Assembly (NCBI RefSeq): GCF_003018255.1
Contig: NZ_CP027440.1
DNA: 64,000 bases
Source: Escherichia coli
Lineage (GTDB): Bacteria > Pseudomonadota > Gammaproteobacteria > Enterobacterales > Enterobacteriaceae
Direction: 5' to 3' (one strand)
Shown here: piece after piece, positions 1 to 64,000 of the stretch
Position numbering within the stretch: position 1 is the stretch's first letter
Layout of the letters: the number at the start of each line of letters is the position of its first letter
The notes under the pieces: generated by a model
What the model was told of the DNA's origin: nothing
The model's input: the letters and a program-made list of their open reading frames with translations, nothing else
The model's database searches: none
Position numbers and translations under genes: made by a program

Positions 1-910
1 CGTCTCGCTCTATAGTGCCCCAAAACCTGGTGATATGGCTTTTATACGCGTGGCATCTTATTACCCCGTTACGATGTTCAGCCAGGTACGCACCCTCCCC
101 CGTGGTTCTGCCGAAGCGCAATACTGCGAGCTGGATGTGGTGCCAGGCGACCTGAACCGCTTTACGCTGACCGGATGCCTGCCACAACGTTCTGAGCCGC
201 TCCCGTTGGCTTTTGCCGTGCAGGATGGTGCCAGCTATGCTGGAGCAATTCTGAAAGATGAGTTAAAACAGGCAGGTATCACCTGGAGCGGAACACTGCT
301 GCGTCAGACGCAGGTTAACGAACCCGGAACGGTAGTTGCCAGTAAACAGTCGGCCCCGTTGCACGATCTGCTTAAGATTATGCTGAAAAAGTCGGACAAC
401 ATGATTGCCGATACGGTTTTCCGCATGATCGGCCATGCGCGCTTCAATGTGCCTGGAACATGGCGGGCCGGGTCGGACGCCGTGCGTCAGATCCTGCGCC
501 AGCAAGCCGGTGTCGATATTGGAAATACCATTATTGCCGATGGTTCAGGGCTTTCGCGGCATAACCTGATTGCTCCCGCCACCATGATGCAGGTGCTGCA
601 ATACATTGCCCAACACGACAATGAACTTAACTTTATCTCTATGCTGCCGCTGGCGGGCTATGACGGCTCTTTGCAGTACCGTGCAGGTCTGCATCAGGCG
701 GGCGTGGATGGAAAAGTCTCAGCGAAAACCGGTTCGTTGCAGGGGGTATATAACCTGGCGGGATTCATTACCACAGCGAGCGGGCAACGAATGGCGTTTG
801 TGCAATATCTTTCTGGCTATGCAGTAGAACCGGCGGATCAGCGTAATCGCCGTATTCCGTTGGTACGTTTTGAAAGCCGTTTGTATAAGGATATTTACCA
901 GAACAATTAG
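1..910 (+). CDS. dacB: D-alanyl-D-alanine carboxypeptidase/endopeptidase PBP4, C-terminal part (5' end lies outside the window)
   Basis: ORF 35..910 translation ends ...SGYAVEPADQRNRRIPLVRFESRLYKDIYQNN, recognised as the PBP4 C-terminus; reading frame is open back to the window edge. Confidence 0.9.
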   Translation, partial: VSLYSAPKPGDMAFIRVASYYPVTMFSQVRTLPRGSAEAQYCELDVVPGDLNRFTLTGCLPQRSEPLPLAFAVQDGASYAGAILKDELKQAGITWSGTLLRQTQVNEPGTVVASKQSAPLHDLLKIMLKKSDNMIADTVFRMIGHARFNVPGTWRAGSDAVRQILRQQAGVDIGNTIIADGSGLSRHNLIAPATMMQVLQYIAQHDNELNFISMLPLAGYDGSLQYRAGLHQAGVDGKVSAKTGSLQGVYNLAGFITTASGQRMAFVQYLSGYAVEPADQRNRRIPLVRFESRLYKDIYQNN

Positions 911-920
911 TCTAAAGAGA

Positions 921-945
921 AACCCCGGCACATGGCCGGGGTTTT
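921..945. terminator. Bidirectional intrinsic terminator between convergent dacB and obgE
   Basis: Stem CCCCGGC / GCCGGGG with 5-nt loop, A-run before and T-run after, so it reads as hairpin plus U-tract on both strands. Confidence 0.7.
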
Positions 946-950
946 GCTGA

Positions 951-2138
<1,188 letters not shown>

Positions 2139-3104
2139 TCATTCGCCTGCGCGGGGTTGCGATACCACCGTTGTATGCTTACGTAATCCGCCCCAAATAC
2201 GATGACCAATGGCGGAATACATCGCGCCCGCAACCACGACAAACGCACCGAGATAACCTAAAAGGTTTAACATCGGTCTGGCGAAGAAATCGGGCCAGGC
2301 CAGTGATAAAAGATCTGAAAAAAACAGCGTAAACAGTGGGGTGAGCGTAATGATCGCGCTCACCTGCGCTGCCTGCCAGCGAGCCATCGCTTCCGCCAGG
2401 GCGCCATATCCTACCAATGTATTCAGTCCGCAAAAAATTAAACATGCGAGCTGCCAGTGGCTAAGCTGCGCTATCACTCCAGGCTTTGCCAGAGGGAAGA
2501 GCGCAATTGTACATAAAGTGTACAGCAAAAACAGGATCTGCGGTGAGGCCAGTCGACGCAATAAAACCTTTTGCGCCACGCCATAACTCACCCACACCGT
2601 CGCCGCACCGACCCCAAAGATTACTCCCCAGGTGTAATCGGTGAGCTTTGTAAATATCTCGACCAGACTGGTGTTAAAAAACATCACCAGGCCGCTCAGG
2701 AGCATCAATGCCCCTACAACCTGAGTGCTGCGCATTTTCTCTTTCAGGATAAATACGCTGGCAACCATCATGCCAACTGGCGAGAGTTGCCCAATCACCT
2801 GCGAAGCGGTCGGACTCAGGTATTGCAAGGATGAGCTGAACAGGATGAAGTTCCCAAACAGCCCGGCGGTCGCCACTGCCAACAAAATCAACCAGCGTGG
2901 CTTACGAAACACGCGTAATGGCGGCAACCGCTTCTTCACCGCAAGAATGGCACCCAGGCCAATACTCGCCATCAAGAAACGGTAAAACACGATTGTCGGA
3001 GGTTCCATCACCTCCAGCACCTGCTTCATTGCGATTGGCAACGCCCCCCAGCAAATTGCTGTGGTGAGCGCCAAAAGAATGCCAATGCCTGCCTGCTGCT
3101 TCAT
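2139..3104 (-). CDS. yhbE: EamA-family inner membrane transporter YhbE
   Basis: 321 aa hydrophobic multi-pass protein directly downstream of rpmA and upstream of obgE, matching the E. coli arrangement. Confidence 0.85.
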   Translation of the reverse strand: MKQQAGIGILLALTTAICWGALPIAMKQVLEVMEPPTIVFYRFLMASIGLGAILAVKKRLPPLRVFRKPRWLILLAVATAGLFGNFILFSSSLQYLSPTASQVIGQLSPVGMMVASVFILKEKMRSTQVVGALMLLSGLVMFFNTSLVEIFTKLTDYTWGVIFGVGAATVWVSYGVAQKVLLRRLASPQILFLLYTLCTIALFPLAKPGVIAQLSHWQLACLIFCGLNTLVGYGALAEAMARWQAAQVSAIITLTPLFTLFFSDLLSLAWPDFFARPMLNLLGYLGAFVVVAGAMYSAIGHRIWGGLRKHTTVVSQPRAGE

Positions 3105-3175
3105 ACCGTATTCCCTGCAAAGCGCATTTGCGGATTAACGTCGCACCATGCGCATTTTTACCGGTTATCGAATGT

Positions 3176-3204
3176 AAAAAGCCCCGCAACGTGTTGCGGG
3201 GCTT
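3176..3204 (-). terminator. Intrinsic terminator downstream of rplU-rpmA
   Basis: Hairpin AAAGCCCCGCAAC-GTGTTGCGGGGCTTT followed on the minus strand by TTTTTACATT. Confidence 0.75.
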
Positions 3205-3230
3205 TCATCCGTTACCGGGACGCGAAAAAC

Positions 3231-3856
<626 letters not shown>

Positions 3857-4078
3857 TCAGAGTGCGCTATAAATATTCACAATAGGGCGCGAATATTACG
3901 CAAAACGCACGCCTTTGACAAGTGCTACAGTCAATACACGAAGAAAAAAAACACAACTTGTACGGTAACGTTTATCTGTGCCATTTTTTCAGTACAATCA
4001 CCCTATATTCCTAACCATAAACCCTAAGTTGCCTTTGTTCACAGTAAGGTAATCGGGGCGAAAAGCCCGGCTTTTGCG

Positions 4079-5050
4079 ATGAATTTAGAAAAAATCAATG
4101 AGTTAACCGCGCAAGATATGGCGGGTGTTAATGCGGCAATCCTTGAGCAGCTTAATTCCGACGTCCAACTGATCAATCAGTTAGGCTATTACATCGTCAG
4201 CGGCGGCGGTAAACGTATTCGTCCGATGATTGCTGTACTGGCTGCACGAGCTGTTGGCTATGAGGGAAATGCGCATGTCACCATTGCTGCCCTGATCGAG
4301 TTTATCCACACGGCGACTCTGCTGCACGACGACGTTGTGGATGAATCAGATATGCGCAGGGGTAAAGCTACCGCCAACGCTGCATTTGGCAATGCCGCCA
4401 GCGTGCTGGTAGGCGATTTTATTTATACCCGCGCGTTCCAGATGATGACCAGCCTCGGCTCGCTCAAAGTGCTGGAAGTCATGTCAGAAGCCGTAAACGT
4501 CATCGCAGAAGGTGAAGTTCTGCAACTGATGAACGTTAACGATCCGGACATCACTGAAGAAAACTACATGCGCGTTATCTATAGCAAAACCGCGCGTCTG
4601 TTTGAGGCTGCCGCGCAGTGTTCCGGGATTCTGGCTGGCTGTACGCCGGAGGAGGAGAAAGGCCTGCAGGATTATGGGCGCTATCTCGGCACTGCTTTCC
4701 AGTTGATCGACGATTTACTCGATTACAATGCCGATGGCGAACAGTTAGGTAAAAACGTCGGCGACGATCTGAACGAAGGTAAACCGACGCTGCCGCTGCT
4801 GCATGCAATGCATCATGGCACACCAGAACAGGCACAGATGATTCGTACCGCCATCGAACAGGGTAACGGTCGCCATCTTCTGGAACCGGTTCTGGAAGCA
4901 ATGAACGCTTGTGGATCTCTTGAATGGACGCGTCAGCGTGCCGAGGAAGAAGCAGACAAAGCCATCGCAGCGTTACAGGTGCTCCCGGACACCCCGTGGC
5001 GAGAAGCACTCATCGGCCTCGCGCACATCGCTGTTCAACGCGATCGTTAA
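4079..5050 (+). CDS. ispB: Octaprenyl diphosphate synthase
   Basis: 323 aa; polyprenyl synthase aspartate-rich motifs (LLHDDVVDESDMRRG and FQLIDDLLDY). Confidence 0.95.
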   Translation: MNLEKINELTAQDMAGVNAAILEQLNSDVQLINQLGYYIVSGGGKRIRPMIAVLAARAVGYEGNAHVTIAALIEFIHTATLLHDDVVDESDMRRGKATANAAFGNAASVLVGDFIYTRAFQMMTSLGSLKVLEVMSEAVNVIAEGEVLQLMNVNDPDITEENYMRVIYSKTARLFEAAAQCSGILAGCTPEEEKGLQDYGRYLGTAFQLIDDLLDYNADGEQLGKNVGDDLNEGKPTLPLLHAMHHGTPEQAQMIRTAIEQGNGRHLLEPVLEAMNACGSLEWTRQRAEEEADKAIAALQVLPDTPWREALIGLAHIAVQRDR

Positions 5051-5277
5051 TCCCCTCCCCTCATCCCGCGCAGCGCGCGGGATGATTCCAGTAAATTCCA
5101 TAAAAACACTTATTCAGCTCTATAACACCTGAAAAATAGGGACGTACATCTTTATATATTCTGAATATTCACACTCTTTACAGGAACTTTTTAGAGCAAT
5201 AGGCCATCAGGAGTATAGTGATGCTCGACAGAAGAAGTGTTCTGAATGAAAGCGACTAACTTAAGGAGTGAGGAAAG

Positions 5278-5556
5278 ATGGAAAGTAATTTCATTGACTG
5301 GCATCCCGCTGACATCATTGCGGGTTTGCGCAAGAAGGGAACGTCAATGGCGGCGGAATCTCGCAGAAATGGTTTGAGTTCCTCAACGCTGGCGAACGCA
5401 TTATCGCGCCCCTGGCCGAAAGGAGAGATGATTATTGCGAAAGCCCTGGGAACTGACCCCTGGATTATCTGGCCATCTCGCTACCATGATCCGCAGACCC
5501 ATGAGTTTATCGACAGAACGCAGTTGATGCGTAGCTACACTAAACCGAAAAAATGA
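5278..5556 (+). CDS. sfsB: Ner-like DNA-binding protein (sugar fermentation stimulation protein B)
   Basis: 92 aa, MESNFIDWHPADIIAGLRKKGTSMAAESRRNGLSSSTLANAL...; Shine-Dalgarno AAGGAG upstream. Confidence 0.9.
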   Translation: MESNFIDWHPADIIAGLRKKGTSMAAESRRNGLSSSTLANALSRPWPKGEMIIAKALGTDPWIIWPSRYHDPQTHEFIDRTQLMRSYTKPKK

Positions 5557-5603
5557 GTGGTCTGGCGGTAGCCCCGCGAACGGGGCTGCCAGCTCTCAGA
5601 CAA

Positions 5604-6863
<1,260 letters not shown>

Positions 6864-6917
6864 TTAGTTTGTTCTCAGTTAACAATTCATATCCGCTACC
6901 GGCGAATCGCCCATAGC

Positions 6918-7172
6918 TCAAAAGCCGTTCAGTTTGCGATCGCGCGCCCACTCCGCAGGGGTATACGCTTTGATCGACACAGCATGAATGCGGTTATCCG
7001 CAATATATTCCATCAGCGGGCCATAGACCGTCTGCTGTTTTTTAACCCGACTCATGCCGTCAAACAACTCACCCACGGCAATAACCTGAAAGTGGCTGCC
7101 ATCGCCGGAAACGTGGACTTCCTGGAGGGAGAGAGCGTTCATCAACACGCTCTGAATTTCATTATTTTCCAT
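6918..7172 (-). CDS. ibaG: BolA-family acid stress protein IbaG (YrbA)
   Basis: True start [14 protein letters not shown] (ATG confirmed at 7170-7172 on the minus strand), 84 aa; ORF-track start is over-extended. Confidence 0.9.
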
Positions 7173-7290
7173 GGGATCTTCAATCATCAGTTAATAAACC
7201 AGCGAAACATCTTAGAGCAAAGTTGCGCTGGCATAAATAAGCAAAAAGCCTCGCTGATAAATCAGACAAGGCTCGACTTGCAGGCAGGTT

Positions 7291-7322
7291 TGCCGGACAG
7301 GCGGTTAACGCCATATCCGGCC
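7291..7322. repeat. REP-like GC-rich palindromic element in the ibaG-mlaB intergenic region
   Basis: TGCCGGACAGGCGGTTAACGCCATATCCGGCC resembles the REP consensus (GCCGGATG...CCGGC) in inverted orientation. Confidence 0.6.
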
Positions 7323-7331
7323 TGAAAAAAT

Positions 7332-7624
7332 TTAACGAGGCAGAACATCAGCAGGCAAATTATACAATTTCGCCAGGGTATACACTTTGTCGTTTACCCC
7401 CTGAAGCGTCACATTGTTGCCCTGCTTTTTCGCCAGATCGATAAGATGGAGCAGCAGCGCCAGTCCACCTGTATCAACGCGGGATACACGGCTAAGATCG
7501 ATACAGGTAATCCCCTTCACCGCTTCCTCACGCATTTCCCAAAGCGGTAGCAGAACGTCCTGATCCAGCTCTCCGGATAACGCCAGCGTGTCACCCGTCT
7601 GCATCCAGCTCAGTGACTCGCTCA

Positions 7625-7625
<1 letters not shown>
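7332..7625 (-). CDS. mlaB: Phospholipid transport STAS-domain protein MlaB
   Basis: 97 aa, MSESLSWMQTGDTLALSGELDQDVL...; first gene of the mlaFEDCB operon order on the minus strand. Confidence 0.93.
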
Positions 7626-10435
<2,810 letters not shown>

Positions 10436-10644
10436 AATTCACCCTTCGTCTTGCGTTGATTTTCTAAGCATGGCGCTCAATTTAACCTTGACCCCAACAT
10501 ATTTACAGAATATTACCCGCCGTGGTTAGCGAAAGCTGGCATTTGTTTTACTTTTTAGCCGCATAAAGTCAAAATTAAGAATCCGTTACGGCTTTCTGAA
10601 AATCTTCAGCGGACCGGCGAGTATACCTGAAGAAAGGACGTTAG

Positions 10645-11622
10645 ATGCTTTTAGCTACGGCACTGTTAATTGTTGGTTTACTTTTGGTCGTTTACAGTGC
10701 CGACCGCCTGGTTTTTGCCGCGTCTATTCTTTGCCGAACCTTTGGCATCCCGCCGCTAATCATCGGCATGACGGTGGTCAGTATTGGTACATCGTTACCA
10801 GAAATCATCGTCTCGCTTGCCGCGTCTCTGCACGAACAACGCGATTTAGCCGTTGGTACAGCCCTCGGCTCAAACATTATCAATATATTGCTGATCCTCG
10901 GTCTGGCTGCGCTGGTTCGTCCTTTTACCGTCCATTCTGATGTTCTACGCCGTGAATTACCCTTAATGTTGTTGGTCAGCGTGGTGGCCGGTTCCGTACT
11001 CTATGACGGACAACTTAGTCGAAGCGATGGTATCTTTCTCCTCTTTCTGGCTGTGCTATGGCTGCTGTTCATTGTTAAACTTGCACGTCAGGCTGAACGT
11101 CAGGGGACTGACAGCCTGACCAGAGAGCAGCTTGCAGAGCTGCCTCGTGACGGCGGATTGCCCGTCGCGTTTTTATGGCTCGGCATTGCGCTTATCATCA
11201 TGCCAGTGGCCACGCGGATGGTGGTTGATAACGCCACGGTGCTGGCGAATTACTTTGCCATCAGCGAGTTGACGATGGGTCTGACGGCAATTGCTATCGG
11301 AACCAGCCTGCCGGAACTGGCAACCGCAATAGCGGGGGTTCGCAAAGGTGAAAACGACATTGCTGTCGGAAATATCATTGGCGCAAACATTTTTAATATT
11401 GTCATCGTATTGGGTTTACCCGCGCTGATAACGCCAGGAGAGATTGATCCACTGGCGTACAGTCGTGACTACAGCGTGATGTTGCTGGTGAGCATTATTT
11501 TTGCGTTGCTGTGCTGGCGGCGCTCCCCGCAACCGGGCCGTGGTGTAGGGGTATTATTAACTGGCGGATTTATCGTATGGCTGGCGATGTTGTACTGGTT
11601 ATCGCCAATACTCGTTGAATAA
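10645..11622 (+). CDS. yrbG: Na+/Ca2+ exchanger (CaCA) family inner membrane protein YrbG
   Basis: 325 aa; two internally repeated halves with alpha-repeat motifs (GTSLPE..). Confidence 0.88.
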   Translation: MLLATALLIVGLLLVVYSADRLVFAASILCRTFGIPPLIIGMTVVSIGTSLPEIIVSLAASLHEQRDLAVGTALGSNIINILLILGLAALVRPFTVHSDVLRRELPLMLLVSVVAGSVLYDGQLSRSDGIFLLFLAVLWLLFIVKLARQAERQGTDSLTREQLAELPRDGGLPVAFLWLGIALIIMPVATRMVVDNATVLANYFAISELTMGLTAIAIGTSLPELATAIAGVRKGENDIAVGNIIGANIFNIVIVLGLPALITPGEIDPLAYSRDYSVMLLVSIIFALLCWRRSPQPGRGVGVLLTGGFIVWLAMLYWLSPILVE

Positions 11623-11635
11623 CTGGAAACGCATT

Positions 11636-12622
11636 ATGTCGCACGTAGAGTTACAACCGGGTTTTGACTTTCAGCAAGCAGGTAAAGAAGTCCTGGCGAT
11701 TGAACGTGAATGCCTGGCGGAGCTTGATCAATACATCAATCAGAATTTCACGCTTGCCTGTGAAAAGATGTTCTGGTGTAAAGGGAAAGTTGTCGTCATG
11801 GGGATGGGGAAATCGGGGCACATCGGGCGCAAAATGGCCGCAACGTTTGCCAGCACCGGTACACCTTCATTTTTCGTCCATCCTGGTGAAGCCGCGCATG
11901 GTGATTTAGGCATGGTCACCCCACAGGATGTGGTGATTGCTATCTCTAACTCAGGTGAATCCAGCGAAATCACGGCCTTAATTCCAGTGCTTAAGCGTCT
12001 TCACGTACCGTTAATCTGCATCACCGGTCGCCCGGAGAGCAGCATGGCGCGCGCCGCAGATGTGCATCTGTGTGTTAAAGTAGCGAAAGAAGCCTGTCCG
12101 TTAGGGCTGGCACCGACCAGCAGCACCACCGCCACGCTGGTTATGGGCGATGCCCTCGCTGTCGCGCTGTTAAAAGCACGCGGCTTTACTGCTGAAGATT
12201 TTGCGCTCTCACACCCAGGCGGCGCACTGGGTCGTAAACTTCTGCTGCGCGTAAACGATATTATGCATACGGGCGATGAGATCCCGCATGTTAAGAAAAC
12301 GGCCAGTCTGCGTGACGCATTGCTGGAAGTTACCCGCAAAAATCTTGGTGTGACTGTCATTTGCGATGACAATATGATGATTGAAGGCATCTTTACCGAC
12401 GGTGATTTACGCCGTGTCTTCGATATGGGCGTGGATGTTCGTCAGTTAAGTATTGCCGATGTGATGACGCCGGGGGGAATACGTGTGCGCCCTGGCATTC
12501 TGGCCGTTGAGGCACTGAACTTAATGCAGTCCCGCCATATCACCTCCGTGATGGTTGCCGATGGCGACCATTTACTCGGTGTGTTACATATGCATGATTT
12601 ACTGCGTGCAGGCGTAGTGTAA
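11636..12622 (+). CDS. kdsD: D-arabinose 5-phosphate isomerase (SIS plus CBS domains)
   Basis: True start MSHVELQPGFDFQQAGKEVLAIE (ATG at 11636), 328 aa; ORF-track start is over-extended by 7 codons. Confidence 0.93.
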   Translation: MSHVELQPGFDFQQAGKEVLAIERECLAELDQYINQNFTLACEKMFWCKGKVVVMGMGKSGHIGRKMAATFASTGTPSFFVHPGEAAHGDLGMVTPQDVVIAISNSGESSEITALIPVLKRLHVPLICITGRPESSMARAADVHLCVKVAKEACPLGLAPTSSTTATLVMGDALAVALLKARGFTAEDFALSHPGGALGRKLLLRVNDIMHTGDEIPHVKKTASLRDALLEVTRKNLGVTVICDDNMMIEGIFTDGDLRRVFDMGVDVRQLSIADVMTPGGIRVRPGILAVEALNLMQSRHITSVMVADGDHLLGVLHMHDLLRAGVV

Positions 12623-12642
12623 AGATTCAAGGATAAACAACA

Positions 12643-13209
12643 ATGAGCAAAGCAGGTGCGTCGCTTGCGACCTGTTACGGCCCTGTCAGCGCCGACGTTA
12701 TAGCAAAAGCAGAGAACATTCGTCTGCTGATCCTCGATGTCGATGGCGTACTGTCAGATGGCCTGATTTATATGGGCAATAATGGCGAAGAGCTGAAAGC
12801 GTTCAATGTTCGTGACGGTTATGGCATTCGTTGTGCGCTCACCTCTGATATTGAAGTCGCTATCATTACCGGGCGAAAGGCTAAACTGGTAGAAGATCGT
12901 TGTGCCACATTGGGGATCACTCACTTGTATCAGGGGCAGTCAAACAAACTGATCGCCTTTAGCGATTTGCTGGAAAAACTGGCGATTGCCCCGGAAAATG
13001 TGGCTTATGTCGGCGATGATCTCATCGACTGGCCGGTAATGGAAAAAGTGGGTTTAAGCATCGCCGTGGCCGATGCGCATCCACTGTTAATCCCGCGCGC
13101 CGATTACGTGACGCGCATTGCTGGCGGTCGTGGTGCAGTGCGTGAAGTTTGCGACTTATTACTCCTGGCGCAGGGCAAACTGGATGAAGCCAAAGGGCAA
13201 TCGATATGA
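12643..13209 (+). CDS. kdsC: 3-deoxy-D-manno-octulosonate 8-phosphate phosphatase
   Basis: 188 aa; HAD motif LLILDVDGVLSDG. Confidence 0.93.
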   Translation: MSKAGASLATCYGPVSADVIAKAENIRLLILDVDGVLSDGLIYMGNNGEELKAFNVRDGYGIRCALTSDIEVAIITGRKAKLVEDRCATLGITHLYQGQSNKLIAFSDLLEKLAIAPENVAYVGDDLIDWPVMEKVGLSIAVADAHPLLIPRADYVTRIAGGRGAVREVCDLLLLAQGKLDEAKGQSI

Positions 13210-13781
13210 GTAAAGCCAGACGTTGGGTTATCATTGTGCTGTCACTGGCGGTTCTGGTGATGATCGGCATTAATATGGCCGAAAAAGACGATACCGCCCA
13301 GGTGGTCGTCAACAACAATGATCCCACCTATAAAAGCGAGCATACGGACACGCTCGTCTATAACCCAGAAGGGGCACTAAGCTATCGATTGATTGCTCAA
13401 CACGTTGAATATTATTCCGATCAGGCCGTTTCGTGGTTTACGCAGCCGGTACTTACCACGTTTGATAAGGATAAAATCCCGACATGGTCCGTAAAAGCAG
13501 ATAAAGCCAAGCTGACCAATGACCGGATGCTCTATTTATATGGACACGTTGAAGTCAACGCACTCGTGCCGGACTCTCAACTTCGCAGAATCACGACGGA
13601 TAACGCGCAGATCAATCTGGTGACGCAGGATGTTACCTCTGAAGACCTCGTCACGTTATACGGAACAACATTTAACTCCAGCGGTCTGAAAATGCGCGGC
13701 AACTTACGCAGCAAGAACGCCGAGCTGATTGAAAAGGTTAGAACATCCTATGAAATTCAAAACAAACAAACTCAGCCTTAA
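13206..13781 (+). CDS. lptC: LPS export protein LptC
   Basis: 191 aa; start overlaps the kdsC stop (ATGA); N-terminal membrane anchor. Confidence 0.92.
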   Translation: MSKARRWVIIVLSLAVLVMIGINMAEKDDTAQVVVNNNDPTYKSEHTDTLVYNPEGALSYRLIAQHVEYYSDQAVSWFTQPVLTTFDKDKIPTWSVKADKAKLTNDRMLYLYGHVEVNALVPDSQLRRITTDNAQINLVTQDVTSEDLVTLYGTTFNSSGLKMRGNLRSKNAELIEKVRTSYEIQNKQTQP

Positions 13782-14307
13782 TCTTGTGCTTGCCAGCTCA
13801 CTTCTGGCCGCCAGCATTCCGGCATTTGCCGTAACCGGAGACACTGATCAGCCGATCCACATTGAATCGGACCAGCAATCTCTTGATATGCAAGGCAACG
13901 TGGTTACCTTTACCGGCAATGTCATCGTCACCCAGGGCACCATCAAAATTAATGCCGACAAAGTGGTCGTTACCCGTCCGGGCGGCGAACAAGGTAAAGA
14001 AGTGATTGACGGCTACGGTAAACCGGCAACGTTCTACCAGATGCAGGACAACGGTAAACCCGTTGAAGGTCACGCTTCACAGATGCACTACGAACTGGCA
14101 AAAGATTTTGTCGTTCTGACGGGTAATGCTTATCTGCAGCAGGTCGATAGCAACATTAAGGGCGATAAGATCACTTACCTGGTGAAAGAGCAGAAAATGC
14201 AGGCTTTCAGCGACAAAGGCAAGCGCGTAACCACCGTTCTGGTGCCGTCGCAGCTGCAGGACAAAAACAATAAAGGCCAGACCCCGGCACAGAAGAAGGG
14301 TAATTAA
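13750..14307 (+). CDS. lptA: Periplasmic LPS transport protein LptA
   Basis: True start MKFKTNKLSLNLVLASSLLAASIPAFA (signal peptide; ATG at 13750), 185 aa. Confidence 0.92.
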   Translation: MKFKTNKLSLNLVLASSLLAASIPAFAVTGDTDQPIHIESDQQSLDMQGNVVTFTGNVIVTQGTIKINADKVVVTRPGGEQGKEVIDGYGKPATFYQMQDNGKPVEGHASQMHYELAKDFVVLTGNAYLQQVDSNIKGDKITYLVKEQKMQAFSDKGKRVTTVLVPSQLQDKNNKGQTPAQKKGN

Positions 14308-14313
14308 TTCGTT

Positions 14314-15039
14314 ATGGCAACATTAACTGCAAAGAACCTTGCAAAAGCCTATAAAGGCCGTCGCGTGGTAGAAGACGTCAGCCTGACCGTCAACTCCGGG
14401 GAAATTGTCGGTCTGCTGGGGCCAAACGGTGCCGGTAAGACCACCACTTTCTACATGGTTGTTGGCATTGTGCCGCGCGATGCGGGCAACATCATTATTG
14501 ATGATGACGATATCAGTCTGCTGCCTCTGCATGCACGCGCGCGCCGCGGTATCGGCTATCTGCCGCAGGAAGCCTCCATTTTCCGTCGCCTCAGCGTTTA
14601 CGATAACCTGATGGCGGTACTGCAAATTCGTGACGACTTGTCTGCTGAACAACGTGAAGACCGCGCGAACGAGCTGATGGAAGAGTTTCACATTGAGCAC
14701 CTGCGTGACAGCATGGGGCAGTCACTCTCCGGGGGTGAACGTCGCCGTGTAGAAATTGCCCGTGCACTGGCTGCGAATCCGAAATTTATTCTGCTCGACG
14801 AACCGTTTGCCGGGGTTGACCCGATCTCGGTTATCGACATTAAACGCATCATTGAGCACCTGCGCGACAGCGGCCTGGGCGTACTGATCACTGACCACAA
14901 CGTGCGTGAAACACTGGCGGTTTGTGAACGCGCTTATATCGTCAGTCAGGGGCATTTGATCGCCCACGGCACGCCTACAGAAATCTTACAAGACGAACAC
15001 GTTAAGCGTGTATACCTTGGGGAAGACTTCAGACTCTGA
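14314..15039 (+). CDS. lptB: LPS export ABC transporter ATPase LptB
   Basis: 241 aa; Walker [10 protein letters not shown], signature LSGGERRR. Confidence 0.95.
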
Positions 15040-15086
15040 TAGGGTAGAAGTTTGCGATGTTTTAGCAGGAGAGTACGATTCTGAAC

Positions 15087-16520
15087 ATGAAGCAAGGTTT
15101 GCAACTCAGGCTTAGCCAACAACTGGCGATGACGCCACAGCTCCAACAGGCAATTCGTCTGTTGCAGTTGTCGACGCTGGAACTTCAGCAGGAGCTACAG
15201 CAGGCGCTGGAGAGTAATCCGCTGCTTGAGCAAATCGACACTCATGAAGAAATCGACACCCGCGAAACGCAAGACAGTGAAACACTGGACACCGCCGACG
15301 CGCTCGAACAAAAAGAGATGCCGGAAGAGCTGCCGCTCGATGCCAGTTGGGACACCATTTACACCGCTGGTACACCATCCGGCACCAGCGGTGACTACAT
15401 TGACGACGAGCTGCCGGTCTATCAGGGCGAAACGACGCAGACCTTGCAGGATTACCTGATGTGGCAGGTCGAGCTGACACCGTTTTCCGACACTGACCGC
15501 GCTATTGCTACCTCTATCGTCGATGCCGTTGATGACACCGGTTATCTGACTGTCCCGCTGGAAGATATTCTCGAAAGTATGGGCGATGAAGAGATTGACA
15601 TCGACGAAGTTGAAGCCGTCCTTAAGCGGATCCAACGGTTTGATCCGGTCGGTGTGGCGGCAAAAGATCTGCGTGACTGTCTGCTGATCCAACTCTCCCA
15701 ATTCGATAAAACCACGCCATGGCTGGAAGAGGCCAGACTGATCATTAGCGATCATCTCGATCTGTTAGCCAATCACGACTTCCGCACTTTAATGCGCGTC
15801 ACGCGGCTGAAAGAAGATGTGCTGAAAGAAGCCGTCAATCTGATCCAGTCGCTCGATCCGCGCCCCGGGCAGTCGATCCAGACGGGCGAACCTGAGTATG
15901 TCATTCCAGATGTGCTGGTGCGTAAGCATAACGGTCACTGGACGGTAGAACTCAACAGTGACAGCATTCCGCGTCTGCAAATCAACCAGCACTACGCCTC
16001 GATGTGCAATAACGCGCGCAACGATGGTGACAGCCAGTTTATCCGCAGCAATCTGCAGGATGCCAAATGGTTGATCAAGAGCCTGGAAAGCCGTAACGAT
16101 ACGCTACTGCGCGTGAGTCGCTGTATCGTTGAACAGCAGCAAGCCTTCTTTGAGCAAGGCGAAGAATATATGAAACCGATGGTACTGGCCGATATCGCCC
16201 AGGCTGTCGAAATGCATGAATCGACGATATCTCGCGTGACCACGCAAAAATACCTGCATAGTCCACGAGGCATTTTTGAACTGAAGTATTTCTTTTCCAG
16301 TCACGTCAATACCGAGGGCGGCGGCGAAGCTTCCTCCACGGCGATTCGTGCGCTGGTGAAGAAATTAATCGCGGCGGAAAACCCAGCGAAACCGTTGAGC
16401 GACAGCAAGTTAACCTCTTTGCTGTCGGAACAAGGTATCATGGTGGCACGCCGCACTGTTGCGAAGTACCGAGAGTCTTTATCCATTCCGCCGTCAAACC
16501 AGCGTAAACAGCTCGTTTGA
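15087..16520 (+). CDS. rpoN: RNA polymerase sigma-54 factor
   Basis: 477 aa; glutamine-rich N-terminus [36 protein letters not shown] and C-terminal RpoN-box [10 protein letters not shown]. Confidence 0.97.
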
Positions 16521-16542
16521 CCCAACCGATAAGGAAGACACT

Positions 16543-16830
16543 ATGCAGCTCAACATTACCGGAAATAACGTCGAGATCACCGAGGCACTGCGCGAATTTG
16601 TTACAGCCAAATTTGCCAAACTTGAGCAATATTTTGACCGAATCAACCAGGTCTATGTTGTTCTGAAAGTGGAGAAAGTCACCCACACCTCAGATGCAAC
16701 ACTGCATGTAAACGGTGGTGAAATTCATGCCAGCGCGGAAGGTCAGGACATGTACGCTGCCATTGATGGCTTAATTGATAAGCTGGCACGCCAGTTGACC
16801 AAACATAAAGATAAACTGAAACAACACTAA
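16543..16830 (+). CDS. hpf: Ribosome hibernation promoting factor
   Basis: True start MQLNITGNNVEITEALREFV (ATG at 16543, Shine-Dalgarno AAGGAAG upstream), 95 aa; ORF-track start is over-extended into the rpoN 3' end. Confidence 0.93.
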   Translation: MQLNITGNNVEITEALREFVTAKFAKLEQYFDRINQVYVVLKVEKVTHTSDATLHVNGGEIHASAEGQDMYAAIDGLIDKLARQLTKHKDKLKQH

Positions 16831-16947
16831 TTGTCCGGGCAATTAGCATGTGCATGGCGGCCTGTTGTGCGGCACAACGGGCCATTTGTACGGTTAATGC
16901 TCCGAGCCTGTTCCACTGTTTGAGTGGGCAGGTTCTTAGGTGAAATT

Positions 16948-17439
16948 ATGACAAATAATGATACAACTCTACAGCTTAGCAGTGTTCTTAACAGGGAATG
17001 TACGCGAAGCCGCGTCCACTGTCAGAGCAAAAAACGCGCCCTGGAAATCATCAGCGAGCTGGCGGCGAAACAACTTAGTCTGCCGCCTCAGGTGGTTTTT
17101 GAAGCTATCCTGACGCGGGAAAAAATGGGCAGTACCGGTATCGGCAATGGTATTGCCATTCCGCATGGCAAACTGGAAGAAGATACTCTGCGCGCCGTTG
17201 GCGTTTTCGTTCAGCTCGAAACGCCTATAGCTTTCGATGCCATTGACAACCAACCGGTAGATTTACTATTTGCCCTGCTGGTGCCGGCAGACCAAACTAA
17301 AACGCACCTGCATACTCTGTCACTGGTGGCGAAACGTCTGGCGGACAAAACCATCTGCCGCCGTTTACGCGCAGCCCAGAGCGATGAAGAGCTGTATCAA
17401 ATCATTACGGATACCGAAGGTACTCCGGATGAAGCGTAG
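16948..17439 (+). CDS. ptsN: Nitrogen-related PTS enzyme IIA (EIIA-Ntr)
   Basis: True start MTNNDTTLQLSSVLNREC (ATG at 16948), 163 aa. Confidence 0.93.
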   Translation: MTNNDTTLQLSSVLNRECTRSRVHCQSKKRALEIISELAAKQLSLPPQVVFEAILTREKMGSTGIGNGIAIPHGKLEEDTLRAVGVFVQLETPIAFDAIDNQPVDLLFALLVPADQTKTHLHTLSLVAKRLADKTICRRLRAAQSDEELYQIITDTEGTPDEA

Positions 17440-17484
17440 TTATTCGGTAATGTCTCTTTTAGACGTTGTGAGGAGAAACAGTAC

Positions 17485-18339
17485 ATGGTACTGATGATCG
17501 TCAGCGGACGTTCAGGTTCAGGTAAATCTGTCGCCCTGCGTGCGCTGGAAGATATGGGTTTTTACTGCGTGGATAACCTTCCCGTAGTGTTGTTACCCGA
17601 TCTGGCTCGAACCCTGGCCGATCGCGAGATTTCTGCCGCCGTCAGCATTGATGTTCGTAATATGCCGGAGTCACCAGAAATATTCGAACAGGCGATGAGT
17701 AACCTGCCTGACGCTTTCTCACCGCAACTACTGTTCCTGGATGCCGACCGTAATACCTTAATTCGTCGTTACAGTGACACGCGCCGACTGCATCCGCTTT
17801 CCAGCAAAAACCTGTCGCTGGAAAGTGCTATCGACAAAGAAAGCGATTTGCTGGAGCCTCTGCGTTCGCGAGCGGATCTGATTGTCGACACCTCAGAAAT
17901 GTCCGTTCACGAGCTGGCTGAAATGCTGCGTACCCGTCTGCTGGGTAAACGTGAACGCGAACTGACCATGGTCTTTGAGTCTTTCGGCTTCAAACACGGT
18001 ATCCCTATCGATGCAGATTACGTCTTTGACGTGCGCTTCTTGCCGAACCCGCACTGGGATCCGAAACTGCGTCCAATGACAGGTCTTGATAAACCTGTCG
18101 CCGCGTTCCTCGACCGCCACACAGAAGTACACAATTTTATCTACCAGACGCGAAGCTATCTTGAGCTATGGTTACCTATGCTGGAAACCAACAACCGTAG
18201 CTACCTGACGGTCGCCATTGGTTGTACCGGCGGGAAGCACCGTTCGGTGTATATTGCAGAGCAACTGGCAGACTACTTCCGCTCGCGCGGTAAAAACGTC
18301 CAGTCACGCCATCGTACGCTGGAAAAACGTAAACCATGA
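17485..18339 (+). CDS. rapZ: RNase adaptor protein RapZ (YhbJ), P-loop NTPase
   Basis: 284 aa; Walker A GRSGSGKS in [23 protein letters not shown]. Confidence 0.93.
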
Positions 18340-18608
18340 CCGTCAAGCAAACTGTTGAAATCACAAACAAGCTGGGCATGCATGCCCGGCCTGCAATGAA
18401 GCTGTTTGAATTAATGCAAGGTTTTGACGCAGAAGTGCTGTTACGTAATGACGAAGGTACCGAGGCCGAAGCCAACAGCGTTATTGCACTGCTGATGCTG
18501 GATTCTGCCAAAGGACGGCAGATTGAAGTTGAAGCGACCGGTCCACAGGAAGAGGAAGCACTGGCCGCCGTTATCGCCCTCTTTAATTCTGGTTTTGATG
18601 AAGATTAA
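18336..18608 (+). CDS. npr: Phosphocarrier protein NPr (HPr paralogue of the nitrogen PTS)
   Basis: 90 aa, [25 protein letters not shown]...; start overlaps the rapZ stop. Confidence 0.93.
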
Positions 18609-18754
18609 TCTTCATCACTTTGACATTCAAATCCCTTCAAGCTCCCCCCGACAATAAGAAAATCACGTACTGAAATCGTTCTCAATCAACGTCATTTGTA
18701 CATTTTGTGCGCTTTTCACTTTCAGAAGAACCTTAAGAAAACCTTAAGAAGCAT

Positions 18755-18771
18755 TGTTTAGGTTTCGTTTA
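18755..18771 (+). promoter_or_regulatory. PhoP box (direct repeat TGTTTA-N5-CGTTTA) in the yrbL promoter
   Basis: TGTTTAGGTTTCGTTTA lies about 12 bp upstream of a -10-like CATACT and about 50 bp upstream of the yrbL ATG; fits the (T/G)GTTTA-N5-(T/G)GTTTA PhoP consensus, and yrbL is a known PhoP target. Confidence 0.7.
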
Positions 18772-18821
18772 AGTTAATCGACCATACTGGAGATCGTCAG
18801 AAAATATTTCCAGGAGATGGC

Positions 18822-19454
18822 ATGATTCGCTTATCTGAACAAAGTCCCCTGGGCACCGGAAGACATCGGAAATGTTATGCGCATCCGGAAGATGCCCAAC
18901 GCTGTATCAAGATTGTCTACCATCGTGGCGATGGTGGCGATAAAGAGATCCGCCGTGAGTTAAAGTACTACGCGCATCTTGGTCGCCGGTTAAAAGACTG
19001 GAGTGGAATACCGCGCTATCACGGTACCGTTGAGACGGATTGCGGAACCGGTTATGTCTACGATGTGATTGCAGATTTTGACGGCAAACCCTCCATTACG
19101 CTGACCGAATTTGCTGAACAATGCCGTTACGAAGAAGACATTGCACAACTGCGCCAGCTACTGAAACAGCTGAAGCGTTATTTGCAGGATAACCGTATCG
19201 TGACGATGTCGCTGAAGCCGCAGAATATCCTCTGTCACCGCATCAGTGAGTCAGAGGTTATCCCCGTCGTCTGCGACAACATTGGTGAAAGCACATTGAT
19301 TCCACTGGCGACCTGGTCGAAGTGGTGTTGTCTGCGTAAGCAAGAGCGGTTATGGAAACGATTTATCGCCCAACCGGCGCTGGCTATTGCCCTGCAGAAA
19401 GATCTGCAACCTCGTGAGAGCAAAACGCTGGCCCTCACTTCGCGCGAAGCTTAA
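18822..19454 (+). CDS. yrbL: PhoP-regulated protein YrbL (kinase-like fold, function unknown)
   Basis: 210 aa, [56 protein letters not shown]... Confidence 0.9.
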
Positions 19455-20179
19455 TCCAGCTGGTGCTGTTGCATAAACGACTCACCGCCTAACTGATACA
19501 TCTGCCGTAAAATCCACGCCTGACGGCTACGCACGTAGCCCGATGGCGCGGAGACTTTGAAACGAAGTGGATTAGGTAATACAGCAGCCAGTAATGCAGC
19601 TTCCGAGCGGGTAAGTTTGCTCGCGGGTTTGTGGAAATAACGTTGTGCCGCAGCTTCGACGCCAAACACACCGTCGCCAAATTCGGCGATATTCAGGTAA
19701 ACCGTCAGGATACGCTTTTTGCTCCAGACAGTTTCTATCCCCAGCGTTAATCCAGCTTCCAGCCCTTTTCGAACCCAGCTACGCCCATCCCATAAAAAGA
19801 GATTTTTGGCTGTCTGCTGAGAAATCGTTGACGCACCGCGAATACGGTTTTCATTGCGCTCGTTGTGGGCCAGGGCTTGCTCAATGGAGGCGACATCAAA
19901 GCCCCAGTGCTCAGGAAACTTCTGATCTTCTGCGGCAATCACCGCCAGTCCCATCCACGGCGAAATTTGATCCATACTGACCCAGTCAGAATGTGCCACG
20001 TAACGAAAATTGCCATGCAGCCAGGCGCTGACTTGTCGCTCGGCCATTACCGCTGAGAAAGGAACAGGCGCAACGCTAAACAACGCGATGCCCCCGCCCC
20101 AGAAAACGGCGAGGACAACCATTAACCGCAGAAGAAAACGGCGAACGAAACTAAACACCGTTAAGCGGCTTTTACTCAT
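19451..20179 (-). CDS. mtgA: Monofunctional biosynthetic peptidoglycan transglycosylase
   Basis: 242 aa; N-terminal membrane anchor and GT51 transglycosylase motifs ([28 protein letters not shown]). Confidence 0.93.
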
Positions 20180-20829
20180 TCAGCCAGAACCAGCACGCGG
20201 GAAACCAGCTTATCAATGCCGCTCGCCGCTTCTGCAATGTTCTGCGCCAGCATATATGCCGGGGTGGTGACAATCTTATTGTCTTCATCAACCACGATAT
20301 CATCGACAGGACATGGCACATGCTCCGCGCCCATCTCTTCCAGCACTTCTGCGGTATCGATATCAGTACCGATGGTCAAACGCAGCGGGAAATCGAAAAT
20401 TTTCGGCAGCATCGCCGGGGCAATACACATAAAACCAAGCGGTTTTCCGGCCTGATGCATCGCTTGTGCCAGCGCCTTTAATTCACGGTCAACGGTGCAT
20501 TCGCTACCAAGACTGGCAAAATTGCTTAAATTCTTCGCCGCGCCAAAACCCCCCGGCACAATCAACGCATCCAGTTCAGCGGCATCGGCCTGGGCCAGAG
20601 GACGGATTTCACCGCGCGTTATTCGTGCCGCTTCAATCAGCACATTGCGCGTTTCCGTCATCGCTTCGCCCGTTAAATGGTTGATAACATCAACCTGCTG
20701 CTTATCCGGTGCAAAGCAGACCGCCTGCGCACCGCTGCGTGAAATAGCTAACAACGTCAACACCGCTTCATGAATTTCAGAACCGTCATAGACGCCGCAT
20801 CCGCTCAGAATTACGCCAATTTTCTTCAT
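20176..20829 (-). CDS. elbB: DJ-1/PfpI-family protein ElbB (YhbL)
   Basis: True start [21 protein letters not shown] (ATG confirmed at 20827-20829 on the minus strand), 217 aa. Confidence 0.9.
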
Positions 20830-20946
20830 TGTGATCATCCTTTCGCAATTGACTGAAACACATTAATTTTTTTAATAAAAATGCTACGCATCACACATTT
20901 AACTGATTCATGTAACAAATCATTTAAGTTTTGCTATCTTAACTGC

Positions 20947-21067
20947 GTGCGGCCTGAAAAACAGTGCTGTGCCCTTGTAACTCATCATAATAATTTACGG
21001 CGCAGCCAAGATTTCCCTGGTGTTGGCGCAGTATTCGCGCACCCCGGTCTAGCCGGGGTCATTTTTT
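20947..21067 (+). ncRNA. arcZ: ArcZ (RyhA/SraH) Hfq-dependent small RNA
   Basis: Sequence GTGCGGCCTGAAAAACAGTGCTGTGCCCTTGTAACTCATCATAATAATTTACGGCGCAGCCAAGATTTCCCTGGTGTTGGCGCAGTATTCGCGCACCCCGGTCTAGCCGGGGTCATTTTTT matches ArcZ as I recall it, including the terminator hairpin and U-tract; located between elbB and arcB and convergent with arcB. Confidence 0.9.
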
Positions 21068-23395
21068 AGTGGCTTTTGCCACCCACGCTTTCAGCACTTC
21101 TACGTCGTGACGCCACTCTTCTTTCATCTCTTCAATCCATTCACCGACGTTATCTTCCCAGGCAGGAAGGTCAGGAGACTGAATTTGCTGACCCAGCTGT
21201 TGCAGATGGCGTAACCCCACTGACCCCGCCGCACCTTTAATTTTATGTCCTTCCTCAACAATGCCTTTTTTATCCTGCGCCGTCAGATTCGACTCCAGCA
21301 CGCTGACATAGCCCGGCATCATCTTCTCAAACACCGCTAACCCGTCGGTGATCAGCTTCGGTCCTACAAGTGCGAGATACTGTTCCAGCATGGGAATATC
21401 GAGCAATGCTTCTGATTTACTGTTCTCTTCTGTCGTCACCGTACTCTCCTCATCATCCTGGGTATCCCAGAATTTCTTGATCATCGCGGTTAGCGCCGGA
21501 ACCGAAAGCGGCTTACTCAGCACATCATCCATTCCAGCATTGAGGTACTCTTGTTTGTCTTTCAGCACGTTAGCGGTTAAGGCCACCAGCGGCGGTAAAT
21601 CCTCGCGCGGATAACGCTTCGTCAGTTCACGAGAGATATCCAGCCCGGTCATATCTGGCAACTGAATATCCAGCAACACCAGGTCGTATTCGCCCGGTTT
21701 AAACATCTCCAGCGCCGCCTTGCCGGTCATGGCGACATCAACGCTGTTACCTAATTTTTCCAGCACAGAACGCGCAACAATCACGTTCAGTTCAATGTCT
21801 TCCACCAGCAGCACATTCAGCGCCGGTAAAGGCATATCGTCTTCATCAAACGCATCATCGACCTCTTCTGCTACCGACGGTGCGTGGATCGTCAACGTAA
21901 AGGTTGAACCTTTGCCCTGTTCGCTGGTAACCGTAATATCGCCGCCCATATTTTTCGCCAGACGACGAGAAACGGCCAGACCAATACCGGTGCCGGTGGC
22001 AGGTTTACCGCCATGACTGTCTTTCACCTGGTAATACATGGCGAAAATTTTATCCAGCTCATCCTGCGGAATGCCGATACCAGAGTCTTCCACTTCAAAA
22101 TGCAGCATATCGCCTTCATCGTAGCGCACGCGCACGGTAACCTGGCCTTGCTGGGTGAATTTGACGGCGTTACTGATGAGATTCCACAGGATCTGCCGTA
22201 AACGCGTCCCGTCGGTAATGACCTGATGCGGTAATGGCAGCGTAGGCTCCAGGTTAAAGCGCAATCCTTTTTGTTGCGCCTGCAATGCGGAAAGATTTTC
22301 CAGATCGGCAAGGAAGCTGGTGAAATCAACCGGCTGATTATCAAGCTGGACCTTACGCCGTTCCATCTTATCCATGTCGATAATATCGTTGAAGATATTC
22401 CCGAGCGTGACGGCCGAAACATGGATGGTTTTGAGATATTTTTCCTGCTCGGCGGTGAGTTCGGTATCCAGCAGAATGCGGCTCAGGCCGACGATACCAT
22501 TCAGCGGTGTACGCAATTCGTGACTGATGGTGGAGATAAACGTCGTTTTGTCGCGGCTGGCCCGTTCAAGCGCATCCTGATACCGCTTACGCTCGGTAAT
22601 GTCGCGACCAAAGCCCATCAAACCGTGACGTTTACCCACGCGGTCGTAGTACGGCACTTTACGGATTTCAAAGCAGGCTTTGCGTCCGTCGGGATAATCC
22701 AGCCACTGCTCATAGGTCAGTGACACATTATGACGGAACACTTTTTCATCGGTTTCAATGACTTTCGCAGCGGCTTCCGGTGAGTAAACATCAGCAGGTT
22801 TCAGATGAACCAGTTGTTTTTCGCTTTTTCCGGTCAGCAGCTCCATCGCGCGGTTACAGCCGGAAAACTCTTTATCTTCGTTACGATAAAAAACCAGGTC
22901 GGGTGAAGCGTCAAGGAAGGAACGTAAGAATGAGGATTGCTGCTCGAGCTGAATTTGTGTCTCTTCGCGCTCTTTGATTTCAATTTTCAGTTGGCCGAAG
23001 GTTTCCTGCAGTTCTGCTTCCGCTTTTTCACGAACGGCGATTTCCTGATTTAGCTGGGCAATATTATCTTTTAACTGAACGTTGAGGCTCAAATCGCGCT
23101 CGCGCATCTCCTCCAGTTTTTGCACCAGTCGTGACAGACGTTGTCGTGACTCCTCCAGTTGCTCGACGACCACCGATAGAAAGTAGACCGCCCACGGCGT
23201 AATCAGCAAACCAAAGAAGATAGAACGAATAACATCAATGCTTTCGACCTGACCATGCAGCACCATGGTTACCGCCATTTGTACCACAATGGCAAGAACG
23301 ACGAGGGCCAGCGCCAGTAACATTGAGAAGCGCACCAGACCTAACTTCATCATCAGGTCAACATAATACTGCGCCAGCAGACGAATTTGCTTCAT
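21059..23395 (-). CDS. arcB: Aerobic respiration control sensor histidine kinase ArcB
   Basis: 778 aa; two N-terminal transmembrane segments, leucine zipper, PAS, HisKA (SHELRTPLN), receiver and HPt domains. Confidence 0.97.
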   Translation of the reverse strand: MKQIRLLAQYYVDLMMKLGLVRFSMLLALALVVLAIVVQMAVTMVLHGQVESIDVIRSIFFGLLITPWAVYFLSVVVEQLEESRQRLSRLVQKLEEMRERDLSLNVQLKDNIAQLNQEIAVREKAEAELQETFGQLKIEIKEREETQIQLEQQSSFLRSFLDASPDLVFYRNEDKEFSGCNRAMELLTGKSEKQLVHLKPADVYSPEAAAKVIETDEKVFRHNVSLTYEQWLDYPDGRKACFEIRKVPYYDRVGKRHGLMGFGRDITERKRYQDALERASRDKTTFISTISHELRTPLNGIVGLSRILLDTELTAEQEKYLKTIHVSAVTLGNIFNDIIDMDKMERRKVQLDNQPVDFTSFLADLENLSALQAQQKGLRFNLEPTLPLPHQVITDGTRLRQILWNLISNAVKFTQQGQVTVRVRYDEGDMLHFEVEDSGIGIPQDELDKIFAMYYQVKDSHGGKPATGTGIGLAVSRRLAKNMGGDITVTSEQGKGSTFTLTIHAPSVAEEVDDAFDEDDMPLPALNVLLVEDIELNVIVARSVLEKLGNSVDVAMTGKAALEMFKPGEYDLVLLDIQLPDMTGLDISRELTKRYPREDLPPLVALTANVLKDKQEYLNAGMDDVLSKPLSVPALTAMIKKFWDTQDDEESTVTTEENSKSEALLDIPMLEQYLALVGPKLITDGLAVFEKMMPGYVSVLESNLTAQDKKGIVEEGHKIKGAAGSVGLRHLQQLGQQIQSPDLPAWEDNVGEWIEEMKEEWRHDVEVLKAWVAKATKK

Positions 23396-23490
23396 TAGGG
23401 AATTCCTTCACGACAACCTGCCCCAATAATACCCAATTCTGACAGTTACGTTATAAATTGTGTGAGAAATGCGGAATTCCCCTCAATGGC

Positions 23491-24420
23491 CTACGCCGTT
23501 GGAGGTAGCCACGGACGTCCCAGCGCCGATCCCTGTACGCCATGTTCATTCAGATAACGATCCAGCTCGACCATTCCCGTCCATCGATTTTCGCACCACA
23601 GCGGAGCAAGCAGCGTCGGGCGACGGGCGCTGGCGGAAATGCGGTGGTAGATCACTTCCGGTGGCGTATGGCGAATCATTTCTCCGGCAGTGAGCGTGTA
23701 ATCCTCCAGTTCAATTCCGTTCAAACGCCCCGCTTCCCAGGCTTTCGCCATAATACTGCCTTTCACAATATGCAGCGGATGCAGCTTTATGCCGTCCACG
23801 CCGGTTTCAACCACTCGCTCCAGCGTTTGCAAACATTCCGTCTGCCCTTCGCCAGGCAGGCCGACAATTAAGTGGGAACACACCTTCAGCCCGCGCTGAC
23901 GTGCCAGCTGGGTTGTACGCTGATAACAGGCAAAATCATGGCCGCGGTTGATGCGATGCAGCGTTTTGTCGTGGGCGGTTTGTAGCCCCAGCTCCAGCCA
24001 CACTTCGTAACCCTGGTCCTTATATTCGCAAAGCAGATCCAGCACCGCATCCGGCACGCAGTCCGGGCGGGTACCAACACACAAACCGACAATATTGGCC
24101 TGGCTCACCGCCTGCTGATACATAGAACGCAGCACCTGAACTTCCGCAAAGGTGCTGGTATACGCCTGAAAGTAGGCCAGATAGCGTTTAGCGCGGTTAA
24201 CTAAATTCGCCTGGTGCGCCAGTTGCTCGGCAATGGAACGATGCTGCTGCGCTTCATCGGCAAACGAGGCCACATTACAGAATGTGCAGCCACCACGCCC
24301 GATGGTACCGTCACGGTTAGGGCAGCTAAAACCGCCGTGCAGCGTCAGCTTATGCACCTTTTGCCCATAACGACGGGTGAGATCACCACCAAACATATTG
24401 ACTAATTTCTGTAACTGCAT
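23491..24420 (-). CDS. yhcC: Radical SAM protein YhcC (TIGR01212 family)
   Basis: True start MQLQKLVNMFGG (ATG confirmed at 24418-24420 on the minus strand), 309 aa; cysteine motif CPNRDGTIGRGGCTFC. Confidence 0.9.
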   Translation of the reverse strand: MQLQKLVNMFGGDLTRRYGQKVHKLTLHGGFSCPNRDGTIGRGGCTFCNVASFADEAQQHRSIAEQLAHQANLVNRAKRYLAYFQAYTSTFAEVQVLRSMYQQAVSQANIVGLCVGTRPDCVPDAVLDLLCEYKDQGYEVWLELGLQTAHDKTLHRINRGHDFACYQRTTQLARQRGLKVCSHLIVGLPGEGQTECLQTLERVVETGVDGIKLHPLHIVKGSIMAKAWEAGRLNGIELEDYTLTAGEMIRHTPPEVIYHRISASARRPTLLAPLWCENRWTGMVELDRYLNEHGVQGSALGRPWLPPTA

Positions 24421-25094
24421 AATCTGATAGACCGCGCCTTGAAAAGAGGCCAAAGCCTGCCATTTTTAGCCCAATTCGGCGATGACCTGGATCAATCGTC
24501 CCGGCCTGCTTTTATCAACTGCATAATCAATCAAAATTACCGAAATTTCATGCACAATCACATAAATCACTTTTGCTTATCTTGTGTCAGATTTTTTTAT
24601 CTCCTTATGGATTTTAGGCAAAAACAGTAGCATGAAACGTTATTACCAATTAAGGCAGTATAAAATGCTGGTTTTCTCGTCAGTTCAAGGCAGGATAAGG
24701 GTTAACACGCCTTTATGACAGTCAGGAATTGGCTGTTTCTCTAACGACGCCCCTTTTAGCCTTAAATAGAAAATCCACTTTAATTTCAGCCAATTAATAA
24801 AGAATTTTGCGCTAAAGCACATTTCTGTACCAATAAGCTTGCCATTTGACCTGTATCAGCTTTCCCGATAAGTTGGAAATCCGCTGGAAGCTTTCTGGAT
24901 GAGCAGCCTGCTCATCATATTTATGCAGTAATTGAGATCCCCTCTTCACCGTATTAACCGATGCGAAAAGGACAACAAGGGGGCGAATGCGAGGCGCGCG
25001 TATGACACGCAAACCCCGTCGCCACGCTCTTTCTGTGCCCGTGCGCAGCGGTTCGGAAGTGGGGTTCCCGCAGAGCCTGGGGGAGGTTCACGAT

Positions 25095-28000
25095 ATGTTG
25101 TACGATAAATCCCTTGAGAGGGATAACTGTGGTTTCGGCCTGATCGCCCACATAGAAGGCGAACCTAGCCACAAGGTAGTGCGTACTGCAATACACGCAC
25201 TGGCCCGCATGCAGCACCGTGGCGCGATTCTCGCCGATGGTAAAACCGGTGACGGTTGCGGCTTGCTGTTACAAAAACCGGATCGCTTTTTTCGCATCGT
25301 TGCGCAGGAGCGCGGCTGGCGTTTAGCAAAAAACTACGCCGTCGGGATGCTCTTCCTGAATAAAGATCCTGAACTCGCCGCTGCCGCACGCCGCATCGTT
25401 GAAGAAGAGCTGCAACGCGAAACGTTGTCGATTGTGGGCTGGCGTGATGTCCCCACTAACGAAGGCGTGCTGGGTGAAATCGCCCTCTCCTCTCTGCCAC
25501 GCATTGAGCAAATTTTTGTGAACGCCCCGGCAGGCTGGCGTCCGCGCGATATGGAGCGCCGTCTGTTTATCGCCCGCCGCCGCATTGAAAAGCGTCTCGA
25601 AGCCGACAAAGACTTCTACGTCTGTAGCCTGTCGAATCTGGTCAATATTTATAAAGGTCTGTGTATGCCGGCGGATCTGCCGCGCTTCTACCTGGACCTC
25701 GCGGACCTGCGTCTGGAATCGGCTATCTGCCTGTTTCACCAGCGCTTTTCCACTAACACCGTACCGCGCTGGCCGCTGGCGCAGCCGTTCCGCTACCTCG
25801 CGCATAACGGTGAAATCAACACCATCACCGGTAACCGCCAATGGGCGCGTGCGCGTACCTATAAATTCCAGACGCCGCTGATCCCTGACCTGCACGACGC
25901 CGCGCCGTTCGTCAACGAAACCGGCTCTGACTCCAGTTCGATGGATAACATGCTGGAACTCCTGCTGGCAGGCGGGATGGATATCATCCGTGCCATGCGT
26001 CTGTTAGTGCCACCAGCCTGGCAGAACAACCCGGATATGGACCCGGAACTGCGTGCCTTCTTTGACTTTAACTCCATGCATATGGAGCCGTGGGATGGTC
26101 CGGCAGGGATCGTGATGTCCGATGGCCGTTTCGCCGCCTGTAACCTCGACCGTAACGGTCTGCGTCCGGCACGCTACGTCATCACCAAAGATAAACTGAT
26201 CACCTGCGCCTCTGAAGTCGGTATCTGGGATTATCAGCCTGACGAAGTGGTCGAAAAAGGCCGCGTAGGGCCAGGCGAACTGATGGTGATCGACACTCGC
26301 AGTGGGCGCATTCTACACTCGGCAGAAACCGATGATGACCTGAAAAGCCGCCATCCCTATAAAGAGTGGATGGAGAAAAACGTCCGCCGTCTGGTACCGT
26401 TTGAAGATCTGCCCGATGAAGAAGTGGGTAGCCGCGAACTGGACGACGACACGCTTGCCAGCTACCAGAAACAATTTAACTACAGCGCGGAAGAGCTGGA
26501 TTCGGTGATCCGCGTACTGGGTGAAAACGGTCAGGAAGCGGTCGGTTCGATGGGCGACGATACCCCATTCGCCGTGCTCTCCAGCCAGCCGCGCATTATT
26601 TACGACTACTTCCGCCAGCAGTTTGCTCAGGTAACCAACCCGCCAATCGACCCGCTGCGCGAAGCGCATGTTATGTCGCTCGCCACCAGTATCGGTCGTG
26701 AAATGAACGTCTTCTGTGAAGCAGAAGGCCAGGCGCACCGTTTAAGCTTTAAATCGCCGATTCTGCTCTATTCCGATTTCAAACAGCTCACGACGATGAA
26801 AGAGGATCACTACCGCGCAGATACGCTGGATATCACCTTTGACGTCACTAAAACCACGCTCGAAGCGACGGTGAAAGAGCTGTGCGACAAAGCCGAAAAA
26901 ATGGTACGTAGTGGCACCGTGCTGCTGGTGCTCTCCGACCGGAATATCGCTAAAGATCGCCTGCCGGTTCCGGCTCCGATGGCGGTTGGCGCGATCCAGA
27001 CCCGTCTTGTCGAGCAAAGCCTGCGTTGCGATGCCAACATCATCGTAGAAACCGCCAGCGCCCGTGATCCGCACCACTTCGCCGTGTTGCTGGGTTTCGG
27101 CGCGACGGCTATTTATCCATACCTTGCCTATGAAACGCTGGGCCGCCTGGTAGACACCCACGCGATTGCCAAAGATTATCGTACCGTGATGCTCAACTAT
27201 CGTAACGGCATCAACAAAGGCTTGTACAAAATCATGTCCAAAATGGGCATCTCCACCATCGCCTCTTACCGCTGCTCGAAACTGTTTGAAGCGGTCGGTC
27301 TGCACGATGATGTCGTGGGCCTGTGCTTCCAGGGGGCGGTTAGCCGCATTGGGGGGGCTAGCTTTGAAGACTTCCAGCAGGATCTGCTGAATCTGTCGAA
27401 ACGAGCCTGGCTGGCGCGTAAGCCTATCAGCCAGGGCGGCCTGCTGAAATACGTGCACGGTGGCGAATACCACGCCTACAATCCGGACGTGGTGCGCACG
27501 CTGCAACAGGCGGTACAGAGCGGCGAGTATAGCGACTATCAGGAATACGCGAAGCTGGTTAATGAGCGTCCGGCAACCACGCTACGCGATCTGCTGGCAA
27601 TTACGCCGGGTGAAAACGCGGTCAACATTGCTGATGTTGAACCGGCAAGCGAACTGTTTAAACGCTTCGATACCGCCGCGATGTCTATCGGCGCGTTAAG
27701 CCCGGAAGCCCACGAGGCGCTGGCGGAAGCGATGAACAGCATCGGCGGTAACTCAAACTCCGGCGAAGGCGGTGAAGACCCGGCGCGCTATGGCACTAAC
27801 AAAGTGTCGCGCATCAAGCAGGTGGCGTCCGGTCGCTTCGGCGTTACTCCGGCGTACCTGGTCAATGCCGACGTCATTCAGATAAAAGTCGCCCAGGGCG
27901 CGAAGCCGGGTGAAGGTGGTCAGTTACCGGGTGATAAAGTCACTCCTTACATTGCCAAACTGCGCTATTCGGTGCCGGGCGTGACGCTGATCTCCCCGCC

Positions 28001-29555
28001 GCCGCACCACGATATCTACTCTATTGAGGATTTAGCGCAGCTGATTTTCGACCTCAAGCAGGTTAACCCGAAAGCGATGATCTCCGTGAAGCTGGTTTCC
28101 GAACCGGGCGTAGGCACCATCGCGACTGGCGTGGCAAAAGCTTATGCCGATTTAATCACCATCGCAGGCTATGACGGCGGCACCGGCGCAAGTCCGCTTT
28201 CATCGGTGAAATACGCAGGCTGTCCGTGGGAGCTGGGGCTTGTTGAAACCCAACAGGCGCTGGTTGCCAACGGCTTGCGTCACAAGATCCGTTTGCAGGT
28301 CGATGGCGGCCTGAAAACGGGTGTCGATATCATCAAAGCAGCGATTCTTGGCGCGGAAAGTTTTGGCTTCGGCACTGGCCCGATGGTAGCGCTTGGCTGT
28401 AAATATCTGCGAATTTGCCACCTGAACAACTGCGCCACGGGTGTAGCAACTCAGGATGACAAACTGCGTAAGAATCACTATCACGGCCTGCCGTTCAAAG
28501 TGACTAATTACTTTGAGTTTATCGCCCGTGAAACCCGCGAGCTGATGGCACAGCTGGGGGTAACGCGTCTGGTGGATCTGATTGGTCGCACCGACCTGCT
28601 GAAAGAGCTGGACGGTTTCACCGCCAAACAGCAGAAACTGGCACTGTCGAAGCTGCTGGAGACTGCTGAGCCGCATGCTGGTAAAGCGCTCTACTGCACC
28701 GAAAACAACCCGCCGTTTGATAACGGCCTGCTGAACGCGCAGTTGCTGCAACAGGCAAAACCGTTTGTCGATGAACGCCAGAGCAAAACCTTCTGGTTCG
28801 ATATCCGCAACACCGACCGTTCTGTCGGCGCATCGCTTTCAGGCTATATCGCCCAGACGCACGGCGATCAGGGGCTGGCTGCCGATCCTATCAAAGCGTA
28901 CTTCAACGGCACCGCAGGCCAGAGCTTCGGCGTGTGGAACGCGGGCGGCGTGGAACTGTACCTGACCGGTGATGCCAACGACTATGTCGGTAAAGGCATG
29001 GCGGGCGGCTTAATCGCCATTCGTCCTCCGGTTGGCTCAGCCTTCCGCAGCCATGAAGCGAGCATTATCGGCAACACCTGCCTGTATGGCGCGACCGGTG
29101 GTCGTCTGTATGCCGCAGGCCGCGCGGGTGAACGTTTCGGCGTGCGTAACTCCGGTGCTATCACCGTGGTAGAAGGCATTGGCGACAACGGCTGTGAATA
29201 TATGACGGGTGGTATCGTCTGTATTCTGGGTAAAACCGGCGTTAACTTCGGCGCAGGCATGACTGGCGGCTTCGCTTACGTTCTCGATGAAAGCGGCGAT
29301 TTCCGCAAACGCGTTAACCCGGAACTGGTCGAGGTCTTAAGCGTTGACGATCTGGCGATCCATGAAGAGCATCTGCGCGGTCTTATCACCGAGCATGTTC
29401 AGCATACCGGTTCTCAGCGCGGTGAAGAGATTCTGGCGAACTGGTCAACCTTCGCCACTAAATTTGCGCTGGTTAAACCGAAGTCCAGTGATGTAAAAGC
29501 ACTGCTGGGTCACCGTAGTCGTAGCGCAGCAGAGTTGCGCGTGCAGGCGCAGTAA
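25095..29555 (+). CDS. gltB: Glutamate synthase (NADPH) large subunit
   Basis: Start taken at MLYDKSLERDNCGFGLIAHIEGEP (ATG at 25095; N-terminal Cys-containing amidotransferase domain), about 1486 aa; the ORF track extends 36 codons further upstream (24987). Confidence 0.95.
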   Translation: MLYDKSLERDNCGFGLIAHIEGEPSHKVVRTAIHALARMQHRGAILADGKTGDGCGLLLQKPDRFFRIVAQERGWRLAKNYAVGMLFLNKDPELAAAARRIVEEELQRETLSIVGWRDVPTNEGVLGEIALSSLPRIEQIFVNAPAGWRPRDMERRLFIARRRIEKRLEADKDFYVCSLSNLVNIYKGLCMPADLPRFYLDLADLRLESAICLFHQRFSTNTVPRWPLAQPFRYLAHNGEINTITGNRQWARARTYKFQTPLIPDLHDAAPFVNETGSDSSSMDNMLELLLAGGMDIIRAMRLLVPPAWQNNPDMDPELRAFFDFNSMHMEPWDGPAGIVMSDGRFAACNLDRNGLRPARYVITKDKLITCASEVGIWDYQPDEVVEKGRVGPGELMVIDTRSGRILHSAETDDDLKSRHPYKEWMEKNVRRLVPFEDLPDEEVGSRELDDDTLASYQKQFNYSAEELDSVIRVLGENGQEAVGSMGDDTPFAVLSSQPRIIYDYFRQQFAQVTNPPIDPLREAHVMSLATSIGREMNVFCEAEGQAHRLSFKSPILLYSDFKQLTTMKEDHYRADTLDITFDVTKTTLEATVKELCDKAEKMVRSGTVLLVLSDRNIAKDRLPVPAPMAVGAIQTRLVEQSLRCDANIIVETASARDPHHFAVLLGFGATAIYPYLAYETLGRLVDTHAIAKDYRTVMLNYRNGINKGLYKIMSKMGISTIASYRCSKLFEAVGLHDDVVGLCFQGAVSRIGGASFEDFQQDLLNLSKRAWLARKPISQGGLLKYVHGGEYHAYNPDVVRTLQQAVQSGEYSDYQEYAKLVNERPATTLRDLLAITPGENAVNIADVEPASELFKRFDTAAMSIGALSPEAHEALAEAMNSIGGNSNSGEGGEDPARYGTNKVSRIKQVASGRFGVTPAYLVNADVIQIKVAQGAKPGEGGQLPGDKVTPYIAKLRYSVPGVTLISPPPHHDIYSIEDLAQLIFDLKQVNPKAMISVKLVSEPGVGTIATGVAKAYADLITIAGYDGGTGASPLSSVKYAGCPWELGLVETQQALVANGLRHKIRLQVDGGLKTGVDIIKAAILGAESFGFGTGPMVALGCKYLRICHLNNCATGVATQDDKLRKNHYHGLPFKVTNYFEFIARETRELMAQLGVTRLVDLIGRTDLLKELDGFTAKQQKLALSKLLETAEPHAGKALYCTENNPPFDNGLLNAQLLQQAKPFVDERQSKTFWFDIRNTDRSVGASLSGYIAQTHGDQGLAADPIKAYFNGTAGQSFGVWNAGGVELYLTGDANDYVGKGMAGGLIAIRPPVGSAFRSHEASIIGNTCLYGATGGRLYAAGRAGERFGVRNSGAITVVEGIGDNGCEYMTGGIVCILGKTGVNFGAGMTGGFAYVLDESGDFRKRVNPELVEVLSVDDLAIHEEHLRGLITEHVQHTGSQRGEEILANWSTFATKFALVKPKSSDVKALLGHRSRSAAELRVQAQ

Positions 29556-30986
<1,431 letters not shown>

Positions 30987-31168
30987 GCCTGTCCCAGCGC
31001 CGCCTCCTCAGAAAAGAGTCGGCGCTGAAATTCTCCTTTCTTTCTGGAAAGCGCCTCGCATAATCTGAAGAAAACCAATGTAATACGCTCATCTGGATTG
31101 TTACCGGTAGATGCCCGGCGTATAGCTGATTCCATTATTCAACGCAGCGCCATATAAAGGGACAGATA

Positions 31169-32296
31169 ATGGAATCGCTCTCAGAGAGAACCTCAACAGG
31201 CTACCAGCAAATCCACGACGGTATTATTCACCTGGTCGATAGCGCCCGGACGGAAACGGTACGTAGCGTTAACGCGCTGATGACCGCGACATACTGGGAA
31301 ATTGGCCGACGAATTGTCGAATTTGAACAAGGTGGCGAGGCCAGGGCTGCGTATGGTGCGCAGCTAATCAAGCGACTATCAAAGGATTTAAGTCTAAGGT
31401 ATAAGCGTGGGTTCTCTGCAAAAAACTTACGCCAAATGAGGCTTTTTTACCTCTTTTTTCAACATGTTGAAATTCGCCAGACAGTGTCTGGCGAATTAAC
31501 ACCATTGGGAATTCCGCAGACACCATCTGCAGAATTCCCATCGGCAAAGATTTGGCAGACGCTGTCTGCCAAATCTTTCCCCCTGCCCTGGTCCACCTAC
31601 GTCCGTTTACTTTCCGTTAAAAACCCTGATGCCCGCAGCTTTTATGAAAAAGAGACGCTCCGCTGTGGTTGGTCTGTCCGCCAGCTAGAGCGGCAAATTA
31701 CGACCCAATTTTATGAGCGAACACTACTGTCACATGACAAATCAGCCATGCTGCAACAACACGCTCCTGCCGAGATGCATATTCTTCCGCAACAGGCGAT
31801 ACGCGATCCCTTTGTGCTCGAATTTCTGGAGTTGAAAGATGAATACTCAGAATCTGATTTTGAGGAGGCGCTGATCAACCACCTGATGGATTTCATGCTG
31901 GAACTTGGGGATGATTTTGCCTTTGTTGGTCGGCAGCGAAGGTTACGCATTGATGACAACTGGTTTCGGGTCGATCTGCTGTTTTTCCACCGCCGTTTAC
32001 GCTGCCTGCTAATCGTCGATCTAAAAGTGGGCAAATTCAGCTATAGCGATGCCGGACAGATGAATATGTATCTCAACTACGCCAAAGAGCACTGGACACT
32101 ACCGGATGAAAATCCGCCCATCGGTCTGGTTCTCTGTGCAGAGAAAGGAGCCGGCGAAGCGCATTATGCACTGGCTGGTTTGCCTAACACCGTTCTGGCG
32201 AGTGAATATAAGATGCAACTACCTGATGAAAAACGACTCGCGGATGAACTCGTTCGAACACAGGCGGTGTTAGAGGAAGGCTATAGACGCCGTTAA
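31169..32296 (+). CDS. yhcG: DUF1016 (YhcG-like) protein with predicted C-terminal PD-(D/E)XK nuclease fold
   Basis: 375 aa, MESLSERTSTGYQQIHDGIIHLVDSARTE...; sits directly after gltD with only a 182-bp spacer. Confidence 0.85.
   Translation: MESLSERTSTGYQQIHDGIIHLVDSARTETVRSVNALMTATYWEIGRRIVEFEQGGEARAAYGAQLIKRLSKDLSLRYKRGFSAKNLRQMRLFYLFFQHVEIRQTVSGELTPLGIPQTPSAEFPSAKIWQTLSAKSFPLPWSTYVRLLSVKNPDARSFYEKETLRCGWSVRQLERQITTQFYERTLLSHDKSAMLQQHAPAEMHILPQQAIRDPFVLEFLELKDEYSESDFEEALINHLMDFMLELGDDFAFVGRQRRLRIDDNWFRVDLLFFHRRLRCLLIVDLKVGKFSYSDAGQMNMYLNYAKEHWTLPDENPPIGLVLCAEKGAGEAHYALAGLPNTVLASEYKMQLPDEKRLADELVRTQAVLEEGYRRR
31471..31578. repeat. Three consecutive palindromes with CAGACA/TGTCTG cores inside the yhcG coding sequence
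   Basis: 31471-31497 AATTCGCCAGACA-G-TGTCTGGCGAATT (13-bp arms, perfect); 31509-31539 GGAATTCCGCAGAC-ACC-ATCTGCAGAATTCC (imperfect); 31546-31578 AAAGATTTGGCAGAC-GCT-GTCTGCCAAATCTTT (15-bp arms, perfect). Read directly from the sequence. Confidence 0.85.
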
Positions 32297-32311
32297 TTTC
32301 AGCGGTTTCGA

Positions 32312-32336
32312 ATTCTCCAGACACTGTCTGGAGAAT
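32312..32336. repeat. Fourth copy of the same palindrome family, 16 bp after the yhcG stop, between convergent yhcG and yhcH
   Basis: ATTCTCCAGACA-C-TGTCTGGAGAAT, a perfect 12-bp-arm palindrome closely similar to the copy at 31471-31497; no flanking T-run, so not a classical intrinsic terminator. Confidence 0.85.
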
Positions 32337-32355
32337 CTTTAAAACGAACTAAGTT

Positions 32356-33688
<1,333 letters not shown>

Positions 33689-33692
<4 letters not shown>

Positions 33693-34378
33693 AGCACCGC
33701 CTTTTTCATCGCTGTGTTGTACCACTGACAAATGTGTTCAAGACGCGTAATGGCAGAACCGACCGTCACCGCCCACGCGCCGTGGCGCATCGCATCTGCC
33801 GCCTGAGCAGGCGTGTTGTAACGCCCTTCGGCAATCACCCGACATCCGGCGTCGCTCAACGTTTTCACCAGCGCCAGATCCGGCTCTTCTGGCGTTTCAG
33901 GCGTGGTATAGCCAGAAAGCGTAGTGCCAATAATTTCGGCTCCCAGCTTTTGGCATGCCAGGCCGTCTTCCGGCGTTGAGCAGTCGGTCATCGCCAGTAA
34001 ACCGTGATGGTGAATACGTGCCAGCAGCGTTTCAACAGGCACCGGACGCGGTCGGTCGGTGCCGTCAATGGCGATAATGTCCGCGCCCGCCTGCGCCAGC
34101 GCATCAACATCTTCAATATAGGCCGTGATGCGTACCGGAGAATCCTCCAGATCGCGTTTCACAATCCCGATAATTGGCACGCTCACCACCGCACGCGTGG
34201 CTTGCAGATTTGCCACACCTTCAATGCGAATGGCAACCGCGCCCGCCTGTTCTGCCGCTAATGCCATGGCGGCGACGATTTCGGGTTTATCGAGCGGGCT
34301 GTCCGGAACCGGCTGGCAGGAGACAATCAGGCCACCGTTAGCAGCGATTTTTTGATCCAGTTGTGCAAGTAACGACAT
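33689..34378 (-). CDS. nanE: N-acetylmannosamine-6-phosphate 2-epimerase
   Basis: True start [23 protein letters not shown] (ATG confirmed at 34376-34378 on the minus strand), 229 aa. Confidence 0.93.
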
Positions 34379-34425
34379 ACATCTTCCCTTAGCGAAAGGC
34401 CCGGTACAGAGACCGGGCAACAGGA

Positions 34426-35916
34426 TTAACTTTTGGTTTTGACTAAATCGTTTTTGGCGCGGCCAAATGGCACGGCACCGCTAAATGGTTTGCCGTCGAT
34501 AGCGTCATGAGTACGCAATGCTTCCGGGCGCAGCCAACGCTGAACGCGGGAAGGCATATCCAGACCAATCAGCAGGATCACCACAAATGTCAGACTGAAC
34601 GAGAGCGATGCCAGCGCAGTACCCAGATCCAGACGTTGAGCGATCAACGCGCCGATGATTGGGGCCAGTGCACCGCCCAATGCGCCGACGTTGTAGGTAA
34701 AGCCCAGGCCCGCTGCACGCTGGTCGGTATCGAAATAACCGCCAATCAGTTTCGGTAAGATCCCGGCGATCCCTTGTCCAAGCATTTGCTGGAAGAACAG
34801 TAACAGACCGAGCACCCAGACGTTTGCGCCGCCAATCGCAAATACCGGAATAATCAGCAGCTGCGAGGCCAGCAGACTACAAACGTACGCTTTGCGGGTT
34901 CCCAGCCAGTCACCGAGGAAGCCACCGACGCAGCACCCCACCGCCGCGCCAAAGCCACTAAAGAACAGCACATTGGCGACAGTATGCGGGTCATAAGCCA
35001 GATCGGTTTTCAGATACGTTGGCAGCAGCGCCTGAATCGGCCATGAGTAGAGGAAAGCAAACAACACGACCACCATCAGCATTACGCCCGTTGGCCAGCG
35101 TTTGCCCGTACTCTGCACCATAAAGCTGATAAAGATTGCGGCGCATAACAGCCCGAGTACAGCGACGATTGCGGCATTTTGCAGGTTACCGGCGAAGCAG
35201 AACCACAGCGCAGTAGCCGCCGCCAGCGTCATTACGATATTGGCAATGCGATGTTCACCACGGTAAAGAATGTCTACCATCGTGCGTACTGGTGCTTTAC
35301 CCCCGTGTTTCTCTTTCCAGTCTTCCGCTTCCGGGATGTTTTTACGCAGCCAGAGAGCAAAGATGATTGGCAAAATGCCGATAAAGAACAGCGCTCTCCA
35401 GCCCCAGACCGGAACCACCAGACTATAGACCTGAGCGGCAACGACGGCCCCCACAGAGAAGCCTGAAATCAAAAAACCACTGGCTTTGTTACGCAGATGT
35501 TTTGGCCAGCTTTCAATGACATAGGTGGCGCTGGAACCGTATTCACCCGCCATCCCCATGCCGATGACCAGACGCGCGATAAACATGGTGATGTAGCCTG
35601 GCGCAAAGCCGCAGGCCAGCGTCCCGGCCGAGAAGAGAACGATGCTGGTGACCATTGCCAGACGACGCCCGTAGCGGTCACCCATAGCGCCGAGCATCAG
35701 GCCGCCGAACCAGCGAGAGATAAAGGCTGCGGAGATCAGACTTGCCGCCTGCACCGTCGTCAGCCCGAATTCACCCTGTACTTCGGTGAGTACCAGGGCG
35801 ATTAAAACGAAATCAAAACCGTCAAGCAGATATCCCAACCAGGCAGCGGAAAATGCGCGCCATTGTGCACGGTTGAGATGGCGATACCACGGGATATTCT
35901 GGGTTGTAGTACTCAT
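34426..35916 (-). CDS. nanT: Sialic acid transporter (MFS)
   Basis: True start [22 protein letters not shown] (ATG confirmed at 35914-35916 on the minus strand), 496 aa, multi-pass membrane protein. Confidence 0.93.
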
Positions 35917-35985
35917 TGTGAGTCTCCCGCGGTGGGCGATGCCCACACGCTTTGGTATGAAAATTGTAGGGTACAGATGCGTTTA

Positions 35986-36018
35986 TTTCCCCTCACCCGG
36001 TAGGGGCGAGCGAGGGGA
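35986..36018. repeat. GC-rich imperfect palindromic repeat in the nanA-nanT intergenic region
   Basis: TTCCCCTCACCCGGTAGGGGCGAGCGAGGGGAAAA; shares TTCCCCTCACCC and GAGCGAGGGGA with the element at 53836-53870. Confidence 0.7.
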
Positions 36019-36025
36019 AAACAAC

Positions 36026-36919
36026 TCACCCGCGCTCTTGCATCAACTGCTGGGCCAGCGCCTTCAGTTCTGGCAGATATTTTTCATCTACCGGTCCAAA
36101 CGGTTTGCGGCACAGCGGCACAGAAACGACATCCATATAATGCAGGACAGTTTTCAGGCCGCGGAATACGCCCGTTTTGATCAGTAAATCAATGACTTTG
36201 TTGCACTCAGTTTGCAGTTTCTGCGCGGTCTGGATATCGCCTTCTTTCAGCGCCTTCACGATCCCCTGATATCGCCAGCCCATGATGTTGTAAGTACTGC
36301 CGATACCACCATCAGCGCCTGCCAGCAAGCCGGAAGCGAAGATTTCGTCGTAACCGTTATAGAGCACCAGATCAGGATGTTCACGACGGATCTGTTCCAT
36401 CTGATAGAGATCGCCAGAAGTCTGTTTCAGCGCACCGACGCCAGGCAACGTAACCAGGGTGTTGATCTGATCCAGGGTCAGTTTTACCCCACTCAGGGCT
36501 GGAATGTTGTACACCACCATCGGCAAACCATCCGCCGAATCAATAATTGCCCGATAGTGATCGCAGTGTTCTTCAAAGCTGAAAGGATAGTAGAACGGCG
36601 TGACGGCGGAGACGGCATCGAAGCCATAACGTTTAGCCGATGCCGCAAGTTGTTGGCTTTCGGCGGTGCTGACGCAACCGACGTGGGCGATGAGTTTAAT
36701 CTTACCTTTCGCCTCTTCAGCGACGATTTCCAGTACCTGTTCACGCTCGGAAAGGCTTTGTACAAAGGCTTCGCCGGTAGAACCACCCACGTATAAACCG
36801 TCGATGCCCTGCTGAATATTGAACTGAACCAGGCGACGCAGACTCGCTTTATCCAGTGCTTGTTGTTGATCAAAAGGAGTCAGGAGTGCGGCCATTACGC
36901 CACGTAAATTCGTTGCCAT
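36026..36919 (-). CDS. nanA: N-acetylneuraminate lyase
   Basis: 297 aa, [50 protein letters not shown]... Confidence 0.97.
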
Positions 36920-36954
36920 AAATACCTCTGAAGTGATGCTTATCTGATAAACGA

Positions 36955-36978
36955 TATACCTTTATACCTGTTATACCA
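36955..36978 (-). promoter_or_regulatory. NanR operator: three GGTATA hexamers at 9-bp spacing in the nanA promoter
   Basis: Plus strand shows TATACC at 36955, 36964 and 36973 (GGTATA on the nanA coding strand), 36-59 bp upstream of the nanA ATG; matches the known NanR recognition repeat. Confidence 0.75.
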
Positions 36979-37040
36979 GATCAATTAAGCAACACCCCAT
37001 ACAGAAAGCTTATAATGCGATCTGCTTCACTAAAGTGGCA

Positions 37041-37832
37041 TTATTTCTTTTTGTTGGTGGTCTGACCGAAGGCGTGCCAGGTAGCAGAGACGCTGTTGAG
37101 ATGCGATTGCAACGCACGATCGGCTTCATCGGGATCGTGGCGGCGGATCGCGTCAACGATCGCAATATGCTGTTGATAGCTAACGTTGTTATGCTCGTGC
37201 AGAGCCTGATCAGCCACGGTTGGACGTGCGGCGATCAGCCAGTCGAGCAAGGCAACGTGGATCGCCATGAAGATTGGGTTACCGGGGATCTCCGCCAGCA
37301 CGCGGTGGAAATCAACGTCTGAACGAATGAATGCCGCGTTGTTATCCAGCGACTGACTGTTGATTTCCAGTGCTTTTGCCAGCAAATCGATTTGCTCATC
37401 GGTGGCGTGTTCAGCCGCATAGCGCACCAGGCTGGATTCAAAGAACAGACGTAATTGTTCGAAATGGGCAATCCCGCCAGGATGAGAAAGGAAATCTTTC
37501 GCCATGCCGGAAAGCTCGCCGATGATGGTGTCCGCAGAAGGACGTGAGACGCGAGCGCGTTCGCCGTTGTTTATCTGCACCAGACCTTTGCGTTTTAACG
37601 CTGCCAGCGCTTCGCGCACCGAAGGACGCCCGACGTTAAAGAACGCCATCAGTTCGCGTTCAGACGGTAATTGTTCACCTTCGCCAAATTCACGACGGCG
37701 GATCATCTGTTCCAGCTCTTCTTCCACCATTTCGGAGAGTTTTTTACGCGCCAGCGGGCGGCTGCGTAAGTTGCGGCCAATTGCAGGTGAAGAATCTTCG
37801 GTTTGCGAATCAAATGCGTTCATAAGGCCCAT
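37041..37832 (-). CDS. nanR: GntR/FadR-family transcriptional repressor of the nan operon
   Basis: 263 aa, [76 protein letters not shown]... Confidence 0.93.
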
Positions 37833-38211
37833 TCTGTAAGGTCAGTGTGATTAACATCATCAGTGACATCCTATCACAGGATTGAAAGTAGGGGGAAATG
37901 GCGGGGTTTTCTCTTTGTGCCTCATCATTACTATAATTAACTGAATAATTAACTATTGCGAAAAATTAATGTAACGCAGATAAAAACATCCCGATTGAAT
38001 TATTCATAAGACTATTAACAAGTATTATGAATATTATGAATGTGTTCTTACAAAATAATCATAAGCGCATATTTTTTAATGAAAAATCACCTCATCTACA
38101 ATTAAAAACACGACATCCGCACCATAAATAGCCTTGCAAAAAATATAACATCATTGTTTTCAATCTGCCGTTTATGGGATTGACCATTTTCTTTTGACAC
38201 GGAGTTCAACA

Positions 38212-39579
38212 ATGTTCGGCATAATTATATCTGTCATCGTATTAATTACGATGGGCTATTTGATCCTGAAAAACTACAAACCTCAGGTGGTGCTGGCTGC
38301 CGCAGGTATCTTCCTGATGATGTGCGGTGTCTGGTTAGGGTTCGGTGGTGTGCTCGATCCCGCCAAAAGCAGCGGCTACTTGATCGTCGATATTTATAAT
38401 GAAATCCTGCGCATGCTGTCCAACCGCATTGCTGGATTGGGGCTGTCGATTATGGCAGTGGGCGGTTATGCCCGCTATATGGAGCGCATAGGGGCAAGTC
38501 GCGCGATGGTGAGCTTGTTAAGCCGCCCGTTAAAACTCATTCGCTCGCCGTATATTATTCTGTCGGCAACTTACGTCATCGGCCAAATCATGGCGCAGTT
38601 TATTACCAGCGCCTCCGGTCTGGGTATGTTGCTGATGGTCACCTTATTTCCGACGCTGGTGAGTCTGGGAGTAAGTCGTCTCTCTGCGGTGGCGGTTATC
38701 GCAACCACCATGTCCATTGAGTGGGGGATTCTGGAAACGAACTCCATTTTTGCTGCCCAGGTCGCAGGAATGAAAATTGCCACTTACTTCTTCCACTACC
38801 AGCTTCCGGTCGCCTCTTGCATCATTATCTCGGTGGCGATCTCCCACTTTTTCGTGCAATGCGCTTTCGACAAAAAAGATAAAAATATCAATCACGAACA
38901 GGCAGAGCAAAAAGCTCTCGATAATGTCCCGCCGCTCTATTACGCCATTTTACCGGTGATGCCGTTAATCCTGATGCTCGGCTCGCTGTTCCTTGCCCAC
39001 GTCGGGCTGATGCAGTCAGAACTGCATCTGGTGGTGGTGATGTTACTGAGTTTGACGGTGACGCTGTTTGTTGAGTTCTTCCGCAAGCATAACTTGCGCG
39101 AAACAATGGACGATGTGCAGGCGTTTTTTGACGGCATGGGTACGCAGTTTGCCAACGTGGTAACGCTGGTGGTCGCGGGTGAAATATTTGCGAAAGGCTT
39201 AACGACGATTGGCACTGTCGATGCGGTTATCAGGGGGGCGGAGCATTCTGGTCTGGGCGGTATTGGCGTGATGATTATTATGGCGCTGGTCATTGCCATT
39301 GGTGCCATTGTGATGGGCTCAGGCAATGCGCCGTTTATGTCATTTGCCAGTCTTATTCCGAATATCGCAGCCGGACTACATGTACCAGCGGTTGTAATGA
39401 TTATGCCGATGCATTTTGCCACGACGCTAGCGCGCGCTGTTTCGCCGATTACTGCGGTGGTGGTCGTTACGTCAGGAATTGCAGGCGTTTCGCCTTTTGC
39501 GGTAGTGAAGCGGACAGCGATCCCCATGGCAGTCGGTTTCGTGGTGAATATGATTGCCACTATCACGCTATTTTATTAA
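38212..39579 (+). CDS. dcuD: C4-dicarboxylate transporter DcuC-family protein DcuD
   Basis: True start [20 protein letters not shown] (ATG at 38212), 455 aa, multi-pass membrane protein. Confidence 0.9.
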
Positions 39580-39594
39580 GCGATTAAAAAGACA

Positions 39595-39619
39595 AAACAG
39601 GCCGCCAGGGCCTGTTTTC
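39595..39619. terminator. Bidirectional intrinsic terminator between convergent dcuD and sspB
   Basis: AAAACAGGCCGCCAGGGCCTGTTTT: GC stem flanked by an A-run and a T-run. Confidence 0.7.
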
Positions 39620-39622
39620 ATT

Positions 39623-40120
39623 TTACTTCACAACGCGTAATGCCGGTCGACCACCGCGTGGTGGCTGCGGAGGTTCATCGTCAGGATGAGTGTCATCATC
39701 GTGATCTGGCTTGTCGCCATCAATAACCGACATAACGGTTTCGTTGTCTGCCGATGCCTCTTCATCATTCATGATGCTGGCATCTTCATCGTAGGCAGCT
39801 TCAGGTTCAAACATCGTGCCTGCGCCATTTTCACGGGCGTAGATAGCCAGCACGGCAGCCAGCGGCACAGAAACCTGACGCGGAATGCCACCAAAGCGCG
39901 CGTTAAAGCGCACCTCATCATTCGCCAGTTCCAGATTGCCGACAGCTCGCGGCGCAATGTTGAGTACGATTTGCCCGTCACGCGCATATTCCATAGGAAC
40001 CTGCACGCCAGGGAGCGTCACATCCACCACCAGGTGCGGCGTGAGCTGGTTATCCAGCAACCACTCATAGAATGCACGCAGCAGATAGGGACGACGTGGT
40101 GTTAGCTGTGACAAATCCAT
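39623..40120 (-). CDS. sspB: Stringent starvation protein B (ClpXP adaptor)
   Basis: 165 aa, MDLSQLTPRRPYLLRAFYEWLLDNQLTPHLVVDV...; acidic C-terminal tail ending RGGRPALRVVK. Confidence 0.95.
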   Translation of the reverse strand: MDLSQLTPRRPYLLRAFYEWLLDNQLTPHLVVDVTLPGVQVPMEYARDGQIVLNIAPRAVGNLELANDEVRFNARFGGIPRQVSVPLAAVLAIYARENGAGTMFEPEAAYDEDASIMNDEEASADNETVMSVIDGDKPDHDDDTHPDDEPPQPPRGGRPALRVVK

Positions 40121-40125
40121 ACAGA

Positions 40126-40764
40126 TTAACTCCGGCCCAGACGCATTTCACGTTCAGCTTCAGTTAAAGAAGCAAGGAAAGAGTCACGCTCAAAGACGCG
40201 GGTCATATAGCCTTTCAGCTCTTTCGCACCCGGGCCGCTGAACTCGATGCCCAGTTGCGGCAGACGCCACAGCAGAGGAGCAAGGTAGCAATCGACCAGG
40301 CTGAACTCATCGCTCAGGAAGTACGGCTTCTGACCGAAGACCGGCGCAATCGCCAGCAGTTCTTCGCGCAGTTGCTTACGTGCGGCATCGGCTTCAGAAG
40401 CTGAACCGTTGATGATGGTGTTCATCAGCGTGTACCAGTCTTTTTCGATGCGATGCATGTACAGACGGCTTTCACCGCGAGCTACCGGGTAAACAGGCAT
40501 CAGTGGCGGATGCGGGAAACGCTCATCCAGATATTCCATAATGATGCGAGATTCCCACAGGGTCAGCTCACGATCCACCAGGGTCGGAACGCTCTGATTC
40601 GGGTTGAGGTCAATCAGATCCTGAGGCGGATTGTCCTTTTCCACGTGTTCGATCTCGAAACTTACACCTTTCTCAGCCAGCACAATGCGGACCTGATGGC
40701 TATAGATGTCAGTAGGACCGGAAAACAGCGTCATTACCGAACGTTTGTTGGCAGCGACAGCCAT
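40126..40764 (-). CDS. sspA: Stringent starvation protein A (GST-like)
   Basis: 212 aa, MAVAANKRSVMTLFSGPTDIYSHQVRIVLAEKGV... Confidence 0.95.
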   Translation of the reverse strand: MAVAANKRSVMTLFSGPTDIYSHQVRIVLAEKGVSFEIEHVEKDNPPQDLIDLNPNQSVPTLVDRELTLWESRIIMEYLDERFPHPPLMPVYPVARGESRLYMHRIEKDWYTLMNTIINGSASEADAARKQLREELLAIAPVFGQKPYFLSDEFSLVDCYLAPLLWRLPQLGIEFSGPGAKELKGYMTRVFERDSFLASLTEAEREMRLGRS

Positions 40765-41100
40765 GAAAACCTCCAGGTATAGTCAGAATTTTTACTGCTA
40801 CCAGCCACCAGGTGGCCAGTCAGAAGTTGTGTTACCCAGTAAGGAACGACTCTCTTTGTTCGAAAATCAAACAAAAAATGAGCAATACCCGACATTTGGG
40901 CAGAAAATTGGATGATAGTTTACCAGATTTTGCGACCTTTGTGGTGAGTCGATGCCGGAAATGGGGAAAAAGAGATGCGCTTTAGTCTGAAATAGTTGAC
41001 TTAGTCCCTTATTGGCGATGTGGTTTTTGTTTTACCTGTCTGTCAGGTGGCAGCAAAAAGCAACTTCCCATTTTTTACGCTGATGCAGATTTTAGCCATA

Positions 41101-41126
41101 AAAAAACCCGCCGAAGCGGGTTTTTT
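41101..41126 (-). terminator. Intrinsic terminator downstream of rplM-rpsI
   Basis: AAAAAACCCGCCGAAGCGGGTTTTTT: hairpin with U-tract on the minus strand, 33 bp after the rpsI stop. Confidence 0.8.
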
Positions 41127-41158
41127 CGCAAATTGTTTTCTGCCGGAGCAGAAGCCAA

Positions 41159-41554
<396 letters not shown>

Positions 41555-41566
41555 CTATAATCCCGA

Positions 41567-42082
<516 letters not shown>

Positions 42083-42213
42083 CTACCCCTTCGAATAGCC
42101 TATGCCAGCACACAAAAAGTTTTGGGAAAAAAACTTTCTTGTAACGTGGGGTCGCAGGATTATAGAGAAGTCGGGGTCAAAGATCGACCCCTTTTTGTGA
42201 TTTGTGGCAGGTT

Positions 42214-43341
42214 TTAACCCGCCAAATGCTCGCGCTTCAGATACTCTTCGCTTTGCATCTCTTGCAGACGTGACAGGCAACGCTGGAACTCAAATTTCAG
42301 CCGCTCGCCCTGATAAATGTCATATAGCGGCACTTCTGCACTCACCACTAATTTGACATGGCGCTCGTAAAACTCATCCACCAGCGCAATAAAACGTCGC
42401 GCTTCGCTCTCCATCAACCGCGTCATAACTGGTACATCAAACAACATGACTGTGTGAAAGAGGCGTGAGAGCGCAATATAGTCATGCTGACTGCGGGCGT
42501 CGACGCACAGCGTAGTAAAAGAGACCGCCAGCGTCTGGTTCTCGACGCCCATTGTCGCCAGCGGCCGATGGTTGATTTCTAATGTCGGTGAATTTTCTCG
42601 TTTCGCCCCCGCCAGCGCCAACCATAGTTTATCCATTTGCGCCCGGGTTTCATCGTTGAGGGGCGAAAGCCACAGATGCGCCTGAGTGAGTGTACGCAGT
42701 CGATAATCAACACCAGCGTCCACGTTCATTACATCACAATGCTGTTTAATGGCATCGATTGCAGGCAAAAAACGCGCACGTTGTAGGCCATTTCGATAAA
42801 GTTCGTCCGGCGGAATATTTGACGTCGCTACCAGGGTAATACCGCGGGCGAACAGGGCTTTCATCAGACCGCCAAGTAGCATGGCATCGGTAATATCAGA
42901 AACAAAAAATTCGTCAAAACAGAGCACGTCAGTTTCTGCTTTAAAGCGATCGGCAATAATTTCCAGCGGATCGGTCTGCCCCTGCAAAGCAGTTAGCTCT
43001 TCATGTACCCGCAGCATAAAACGGTGAAAGTGCAGACGCTGTTTCCGCTCTCCCGGCAGGCTTTGATAGAAAAGGTCCATCAGCCAGGTTTTCCCGCGTC
43101 CTACACCGCCCCACATATATAAGCCACGCACTGGCGTATGCTTTGTGTCTTCGCGTTTACCCCACAGCTTACCGACCCGCGCCATTAGCCCACTCGTCCT
43201 GGGGGCTGGAGGCGTGCTATTGATGAGTTCCTGATAAATAATTTCCAGGCGGCTGACGGCCTCTTTTTGAACGTCGTCGGGTTGATGGCTGCCTTCATTG
43301 AGCGCCTTCAGGTATTGCGATGTTGGGGTAACGCTTTGCAT
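42214..43341 (-). CDS. zapE: Cell division ATPase ZapE (YhcM, AFG1-like)
   Basis: 375 aa; Walker A GGVGRGKTWLMD. Confidence 0.9.
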   Translation of the reverse strand: MQSVTPTSQYLKALNEGSHQPDDVQKEAVSRLEIIYQELINSTPPAPRTSGLMARVGKLWGKREDTKHTPVRGLYMWGGVGRGKTWLMDLFYQSLPGERKQRLHFHRFMLRVHEELTALQGQTDPLEIIADRFKAETDVLCFDEFFVSDITDAMLLGGLMKALFARGITLVATSNIPPDELYRNGLQRARFLPAIDAIKQHCDVMNVDAGVDYRLRTLTQAHLWLSPLNDETRAQMDKLWLALAGAKRENSPTLEINHRPLATMGVENQTLAVSFTTLCVDARSQHDYIALSRLFHTVMLFDVPVMTRLMESEARRFIALVDEFYERHVKLVVSAEVPLYDIYQGERLKFEFQRCLSRLQEMQSEEYLKREHLAG

Positions 43342-43534
43342 GATCTTATTGTTATTCCTTGAATAATCGGTGCGCCGTTGTTCACGGTTGACGAAAAAAA
43401 GGCCGTTCTACACTACGCGATATGCAGTCGGGATTCCACTTCTGTGGAATTAACGGTTATAGTGGCATAATCAGCCGCAGGCATGGAGCCTGAAGCCAAC
43501 ACCCTACGGAAACAAAAGACAACGGGAGATGTTC

Positions 43535-43933
43535 ATGACCTGGGAATATGCGCTAATTGGGTTAGTCGTCGGCATCATTATTGGTGCTGTGGCCATGCGT
43601 TTTGGTAATCGTAAACTACGCCAGCAACAGGCGTTGCAGTACGAACTGGAAAAGAATAAAGCTGAACTGGACGAGTATCGCGAAGAGCTGGTTAGCCACT
43701 TTGCCCGCAGCGCGGAATTACTGGATACCATGGCGCACGACTATCGCCAGCTGTATCAACACATGGCGAAAAGCTCCAGCAGCCTGCTGCCGGAACTGTC
43801 TGCTGAAGCAAACCCGTTCCGTAATCGTCTGGCAGAGTCTGAAGCCAGCAACGATCAGGCACCGGTGCAAATGCCTCGCGACTATTCTGAAGGCGCATCC
43901 GGCCTACTGCGTACTGGCGCGAAGCGCGACTAA
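43535..43933 (+). CDS. zapG: Inner membrane protein ZapG (YhcB, DUF1043)
   Basis: True start MTWEYALIGLVVGIIIGAVAMRFG (ATG at 43535), 132 aa; N-terminal transmembrane helix then coiled coil. Confidence 0.88.
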   Translation: MTWEYALIGLVVGIIIGAVAMRFGNRKLRQQQALQYELEKNKAELDEYREELVSHFARSAELLDTMAHDYRQLYQHMAKSSSSLLPELSAEANPFRNRLAESEASNDQAPVQMPRDYSEGASGLLRTGAKRD

Positions 43934-44086
43934 TTTATTTTTCGGGCGCAGCCATTGCGCCCTCCTCTTCTCTCCCTCCCCGACTATCATTTAATCTGGT
44001 GTCTCATTGTTAGCCGTCTGAAAATTCAATAACATCAAACTGTTTTGAATCTCTTTTCTTATCATTCAGGTACGAGAGTAGGAATA

Positions 44087-45454
44087 ATGAAAAAACAAAC
44101 CCAGCTGTTGAGTGCATTAGCGTTAAGTGTCGGGTTAACTCTCTCGGCGTCATTTCAGGCCGTTGCGTCGATTCCAGGCCAGGTTGCCGATCAGGCCCCT
44201 CTCCCCAGTCTGGCCCCAATGCTGGAAAAAGTGCTTCCGGCAGTGGTGAGCGTACGGGTGGAAGGAACGGCCAGTCAGGGACAGAAAATCCCGGAAGAAT
44301 TCAAAAAGTTTTTTGGTGATGATTTACCGGATCAACCGGCACAACCCTTCGAAGGTTTAGGCTCCGGTGTCATCATCAACGCCAGTAAAGGCTATGTGCT
44401 GACTAACAACCATGTGATTAATCAGGCACAGAAAATCAGTATTCAGCTCAATGATGGGCGCGAGTTTGATGCAAAACTGATTGGTAGCGATGACCAGAGC
44501 GATATCGCCCTGTTGCAAATTCAAAACCCGAGCAAATTAACGCAAATCGCTATTGCCGACTCCGATAAATTGCGCGTCGGTGATTTTGCCGTGGCGGTCG
44601 GTAACCCATTTGGCCTTGGGCAAACCGCCACCTCTGGCATTGTTTCCGCATTAGGCCGCAGTGGGTTGAATCTTGAAGGTCTGGAAAACTTTATCCAGAC
44701 AGATGCTTCCATTAACCGCGGTAACTCCGGCGGTGCACTGTTAAATCTTAACGGTGAGTTAATTGGCATCAACACGGCAATCCTTGCGCCTGGTGGCGGG
44801 AGCGTCGGGATTGGATTTGCCATCCCCAGTAATATGGCGCGAACACTGGCGCAGCAGCTTATCGACTTTGGTGAAATCAAACGCGGTCTGTTAGGCATCA
44901 AAGGCACAGAGATGAGTGCCGATATCGCCAAAGCCTTCAACCTTGACGTGCAGCGTGGCGCGTTTGTCAGCGAAGTGTTGCCAGGTTCTGGCTCGGCAAA
45001 AGCGGGCGTCAAAGCGGGCGATATTATTACCAGCCTCAACGGCAAACCGCTGAATAGCTTTGCTGAGTTGCGCTCTCGTATCGCAACCACCGAGCCGGGC
45101 ACGAAAGTGAAGCTTGGCCTGCTGCGTAACGGCAAACCACTGGAAGTAGAAGTGACGCTCGATACCAGCACCTCTTCGTCGGCCAGCGCTGAAATGATCA
45201 CGCCAGCGCTTGAAGGTGCAACGTTGAGCGATGGTCAGCTAAAAGATGGCGGCAAAGGTATTAAGATCGATGAGGTTGTCAAAGGAAGCCCAGCTGCTCA
45301 GGCAGGCTTGCAAAAAGACGATGTGATCATTGGCGTCAACCGCGATCGGGTGAACTCGATTGCTGAAATGCGTAAAGTGCTGGCGGCAAAACCGGCCATC
45401 ATCGCCCTGCAAATTGTACGCGGCAATGAAAGCATCTATCTGCTGATGCGTTAA
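44087..45454 (+). CDS. degQ: Periplasmic serine endoprotease DegQ (HtrA family, two PDZ domains)
   Basis: True start MKKQTQLLSALALSVGLTLSASFQAVA (signal peptide; ATG at 44087), 455 aa; catalytic GNSGGAL. Confidence 0.93.
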   Translation: MKKQTQLLSALALSVGLTLSASFQAVASIPGQVADQAPLPSLAPMLEKVLPAVVSVRVEGTASQGQKIPEEFKKFFGDDLPDQPAQPFEGLGSGVIINASKGYVLTNNHVINQAQKISIQLNDGREFDAKLIGSDDQSDIALLQIQNPSKLTQIAIADSDKLRVGDFAVAVGNPFGLGQTATSGIVSALGRSGLNLEGLENFIQTDASINRGNSGGALLNLNGELIGINTAILAPGGGSVGIGFAIPSNMARTLAQQLIDFGEIKRGLLGIKGTEMSADIAKAFNLDVQRGAFVSEVLPGSGSAKAGVKAGDIITSLNGKPLNSFAELRSRIATTEPGTKVKLGLLRNGKPLEVEVTLDTSTSSSASAEMITPALEGATLSDGQLKDGGKGIKIDEVVKGSPAAQAGLQKDDVIIGVNRDRVNSIAEMRKVLAAKPAIIALQIVRGNESIYLLMR

Positions 45455-45543
45455 TGTCGTAAACCGGGCATCAGGCTGACGTGTGATGTCCGGTTAACTC
45501 GTGGTATGCTGCTGCCGTTCCCTTTTTTAATGACGCCTCCATC

Positions 45544-46611
45544 ATGTTTGTGAAGCTCTTACGTTCCGTTGCGATTGGATTAATTGTCGGCGCTATTCTG
45601 CTGGTTGCCATGCCTTCGCTGCGCAGCCTTAACCCGCTTTCCACTCCGCAATTTGACAGTACCGATGAGACGCCTGCCAGCTATAATCTGGCGGTTCGCC
45701 GCGCCGCGCCAGCGGTGGTTAACGTTTACAACCGTGGTTTGAACACCAACTCTCACAACCAGCTTGAGATCCGCACCCTGGGATCCGGTGTAATCATGGA
45801 TCAACGCGGTTATATCATCACCAATAAACACGTCATCAACGACGCCGATCAGATCATCGTCGCCTTACAGGATGGACGTGTTTTTGAAGCGTTACTGGTT
45901 GGCTCTGACTCTCTAACCGATCTGGCGGTGCTGAAAATTAACGCCACAGGCGGTTTACCAACGATTCCGATCAATCCACGCCGCGTACCGCACATTGGCG
46001 ATGTGGTTCTGGCGATCGGTAACCCGTACAACCTCGGGCAGACCATTACCCAGGGGATTATCAGTGCCACGGGTCGAATCGGTCTGAACCCGACCGGGCG
46101 GCAAAACTTCCTGCAAACCGATGCTTCCATTAACCACGGTAACTCTGGCGGCGCGCTGGTGAACTCGCTGGGCGAACTGATGGGCATTAACACGCTGTCG
46201 TTTGATAAGAGTAACGATGGCGAAACGCCGGAAGGTATCGGCTTTGCGATTCCTTTCCAGTTAGCGACCAAAATTATGGATAAACTGATCCGTGATGGCC
46301 GTGTGATCCGTGGCTACATTGGCATTGGTGGACGTGAGATCGCCCCATTACATGCGCAGAGTGGCGGCATGGATCAACTGCAAGGGATCGTGGTTAACGA
46401 AGTGTCGCCTGATGGCCCAGCGGCAAATGCAGGCATCCAGGTCAACGATCTGATTATCTCTGTGAATAACAAACCCGCTATTTCCGCCCTGGAGACAATG
46501 GATCAGGTCGCGGAAATTCGCCCTGGTTCGGTGATCCCGGTTGTCGTGATGCGTGACGATAAACAGTTAACATTGCAGGTCACCATTCAGGAATATCCGG
46601 CGACCAACTAA
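45544..46611 (+). CDS. degS: Envelope-stress serine endoprotease DegS
   Basis: 355 aa; N-terminal membrane anchor, GNSGGALVN, one PDZ domain. Confidence 0.93.
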   Translation: MFVKLLRSVAIGLIVGAILLVAMPSLRSLNPLSTPQFDSTDETPASYNLAVRRAAPAVVNVYNRGLNTNSHNQLEIRTLGSGVIMDQRGYIITNKHVINDADQIIVALQDGRVFEALLVGSDSLTDLAVLKINATGGLPTIPINPRRVPHIGDVVLAIGNPYNLGQTITQGIISATGRIGLNPTGRQNFLQTDASINHGNSGGALVNSLGELMGINTLSFDKSNDGETPEGIGFAIPFQLATKIMDKLIRDGRVIRGYIGIGGREIAPLHAQSGGMDQLQGIVVNEVSPDGPAANAGIQVNDLIISVNNKPAISALETMDQVAEIRPGSVIPVVVMRDDKQLTLQVTIQEYPATN

Positions 46612-46629
46612 GGTCAGCGTAAAAAAACA

Positions 46630-46657
46630 AAAACCGGAGTCTGTGCTCCGGTTTTTT
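46630..46657. terminator. Bidirectional intrinsic terminator between convergent degS and mdh
   Basis: AAAACCGGAGTCTGTGCTCCGGTTTTTT with an A-run upstream. Confidence 0.8.
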
Positions 46658-46673
46658 ATTATCCGCTAATCAA

Positions 46674-47687
<1,014 letters not shown>

Positions 47688-47984
47688 TTACAATGACCAC
47701 ATCTCAAGAATGTGTAGTCACGCAAGTTTAGCGTTTATGCATTTAATTGCCGTAATCAGGAACCTAACTTACGTAATTAACAGTCGCTTATGCATTAGCG
47801 CAACATTCCAACAGGTGGTGACAATATACCCTACCGTTCAGCCAAAACAACATCAATTTGATAACAATTAATTTACTTTTAAGCAGAATTTGCATGCCGT
47901 GACGCAGGCATGTTTCTCAATAACGAAATTTGATAAAATCCCGCTCTTTCATAACATTATTTCAGCCTTCTTCAGGGCTGACTG

Positions 47985-48023
47985 TTTGCATAAAAATTCA
48001 TCTGTATGCACAATAATGTTGTA
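47985..48023 (+). promoter_or_regulatory. Tandem ARG boxes (ArgR autoregulatory operator) upstream of argR
   Basis: TTTGCATAAAAATTCATC followed 3 bp later by a second imperfect box TGTATGCACAATAATGTTGTAT; resembles the TGAAT-N4-ATTCA ARG-box consensus; ends 24 bp upstream of the argR ATG. Confidence 0.6.
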
Positions 48024-48043
48024 TCAACCACCATATCGGGTGA

Positions 48044-48517
<474 letters not shown>

Positions 48518-48882
48518 TCTCTGCCCCGTCGCTTCTGGCGGCGGGGAAAATGTTGCTTTTCCCTCTCACCCCCCCTGCTTTCTCCTGCGATTAATTTAAC
48601 GAATAGTGCGTTTTATCGCGACATATCATTCACATAATGAATACATGGGTTAAAAAAAGCACATTATGCAAAATTCATTATCTAATTGAAAAGAATAGAA
48701 TTAATAATAAATAATCGTGTTTTTAATTCTTTTTTGTTATTAAAACTCACATTTTTAACACTTAGTATCAACTGAAACAGTTAGCGTGGTATTAATTAGT
48801 TCAATAATTAGTGTATACTTGATTTTGTGATATGGGTCACGAAACAAAGGCCCAGCTAAAAGATTATGTCGAGGTAAAAATC

Positions 48883-49146
48883 ATGAAAATCAAAACCACT
48901 GTTACTGCATTAAGCGTACTTTCTGTTCTCTCTTTCGGTGCATTCGCTGCCGACTCCATTGATGCTGCACAAGCACAAAATCGTGAAGCAATCGGGACCG
49001 TATCCGTAAGTGGTGTGGCGTCTTCGCCAATGGATATGCGTGAAATGCTGAACAAAAAAGCGGAAGAGAAAGGCGCAACGGCCTACCAGATTACTGAAGC
49101 TCGTAGCGGTGACACCTGGCACGCTACGGCTGAACTGTACAAATAA
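48883..49146 (+). CDS. yhcN: Small periplasmic stress-induced protein YhcN (DUF1471/YdgH-BhsA family)
   Basis: True start MKIKTTVTALSVLSVLSFGAFA (signal peptide; Shine-Dalgarno GAGGT; ATG at 48883), 87 aa. Confidence 0.88.
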   Translation: MKIKTTVTALSVLSVLSFGAFAADSIDAAQAQNREAIGTVSVSGVASSPMDMREMLNKKAEEKGATAYQITEARSGDTWHATAELYK

Positions 49147-49173
49147 ACCCTCATCGTCTTGTCCGACGATATT

Positions 49174-49197
49174 GCCCCCGGTTCGGGGGCTTTTTTT
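49174..49197 (+). terminator. Intrinsic terminator after yhcN
   Basis: GCCCCCGGTTCGGGGGC followed by TTTTTTT. Confidence 0.8.
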
Positions 49198-49200
49198 GCG

Positions 49201-49473
49201 CTAATGACGAACATTAAAACGCAAATGCCCTTCCAGCTCTTCCTCTGCCTCATCAAACAGCAATATTAACGCGCCAAAACGGCGACGCGTTTTCTCTCCC
49301 AGATGAACAAATTCAATCTCAAGTGGTAGCGGCAGGACATCGTTCATTAACACATCCCATAGTGAGTCGAGATCGCGTACCTTATCTTTCGCCAGACCAA
49401 AGGCTTGGCTGAAGTCGCGATAAAAATCCTCCTGACTCTCAATCTCATCAAAATCAAAGGTATAAATATTCAT
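49201..49473 (-). CDS. yhcO: Barstar-like (barnase inhibitor family) protein YhcO
   Basis: 90 aa, [47 protein letters not shown]...; acidic, barstar-family pattern. Confidence 0.85.
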
Positions 49474-49533
49474 CTGTTGCCACCGTCACGTTTCACGGCG
49501 AGTTCTGCCGTTCATCGCTAAGTATAGCCATGA

Positions 49534-49561
49534 AAAAACCGACGCTTCGGGCGTCGGTTTT
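49534..49561 (-). terminator. Intrinsic terminator after aaeB (end of the aaeXAB operon)
   Basis: AAAAAACCGACGCTTCGGGCGTCGGTTTT: hairpin with U-tract when read on the minus strand. Confidence 0.75.
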
Positions 49562-49564
49562 GAC

Positions 49565-51532
49565 TTAACTATCGGTCAACGCATGTTGATACTTATGGAG
49601 CATCCCCGCCAGCCGATGAACCGGTTCCGTCACCTGCGGTGGCGCTTGCCAGATGCGTAGCTTTTCCTGGTAGATTTCAAGTTCTTCCAGCAACTGGCCA
49701 AAGTACCGACGACGTTTATCATCGCTACGGGCAGATATCACATGGTCTGCTGTGCGGCGCATTTGTCGGTGAAACGCCGATAAATCCTCGTTAACCGGGA
49801 TCGGCGCATCACGCAGGCGCTGGTGCGCGATAATCATCGTCAGCGCCAGGCGAAATTTCGGCAAATCCCCTGGGAACTTATTCATCAGCAAAAACAGCTG
49901 CTGATAAAGTGCCGGGAGGTGATTCTCTTTACGACGTGCCACATTGGTAGTCATCGCGGAAACAGCGGCAGAAACAAACTGATTAAGCAGTACACGTCCA
50001 GTCCTGTCGCGCGATTTATCCCGCACCAGCAAAATAACGGTGAACGCGAGCACACAGCCGACGATTTGCCCTAATGCGCTGTCGAGAAACTGACTGAAAT
50101 GGAAAGTCATCGGGTTATCCAGCACGATAATATTTATGGTGCTGGCCAGCGCCCCCATCGAGCCCAGTCGCCGTTTCTGTACTTCTATACCGAGGAAAAA
50201 TCCCAGCACTGCCAGGCTAATACACAGCAATAACATGCTTTGTTGGGTATTAGGGATAATCACCAAAAAGTAGAGCAGCCCTAACGGCAGCGCCGCCAGC
50301 GTCCCATAGATAAAGTCGATCGCCACCATGCGTGGATTCGGCAAACGCATTGCCAGTGACGTCACGACCGCAATCATCACCATTGCACCACTGCCGGAAG
50401 TCCAGCCCGTCCACAGCCAGAAAAGCGTCCCCAGAATGCAGGAAAGTGTGGTTCGCCAGAAGTTAACCATCGCATGATGACGTTCGGCTGACTCTACTTT
50501 GACTTCCGGTTCGCCTTGCAGGATCTCTTCTTCAGTAGCGTTGATTTTTGTGTTACTGATAACGCCGCGCTTGAGAAGCTGATAACGCGTTGCCGCCGCG
50601 ACCCAGCTATAAATGGTGACAGGCGTTTCCCGTTCCCCGGTCCAGGCGATAACTCTCCGCAGGCGTTTGAGCTGCTTGTGGACGTCCTGCGCGGTTTCTA
50701 CCGGCGTGTCAAAAAATTCGCGGAAAGTATCAGTGATCAATTCCGGGCGCGTATTCTGAATAAGATAAGTTTCGCAGGATTGGGTAATCAGCGTCAGCGA
50801 TAGCGTATTGATCGCTTTTAAACGTCGATTGGCCCGCGCCCAGCGGGAAGATTCCATATTCAGGTTGCTGCGCATACCTTGTAACGCCGTGGTGCGTCGC
50901 ACCAGATCGCCCCAGGCTTTATCGACAACTTCACCATCGCCATGTTTGATACAGAGTTGCATTAATTGATATTGCGCGACCAGCAAACTTTCCAGCTCTC
51001 GATCCACTTCTTGTTTGATCGATCGCGGAGAAAAGAGCAAATCCGCCATAATCGCACACACAATACCGATAACGATCTCGCTACAACGTTCGACGGCAAA
51101 CTGCGGCGTAAGCAATGGTTCCGGCTGAATGGTGATCACAATGATCAGCGCGGTATAACCGGCCAGCCCCCACGCATACGAGTTTTCTATTCGTACCAGC
51201 GAGGATATCCAGGTACAAAAACCGGCCCAGATACAGCACACCAGAATCATCAATAATGGTGCGCGGATCATCGCAATGATGATTACCAGTCCAGCAATAC
51301 AGCCAATAAATGTGCCGATGATGCGCAAAAAGCCACGATAGCGAATAGCGCCAGAATACGGTTCACCTCCCGCAGCAAAGGCCGGACCGGCGGCAACAAT
51401 CGCCGCTGTCAGTACCGCCCAGCGTGGCGTTTCCAGCTGGAAGTGAAAGCCAACAAACAGCGCCAGTACAATGGCGGTCGCCAGTTTTACCGCAAAGCGA
51501 ATATGTTGATTAGCAATGGAGAAAATACCCAT
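49565..51532 (-). CDS. aaeB: p-Hydroxybenzoic acid efflux pump subunit AaeB
   Basis: 655 aa multi-pass membrane protein, [46 protein letters not shown]... Confidence 0.93.
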
Positions 51533-51537
51533 CGTGA

Positions 51538-52470
51538 TTAACCAAACTCACGCAGGCGATGGGCCATTTTACGGAAGAACGAATCCTGGCTTTCGTCGCG
51601 ATCTTGTTTGCCAGTGACCACCACTGTAGCAGTGGTGCCCGCAGGCCAGATGTTCTCTTGCTGGTTGTCGAGACGAATACGTACCGGAACACGTTGCGCC
51701 AAACGTACCCATTCAAGGTTAGAGTCGATGGTCGCCATCCCTTTGTCGTCACGCGTGCTGCTGGCGTTGGTGACCCCTGCGGCAACACTATCAACAGTCC
51801 CTTTCAGCACTTTGTTACTGCCAAGCGGCGTGATCTCCGCACGATACCCAGGGCGCACCCCTTCCAGCTTAGTTTCTTCCATATAGGCCAGTACATAGAA
51901 GGAGTTCTGTTTCACCAGCGCAACCGCCGTTGATCCTCGAGTAATAAACTCACCGGTATAGACGTTGAGGTTGGTCACCCAGCCATCTGCTGGCGCGCGG
52001 ATGACTGTACGTTCAAGATCCAGTTTTGCCAGATCACGGGTCGCCTGCGCTTTCGCTAACTGATGCAGAACCGTTTGTAGTACGTTGTTGGCCTGATCGA
52101 TCTCTTCGCGAGACATCGCCTGCACACCGAGACGGTTACGACGTCCTGCCTCCTGGCGTTTCTCCTGTGCCAGTACCTGATAATAAGCAACATCGGCTTG
52201 CGCTTCCTCAAGCGCCTTTTGATAGCGCGGCTGGTCGATGGTGAACAGTACCTGTCCTTTTTTCACCAGCTGGTTATCATGAACATTCACCTGGGTAATG
52301 AGTCCAGAAACGTCCGGCGCGATCGCAACGACGTCAGCGCTAAAGCGCGCGTCACGCGTCCACGGGGATTCGGTGTAATAGACCCAGGCATTAAAAATTG
52401 CGATGAAGGCCAGAATGACTAATACGACCGTGATGGCCGTACGGGAGAATTTTCTTATTAGTGTTTTCAC
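51538..52470 (-). CDS. aaeA: Efflux pump membrane fusion subunit AaeA
   Basis: 310 aa, [43 protein letters not shown]... (HlyD-like). Confidence 0.93.
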
Positions 52471-52477
52471 TTCAACC

Positions 52478-52681
52478 TCAAACGAACAGTCGCGATATCA
52501 AATAAAACAAGCAGCAATAGAGCGCGGTGTTGAACAACGCCGGATGCCAGACAAAGTCGTAGATACCTGTTGGCACAAGTACCCGGCGCACCAGCCAGAA
52601 AATCGCCAGTGATAAAAGCAATTCAAAAAATATCGGTGGGAAGGACAGCCCAAACACCACGATAACGGGAAACAGACTCAT
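52478..52681 (-). CDS. aaeX: Small membrane protein AaeX
   Basis: True start [23 protein letters not shown] (ATG confirmed at 52679-52681 on the minus strand), 67 aa. Confidence 0.85.
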
Positions 52682-52863
52682 GTTGACCTTGGTTGTATAG
52701 AGAGAGCAGGCGTTATTATTTTCAGCATCTGTCGCCGCAGAGAAGGGCATGGAAAGCCGGGCGAGAGCAACATTGCTGTAGATTGATATTTAATATATTA
52801 GCGTAACTGTTATGCTGTTATCTATATTATGTGATCTAAATCACTTTTAAGTCAGAGTGAATA

Positions 52864-53793
52864 ATGGAACGACTAAAACGCATGTCGGTGTTTGCCAAAG
52901 TAGTTGAATTTGGCTCTTTTACCGCCGCCGCCAGACAGCTACAGATGAGCGTTTCGTCCATCAGTCAGACGGTGTCAAAACTGGAAGATGAGTTACAGGT
53001 AAAGCTGTTAAACCGTAGTACACGCAGCATTGGCCTGACTGAAGCCGGCAGAATTTACTACCAGGGCTGCCGTCGGATGCTCCATGAAGTGCAGGATGTT
53101 CATGAGCAACTGTATGCCTTCAATAACACCCCCATCGGGACGCTGCGCATTGGCTGTTCTTCAACTATGGCACAAAATGTTCTCGCCGGGCTGACAGCAA
53201 AAATGCTGAAAGAATACCCAGGTTTGAGCGTCAATCTGGTTACCGGAATTCCTGCCCCCGACCTGATTGCCGATGGTCTGGATGTGGTGATCCGCGTCGG
53301 CGCGTTGCAGGATTCCAGCCTGTTTTCCCGCCGTCTGGGCGCGATGCCGATGGTGGTGTGCGCCGCGAAAAGCTATCTCACACAATACGGCATACCGGAA
53401 AAACCCGCCGATTTGAGTAGTCATTCATGGCTTGAATACAGCGTGCGGCCCGACAATGAATTTGAACTGATCGCACCGGAAGGGATCTCGACTCGCCTGA
53501 TCCCACAAGGAAGATTTGTGACTAATGATCCGATGACGCTGGTGCGCTGGCTGACGGCGGGTGCCGGGATCGCCTACGTGCCGCTGATGTGGGTGATCAA
53601 CGAGATCAATCGTGGGGAACTGGAGATCCTGCTGCCGCGTTATCAGTCAGATCCACGCCCGGTTTATGCGTTATATACCGAAAAAGATAAGCTGCCGCTG
53701 AAGGTACAGGTCGTGATCAACTCGCTGACGGATTATTTTGTTGAGGTCGGTAAATTGTTTCAGGAGATGCACGGGCGCGGGAAAGAGAAGTAA
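52864..53793 (+). CDS. aaeR: LysR-family activator of the aaeXAB operon
   Basis: 309 aa; N-terminal HTH MERLKRMSVFAKVVEFGSFTAAARQLQMSVSSISQTV; divergent from aaeX. Confidence 0.93.
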   Translation: MERLKRMSVFAKVVEFGSFTAAARQLQMSVSSISQTVSKLEDELQVKLLNRSTRSIGLTEAGRIYYQGCRRMLHEVQDVHEQLYAFNNTPIGTLRIGCSSTMAQNVLAGLTAKMLKEYPGLSVNLVTGIPAPDLIADGLDVVIRVGALQDSSLFSRRLGAMPMVVCAAKSYLTQYGIPEKPADLSSHSWLEYSVRPDNEFELIAPEGISTRLIPQGRFVTNDPMTLVRWLTAGAGIAYVPLMWVINEINRGELEILLPRYQSDPRPVYALYTEKDKLPLKVQVVINSLTDYFVEVGKLFQEMHGRGKEK

Positions 53794-53835
53794 TTCATAT
53801 TGTACTGTTACGTTGTACAAACCTGTGCCAACGGG

Positions 53836-53870
53836 TTCCCCTCACCCTAACCCCAGAGGAGCGAGGGGAC
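53836..53870. repeat. GC-rich imperfect palindromic repeat between convergent aaeR and tldD
   Basis: GTTCCCCTCACCCTAACCCCAGAGGAGCGAGGGGAC; same family as 35986-36018. Confidence 0.7.
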
Positions 53871-53920
53871 CGTTCGTGCACGTAGAAAGATTAATTATCC
53901 TTCTGAAAATACTGAAATTA

Positions 53921-55381
<1,461 letters not shown>

Positions 55382-55413
55382 TTAGTTACTGCAGTAGAGG
55401 ATTTTTTACGGCT

Positions 55414-55447
55414 GCCGGATGCGGCGTGAACGCCCTGTCCGGCCTAC
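55414..55447. repeat. REP (repetitive extragenic palindrome) element in the tldD-yhdP intergenic region
   Basis: GCCGGATGCGGCGTGAACGCCCTGTCCGGCCTAC closely matches the canonical E. coli REP sequence. Confidence 0.85.
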
Positions 55448-55521
55448 GGTTATGTTCTGGCTCGTTGGCCTTTGGCAACGATTATCCTATGAGATTGGGG
55501 CAATTACGCGCCCTCGTCAAA

Positions 55522-58500
55522 TCATTGCGCTTTTTCTTTACGCGGTTGTCGCAACACTTCGTTGATTTGCGGATCGTCCAGCGGACCCGAAATGTGATAG
55601 CGCAAAATGGAGACTTTGCTCCACAGCGGTCCCAGCACTTTACTGGCGGCAAACACTGCCGCGCCAACAATGGGGTTAACCGCAAAGGCCGCAGCCACAC
55701 CCACCGTCGCAGAAATCTCTGGTGCGACAACCGCTTCCATATTCAGGTCGCGACGTACCAGATTTACCGACCCTTTCATAGCGATGTCCGCTTCCAGGCC
55801 ATCCACCAGCGTGTCGTCGGTGTGCATAACGCCGTCTTTAATCCACGCGGTGCTGCGAATGGAGTCAAAATAGAACCCTTCGCCAAAAGTGTCTCTGAAA
55901 TCAAAACGCAGCTTACGCATCAGGGCATCTACGCTCAATAAGCGCAGCAATTGCCCGGCATGTCCGGTATTGATTTCGGTAATTTCGCCTTTACCCAGTT
56001 GAGTATGAATGATGCCATTCAACGTCGCCTCATCTGGTTGCCAGGGTGCTTTGCGCCAGTGTAAATCGTAATCCACATTAAATGACGACTGGCGTATGGG
56101 CGTCGTGACACCAAAAAATTCTGCGGCGGCATCAATTTTCTGCCCACGCAGTTTTCCTTTCAGCGAGGTGCGTTCATTCCCCGGATTGTTAACCCATTCA
56201 CCATCGGCAGTGAGCCGCGAAAAACCAGTATCAATCAGTCCATTAGTCAGCGTTAATGTATTGCCAGAAATGGTGATATCACTGTCAATGCGCCCGAATT
56301 TTTGCCCCCAGAACCAGCACTCTGCGCATCGTATTTGTGCGTCCGGCCAGCCACGGAAGCTAATGCGCTCCGTTGTCGGGAAAGGTGATGAATTCGTTGA
56401 GTCACCATGAGTTTTCGCCACGCTTGGGTTGTAATAAAGATATTTGATATTCGCCAGCCACGGCGCGTTATTACGCATCGCCAGCGTGGCGTTGATTTCA
56501 CGCCCTTGCGCCTCAACCAGGGTGCCATTTGCCGTCGGTTGCGAAACAATGCTCAGGTTATTCCATTGCTGATTTCCCAGCGACAACATAGGCGTACGTA
56601 ACGTTATGTGTTGTGGGAAACTCGCTGCACCACCGACACTCTCCGCAGCGCCTTTCTGGAACAGGGCCAGCCACTCGGCACCATTCATCGGCGGCATATT
56701 GAGTTCAACGCCACTTTGTTCCGGCAACGGCGGGAGCGTTTTACTGTCTGCCGCCCAAATAGCACGGTCGAGCGTCAGCTTTTGACCGAGCAACCAGCGG
56801 CTATTGAAATGGTTATCTGCACCAGCCTGTCCGGTTAACTCAAAGCTGTTGAGATTGCCATCAACCTTAACGTTTACCGGCAGTGGTTCACCCGCAGGTT
56901 TGGCTAACGGTGAAGGTAAGTGACTGCTCACATTCTTCAGGTCGCCGTTCAGCTCTACGTTATAGGTCGCGCCAGCATGATAAGGCAGATCAATGCCCAC
57001 TTTACCATCCCACGCCACGCTGCCACTTAATGCTTCGTTCACCGCTTCAGGCAGAACGCCGGTTTTCGCTGGTTGCCAGTTACCGTTGAGATTCACCGCG
57101 ACCTGGTAGGCTTTTGCCCCTTCTTTGGTGGAAAAATCCACGTTCAACGGCTGATTAAACCAGCTTGCTGTCAGTGGTTCACTTTGCAGATCGCCATTGA
57201 TAAAGCTGAATTTACCGCTCAAATTTTTCAGGGTGCTGTCGAGTGGTTTGATAAACAGACTGTTATTACGCAGCGTCACATCACCTTTCGCGGTTACCAG
57301 TTCGCCGTTCAGCGGGATATCAAGATGTAAGCGAGCATTCACATCGCCGTCGAGCTGGAGTTCTTGCAGGGTCGCACCCAGAGAATCTTTCAGCGGTGTC
57401 TCATCAAAGTAAGGGCCAACGGCTTTACCCGGACCTTTAATGTCAGCGTCAATCAGCAGTTTTTCTTTTGAGTAGTCAGGGATCACTGCGGTGAGATTAC
57501 TTGCGCGCACGCCGCCCAGATTAACGCCATCGGTTTTCATCCATAAACCGTCGTTAATAAAGTCCAGTTCAATATCAAGGTTAGTTAATGCAGGCCAGTC
57601 CGGCTGGAAGGCAAACTTCGCGTTGCGCAGCGGTACCAGCACTTCAAACTGACCTTCGTTGTGTTTATAGGGGAAGAGTTGCGGATTGCCACCATAAACC
57701 AGCGTCGCGTTATCCGCTTCACCGCCCTGAATCGCGCCACTTAAGTAATCAACCAGGTCTTTACCCATCAAGTTTTCCGGGAAATAGCGCCAGGCTTGTG
57801 AACCATCATCGGTACTGATGCCAGCCAGAATACCCAGCCAGGGTTCATCGTTAGCTGGTTGCAGGTAACGAAAACCGCCGCGCGCATGGACGGCTTTGGC
57901 TTTAACGTCAATATTACGCCCATCCAGCTGGAAACCTTTGTCATTGTTCAGCCAGCTTATCGTTGCCTGGCCGTCGGCGATTTCCAGTGGCGCACGGAAT
58001 ACCGTTTCGTAAGGCATCTTTGCCTGCTTCATCGACGCAGTAAGCAAACCATTTTCTACGCTGCCGGAAAGCGTCCCGGAGAAGTGTTCCGCACCCGGTA
58101 ATAATTTCCATTGCTTCCAGGCCAGATCGCTCCACGATGCCTGAAAACGGGTCTTGTCTGCCGCCTGAAGCGGGATATCCAGCGCCAGCGTGTTAATCTT
58201 GCCGCTCGGTTGTGTGGAGCGCCAAACATCACCCAGTGCAGGTGAAAGTTTCGCGGCCAGCGGGCGTATGCCCTCCAGGCCTGCCAGCTCCAGATTACTG
58301 GCGCGAATCCGGAGTTCGTCACTGCGTTTATTGTCTTTGCCGCCAACGTCCTGTTCCGGTATCCAGGCCAGCGTCAATGCTCCGCTCGGCCAGGGTTTGC
58401 CGTCCATCGTGATCCGTGTATCGGGAATAGAGAACTGCCAGCCTGGATTTTCACGCGTAATATGCGCGGTCAGATTATCCACCGACAGCGTATGCGTTTG

Positions 58501-59322
58501 CTTCTCGCCCAACCAGCTGGCACCGCCCTGTTTCAGCCAGACGTCACCGCCGGTTACATCGCCTTTGTCGATCGTCATCCAGCCTTCAAGGGAGAACTGT
58601 GCCGTTTCCAGCGCAATATTGTCCTGCATCCATTTACCGAGCCACGGCTTCAGGTCGATGTCATCCGCCTGGAGCCAGACGCGACCATTGCTTAACAACC
58701 CCTCATCATCGCGCAAATCCATGCGCACCTGCATCACGCCGTGCTGTCCGGTAAGGCTGGAGAGGCTTACCTGGCCTTCTGCACGGTGTCGACGTGGATC
58801 GTTCAGCCAGGTGAGCTGTGGGATCGCCAGCTCGGCGCGCTGACCGGATGGCGTCAGGAAACTGACTTCACTGTCGCGGAGATCGAAATGGTCGAACTGA
58901 CGAAGAAACAGATCGCTGATGTGACTGGCTTCCAGACTATCATTACCACCGCCGCTGGTGATAGGAGTGTTGGTGCGAAAGCGCAGCTGCCAGAAAGTGA
59001 GGTCGCGAAACTGCCAGCGCATATGTAACAGGCTCTGCCAGACATCCAGCGCCAGAGTAACGCGTTTAACCGAAAATTCGCCGCCATCTTTTAGTTCTGC
59101 ACGGATGTCGTGCGCTTCAAGCGTCGGACCAAAATTCTGCCAGCTGGCTGAGAGCTGACTGGCTTCTACCGGCATGCCAGTCGCGGATTCTATTTTGTTG
59201 AGGATTTCCGGACGCCAGGCGTCAAGATGCGGTAAAGCAATACGCAGGCCGCTAACCAGCAGGGCAGCGATCACAACGAGCGCGGCTCCAGTAAGCAGTA
59301 AAATCCCCGGCAATCGCCTCAC
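55522..59322 (-). CDS. yhdP: AsmA-like large envelope protein YhdP (phospholipid transport between inner and outer membrane)
   Basis: 1266 aa; N-terminal membrane anchor MRRLPGILLLTGAALVVIAALLVSGLRIALP. Confidence 0.93.
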   Translation of the reverse strand: MRRLPGILLLTGAALVVIAALLVSGLRIALPHLDAWRPEILNKIESATGMPVEASQLSASWQNFGPTLEAHDIRAELKDGGEFSVKRVTLALDVWQSLLHMRWQFRDLTFWQLRFRTNTPITSGGGNDSLEASHISDLFLRQFDHFDLRDSEVSFLTPSGQRAELAIPQLTWLNDPRRHRAEGQVSLSSLTGQHGVMQVRMDLRDDEGLLSNGRVWLQADDIDLKPWLGKWMQDNIALETAQFSLEGWMTIDKGDVTGGDVWLKQGGASWLGEKQTHTLSVDNLTAHITRENPGWQFSIPDTRITMDGKPWPSGALTLAWIPEQDVGGKDNKRSDELRIRASNLELAGLEGIRPLAAKLSPALGDVWRSTQPSGKINTLALDIPLQAADKTRFQASWSDLAWKQWKLLPGAEHFSGTLSGSVENGLLTASMKQAKMPYETVFRAPLEIADGQATISWLNNDKGFQLDGRNIDVKAKAVHARGGFRYLQPANDEPWLGILAGISTDDGSQAWRYFPENLMGKDLVDYLSGAIQGGEADNATLVYGGNPQLFPYKHNEGQFEVLVPLRNAKFAFQPDWPALTNLDIELDFINDGLWMKTDGVNLGGVRASNLTAVIPDYSKEKLLIDADIKGPGKAVGPYFDETPLKDSLGATLQELQLDGDVNARLHLDIPLNGELVTAKGDVTLRNNSLFIKPLDSTLKNLSGKFSFINGDLQSEPLTASWFNQPLNVDFSTKEGAKAYQVAVNLNGNWQPAKTGVLPEAVNEALSGSVAWDGKVGIDLPYHAGATYNVELNGDLKNVSSHLPSPLAKPAGEPLPVNVKVDGNLNSFELTGQAGADNHFNSRWLLGQKLTLDRAIWAADSKTLPPLPEQSGVELNMPPMNGAEWLALFQKGAAESVGGAASFPQHITLRTPMLSLGNQQWNNLSIVSQPTANGTLVEAQGREINATLAMRNNAPWLANIKYLYYNPSVAKTHGDSTNSSPFPTTERISFRGWPDAQIRCAECWFWGQKFGRIDSDITISGNTLTLTNGLIDTGFSRLTADGEWVNNPGNERTSLKGKLRGQKIDAAAEFFGVTTPIRQSSFNVDYDLHWRKAPWQPDEATLNGIIHTQLGKGEITEINTGHAGQLLRLLSVDALMRKLRFDFRDTFGEGFYFDSIRSTAWIKDGVMHTDDTLVDGLEADIAMKGSVNLVRRDLNMEAVVAPEISATVGVAAAFAVNPIVGAAVFAASKVLGPLWSKVSILRYHISGPLDDPQINEVLRQPRKEKAQ

Positions 59323-59389
59323 CCGTCACTCCTTGTCTGCTAAAAATGTGACTCAAAAACCCTTTGCCGGATGGCGGCCCAGCATCTGT

Positions 59390-60859
59390 TTACATCATTA
59401 CGACGTCAAACTGCTCCTGGTTATAGAGCGGTTCAATTTGTACTTTAACCTGTTTACCAACGAAAATTTCCACTTCCGCCAGCGAGTGTGACTCTTCGCC
59501 TTTCAAGGCTTCAGCTACTGCCGGAGAAGCATAGACCAGGAAACGGTCGGAATCATAAGCATGGTGTACACGAACAATCTCGCGCATGATTTCATAGCAT
59601 ACCGTTTCCACGGTTTTCACCGTTCCGCGACCGTGGCAGGTTGGGCATTCGTTACATAGTACGTGCTCAATGCTTTCGCGGGTGCGTTTACGCGTCATCT
59701 CCACCAGCCCCAGCGCCGAAAAACCATTAACGCTGGTTTTCACCCGGTCTTTGCTCAACGCCTGCTCCAGCGAGTGCAGCACGCGGCGGCGGTGATCTTC
59801 ATTATTCATATCGATGAAATCAATAATGATAATCCCGCCCAGATTACGCAACCGTAACTGGCGAGCGATAGCCTGCGTCGCTTCAATATTGGTATTGAAA
59901 ATGGTGTCGTCCAGATTGCGATGACCGACAAACGCCCCGGTATTGATGTCTACGGTGGTCATCGCTTCGGTCTGGTCGATAATCAGATAGCCACCGGATT
60001 TCAGTTCTACTTTGCGTTCCAGCGCTCGCTGAATTTCGTTTTCGACATCAAAGAGATCGAAAATCGGCTGGCGTCCGGTGTAATGCTCCAGCTTGCTGGT
60101 CATCTCGGGAATGTACTCCGAGGTAAACTCCAGCAATGCTTCGTAAGTCAGGCGTGAGTCAACGCGAATGCGGTCGAGTTCGGCGTCGGCGAAATCACGC
60201 AGAACACGCTGCGCCAGCGCCAGTTCGCCGTACAGCTGATAACGGGTCTGTGGGCGCTTTTTACGCTCCATAACTTTGGTCCAGACGCGTTTCAGATAAG
60301 CGGCATCGGAGGCCAGTTCAGCCTCGCCAACCCCTTCAGCTGCGGTACGGATGATAAACCCGCCCTGCTCGTCGCAATACTCTGCGACCACTTTTTTCAG
60401 GCGTTCACGTTCTGATTCGCTTTCAATTCGTTGGGAAACCCCAACGTGAGAAGCCCCTGGCATAAATACCAGATAGCGAGAAGGCAGCGTGATATCGGTG
60501 GTCAGGCGCGCACCCTTAGTGCCAAGTGGATCTTTCACCACCTGCACCATCAGATCTTGCCCCTGACGGACCAGCTCCGAGATGTCGCGCACCGTGAATT
60601 GCTTTTGTTCTTCACCCGCCACACATTCGGTGTGCGGCATGATGTCAGATGCATGAAGAAACGCGGCTTTATCCAGCCCAATATCTACAAAAGCCGCCTG
60701 CATACCCGGAAGTACACGACTTACACGACCCTTGTAGATATTGCCTACTATTCCGCGTCGCGCCTCACGTTCAATATGAATTTCCTGCAGAATACCGCCA
60801 TCAATATACGCCACTCGCGTTTCCGAAGGCGTTACGTTTACTAACAATTCAGCCGTCAT
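59390..60859 (-). CDS. rng: Ribonuclease G
   Basis: Start taken at [22 protein letters not shown] (ATG confirmed at 60857-60859 on the minus strand), 489 aa; an alternative start 6 codons upstream (60877) is also in frame. Confidence 0.93.
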
Positions 60860-61442
60860 GTTTATCCCTTTTCTCACGCAGTGCGTTAAAATTACTTAAT
60901 AATTCATACGTTTCAACCAGCGGTAAGCCGACTACGGCGTGATAGCTGCCATTTATCTTCCTGACAAAACAGCCACCCAGCCCCTGAATACCGTATGCAC
61001 CTGCTTTATCTAACGGTTCACCGCTGGCGACATAGCCCGCGATGTCTTCGTCTGTTAACGTTCTGAAAGTCACATCGGTGACCACCAGGCAATCGAGAAT
61101 GTGCTGGCTGTCGGCCAACGCCACTGCCGTCATTACCTGATGGGTCTGACCCGATAATTTGCGCAACATCTGCGCCGCATGCTCTGCGTCGCGCGGTTTC
61201 TCCAGTACTTCTCCGTTCAGGATAACGATAGTATCCGCACCCAGCACCGGGAGATCCTGCGCCGTTTGCGCGACACCCGCCTGTGCTTTCTCGCGCGCCA
61301 GACGCACAACATACTGCTGCGCGCTCTCCTGCGGCTGACGCTGCTCCTCAATGCCCGTAACAATACGTTCAAAGGTTACGCCAAGTTGCGCAAGTAACTC
61401 CTGACGACGCGGAGAACCGGAAGCTAAATACAGAGAAGTCAT
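60849..61442 (-). CDS. yhdE: Maf-like nucleoside triphosphate pyrophosphatase YhdE
   Basis: 197 aa, [28 protein letters not shown]... Confidence 0.93.
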
Positions 61443-61450
61443 AGAAACCT

Positions 61451-63042
<1,592 letters not shown>

Positions 63043-63107
63043 AAGTTATGCGTATTCTCGTATCAGACCAGGCAGGGTAAACAGACACTTCCCCTGCCTG
63101 CATCCGA

Positions 63108-64000
<893 letters not shown>

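Follow-up and report, generated by a model that had tools for sequence, protein, structure and literature searches.

The window analyzed here is a 64-kb stretch of Escherichia coli DNA in which the divergently oriented genes nanR and dcuD flank an AT-rich intergenic spacer. The features at this locus are as follows.

37041–37832, minus strand: nanR, the divergent sialic-acid repressor gene
37833–38211, no strand assigned: nanR-dcuD spacer, 379 bp, AT-rich, containing the repeat and H-NS-bound in K-12
37868–37900, minus strand: nanR-proximal block (CATCCTATCACAGGATTGAAAGTAGGGGGAAATG), better conserved than any other in the spacer, kept in dcuD-less E. coli
37933–37942, plus strand: copy 1 of the repeat, ATAATTAACT (minus strand AGTTAATTAT)
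37945–37954, plus strand: copy 2 of the repeat, ATAATTAACT (minus strand AGTTAATTAT)
38212–39579, plus strand: dcuD, DcuC-family C4-dicarboxylate carrier (labeled dcuC by PGAP)

Gene coordinates and base composition agree with the originally described context, a 379 bp AT-rich spacer between divergent nanR and dcuD: GC content is 32.2% in the spacer, compared with 52.1% in the window, 53.9% in nanR, and 51.0% in dcuD. The spacer is 100% identical to that of E. coli strain 104. The direct repeat reported within it is likewise present, with two copies of the 10-mer ATAATTAACT that are exact in this strain (10/10) and separated by 2 bp (GA), yet the positions initially assigned to them (37934–37943 and 37946–37955) were one base too high. 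No further exact copy of ATAATTAACT occurs elsewhere in the 64-kb window. Repeat copies recur with a period of 12, yielding a 12 bp tandem unit arranged head to tail (ATAATTAACTGA / ATAATTAACTAT) in the local sequence context …cattacTATAATTAACTgaATAATTAACTattgcg…. Copy 1 lies upstream of both genes, with the nanR ATG 101–110 bp away and the dcuD ATG 270–279 bp downstream; the repeat is nearer to nanR than to dcuD and occupies a variable central stretch of the spacer. Directly after the repeat, positions 37957–37978 comprise a near-palindrome (TGCGAAAAATTAATGTAACGCA, 79% self-complementary), and the adjoining AACGCAGATAAAAACATCCC is almost invariant in Escherichia, not so in Citrobacter.

The spacer is present in ~4,370 of 5,426 complete E. 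coli genomes and the two-copy state in ~4,342, while synthetic one-copy and three-copy queries identified neither allele among the 5,426 genomes. The perfect 10/10 allele of the window is a minority variant, found in ~178 of 4,361 genomes at an identity of at least 99%. K-12 and most E. coli carry ATAATTAACG followed by ATAATTAACT, the whole reading ACCATAATTAACGGAATAATTAACTATT, and the part common to both copies in this K-12-type allele is the 9 bp core ATAATTAAC. Alignment of seven E. coli strains revealed SNPs at 37932 (T/C), 37935 (A/G), and 37942 (T/G); all three are located in or beside copy 1, with no variation in copy 2 among the seven strains. A more divergent version of segment 37905–37985 (80–90% identity) is found in 14 E. 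coli genomes, which were not picked out by a query with the allele of Escherichia E1V33. A second tandem repeat with a 9 bp unit, TATTATGAA, is located at 38023–38041, 70 bp from the repeat under study. It comprises 2.1 copies here and varies in copy number, with one copy in C325, two in most strains, and three in FDAARGOS_448.

Approximately 1,050 of the 5,426 genomes match nanR only, being devoid of dcuD and most of the spacer (~37901–39600), repeat included. In strain CD306, for instance, nanR is located 107 bp from sspB, with dcuD and most of the spacer gone, and the nanR-proximal block is retained and directly followed by the sspB terminator. In these dcuD-less E. coli, the sequence retained in front of nanR reaches ~68 bp from its ATG. 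Citrobacter and three other Escherichia species share the order nanR-dcuD-sspB, and an ancestral gene has therefore been deleted, in a lineage-specific manner, from the E. coli genomes that lack the segment; dcuD (51% GC) is ancestral at this locus and not horizontally acquired. As the repeat is absent from dcuD-less strains that keep nanR, nanR functions there without it. Insertions of IS1 in the spacer were also observed in several strains, accompanied by deletion of the nan operon, at positions 37952/37953 and ~38155. Strain p10B harbors a gltF-IS1-dcuD arrangement with the IS1 junction at 37952/37953 inside copy 2, and strain WEM25 a gltD-IS1-dcuD arrangement. Recurrent IS5 insertion in the nanR-dcuD spacer has been described in an evolution study (bioRxiv).

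Conservation beyond E. coli, which had been put forward as a check on the repeat, was analyzed in 18 loci of the same gene order from Escherichia and Citrobacter, retrieved with DcuD as protein query. Escherichia sp. MOD1-EC7003 contains exactly one 12 bp unit (TTATCATAATTAACTATTG), copy 1 being missing, and E. whittamii and E1V33 harbor a degenerate copy 1, GTAATTAAT (longer stretch GTAATTAATTTA), followed by ATAATTAAC. The repeat turned out to be the lowest-conserved part of the spacer: it is 0.71 identical to three other Escherichia lineages compared with a spacer mean of 0.87, and 0.33 identical to 15 Citrobacter genomes compared with 0.53. In Citrobacter the repeat region is not alignable despite the shared nanR-dcuD-sspB order. 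Within the three Escherichia lineages the two copies differ, with identities of 0.53 for copy 1 and 0.97 for copy 2. Phylogenetic footprinting in Escherichia and the 15 Citrobacter genomes hence places conservation at the repeat below, not above, the local background. Together with the copy 1 SNPs and the absence of the repeat from ~1,050 E. coli genomes, these alignments speak against an operator under constraint at the repeat.

The nanR-proximal block at 37868–37900 contrasts with the repeat in this respect, its top 20 bp bin (37873–37892) reaching an identity to Citrobacter of 0.84. On the minus strand, TGaTAGGAT at 37876–37868 would make a plausible extended −10 element for nanR. A sigma70 ChIP-seq peak at 3372531, corresponding to window position 37850, is located at the nanR end of the spacer, ~20 bp from the block (PMC3688515, Table S1). 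Sequence and sigma70 peak together point at this block as the likely nanR promoter. For dcuD, a sigma54 “dcuD promoter” listed in RegulonDB (TGGCAG-N7-CTCTT) maps to 37899–37915, just upstream of the repeat and with none of it inside the repeat. This element reads TGGCGG in the present strain and TGGCAG in K-12; most Citrobacter genomes show an alignment gap at its position. A single sigma54 ChIP-seq site has been attributed to dcuD, 2,253 bp upstream and outside the spacer (Bonocora et al. 2015). A promoter and terminator scan yielded nothing at the repeat, and an Rfam scan of 37750–38300 at an E-value of at most 1 gave a chance snoRNA match only. Expression of dcuD is reported to be absent under most conditions tested, and literature searches on dcuD in connection with its promoter, with H-NS, or with nanR brought up no work on the nanR-dcuD spacer.

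In order to place the locus on published K-12 occupancy data, window coordinates were equated with U00096.2 coordinates minus 3334681, a map derived from the dcuD start and checked against the sspB start. The repeat thereby corresponds to 3372614–3372635 and the spacer to 3372514–3372892. H-NS ChIP-chip regions cover the whole spacer in anaerobic cells (3371957–3373402, window 37276–38721) and the whole spacer together with dcuD in aerobic cells (3371888–3374315, window 37207–39634) (Myers et al. 2013, PMC3688515, Table S3); with a ChIP-chip resolution of ~0.5–1 kb in K-12, this is occupancy at the level of the region, coarser than the repeat. In the same data, no 3372xxx coordinate is present in the FNR tables, including those for the hns stpA strain, the nearby IHF ChIP region ends at 3372255 inside nanR with none on the spacer, and dcuD is absent from the supplements, hns stpA tables included (PMC3688515). 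Consensus scans for FNR, CRP, IHF, Fis, and NarL likewise gave no match overlapping 37933–37954. Inspection of published ChIP data, as proposed along with the repeat, shows H-NS over the entire spacer in K-12 and no peak of FNR, IHF, or ArcA. A true site might, however, be hidden from ChIP by the H-NS that covers it.

The spacer shares several properties with H-NS-silenced AT-rich regions such as the proU and bgl regulatory regions: a GC content of 32% in a 52% GC context, a location inside H-NS regions under both growth conditions in K-12, a downstream gene (dcuD) reported to be unexpressed, and a tendency to draw IS1 and IS5 insertions. Unlike regions of the proU/bgl type, it contains no mapped nucleation site, its best match to the TCGATAAATT motif being 8/10 and outside the repeat, and dcuD itself is an ancestral gene of 51% GC, not a horizontally acquired one.

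The proximity of the two copies is non-random. When the spacer was shuffled 5000 times with its dinucleotide composition preserved, an exact 10-mer recurred within at most 15 bp in 31 shuffles (0.6%) and within at most 24 bp in 67, and base composition alone is thus not sufficient to account for the repeat. Across the 64-kb window, seven near-tandem 10-mers were observed compared with 0.99 expected from block shuffles (maximum of four in 100 shuffles). This excess is the signature of a mutational process, with small local duplications as a regular by-product and the present repeat as one instance.

We consider it fairly probable that the repeat is a 12 bp slippage micro-duplication within an H-NS-occupied AT-rich spacer, that it is not a dedicated operator, and that the H-NS-bound tract is what keeps dcuD silent. 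Replication slippage in the AT-rich central spacer would have generated the head-to-tail 12 bp duplication before the split of E. coli from E. whittamii-like lineages. Substitutions would later have gathered in copy 1 by drift, and one lineage would secondarily have returned to a single copy. The repeat would then be part of a 32% GC tract, rich in TpA steps, that is under H-NS in vivo and may silence dcuD. Its own contribution would be generic, providing AT-rich DNA for an H-NS filament and possibly −10-like hexamers suppressed by H-NS. A slippage origin, the absence of a specific regulator, and a role of H-NS in dcuD silence are each probable on the data above.

A slippage origin is supported by the head-to-tail period of 12 and by MOD1-EC7003, which is without exactly one unit. 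In these respects the repeat resembles slippage micro-VNTRs, being arranged head to tail with a period equal to the unit length and having lost one unit in a sister lineage; the neighboring TATTATGAA repeat, with its one, two, or three copies, fits the same pattern. In contrast to active micro-VNTRs, it is fixed at two copies in the ~4,342 E. coli genomes and is not currently active. This fixation speaks against the slippage account, as TATTATGAA varies only 70 bp away, yet two imperfect 12 bp units are expected to be weakly slippage-prone. Also counting against the account as a whole are the near-invariance of copy 2 across Escherichia (0.97) and the presence, in both copies, of exact matches to WGTTAATTAW (0.04 expected) and of 13/15 matches to an Lrp consensus (P ~0.04).

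Two readings were first offered for the repeat. A regulator-binding site for dcuD is unsupported, given the poor conservation, the one-copy sister lineage, and the lack of an FNR, IHF, or ArcA peak. A low-complexity AT tract comes nearest to the data and needs amending in two points: the repeat is a genuine 12 bp duplication and not low complexity, and the tract is bound by H-NS.

Among more specific alternatives, a site for an AT-preferring architectural protein (Lrp, Fis, or IHF) that assists the nanR promoter from upstream is unlikely. Such an element would lie ~72–93 bp upstream of the inferred nanR transcription start, which is predicted near position 37861. In its favor, the repeat is closer to nanR than to dcuD, and the sigma70 peak is found at the nanR end of the spacer. 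With respect to Lrp, 13/15 positions of what we take to be the SELEX consensus, YAGHAWATTWTDCTR, are matched by CAGTTAATTATAGTA and likewise by TAGTTAATTATTCAG, both 15-mers on the minus strand; two matches compare with 0.25 expected (P ~0.04), although they are not independent because they belong to one duplicated sequence. The consensus is, moreover, degenerate and AT-rich, and Lrp sites usually occur in arrays ~30 bp apart rather than 12 bp. In dcuD-less E. coli, nanR works without the DNA of the repeat, with only the ~68 bp upstream being kept. For IHF and Fis, the IHF ChIP region stops within nanR, and the repeat carries no consensus match for either protein. Neither nanR nor dcuD is mentioned in the supplements of one Lrp ChIP paper, a weak negative. 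With regard to DcuR, comparison of its LEE1 footprint TTATCTCACATAATTTAT with the K-12 allele leaves the AT-rich heptamer CATAATT alone in common.

A role of the repeat as duplicated −10-like hexamers that drive transcription in the dcuD direction, or spurious transcription, is quite improbable. The plus strand reads cTATAATt and gAATAATt, the C-to-T SNP of this strain at 37932 creates a perfect TATAAT at 37932–37937, and the sigma54 dcuD promoter of RegulonDB is close by (37899–37915). In addition, cryptic promoters are abundant in AT-rich H-NS-bound DNA. However, an acceptable −35 element is missing (the hexamer at 17 bp spacing is TTCTCT), the promoter scan made no call there, and K-12 carries CATAAT instead of the perfect hexamer. 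Sigma70 peaks are found at window position 37850 and within dcuD, not at the repeat; sigma54 ChIP-seq is without a site at 37899–37915; and dcuD itself is reported to be unexpressed.

Very unlikely, too, is an operator for ArcA-P or another response regulator of the OmpR/PhoB type, formed by the two minus-strand AGTTAATTAT boxes and coupling nanR/dcuD to redox. We take the classical 10 bp ArcA box consensus to be 5′-WGTTAATTAW-3′, which is said to stem from Lynch and Lin in 1996. Each copy (AGTTAATTAT) matches it at 10/10 positions, and these are the sole two exact matches in 64 kb, compared with 0.04 expected per shuffled spacer. Taken as a single direct-repeat element, copy 2 scores 7.7 bits, near the median of 7.4 for real ArcA elements, and 22 bp away from copy 2 there is a third GTAA element. 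ArcA ChIP peaks are, furthermore, known at the paralogous carrier genes dcuA, dcuB, and dctA (PMC3798270). An ArcA box consists of two direct repeats spanning 18 bp with 11 bp from center to center (Park et al. 2013, PMC3798270), whereas the copies described here have 12 bp from center to center. At putP, ArcA-P gave no protection of an element with 12 bp spacing (PMC3798270). From 115 published boxes (Table S3, PMC3798270) we rebuilt a weight matrix, which reproduces published scores (17.6 compared with 17.3, and 21.6 compared with 21) and assigns 5.9 bits to the copy pair and 8.0 bits to the best 18-mer of the spacer, both below the authors' cut-off of 10 bits. None of the 176 published K-12 regions falls between 3242801 and 3382502 (PMC3798270, Table S1), and nanR and dcuD are unlisted in a second ArcA/Fnr data set from K-12 (PMC3974632). 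Neither gene is named in the supplements of the two studies, which cover K-12 under the respective conditions (PMC3798270, PMC3974632). Copy 1 in K-12 reads CGTTAATTAT, and the region is not conserved in Citrobacter. The repeat thus has the direct-repeat geometry and the GTTAA core of an ArcA box as defined by Park et al. (2013), but differs from it in its 12 bp spacing, a score below cut-off, the lack of an in vivo peak, and the lack of conservation in Citrobacter. As a candidate ArcA box it was rejected: three of the four features considered (spacing, matrix score, and K-12 occupancy) disagree, and the single-element WGTTAATTAW match agrees.

That the AGTTAATTAT pair might be a genuine, non-canonical 12-bp-spaced operator for ArcA or another response regulator, masked by H-NS in the laboratory and, under some gut condition, turning on the cryptic dcuD or modulating nanR, is highly improbable. 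Were the ArcA-like boxes functional, the repeat would be relevant to a question of long standing, namely when dcuD is expressed; otherwise, the repeat has no bearing on it. Pure coincidence of composition without any duplication event is disfavored and scarcely credible, for although the spacer is 68% A+T and 743 of 5000 shuffles repeat some 10-mer anywhere in it, period-12 adjacency arises in 0.6% of shuffles only, the 12 bp register continues into the flanking bases, and the sister lineage differs by exactly one 12 bp unit.

The repeat is real and ordinary, another instance of a known sequence event, and if the slippage account within H-NS-occupied DNA is true, it simply adds to the neutral micro-duplications in AT-rich DNA coated by H-NS. 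Attention would then shift, for the control of both genes, to the conserved blocks at 37868–37900 for nanR and at 38027–38080 and 38133–38152 for dcuD. The latter two are shared between Escherichia and Citrobacter and are, based on their sequence conservation, better candidates than the repeat for a dcuD promoter or operator. Identity to Citrobacter amounts to 0.74 at 38053–38072 and to 0.77 at 38133–38152, the latter including the invariant AAAAATATAACATC. The 9 bp TATTATGAA repeat sits at the margin of a block showing partial conservation in Citrobacter.

Follow-up and report, generated by a model that had tools for sequence, protein, structure and literature searches.

The terminator-like hairpin between zapE and rplM of Escherichia coli is probably a wrong-strand reading of the upstream half of the rplM-rpsI promoter

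The zapE-rplM intergenic region and its hairpin

The window, by which we mean the whole 64-kb stretch of DNA analysed here, comes from Escherichia coli, and the 311 nt surrounding the hairpin described below are found at 95% identity or more in 5,425 of 5,426 complete genomes of this species. The genes of the region follow the order sspB-sspA-rpsI-rplM-zapE on the minus strand, then yhcB(zapG)-degQ on the plus strand. Window positions in this region correspond to the MG1655 coordinate minus 3,336,656; the hairpin region of K-12 MG1655 is identical to that of the window, the sole difference being a G/A at 42207, outside the hairpin. The features between and around the two genes are as follows.

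41567-41995, minus strand: rplM, with its ATG at 41995
41996-42152, minus strand: rplM 5' UTR, which is the autoregulatory leader for uL13 and holds the hp3 attenuator; it does not include the hairpin
42173-42191, no strand assigned: inverted repeat GGGGTC-N7-GACCCC (the hairpin), covering -21 to -39 of the rplM promoter
42205-42224, minus strand: second stem-loop, UGGCGGGU-UAAA-ACCUGCCA, folded from the 3' region of zapE around the stop codon of this gene
42214-43341, minus strand: coding sequence of zapE (yhcM); in the minus-strand direction, the hairpin follows 22 nt downstream of its stop codon

On the plus strand, the hairpin reads GGGGTC (42173-42178), AAAGATC (42179-42185) and GACCCC (42186-42191), and is directly followed by TTTTT at 42192-42196 and then by GTGATTTG. 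The original prediction had described GGGGTC-AAAGATC-GACCCC-TTTTT at 42173-42196 between zapE and rplM, and the sequence is exactly as claimed. It had also pointed out that both neighbouring genes are on the minus strand and that the hairpin has no U-tract on that strand; the sequence bears out both points, the minus-strand tail being GACUUCUCUAUAAU. A plus-strand terminator scan retrieves the hairpin as a stem of 6 pairs (5 G-C) that closes a 7-nt loop, followed by UUUUUGUG, so that on this strand it possesses the U-rich tract immediately after a G+C-rich stem that is typical of an intrinsic terminator. A scan of positions 40500-44500 against Rfam at E <= 1 gave no match at the hairpin.

Folding of the plus-strand RNA yields -11.4 kcal/mol (z = -1.35; 6 bp, 7-nt loop). 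The minus-strand fold is stronger, with -12.7 kcal/mol and 8 pairs including G-U (z = -2.0 to -2.4), because two extra G-U/A-U pairs reduce the loop to 3 nt. This difference favours a second reading, possible but doubtful in our view, in which the stem-loop acts in the sense of zapE, on the minus strand, as a 3' structure of the zapE mRNA that would terminate weakly, induce pausing or hold back 3'-5' exonucleases once transcription has ended through Rho or has read through. Such a role is compatible with one in the rplM promoter, and the two are not mutually exclusive. The hairpin is stable, lacks a U-tract and begins 22 nt past the zapE stop codon, and in being a stable stem-loop on the sense strand shortly past a stop codon it resembles the U-tract-less protective stem-loops which end Rho-dependent transcripts (PMC6061677). 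It differs from them in that no zapE 3' end has been mapped at the hairpin and in that its stem overlaps an active promoter. Moreover, the zapE stop codon already sits within another stem-loop, of 8 bp, and the tail GACUUCUCU makes a poor U-tract.

Position of the hairpin in the rplM-rpsI promoter

The promoter of rplM-rpsI is already known and mapped. The rplM 5' UTR is 157 nt long (PMC10931766) and, counted from the ATG at 41995, this length places +1 at 42152. Published primers for the point at which rplM mRNA begins agree with a +1 at 42152/3 (PMC6736130), and SMRT-Cappable-seq has delivered a unit on the reverse strand, 3377753-3378803, with both rplM and rpsI in it (PMC6131387). The start of this unit is 5 nt further downstream than 42152, hence likewise downstream of the hairpin; an artefact at the 5'-terminal ACCCC may account for the offset. 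Measured directly against the mapped start, the elements of the promoter fall at the following positions.

42152, minus strand: rplM-rpsI transcription start (A; one published primer uses the adjacent G at 42153 as well), from the 157-nt UTR, the primers and SMRT-Cappable-seq
42164..42159 (-12..-7), minus strand: TATAAT, -10 hexamer of the rplM-rpsI promoter, from sequence and conservation
42187..42182 (-35..-30), minus strand: TCGATC, putative -35 hexamer, from its distance of 17 bp upstream of the -10 and from conservation
42192-42196 (-40 to -44), minus strand: A5 (T5 on the plus strand), candidate UP-like A/T tract, from sequence and conservation

TATAAT is thus found 6-7 nt upstream of an experimentally mapped start, where the -10 element of a sigma-70 promoter is expected. 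A minus-strand TATAAT next to the hairpin had been put forward as a probable element of the rplM promoter; its presence is confirmed and its role as the rplM -10 element, with a mapped start at 42152/3, is supported, but it occupies 42164..42159 and not 42160-42165. The putative -35 hexamer TCGATC is weak, matching TTGACA at 3 of 6 positions, and is separated from the -10 by 17 bp. It takes up the hairpin loop together with a portion of the 5' arm (5' arm and loop read GGGGTCGATCTTT), while the 3' arm GACCCC sits at -26..-21, inside the 17-bp spacer. Another candidate for the -35 hexamer, TTGACC at -28..-23 in the 3' arm, was rejected, being only 10 bp from the -10 and not conserved.

The proximal UP subsite is said to range from -46 to -38, as reportedly given by Estrem et al. 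1999. In the window, -46..-38 reads ACAAAAAGG, which matches the consensus AAAAAARNR of this subsite (PMC4132738) at 8 of 9 positions. The promoter may be compared with the sigma-70 promoters of rRNA and ribosomal-protein genes, of the rrnB P1 type with UP element and control by ppGpp/DksA. It shares with them a consensus TATAAT and a 17-bp spacer, as well as a G+C-rich discriminator, CCTGCG, and the A-tract at -44..-40 with its 8/9 match to the proximal subsite; transcription of rplM-rpsI is reportedly under negative stringent control (PMC10931766). Unlike the rrnB P1 type, it has a weak -35 (TCGATC) and no good distal UP subsite, -57..-47 being TGCCACAAATC.

The same coordinates settle the proposal that the hairpin is part of the L13 autoregulatory leader. 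Proximity, and the recurrence of the arm sequence GACCCC at the 5' end of the leader, are all that speak for it, but the 157-nt leader starts at 42152 and the hairpin, at -21 to -39, lies 21-39 nt upstream of that start, where it is not transcribed from the rplM promoter and stays outside the rplM mRNA. The proposal is refuted on these grounds, and we leave it practically no chance of being right.

Conservation in Enterobacteriaceae and in more distant Enterobacterales

A ZapE scan provided 80 loci from distinct species, of which 77 contained the promoter block, in 58 distinct 70-nt sequences. The block is 90% identical overall, whereas zapE coding DNA differs between species by a median of 23%, and identity of this level despite the divergence of zapE indicates that the block is under strong constraint. 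Within E. coli, identity over a 60-nt block does not fall below 95% in any of the 5,425 genomes, which makes variation in this population uninformative.

The conservation pattern across species was observed directly. Mean identity to the consensus reaches 0.98 in the 5' arm, 0.98 in the loop, 0.99 at -20..-13 and 0.99 in the -10 element, and falls to 0.82 in the 3' arm, the lowest value in the core promoter. The putative -35 hexamer TCGATC is invariant in the 58 sequences at five of its six positions, with T or C at -31, and TATAAT is also invariant at five of six, with A at -8 in 54 of 58. All variation in the stem is one-sided and confined to the 3' arm; none of the 8 stem pairs is altered on both sides in any of the 77 loci and 58 sequences, and hence no compensatory change was found there. 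GACCCC is the majority state of the 3' arm (24/58), the six Watson-Crick pairs of the plus-strand stem are kept in only 24 of the 58 sequences, and the T5 run in only 18. The tail of Enterobacter is TAAATG, and the arm of Salmonella is GACCTG, with a broken stem and a fold of about -5 kcal/mol.

At -44..-40, A or T is present in 98-100% of the 58 sequences, but the share of A at -43, -42 and -41 is only 50%, 67% and 60%. Free switching between A and T at -43 to -41 points to a constraint on A/T content and not on a run of U. A pattern of this kind would suit an element of the alpha-CTD/UP type, or a curvature element, rather than a U-tract. In genera with 50-190 nt of extra G+C-rich repeats after zapE, the block adjoins the rplM promoter and not the zapE stop codon. 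As read from these alignments, constraint tracks the anatomy of the promoter and not that of the hairpin.

If the stem acts at the level of RNA at all, several features of the same alignments favour the zapE sense. Replacement of C by T in the 3' arm preserves G-U pairing on the minus strand only, and all six pairs are kept in 35 of the 58 sequences on the minus strand versus 24 on the plus strand. Among species with a short spacer, 33 of 35 have a minus-strand hairpin of -10 kcal/mol or lower, versus 16 of 43 among those with a structured insert after zapE. When genomes are grouped by zapE nucleotide distance into 33 clusters, the figures are 10 of 12 clusters with a short intergenic region versus 7 of 21 with an insert (p = 0.01), although this association is not a formal phylogenetic test; the plus strand lacks any association with short spacers (p = 0.7). 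Additionally, a Citrobacter lineage (L013, L014) that lost GACCCC has gained, in the minus-strand RNA, an alternative GUCGAC/GUCGAC stem at -13.0 kcal/mol. Against an action in the zapE sense stand the absence of compensatory change in any pair and the loss of the stem in distant Enterobacterales, including Lonsdalea, whose intergenic region is short.

Since the ZapE protein search reached only relatives with at least 87% identity, distant taxa were approached through L13 homologues and their contigs, which gave eight loci (Yersinia, Serratia, Lonsdalea, Morganella, Providencia, Budvicia, Enterobacillus and Sodalis). In seven of them zapE lies directly upstream of rplM. The eighth, Budvicia, has a transporter gene (Na_sulph_symp/CitMHS families) at this place.

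All eight distant loci keep TCGAT(C/T)TTT, YTCTATAAT and GCGACCCCACG. An A5-A7 tract is kept in six, all of them without the hairpin, and ends 4 nt before TCGAT in five of the six, as in E. coli, and 2 nt before it in Lonsdalea; Morganella and Providencia have T-rich sequence in its place. The segments corresponding to the two arms are changed, at -39..-36 in six of the eight (CAGT, GCGT, CAGG, CCGG or AAGG) and at -26..-21 in all eight (AACGTC, GTGAGC, GAGGTC, CCTGCC, GATGTC and others), with no compensation between the two sets of changes in these taxa, and plus-strand folds range from 0 to -8 kcal/mol. Retention of the A-tract without an adjacent hairpin is strong evidence that the tract is a promoter element and not the tail of a terminator.

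These data also bear on the idea that GGGGTC-N7-GACCCC serves a dimeric DNA-binding protein as an operator that overlaps the -35. A 6-N7-6 dyad over the -35 hexamer has the geometry of many repressor operators, and conservation of the blocks -39..-27 and -20..-13 exceeds what a promoter spacer usually requires. The 3' half-site, however, varies more than any other part of the core promoter, distant Enterobacterales lack the dyad while retaining the remainder of the promoter, and no reported regulator was found for the hairpin site. We regard an operator at this place as very improbable.

Plus-strand transcription and the origin of the terminator look

Curated 3' ends from the Term-seq of Adams et al. 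are available for E. coli grown in LB to OD 0.4, in LB to OD 2.0 and in M63 (PMC7815308). None of the three conditions lists a 3' end on either strand between MG1655 3378723 and 3380163 (PMC7815308), the lists jumping from 3378723(-) or 3378595(-) to 3380163(+) or 3380623(+). The end at 3378723(-), window position 42067, is the known attenuator of the rplM leader, 72 nt upstream of the ATG. As these lists apply thresholds and the libraries are size-selected, a rare RNA or one of about 27 nt could be missed. No Rho-termination region was found at 33788xx, 33789xx or 33790xx (PMC7815308), and no forward-strand unit ending at 33788xx in the SMRT-Cappable-seq table (PMC6131387). A simple promoter scan detected no plus-strand promoter-like site between 40783 and 42454, and the supplements of TERMITe, of ROSE and of a paper on bidirectional promoters offered no useful match.

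The original prediction had suggested that the hairpin terminates antisense transcription or is where a plus-strand transcript missing from the annotation ends. Neither suggestion is supported: a plus-strand promoter-like site was not detected, stem and T-run are not conserved as such, and, with the thresholds of the lists in mind, Term-seq shows no end here. The 3'-end mapping that had been proposed as a check is thus provided by the published Term-seq, which, within the same thresholds, contains no plus-strand end at the site, the outcome named beforehand as refuting the prediction. The absence of zapE 3' ends from the curated lists also counts against an action of the stem-loop in the zapE sense, although zapE may be below the thresholds.

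The frequency of such motifs depends on the criteria applied. Under loose criteria, 6 terminator-like sites are found in 4 kb versus 4.3 +/- 2.1 expected, and they are not commoner than chance. Strict criteria, which ask for a perfect stem of 6 bp or more with no fewer than 5 G-C pairs, a 3-8-nt loop and T5 within 1 nt, give 8 distinct sites in the real 64-kb window, the hairpin among them, versus 0.05 in dinucleotide shuffles, both strands together. A hairpin with T5 is unlikely to arise by chance at any single place; at 0.05 per 64 kb, however, some 3-4 chance sites are expected in a genome of 4.6 Mb, so that a single orphan site is unremarkable.

It remains to weigh a working plus-strand intrinsic terminator, maintained in Escherichia, that would stop antisense or divergent transcription before it reaches zapE. 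Its anatomy is canonical (6 bp with 5 G-C pairs, U5 straight after the stem), it is rare by chance under the strict criteria, and it is the same in K-12 MG1655, within the 60-nt block conserved at 95% identity or more in 5,425 E. coli genomes. GATTAT at 42158-42163 on the plus strand, opposite the rplM -10, has A at position 2 and T at position 6, and a divergent start near 42170 is conceivable from this sequence. On the other side, no plus-strand 3' end is listed in the three Term-seq conditions, no SMRT-Cappable-seq plus-strand unit ends at 33788xx, and the 1.4 kb upstream contain no plus-strand promoter-like site. Moreover, stem and U-tract are unconserved in Salmonella, Enterobacter, Kosakonia, Yersinia and Serratia, a divergent start would have a poor -35 region (TTTCTT), and the short stem with its 7-nt loop predicts moderate strength only. 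A maintained terminator is unlikely on this balance.

Quite improbable, too, is a more specific scenario in which the near-symmetric rplM -10 would occasionally give rise to a divergent plus-strand start near 42170, with an RNA ended by the hairpin and U5 after about 27 nt. Were it true, the hairpin would be a built-in early terminator shielding zapE from antisense RNA of a very strong ribosomal-protein promoter.

Comparison with known elements leads back to the promoter. With canonical intrinsic (Rho-independent) terminators, the hairpin shares a G+C-rich stem-loop and five U on the plus strand; in contrast to them, it has no upstream plus-strand unit, no mapped 3' end and no conservation of stem and U-tract, and it is situated inside a promoter. 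Bidirectional terminators, such as those at degS/mdh and of rpsI, resemble it in that an A-tract before a hairpin gives a terminator face on the other strand, but the present hairpin has a U-tract on one face only, and its neighbours are co-directional, not convergent.

We consider that the motif is probably what one sees when the upstream half of the rplM-rpsI sigma-70 promoter is read on the opposite, wrong strand, and that its terminator look is most likely an ordinary by-product of promoter sequence. The apparent U-tract, T5, would be the A5 at -44..-40, a UP-like element just upstream of the -35 which, to judge from its sequence alone, may contact the alpha C-terminal domain of RNA polymerase or shape the DNA. 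The 5' arm and the loop would be conserved as the carrier of TCGATC, which we infer to be the -35 hexamer. The 3' arm, lying in the spacer, would drift freely and, in Escherichia and some relatives, would be complementary to -39..-34 by chance. A dyad arising in this way beside the A-tract would present itself as a plus-strand intrinsic terminator.

A polymerase arriving on the plus strand, from the rplM side, would probably be stopped by the motif, but selection maintaining it as a terminator is not supported, and there is no known plus-strand RNA whose end lies here. A lineage-specific function of the hairpin is possible, given that GACCCC is the majority state and that the sequence is conserved in E. 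coli. Nothing at the site falls outside known kinds of element, and the motif carries little biological weight, the DNA being an already mapped promoter and the terminator look an A-tract beside a short dyad.

The other strict sites of the window resemble real terminators. One, at 46634-46651, lies between the convergent degS and mdh and scores on both strands, and another, at 49539-49557, directly follows the stop codon of a minus-strand gene. The rpsI terminator hairpin (41106-41121) counts as a strict site on either strand even though it is flanked by minus-strand genes on both sides; it scores as a plus-strand terminator because an A-tract precedes the hairpin, and this case shows that terminator look-alikes on the wrong strand are ordinary. 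For genome scans, a caution follows that a hairpin with a T-run opposite to all neighbouring genes has two possible origins, namely a UP-like A-tract beside a stem, or an A-tract of the kind often found ahead of a genuine terminator, rpsI being an example. The only Rfam matches in 40500-44500 were weak ones, below gathering scores, around this rpsI terminator.

The rplM promoter and leader

The plus-strand hairpin between the minus-strand genes zapE and rplM overlaps the rplM promoter, whose positions are counted here on the minus strand from the rplM-rpsI start site (+1 = 42152).

Sequence elements of the rplM promoter
42165-42172 and 42182-42188, promoter -20..-13 and -36..-30: dyad and spacer region
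42165-42172, promoter -20..-13: spacer segment GACTTCTC
42173-42178 (-26..-21) and 42148-42153 (-1..+5), minus strand: the two GACCCC copies

The spacer segment GACTTCTC equals the -10 hexamer in its invariance, an uncommon property for a promoter spacer. Wherever position -22 is T, namely in 13 of the 58 distinct Enterobacteriaceae promoter-block sequences and in Yersinia, Budvicia and Sodalis, a conserved 5-bp dyad is formed by GTCGA (-36..-32) and TCGAC (-22..-18). The inferred -35 hexamer, TCGATC, contains a Dam methylation site (GATC, 42182-42185). This site reads GATC in 49/58 distinct Enterobacteriaceae sequences and GACC in the other nine (9/58), and the corresponding position is GATT in Lonsdalea, Morganella and Providencia.

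The 3'-arm sequence of the hairpin, GACCCC, is directly repeated at the rplM transcription start on the minus strand, and in RNA reading through from zapE the 5' arm (GGGGUC) could pair alternatively with each copy. Further along the leader, Term-seq places a very strong minus-strand 3' end at 42067 (MG1655 3378723), with the rplM ATG 72 nt downstream, and this end matches the SrmB-sensitive premature terminator (hp3) of the rplM leader (PMC6736130). On the opposite strand, a 55-amino acid ORF with a TTG start (42050-42217, plus) lies antisense to the leader and promoter and ends just beyond the hairpin; this ORF is without support and probably spurious.

The zapE end of the spacer

Features between zapE and the rplM promoter block
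42205-42224, minus: 8-bp stem-loop UGGCGGGU-UAAA-ACCUGCCA
~3626-3800 (locus coordinates), between the zapE stop and the promoter block: repeat inserts in loci L028, L034, L047, L050, L054, L057, L062 and others

The zapE stop codon sits in the loop of the first of these features, enclosed by its stem. Position 42207 differs between the window and K-12 MG1655 (G/A), changing one G-C pair of this stem to G-U with the stem kept.

A G+C-rich repeat (...CCCTCTCCCCGTGGGAGAGGGGCTGGGGGTGAGGGCACCAGACCGCAC...) is inserted after zapE in Enterobacter, Leclercia, Kluyvera, Phytobacter and others, in one to three copies arranged in tandem, and these inserts lengthen the zapE-rplM spacer from 218 nt up to 403 nt. 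We take the repeat to resemble BoxC-type enterobacterial intergenic repeats.

Other terminator-like sites in the window

41106-41121: rpsI terminator hairpin ACCCGC-N4-GCGGGT, T-runs on both strands
3182-3201, minus: strict terminator-like site (perfect stem of ≥6 bp with ≥5 G-C pairs, 3-8-nt loop, T5 within 1 nt), CCCCGCAACACGTTGCGGGG then CTTTTT

Because its T-runs lie on both strands, the rpsI terminator also scores as a plus-strand terminator, lying between the minus-strand genes rpsI and sspA. Weak Rfam matches (STnc370, RsmY, isrK and others), below gathering scores, all fall on this hairpin. The site at 3182-3201 precedes the start of a minus-strand ORF (2139-3104) and faces a divergent plus-strand ORF (3458-4027); it may act as a leader or attenuator, or else as the terminator of an orphan small RNA.

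Follow-up and report, generated by a model that had tools for sequence, protein, structure and literature searches.

The argR-yhcN spacer of Escherichia coli probably combines the end of the argR transcript with a conserved yhcN control region

Position, Composition, and Coding Content of the Spacer

The 64-kb stretch of DNA analyzed here (the window) carries argR (48047-48517) and yhcN (48883-49146) on its plus strand, with the same annotation in K-12 and in strain JNE23-011, which is 100% identical. Between the two genes lies an intergenic spacer of 365 bp (364 bp in K-12), the features of which are collected in Table 1. A previous sequence-only reading had delimited this region exactly, and its description of the spacer as long for the window and strongly AT-rich is borne out: the spacer ranks fifth in length among the 52 intergenic spacers of the window (median 66 bp), its GC content is 34.0% against 52.1% for the window, and its core (48590-48839) has 24.8% GC, the minimum of all 250-bp stretches in the 64 kb. 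The AT-rich runs quoted in that reading were found at 48703-48717 and 48720-48750. No plausible open reading frame with a Shine-Dalgarno sequence had been seen in the spacer, and none was recovered here, as the sole plus-strand start codon preceded by such a sequence is that of yhcN itself; one minus-strand start with a Shine-Dalgarno-like sequence, a GTG at 48569, reads antisense across the argR hairpin. A repeat finder run on the spacer returned just short AT-rich pairs that may be due to chance.

Table 1. Features of the argR-yhcN spacer, with positions in the window.
Feature	Position	Strand	Basis
Whole argR-yhcN spacer	48518-48882		365 bp, 34% GC; ORF list and RefSeq annotation
argR 3' hairpin, 10-bp GC-rich stem and 3-nt loop	48524-48546	+	Predicted fold
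C-rich, G-poor tract after the argR hairpin	48551-48590	+	Base counts; skew in 49 species
Marbox-type site A, GCACTATTCGTTAAA on the minus strand	48595-48609	-	Consensus match; conservation
Conserved palindrome CATTCAC-N3/4-(G)TGAATR	48627-48644		40-species alignment
Marbox-type site B, GCACATTATGCAAAA (GCACAAAAAATCAAA in most genera)	48659-48673	+	Conservation
Distal sigma-70-like promoter, TTGAAA-18-AATAAT (AATAAC in K-12)	48686-48715	+	Consensus scan
Four helically phased A/T tracts, TTTTTAATTC TTTTTTGTTATTAAAA CTCACATTTTT	48720-48757		Tract centers; shuffles
Core yhcN promoter P1: -35 TTAATT (48792-48797), 16-bp spacer, -10 TATACT (48814-48819)	48792-48819	+	Conservation; orthologue data
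CRP site TGTGATATGGGTCACG, center ~+7.5 relative to the inferred start	48826-48841		Published binding; conservation
yhcN 5' leader (~56 nt), Shine-Dalgarno GAGG 48871-48874	48827-48882	+	Shine-Dalgarno scan; Term-seq

Conservation Among Species and Within E. coli

The spacer is found in 5425 of 5426 complete E. coli genomes. The argR-yhcN synteny is common to the 49 enterobacterial species compared, with a spacer of 346-390 bp in most of them, and the gene order argR-yhcN-yhcO, the spacer length, and many sequence blocks are kept in Escherichia, Salmonella, Citrobacter, Enterobacter, Klebsiella, Buttiauxella, Cedecea, Pantoea, and others. In Yersinia, argR likewise adjoins yhcN, according to a study of that genus (PMC13033631). 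Conservation of individual blocks was assessed by motif counts over the 49 species and in an alignment of 40 species, and variation in E. coli was assessed over nine haplotypes. The conserved layout comprises the argR 3' hairpin, the C-rich tract, two marboxes around a palindrome, the A/T tracts, the core promoter, the CRP site, and the leader. The blocks have a fixed sequence, include palindromes, and lack covariation, which is the behavior of DNA sites.

The conservation of synteny, spacer, and blocks across Enterobacterales indicates that yhcN is ancestral rather than foreign, and the control region itself is ancient and syntenic, with no horizontal acquisition, a point that seems to be new. 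Among the nine E. coli haplotypes, the variable positions lie outside every conserved block; the linker positions are unusually polymorphic and the binding blocks invariant, which also seems to be a new observation.

The 3' End of argR

In every species examined, a strong GC hairpin follows the argR stop codon, its sequence differing and its structure kept, and a compensatory pair change (C48532/G48538 to T/A in K-12) is seen in the stem. A primary RNA 3' end mapped by Term-seq at K-12 position 3385206 (PMC7815308 supplement) corresponds to 48550 in the window, 4 nt past the hairpin and 33 nt past the stop codon. With respect to intrinsic termination, the GC-rich hairpin is present and the U-rich tract is not: in E. 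coli the hairpin is followed by the tail AAAAUGUUGCUUUUCC, ending in AAAA, and the terminator scan makes no call there. Some other genera possess a U tract after the argR hairpin.

The sequence beyond the hairpin is rich in C and poor in G. Positions 48548-48607 contain 19 C versus 7 G, which is within the top 1% of the 60-nt tiles of the window, and over the 49 species the mean (C-G)/(C+G) of the post-hairpin tract is 0.41 (>0.3 in 40/49) versus 0.04 for the rest of the spacer. Judging by its composition, this tract may be a Rho-loading or insulator element; a published Rho-termination table has no entry for argR or yhcN.

The yhcN Promoter, Start Site, and Leader

The core promoter of yhcN, P1, has the hexamers and spacing (16-18 bp) of a sigma-70 promoter, and orthologue starts lie at the matching position. 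Its -10 element TATACT is found in 47 of the 49 species and its -35 element TTAATT in 41, with fixed spacing. For Salmonella, the orthologous TTAATT...GATACT is marked in a published promoter figure (PMC10268841 Fig. S1), and for Yersinia the study cited above reports transcript mapping with a yhcN leader of 56-57 nt (PMC13033631), corresponding to +1 at 48826/48827. By the retention rule of the Term-seq table, E. coli should have a mapped start somewhere inside the spacer. From the Salmonella and Yersinia data, the promoter geometry, and this retention rule, we infer that yhcN transcription starts at approximately G48827.

The best consensus match of the region (10/12) is, however, the distal sigma-70-like promoter, and Shimada et al. 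assigned their RpoD SELEX peak at yhcN to this sequence, calling it the 'constitutive' promoter of the gene, and not to P1 (PMC3946193). Were it the main yhcN promoter, transcription would start near 48722, the leader would be ~160 nt long with CRP acting as a roadblock, and marbox site B would be of class I type, as its center lies ~56 bp upstream of that start, which by geometry is a plausible class I distance. Yet the distal -10 element lacks conservation across genera, ~10 extra bp being present there in others; it is polymorphic within E. coli at 48713 and 48715; and in K-12 it reads AATAAC, without the key final T. Orthologue mapping, moreover, leads to a start at P1, the elements of which are near-invariant. 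We therefore consider it improbable that the distal sequence is the main promoter, and P1 is taken as the core yhcN promoter below.

The inferred start is overlapped by a CRP site. Footprint-seq recovered ttCGTGAcccataTCACAaaa, centered on K-12 position 3385490, with a Kd of 1.2 nM and yhcN as the assigned gene (PMC12871828), and yhcN is included among CRP SELEX targets (PMC3105977). The site differs from TGTGA-N6-TCACA by one mismatch here and by at most one in 46 of the 49 species, and its variation in E. coli is confined to the N6 spacer (48833 and 48836). By themselves, CRP pattern matches are not above chance in the 64 kb, nor are matches to the marbox pattern considered below, so the support for these sites comes from their conservation and from published binding data. 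The center of the CRP site is not at an activating position (-41.5, -61.5, etc.); its location over the start suggests repression.

A Term-seq 'orphan' 3' end at K-12 position 3385522 (LB, OD 2.0, as assigned by table position; PMC7815308 supplement) corresponds to 48867, 16 nt before the yhcN ATG. This RNA end is that of a yhcN leader fragment, not of an independent gene. When the leader was folded as a consensus of 40 species, the sole conserved structure was a 5-bp hairpin formed by the CRP palindrome. The leader motif ACGAAACAA is common to yhcN and its paralog ybiJ.

A/T Tracts, H-NS, and Stress Expression

The sequence-only reading had pointed to phased A/T tracts in the spacer. This stands for four consecutive tracts with centers at 48722, 48732, 48743, and 48753 (spacing 10, 11, and 10) and for the core, where the phasing power exceeds that of 98.5% of dinucleotide-preserving shuffles (p ~0.015), but less so for the spacer as a whole, which exceeds just 88% (p ~0.12). 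Within these tracts, TTTTTAAT and TTAT(A/T)AAAA are kept in nearly all genera. Judged by its sequence, the block is likely to be intrinsically curved and could serve as a nucleation site for H-NS. Part of it, TTTTGTTATTAAAA (48732-48745), resembles the 3' part of the GAD box; GadE was rejected as its ligand, given that genera not known to carry GadE have kept the block as well.

H-NS was found at the spacer in the ChIP-chip data of Oshima and of Grainger, and was not detected there in the ChIP-seq data of Kahramanoglou (PMC3661553); SELEX has also placed an RpoD-holoenzyme peak and an H-NS site in the spacer (PMC3946193). The expression of yhcN rises ~500-fold (log2 ~9) at pH 4.4 (PMC10746267), and a reporter placed behind the cloned non-coding DNA upstream of the yhcN ORF is inducible, with the removal of 108 bp from the cloned promoter giving no better reporter performance (PMC6699081). 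In Yersinia, SlyA is reported to bind the yhcN promoter in vitro (PMC13033631). The earlier suggestions that yhcN is stress-induced and that the spacer is an H-NS-bound stress promoter thus agree with published data, namely the acid induction, the reporter activity, and H-NS binding by ChIP-chip (Oshima, Grainger) and SELEX. Searches of the available literature returned no hns-mutant expression data for yhcN, nor any account of its de-repression in such a mutant.

The spacer has also been listed among 78 "promoter islands" of K-12 (U00096.2 position 3383263, length 333), the listing carrying one 'foreign gene' prediction (PMC3661553). As an island in the original sense, it would be heterochromatin-like, H-NS-bound, crowded with non-productive promoters, and linked to an acquired gene. 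In addition to the listing, H-NS binding, and the 'foreign gene' prediction, this is consistent with the location of the lowest-GC stretch of the window inside the spacer, with sigma-70-like sites on both strands, and with a TANNNT count of 13 versus 7.0 +/- 3.7, approximately twice the window mean and in the top 7% of tiles. However, the yhcN promoter is productive, as its ~500-fold induction attests, and a consensus scan, which differs from the original PlatProm criterion, finds just two promoter-like sites in the spacer. The link to horizontally acquired genes is also lacking: synteny, spacer length, blocks, and overall architecture are kept in ~49 species across genera, which argues that the gene is ancestral. 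An island in the original sense is accordingly quite unlikely.

The Distal Marboxes and Palindrome

Further upstream, two marbox-type sites flank a conserved palindrome. Site A is the sole zero-mismatch match to the marbox core GCACNNWNNRYYAAA in the 64 kb; it is kept (<=1 mismatch) in 33 of the 49 species, at the same position in nearly all, and is invariant among the nine E. coli haplotypes. It aligns with Salmonella GCATGATTTGCCAAA, the motif reported under a Salmonella SoxS ChIP-seq peak at yhcN (PMC10268841). Site B has one mismatch to the marbox consensus here, at most two to the core in 49/49 species, and none in 30; its distance to the core promoter is fixed among species, and its GCACA and AAA have a conservation score of 9 of 9, with no variation in E. 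coli. Relative to the inferred start, site B is centered ~161 bp upstream and site A ~225 bp upstream. Binding of MarA, SoxS, or Rob at E. coli yhcN was not found in the literature.

The palindrome is present as TTCA-N5-TGAA at a fixed offset in many genera, and its only variable position in E. coli is the central spacer base 48635. Its sequence is conserved without covariation, which suggests a protein site and not an RNA stem. As ATTCA and TGAAT resemble ARG-box halves, ArgR was considered as the ligand and rejected by inspection: the order and spacing of the halves are wrong (ATTCA-N5-TGAAT here versus ATTCA-N7-TGAAT at the junction of two ARG boxes), and the outer halves are unconserved.

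Sites A and B face inward around the palindrome (48595-48673); this "dyad symmetry" is one of motif positions, not of arm identity, and the repeat finder reported no A/B inverted repeat. We know of no description of inward-facing marboxes around a palindrome for the mar/sox/rob regulon. A tentative idea, which we regard as rather doubtful, is that these 79 bp, with marboxes roughly concentric with CATTCAC-N3/4-GTGAATG and kept at a constant position, ~150-235 bp upstream of the start, across dozens of genera, might constitute an undescribed remote stress-sensing module. With a dimeric factor on the palindrome, such a module would bring about the ~500-fold switch of yhcN by displacing or remodeling an H-NS filament instead of by contacting RNA polymerase. 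If so, the unusual within-species variability of the linkers between invariant blocks would reflect selection on the spacing and flexibility of a nucleoprotein switch.

Small RNA and Small Protein Readings

It had been suggested from the sequence that the spacer could hide a small RNA, or that an sRNA could be derived from the argR 3' UTR, i.e., either an independent sRNA gene or an Hfq-type sRNA ending at the argR hairpin. The stable hairpin with a mapped 3' end just past argR, the short RNA 3' end within the yhcN leader at 48867, and the sRNA ZbiJ encoded downstream of the paralog ybiJ could all be read in this way. However, an Rfam search at permissive E-values (47600-49600) gave only noise in the spacer (CRISPR-DR6, at 20 bits versus a threshold of 39, and SNORD63), the terminator scan found no terminator-like site inside the spacer, and its interior folds no better than shuffled sequence (z +0.2 and +0.9 for the two strands). 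The argR transcript ends in AAAA and not in a U tail, just 33 nt past the stop codon, and the conserved blocks act as DNA sites, with fixed sequence, palindromes, and no covariation. In addition, the plus-strand Term-seq 3' ends in the spacer are those of argR and of the leader only, which speaks against the independent transcript that had been envisaged, and the literature searched links no sRNA to argR-yhcN. Either form of sRNA is thus very improbable, and the idea can be dropped for this spacer. An unannotated small protein gene has next to no likelihood, as short ORFs are present (e.g., 25 aa from the ATG at 48637) but no ORF start has a Shine-Dalgarno-like sequence at a proper distance, the conservation has no codon-like pattern, and the RefSeq and K-12 annotations are empty here.

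A Model for the argR-yhcN Spacer

We consider it probable (approximately 0.8) that the spacer is made up of two functional units of an ordinary kind, one finishing the argR transcript and the other comprising the yhcN control region, core promoter, and leader. In the first ~70 bp, the conserved GC hairpin marks the argR RNA end at 48550, and the C-rich, G-poor tract probably helps to stop or insulate argR read-through, possibly involving Rho. The remaining ~290 bp would provide the upstream control of yhcN, the TTAATT-16-TATACT promoter, the start at ~48827, and the 56-nt leader.

In unstressed cells, the yhcN promoter would be kept nearly silent in two likely ways. H-NS, the binding of which is published, would silence the promoter from the AT-rich, likely curved upstream DNA, and cAMP-CRP, for which binding to the nanomolar site is likewise published, may act as a repressor by virtue of its position over the start. 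Stress input probably arrives via the distal blocks, the marboxes and palindrome ~150-235 bp upstream of the start. As the marboxes are too distant for class I or class II contact with RNA polymerase, the stress input would most likely act by counter-silencing H-NS or through the weaker distal promoter.

Most of the content of the spacer has already been published, the region being catalogued as the promoter of a known stress gene; the observation is genuine but unremarkable. Among E. coli genes, yhcN is one of the most strongly acid-induced, and the block map has value in showing which bases could be mutated. The promoter already serves as a biosensor part, and knowledge of its functional blocks should be useful for engineering. 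The spacer is also a counter-example to the equation of "promoter islands" with foreign DNA, being ancestral and block-conserved across Enterobacterales.

Comparison With Known Systems

The argR end resembles mRNA 3' ends defined by a hairpin, whether by non-canonical intrinsic termination or by Rho followed by trimming to the hairpin, in having a conserved hairpin, an RNA 3' end 4 nt further on, and a C-rich tract beyond; it differs in that E. coli argR lacks a U tract and that published data call no Rho-dependent region there.

With the mar/sox/rob regulon, the yhcN control region shares two sites that match the marbox core, one of them orthologous to the motif under the Salmonella SoxS ChIP-seq peak, and the induction of yhcN together with soxS. 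In contrast to class I and class II promoters, in which the marbox lies within ~40-70 bp of the start and has a class-specific orientation, its sites are far beyond these positions relative to the inferred start, and a class I/II distance is obtained only relative to the non-conserved distal promoter. The authors of the Salmonella study placed yhcN among 'other promoters' (PMC10268841).

Like the promoter islands of Shavkunov, Panyukov, and Ozoline and other H-NS-bound AT-rich spacers, the argR-yhcN spacer is AT-rich, binds both H-NS and RNA polymerase, and shows little basal output; its four A/T tracts spaced 10-11 bp apart may be a further likeness. Unlike the islands, it has no tie to acquired DNA, a dozen of its blocks are conserved, and it has one well-defined, strongly inducible promoter.

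CRP-repressed promoters offer a further parallel. In cyaA P2, which is repressed by CRP, the CRP site lies over the start point; yhcN likewise has a near-consensus nanomolar site, which covers +1 to +15 if transcription begins at the inferred start. An equivalent CRP site is present at the paralog ybiJ, which suggests that this is a family-wide feature and not a one-off.

Identity and published context of the argR–yhcN spacer

We interpret the argR–yhcN spacer as about 70 bp that end and insulate argR, followed by the control region of yhcN (probability about 0.8 for this overall identity, lower for the individual steps). The window is E. coli chromosome, and the spacer is 100% identical to that of strain JNE23-011, and 5425 of the 5426 complete genomes of this species carry a copy. 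RefSeq annotation of JNE23-011 and K-12 reads degS, mdh, argR, yhcN, yhcO, aaeB around it, and the limits of the spacer are exact because argR is annotated to end at 48517 and yhcN to start at 48883. The sequence-only reading had called it long, strongly AT-rich and free of any ORF with a Shine-Dalgarno sequence, and this description is confirmed: the spacer ranks 5th in length among 52 intergenic spacers (median 66 bp), has 34% GC (52% for the window), carries the quoted A/T runs at 48703–48717 and 48720–48750, and has one SD-like start codon, that of yhcN itself, bar an implausible antisense GTG at 48569. Its core (48590–48839; 24.8% GC) is the minimum among 250-bp stretches of the 64 kb. 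Phasing of the A/T tracts held locally, with phasing power in the core above 98.5% of dinucleotide shuffles, but reached only 88% over the whole spacer.

The spacer is already known as an H-NS-bound promoter region. "argR(+)/yhcN(+)" is one of 78 E. coli promoter islands (promoter-dense regions bound by RNA polymerase and H-NS) of Panyukov and Ozoline, with H-NS scored in the Oshima and Grainger sets but not in Kahramanoglou, and with the adjoining gene called foreign by one of three methods (PMC3661553). Shimada et al. located a SELEX peak of RpoD holoenzyme within the spacer, together with a SELEX site for H-NS, and give the yhcN promoter as TTGAAA-18-AATAAC (PMC3946193). CRP SELEX targets include yhcN (PMC3105977), and a 2026 Footprint-seq preprint gives a CRP site ttCGTGAcccataTCACAaaa centred at K-12 3385490 (estimated Kd 1.2 nM; PMC12871828), which reads TGTGATATGGGTCACG in the window. 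yhcN mRNA rises by a log2 of about 9 at pH 4.4 (PMC10746267), microbiota metabolites co-induce yhcN, soxS and bhsA (PMC10038027), and a GFP sensor that responds to acrylate is driven by the cloned non-coding DNA ahead of the yhcN ORF (PMC6699081). Existing literature thus supports the earlier promoter/H-NS reading, with silencing as its putative consequence.

Features of the argR–yhcN region in window coordinates
Feature	Position	Strand	Basis or remark
argR	48047–48517	+	RefSeq annotation of JNE23-011 and K-12
argR–yhcN spacer	48518–48882		365 bp; 364 bp in K-12
argR 3′ hairpin	48524–48546		10-bp GC stem; predicted fold
Marbox A, GCACTATTCGTTAAA	48595–48609	-	Sole perfect match within the whole window
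Palindrome, CATTCAC-N3/4-(G)TGAATR	48627–48644		Between marboxes A and B
Marbox B, GCACATTATGCAAAA (GCACAAAAAATCAAA in most genera)	48659–48673		Motif scoring, 49 species
Phased A/T tracts (4)	Centres 48722, 48732, 48743, 48753		Spacing 10, 11, 10 bp
P1 -35, TTAATT	48792–48797	+	16 bp upstream of -10; in 41/49 species
P1 -10, TATACT	48814–48819	+	In 47/49 species (motif scoring)
CRP site	48826–48841		Starts 6 nt past -10; ≤1 mismatch in 46/49 species
yhcN	48883–49146	+	RefSeq annotation of JNE23-011 and K-12

The argR 3′ end

Term-seq by Adams et al. places the primary argR 3′ end at K-12 3385206 (PMC7815308 supplement), corresponding to window 48550, 4 nt past the hairpin. The hairpin is functional, because its stem shows a compensatory double change between window and K-12 (C48532/G48538 to T/A) and all of the >20 species examined have a strong GC hairpin after the argR stop, though its sequence differs. 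The E. coli hairpin leads into AAAAUGUUGCUUUUCC, which is no U tract, and was not called by the terminator scan. The tract downstream is C-rich and G-poor (19 C versus 7 G in 60 nt, top 1% of window tiles), with a mean C/G skew of 0.41 across 49 species versus 0.04 for the remaining spacer; its composition would fit Rho loading and subsequent trimming back to the hairpin. This Rho step is conjectural, since the published Rho table has an entry for neither argR nor yhcN (PMC7815308 supplement). The initial ~70 bp of the spacer would serve termination and insulation of argR.

The sequence-only reading had also allowed for a small RNA hidden in the spacer or derived from the argR 3′ UTR, which was not borne out and is highly improbable: the spacer has no Rfam match, no internal terminator by scan and no folding signal (z-scores +0.2 and +0.9), the argR 3′ end lacks a U tail, the conserved blocks behave like DNA sites, and no sRNA is tied to this spacer in the searchable literature. 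The Klebsiella "yhcN.3UTR" sRNA concerns a 3′ UTR and not this spacer.

Term-seq also records a minus-strand 3′ end inside argR (K-12 3385042, window 48386; PMC7815308 supplement) with about 23,750 reads, versus about 1,630 at argR's own 3′ end; antisense RNA over the 3′ half of argR is therefore abundant. The consensus scan found a minus-strand sigma-70-like site, TTTTCA-18-CATAAT, within the spacer at 48692–48663. Convergent yhcN and yhcO share one GC hairpin (49174–49190, in the region 49147–49200), whose T-run is confined to the plus strand; the minus-strand yhcO 3′ end lies about 6–7 nt beyond the hairpin, antisense to the yhcN 3′ end (PMC7815308 supplement).

The yhcN promoter and CRP site

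In Salmonella, TTAATT...GATACT are marked as yhcN promoter elements upstream of a mapped start (PMC10268841 Fig. S1), and transcript mapping in Yersinia gives a yhcN leader of 56–57 nt (PMC13033631). Transferred to E. coli, these data would place +1 at about G48827, 8 nt past the TATACT of the core promoter P1. Term-seq reports a second plus-strand 3′ end in the spacer (K-12 3385522; PMC7815308 supplement), at window 48867, 16 nt upstream of the yhcN ATG, which we assigned to the LB OD 2.0 tab by its position in the table. The authors retained such ends only with a mapped transcription start upstream, >20 nt away, and an E. coli start within the spacer is therefore implied.

The consensus scan recovered a distal promoter, TTGAAA-18-AATAAT (48686–48715), at the same site as that of Shimada et al.; the allele at 48715 makes its -10 AATAAT in the window versus AATAAC in K-12. 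This -10 is not conserved, and the sequence of other genera is about 10 bp longer at this point. We rank the distal promoter, from such comparisons, as a probable minor or Escherichia-specific start.

The CRP core is centred near +7.5 relative to the inferred start, which suggests occlusion, not activation. Paralog ybiJ (K-12 837000–839000) carries CGTGATACTCATCACA, a CRP site of nanomolar affinity, and after it a ACGAAACAA motif as in yhcN, at nearly the same distance from the ATG as in yhcN (window 48826–48848), and the bhsA region is likewise a CRP SELEX target (PMC3105977); duplication of the yhcN/ybiJ gene seems to have included its promoter and leader. The window's second near-consensus CRP site, TGTGATCTAAATCACT (52830–52845), lies in the aaeX/aaeR divergent spacer, a published CRP SELEX target (PMC3105977) and H-NS/RpoD site (PMC3946193).

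Conservation across species and variation within E. coli

A YhcN search with one genome per species gave 51 loci; argR lies directly upstream in 49, with yhcO also detected in 45, and the spacer measures 346–390 bp in most loci. In Yersinia, argR is likewise upstream, and the candidate promoter region is 389 bp (PMC13033631). Conserved blocks were read from 40 aligned spacers and from motif scores in 49. Marbox B differs from GCACNNWNNRYYAAA by ≤2 mismatches in 49/49 species (perfect in 30), and marbox A has ≤1 mismatch in 33/49, its position nearly always identical. The Salmonella site A, GCATGATTTGCCAAA, is the exact motif under a published SoxS ChIP-seq peak at yhcN (PMC10268841). By arithmetic on motif positions, the A–B midpoint and the palindrome centre agree to within 1 bp in E. 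coli and most genera; in Salmonella, with its 10-bp deletion, they lie 4 bp apart. The phased tracts fall on two A/T-tract blocks of the alignment, TTTTTAATTC and TTAT(A/T)AAAA. The promoter island here is thus ancestral and block-conserved, not foreign DNA.

The spacer stands out as a local polymorphism hot spot within E. coli: only 33.3% of 5,425 genomes are ≥99% identical to K-12 (25% fall to 90–95%), versus 98.2% for the mdh–argR spacer, 80.7% for argR and 86.0% for yhcN. The window differs from K-12 at 22/365 positions in the spacer, 3/471 in argR and 1/264 in yhcN. Among nine haplotypes, variable sites sit between conserved blocks, with no variation in either marbox, the CRP half-sites, the -10 or the palindrome arms; diversity values from this sample are biased upward because strains were chosen by spacer divergence, whereas the genome-wide identity bands do not carry this bias. 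Recombination and rapid, perhaps near-neutral change in the linkers suffice to explain the polymorphism.

Window alleles unlike K-12 at functional-looking bases are 48715 (distal -10) and 48532/48538 (argR hairpin pair). degS (45544–46611) is only 93.8% identical to K-12, with mdh, argR and yhcN >99% and the mdh–argR spacer 100%; the stretch looks like a recombination mosaic in which the degS allele is divergent. Strain Z247 (NZ_CP021207.1) carries ISApl1 (IS30-family) in the spacer at window ~48738 (locus L056, 3219–4436), within the phased A/T-tract block; the insertion comes between the core promoter of yhcN and the distal marbox/palindrome module, and is thus a natural test of that module.

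A proposed yhcN switch

Beyond its first ~70 bp, the spacer would act as a yhcN switch. H-NS, seated on the AT-rich and probably curved DNA upstream, and CRP, covering the start, would hold basal output very low, and stress regulators on the conserved remote blocks would relieve this state; candidates are SoxS, MarA or Rob at the marboxes and a dimer at the palindrome, with factors of the SlyA or PhoP type, reported in Yersinia, as further candidates. Published data show binding by H-NS, RNA polymerase and CRP, and by SoxS in Salmonella; silencing, the direction of CRP action and counter-silencing are what we infer. That the marbox–palindrome–marbox element is an undescribed counter-silencing module is a tentative and rather doubtful proposal. 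The marbox centres lie about 161 (B) and 225 (A) bp upstream of the inferred start, outside the geometry of the class I and class II promoters of the mar/sox/rob system, and yhcN accordingly stands among the "other promoters" of the Salmonella authors (PMC10268841).

Follow-up and report, generated by a model that had tools for sequence, protein, structure and literature searches.

The orphan barstar-family gene yhcO of Escherichia coli is very probably the inhibitor gene left over from an ancestral barnase-barstar operon

Within the 64,000-nucleotide stretch of Escherichia coli DNA analysed here (the window), yhcO occupies positions 49201..49473 on the minus strand and encodes 90 amino acids plus a stop codon from an ATG start, under the RefSeq name 'barstar family protein'. 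The sequence GGTGG at 49480..49484 (minus strand), 6 nt 5' of the ATG, is its likely Shine-Dalgarno element. The upstream neighbour is aaeB (49565..51532, minus strand; Pfam FUSC, E 5e-163), which is separated from yhcO by a gap of 91 nt where relatives carry genes for an SSADH-type dehydrogenase and a barnase. Beyond aaeB follow aaeA (HlyD-type), aaeX, the divergent aaeR (LysR) and then, just past aaeR and on the same strand as yhcO, tldD (53921..55366, minus strand; Pfam PmbA_TldD domains), which served as a synteny anchor, and yhdP. On the downstream side lies the convergent gene yhcN (48883..49146, plus strand; Pfam PF07338, YdgH/BhsA family), labelled 'peroxide/acid stress response protein YhcN' in RefSeq. 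ORF calls, Pfam and RefSeq agree on these assignments, including the reading frame at 49201-49473 and the neighbours, yhcN and aaeXAB, that had been named in a preliminary description of this DNA.

Two hairpins flank the gene. An intrinsic terminator for aaeB, read from the sequence as a GC-rich hairpin followed by a T-run (AAAACCGACGCCCGAAGCGTCGGTTTTTT; 49533..49562, minus strand), sets aaeB apart from the yhcO promoter and is conserved in the loci of Escherichia, Klebsiella, Citrobacter, Enterobacter and Salmonella; it was absent from the output of a consensus terminator scan of the window. Between the convergent yhcN and yhcO lies the yhcN terminator, the hairpin GCCCCCGG-TTC-GGGGGC (49174..49190, plus strand), to which the terminator scan assigns a T-run on the plus strand; the minus strand has no T-run, and the hairpin is possibly bidirectional as a terminator.

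The locus is almost invariant within the species: a 501-nt probe running from the end of yhcN through yhcO into the end of aaeB found a match in 5,425 of 5,426 complete E. coli genomes, and 5,423 of the 5,426 matched over 80% or more of its length, with 95-100% identity and the neighbours yhcN and aaeB unchanged. yhcO belongs to the core genome, fixed at a single locus and inherited vertically.

Profile, fold and motif all support the preliminary claim that YhcO has the hallmarks of a barstar. A profile search, which might have rejected the family assignment, returned a match to Pfam PF01337 (Barstar) above threshold (38.6 bits against a gathering score of 23.4; E 1.1e-9), with YhcO residues 1-81 aligned to profile positions 1-85 of 96; Barstar is the sole Pfam domain, and there is no DNA-binding domain. 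YhcO is one residue off PDB entry 2cx6 ('Hypothetical protein yhcO', deposited as 'ribonuclease inhibitor Barstar') and matches the Salmonella structure 5f4c (E 1.3e-44), and its AF2 model (pLDDT 95.7) superimposes on 2cx6 with a TM-score of 0.99. Against barstar chain 1brs_D the model gave a TM-score of about 0.80 and an rmsd of about 2.0 A, against most barstar chains in barnase complexes 0.77-0.83 and 1.9-2.6 A, and against four shorter barstar chains TM-scores of 0.70-0.79. YhcO has the three parallel strands and four helices in ~90 residues that make up the alpha/beta fold of barstar, together with the DxxxD motif of helix 2, the adjacent tryptophan and the acidic residues of helix 4. NCBIfam holds no model for YhcO or for the barnase-barstar pair of Serratia, and the PADLOC and PHROGs libraries gave 0 matches for YhcO or the Serratia barnase. 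yhcO is already a known and annotated member of the family with two crystal structures, and its published label is 'predicted barnase inhibitor'; in the open literature we found no paper naming yhcO together with barstar, no functional study of yhcO/b3239 or of an enterobacterial barnase, and no interaction or phenotype data. What is new here is the evolutionary reconstruction and the recognition of a selection-maintained orphan with a partly remodelled interface.

YhcO shares fold and length with the barstar of Bacillus amyloliquefaciens (1BRS, 1A19, PF01337), and barstar D35, W38 and D39 correspond to D36, W39 and D40 of YhcO, and barstar E76 and E80 to E75 and E79, but overall identity is only about 20%. 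Peripheral barnase contacts of barstar (Y29/Y30-G31-N33 and T42-G43) are not retained: where barstar has Y30-G31, N33 and T42, YhcO has K31-V32, D34 and M43, and it carries one additional residue after position 43. The two also differ in that the E. coli genome is without a barnase gene and inhibition by YhcO is only predicted.

The partner that E. coli lacks is present in more distant relatives. An HMMER search of 1.84 billion representative proteins yielded 111 relatives of YhcO, and in the genomic context of six full-length homologues (38-45% identity) the barstar gene lay immediately 3' of a PF00545 'Ribonuclease' gene in all six cases; two of these contexts read yhdP, CN-hydrolase, tldD, RNase, barstar. 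Because the window also has tldD and yhdP near yhcO, this suggested positional orthology. In a scan of one genome per species, comprising 80 loci with 10-kb flanks probed by tblastn with the proteins of the window and with RNases, two architectures split cleanly by taxonomy, with 41 paired loci and more than 40 orphan loci sharing the anchors aaeB, tldD and yhdP. Orphan loci have the order yhdP, tldD, aaeR, aaeXAB, gap, yhcO, one or two copies of yhcN, argR and mdh, and none of them (>40) has an RNase gene within 10 kb of yhcO. This architecture is found in all sampled Enterobacteriaceae (among them Escherichia, Salmonella, Citrobacter, Klebsiella, Enterobacter, Lelliottia, Buttiauxella, Cedecea, Kosakonia, Trabulsiella, Siccibacter, Yokenella and Pseudocitrobacter) and in Erwinia mallotivora (Erwiniaceae). 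The paired architecture is found in Serratia, Yersinia, Edwardsiella, Enterobacillus (Hafniaceae), Xenorhabdus and Regiella: the barstar gene begins 4-24 nt 3' of the RNase gene, and its product is 50-57% identical to YhcO. Upstream, the paired loci of Serratia and Yersinia have aaeR and aaeXAB, and in Xenorhabdus-type genomes (loci L001-L004, L083 and L085) barnase and barstar come directly after tldD. The preliminary description had looked to comparative genomics for a toxin gene beside yhcO, and one does sit beside its aaeB/tldD-linked orthologues in Yersiniaceae, Hafniaceae and Morganellaceae.

Judged by their sequences, the RNases of the paired loci are true barnases that look functional. 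Their identity to Bacillus barnase is 51-56%, K27, E73, R83, R87 and H102 do not vary among them, and the hydrophobic leader at every N-terminus suggests that they are exported. Current annotations call them 'ribonuclease', 'ribonuclease N' or 'ribonuclease Ba', each with a barstar family protein. The barnase-barstar operons of Serratia, Yersinia, Edwardsiella, Hafnia, Xenorhabdus and Proteus are positional orthologues of yhcO that share its locus, its orientation and its -10 element, but they keep a predicted secreted barnase and the interface F-G-x-N-L-D-A-L-W-D-V-V-T-G, and E. coli differs in both. The cognate barstars are about 20-30% identical to that of Bacillus, so that conservation is much higher in the enzyme than in the inhibitor. 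In Candidatus Regiella insecticola, the barnase gene (locus L079, 9541-10000) encodes NHY in place of the catalytic DHY found elsewhere and has no stop codon at the usual place, and in this endosymbiont the enzyme may be decaying. On the other side of the pair, barstar is followed in paired loci (for instance L053, 11192-12343, and L062, 11265-12416) by yjgA (DarP) and pmbA and not by yhcN, argR and mdh, which places a rearrangement breakpoint between the two groups directly 3' of barstar.

The preliminary description had also stated that no barnase-type partner lies near yhcO, and this absence extends from the window across the orphan loci, and yhcO appears as an orphan across E. coli. Within the 64 kb, tblastn with B. 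amyloliquefaciens barnase and RNase Sa found no barnase-type gene (best E 0.32), and three enterobacterial barnases matched nothing at E <= 1e-4. Five enterobacterial barnase genes gave 0 matches by blastn (word size 11) in the 5,426 complete E. coli genomes, a search that would miss genes below roughly 65-70% DNA identity and is not a rigorous exclusion. By tblastn, no Enterobacteriaceae barnase was matched in 72,556 plasmid records, where matches were confined to Bacillus, Clostridium, Proteus and two other non-enterobacterial genera, and 50,697 phage records gave 0 barnase matches. The two Proteus 'plasmid' records that carry barnase in PLSDB are in fact 4-Mb chromosomes. Among the 120 closest relatives of the Serratia barnase in a set of 5.8 billion proteins, no named entry belongs to Enterobacteriaceae; the named entries are Yersiniaceae, Hafniaceae, Budviciaceae and two labelled Pseudomonas. 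A cognate barnase-type RNase encoded elsewhere in E. coli genomes or on mobile elements, and neutralised by YhcO, could be harboured in divergent PF00545/BECR domains such as the C-termini of Rhs or CdiA proteins, and Zhang et al. associate Imm-Barstar not only with Tox-Barnase but with Ntox21 toxins as well (PMC3482391). However, the empty searches of E. coli genomes, Enterobacteriaceae plasmids and phages, the named entries among the closest barnase relatives and the lack of an RNase gene within 10 kb in orphan loci all weigh against such a partner, and we consider its existence very unlikely.

Upstream of yhcO the orphan and paired loci have a promoter signal in common. A sigma-S-type extended -10 element, GCTATACTTAG (49518..49528, minus strand), can be read about 45 nt 5' of the yhcO ATG, and its core, [G/T]CTATACT, occurs just 3' of the aaeB terminator hairpin in 15 of 18 inspected loci across genera, where it precedes whichever gene comes first, be it dehydrogenase, barnase or yhcO. 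This core matches KCTAYRCTTAA, the extended -10 consensus of sigma-S. In E. coli EDL933 yhcO is strongly RpoS-dependent (PMC2907692), a dependence that the predicted -10 element GCTATACTTAG fits; we infer the promoter from its conservation and from these published expression data, and the assignment is a prediction. yhcO is also activated by LldR (PMC10272880) and induced by a rapid acid shift (PMC2270276). The LldR boxes of the gSELEX paper (8/14 matches each) fall at about 49321-49337 and 49388-49404, inside the yhcO coding sequence and not upstream of it.

What lies between this promoter and yhcO differs among lineages. Yersinia has, after aaeB, a 490-aa aldehyde dehydrogenase, then barnase and then barstar; in Citrobacter, Enterobacter, Buttiauxella, Cedecea and E. 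mallotivora, 29-60 nt separate the end of an orthologous dehydrogenase from yhcO, a spacing that points to clean excision of barnase. Two of these dehydrogenases, from Citrobacter (L013) and Yersinia (L062), were scored against TIGR01780 (SSADH), and each exceeded the cut-off. The gap from aaeB to yhcO is 91-175 nt in Escherichia, Klebsiella and Salmonella, which have also lost the dehydrogenase; it is fully gone in Escherichia, Klebsiella and Pseudocitrobacter. Serratia has lost the dehydrogenase and kept barnase, with a short relic of the dehydrogenase 3' end remaining, and a comparable relic lies between aaeB and yhcO in Salmonella arizonae, so the dehydrogenase was lost independently in different lineages. 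These 3'-end relics (...GAAGTGAAAAC...CTGCAT-like) are located at about 9900-9960 in locus L014 and about 9430-9470 in loci L053 and L056. The dehydrogenase of Yersinia pestis NCTC5923 (L075, 7848-9316) is split into ORFs of 377 and 104 aa and is probably a pseudogene; barnase and barstar are intact in this strain.

We also looked for a remnant of barnase beside yhcO. The gaps of 29-175 nt contain only a short GGTGG/ATGGAG element, which resembles the last codons of barnase doubling as the ribosome-binding site of barstar; the GGTGG/GGAG element is placed equally in orphan and paired loci, and in the latter it is made up of the last barnase codons, but it is too short to count as evidence of a remnant. 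Replacement of barnase by aaeRXAB was rejected, since Serratia and Yersinia have both aaeRXAB and barnase-barstar.

In a neighbour-joining tree the 44 orphan sequences formed one clade (184 of 200 bootstraps), with the Serratia barstars as its closest paired relatives; the monophyly of the orphans indicates that barnase was lost once. Together, gene order and phylogeny suggest the following history. The ancestral unit appears to have consisted of a sigma-S-type promoter after the aaeB terminator, an SSADH-type dehydrogenase, barnase and barstar; a single deletion in the common ancestor of Enterobacteriaceae and Erwinia mallotivora then removed barnase, and Escherichia lost the dehydrogenase later, so that the promoter now abuts yhcO. 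yhcO is very probably the surviving inhibitor half of that ancestral barnase-barstar operon, and E. coli would retain in it the last survivor of a three-gene sigma-S-type operon for an SSADH-type dehydrogenase, a secreted barnase and barstar.

The preliminary description had offered, as one possibility, that yhcO is a remnant of a lost toxin-immunity pair. Synteny with PF00545 barnase supports the lost pair; the gene itself is not decaying, being under purifying selection. By pairwise Nei-Gojobori estimates, restricted to pairs with dS of 0.1-1.5, dN/dS among orphans had a median of 0.145 (pooled 0.149) and among paired barstars a median of 0.104 (pooled 0.124); synonymous sites are saturated between genera (pS 0.78-0.84), and none of the 44 orphan sequences, which come from more than 15 genera, has a broken reading frame. 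Purifying selection acts on orphans no less strongly than on barstars with a partner, and a decaying relic is excluded. To the idea that yhcO is a functionless leftover that has merely not decayed, and is transcribed only through the promoter inherited from the operon, we give almost no credence. The partner gene is gone, the literature holds no yhcO phenotype and the peripheral interface is relaxed, as such an idea would have it, but the selection analysis all but rules it out: dN/dS stays near 0.15 with between-genus synonymous sites saturated, no orphan frame is broken, the gene is missed in a single E. coli genome and many residues are invariant. Dehydrogenase and barnase, moreover, were cleanly deleted, yet yhcO was spared in every lineage. 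An acceleration after orphaning was considered and rejected: relative to Morganellaceae and Hafniaceae outgroups, orphans look about 1.3-1.4 times more diverged than Yersiniaceae barstars, but the ratio for TldD is equal.

Selection has acted unevenly across the protein. D36, W39, D40 and E79 are invariant in both clades, and E75 is invariant in orphans (n=44) and present in 95% of paired sequences. Paired barstars have F31 (100%), G32 (97%), N34 (100%) and T43 (97%), with A37 in at least 97%, whereas at the same sites orphans have K or Q at 31, V at 32 (100%), D at 34 (86%), S at 37 (98%) and variable residues at 43, followed by a one-residue insertion; P48 is present in 98% of orphans and variable in paired genes. 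In orphans the C-terminal half varies less than in paired sequences, with R64, R65, G67, L69, L71, L72, F73 and E75-E79 all at 100%. At 14 positions homologous to the barnase contacts of barstar (1BRS), the paired clade had 0.51 bits against 0.91 bits for the rest of the protein, and the orphan clade 0.92 against 0.85 bits, so that the orphan interface is no more conserved than the rest; the difference of these differences is 0.47 bits, with a permutation p of 0.017 that is indicative only, as the sequences are phylogenetically non-independent. By these alignments, the electrostatic core of the binding site is frozen, and the periphery is in part relaxed and in part re-fixed.

On the best-supported reading of its mechanism, YhcO would be a small acidic cytoplasmic protein that still acts as barstar does: the D36-x3-D40/W39 helix and the E75/E79 patch would plug the basic active site of a guanyl RNase of the barnase type. 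Expression would fall mainly in stationary phase and in acid or lactate stress (through sigma-S and LldR); without an enzyme of its own, the protein would offer standing immunity of relaxed specificity against the barnase-family RNases of neighbouring bacteria. That YhcO serves at present as such a retained immunity we put at close to, if slightly under, an even chance; the whole statement, joining the ancestral-operon origin to standing immunity, we hold to be somewhat likelier true than false. Against immunity speak the altered peripheral contacts, the absence of barnase from the Enterobacteriaceae plasmids and phages searched, and the position of yhcO as a fixed core gene outside any variable immunity island. 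In addition, we know of no route by which enterobacterial barnases with Sec-type leaders would reach the cytoplasm of a neighbour. In the survey of polymorphic toxins, barstar-type immunity is tied specifically to barnase-like toxins, some of which travel by T2SS, T6SS or other gamma-proteobacterial routes (PMC3482391). E. coli survives the toxicity of Bacillus barnase only with co-expressed barstar, and the field treats the species as lacking barstar (PMC8403359); chromosomal yhcO is hence not protective under those conditions, in which the sigma-S-dependent gene is probably barely expressed. This toxicity is indirect evidence that points against efficient protection by YhcO at its native expression.

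The main rival to standing immunity is exaptation, in which the surface of YhcO was remodelled after the loss of barnase and then frozen for a different partner, such as a basic or nucleic-acid-binding protein of the cell itself or an RNase of another fold, for example a BECR-type toxin, with YhcO as a stationary-phase regulator or RNA mimic. We regard this as possible but doubtful. It would account for the fixation of V32, S37 and P48 in orphans where paired barstars have G, A and variable residues, for the more conserved C-terminal half, and for selection as strong as on paired barstars in a gene that has no barnase and shows no acceleration beyond that of TldD. Regulation by RpoS, LldR and acid likewise puts yhcO among the general stress genes, and E. 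coli is unprotected from cloned barnase. However, this regulation was perhaps inherited from the ancestral operon, as the same -10 element precedes the Serratia barnase, and our literature searches gave no partner, interaction or phenotype for YhcO. The key barnase-binding residues, moreover, are invariant, for which a ligand of the same kind is the simplest explanation; D35 and D39 of barstar are reported, in the work of Schreiber and Fersht, to cost stability. In its more specific form, which we likewise think unlikely, YhcO would have been re-tuned, with positions 31-34, 37 and 43-48 changed and several of them then fixed, into a sigma-S-controlled inhibitor or nucleic-acid mimic with a new target, which could be an endogenous RNase or RNA-binding protein of stationary phase or an injected non-barnase toxin of the BECR fold. 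If re-tuning did occur, yhcO would represent an immunity protein recruited into core stress physiology.

With the Imm-Barstar and orphan immunity genes of polymorphic toxin systems (PMC3482391) YhcO shares its protein family and a logic by which an immunity gene without a linked toxin could guard against the toxins of others. Immunity genes of polymorphic toxin, CDI, Rhs and T6SS systems, however, stand in variable cassette arrays, whereas yhcO occupies one core locus that is not beside Rhs, CdiA or T6SS genes; unlike these delivered toxins, its ancestor would have been a simple pair of secreted enzyme and inhibitor. Nor does yhcO resemble a type II toxin-antitoxin system, in which the toxin is intracellular and the antitoxin is labile, usually DNA-binding and encoded upstream, since its ancestral partner would have been a leader-bearing, secreted RNase encoded upstream of the inhibitor. 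yhcO offers a natural experiment on the fate of a very tight inhibitor once its target vanishes, and the barnases of Serratia, Yersinia, Hafnia and Proteus form a defined panel of natural partners for the question of YhcO immunity. For laboratories that use barnase as a lethal marker, it means that the E. coli host has a chromosomal barstar homologue expressed in stationary phase.

Several minor observations concern individual loci and sequences. A tandem pair of yhcN genes lies 3' of yhcO in most Enterobacteriaceae (loci L013-L049, about 10330-11000), and a single yhcN is found in the sampled Escherichia, two Citrobacter amalonaticus assemblies and one MAG. yhcO fragments on tiny contigs assigned to Corynebacterium lipophiloflavum (L037, 241 nt, 98% identity to E. 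coli YhcO) and Hydrogenophaga intermedia (L044, 422 nt, 70% identity) are almost certainly enterobacterial contamination of those assemblies. A Salmonella sequence of 90 aa (P0132) runs out of frame in its mid-section and returns to frame near the C-terminus, and three metagenome proteins of 137 aa (P0029, P0031 and P0032), in which the first 80 residues of YhcO are fused to a LytTR segment, look like artefacts of sequencing, assembly or gene calling. In Kosakonia cowanii (L048, 10231-14590), an insert of ~4.3 kb separates yhcO from the yhcN genes, and the yhcO match spans residues 1-77 only.
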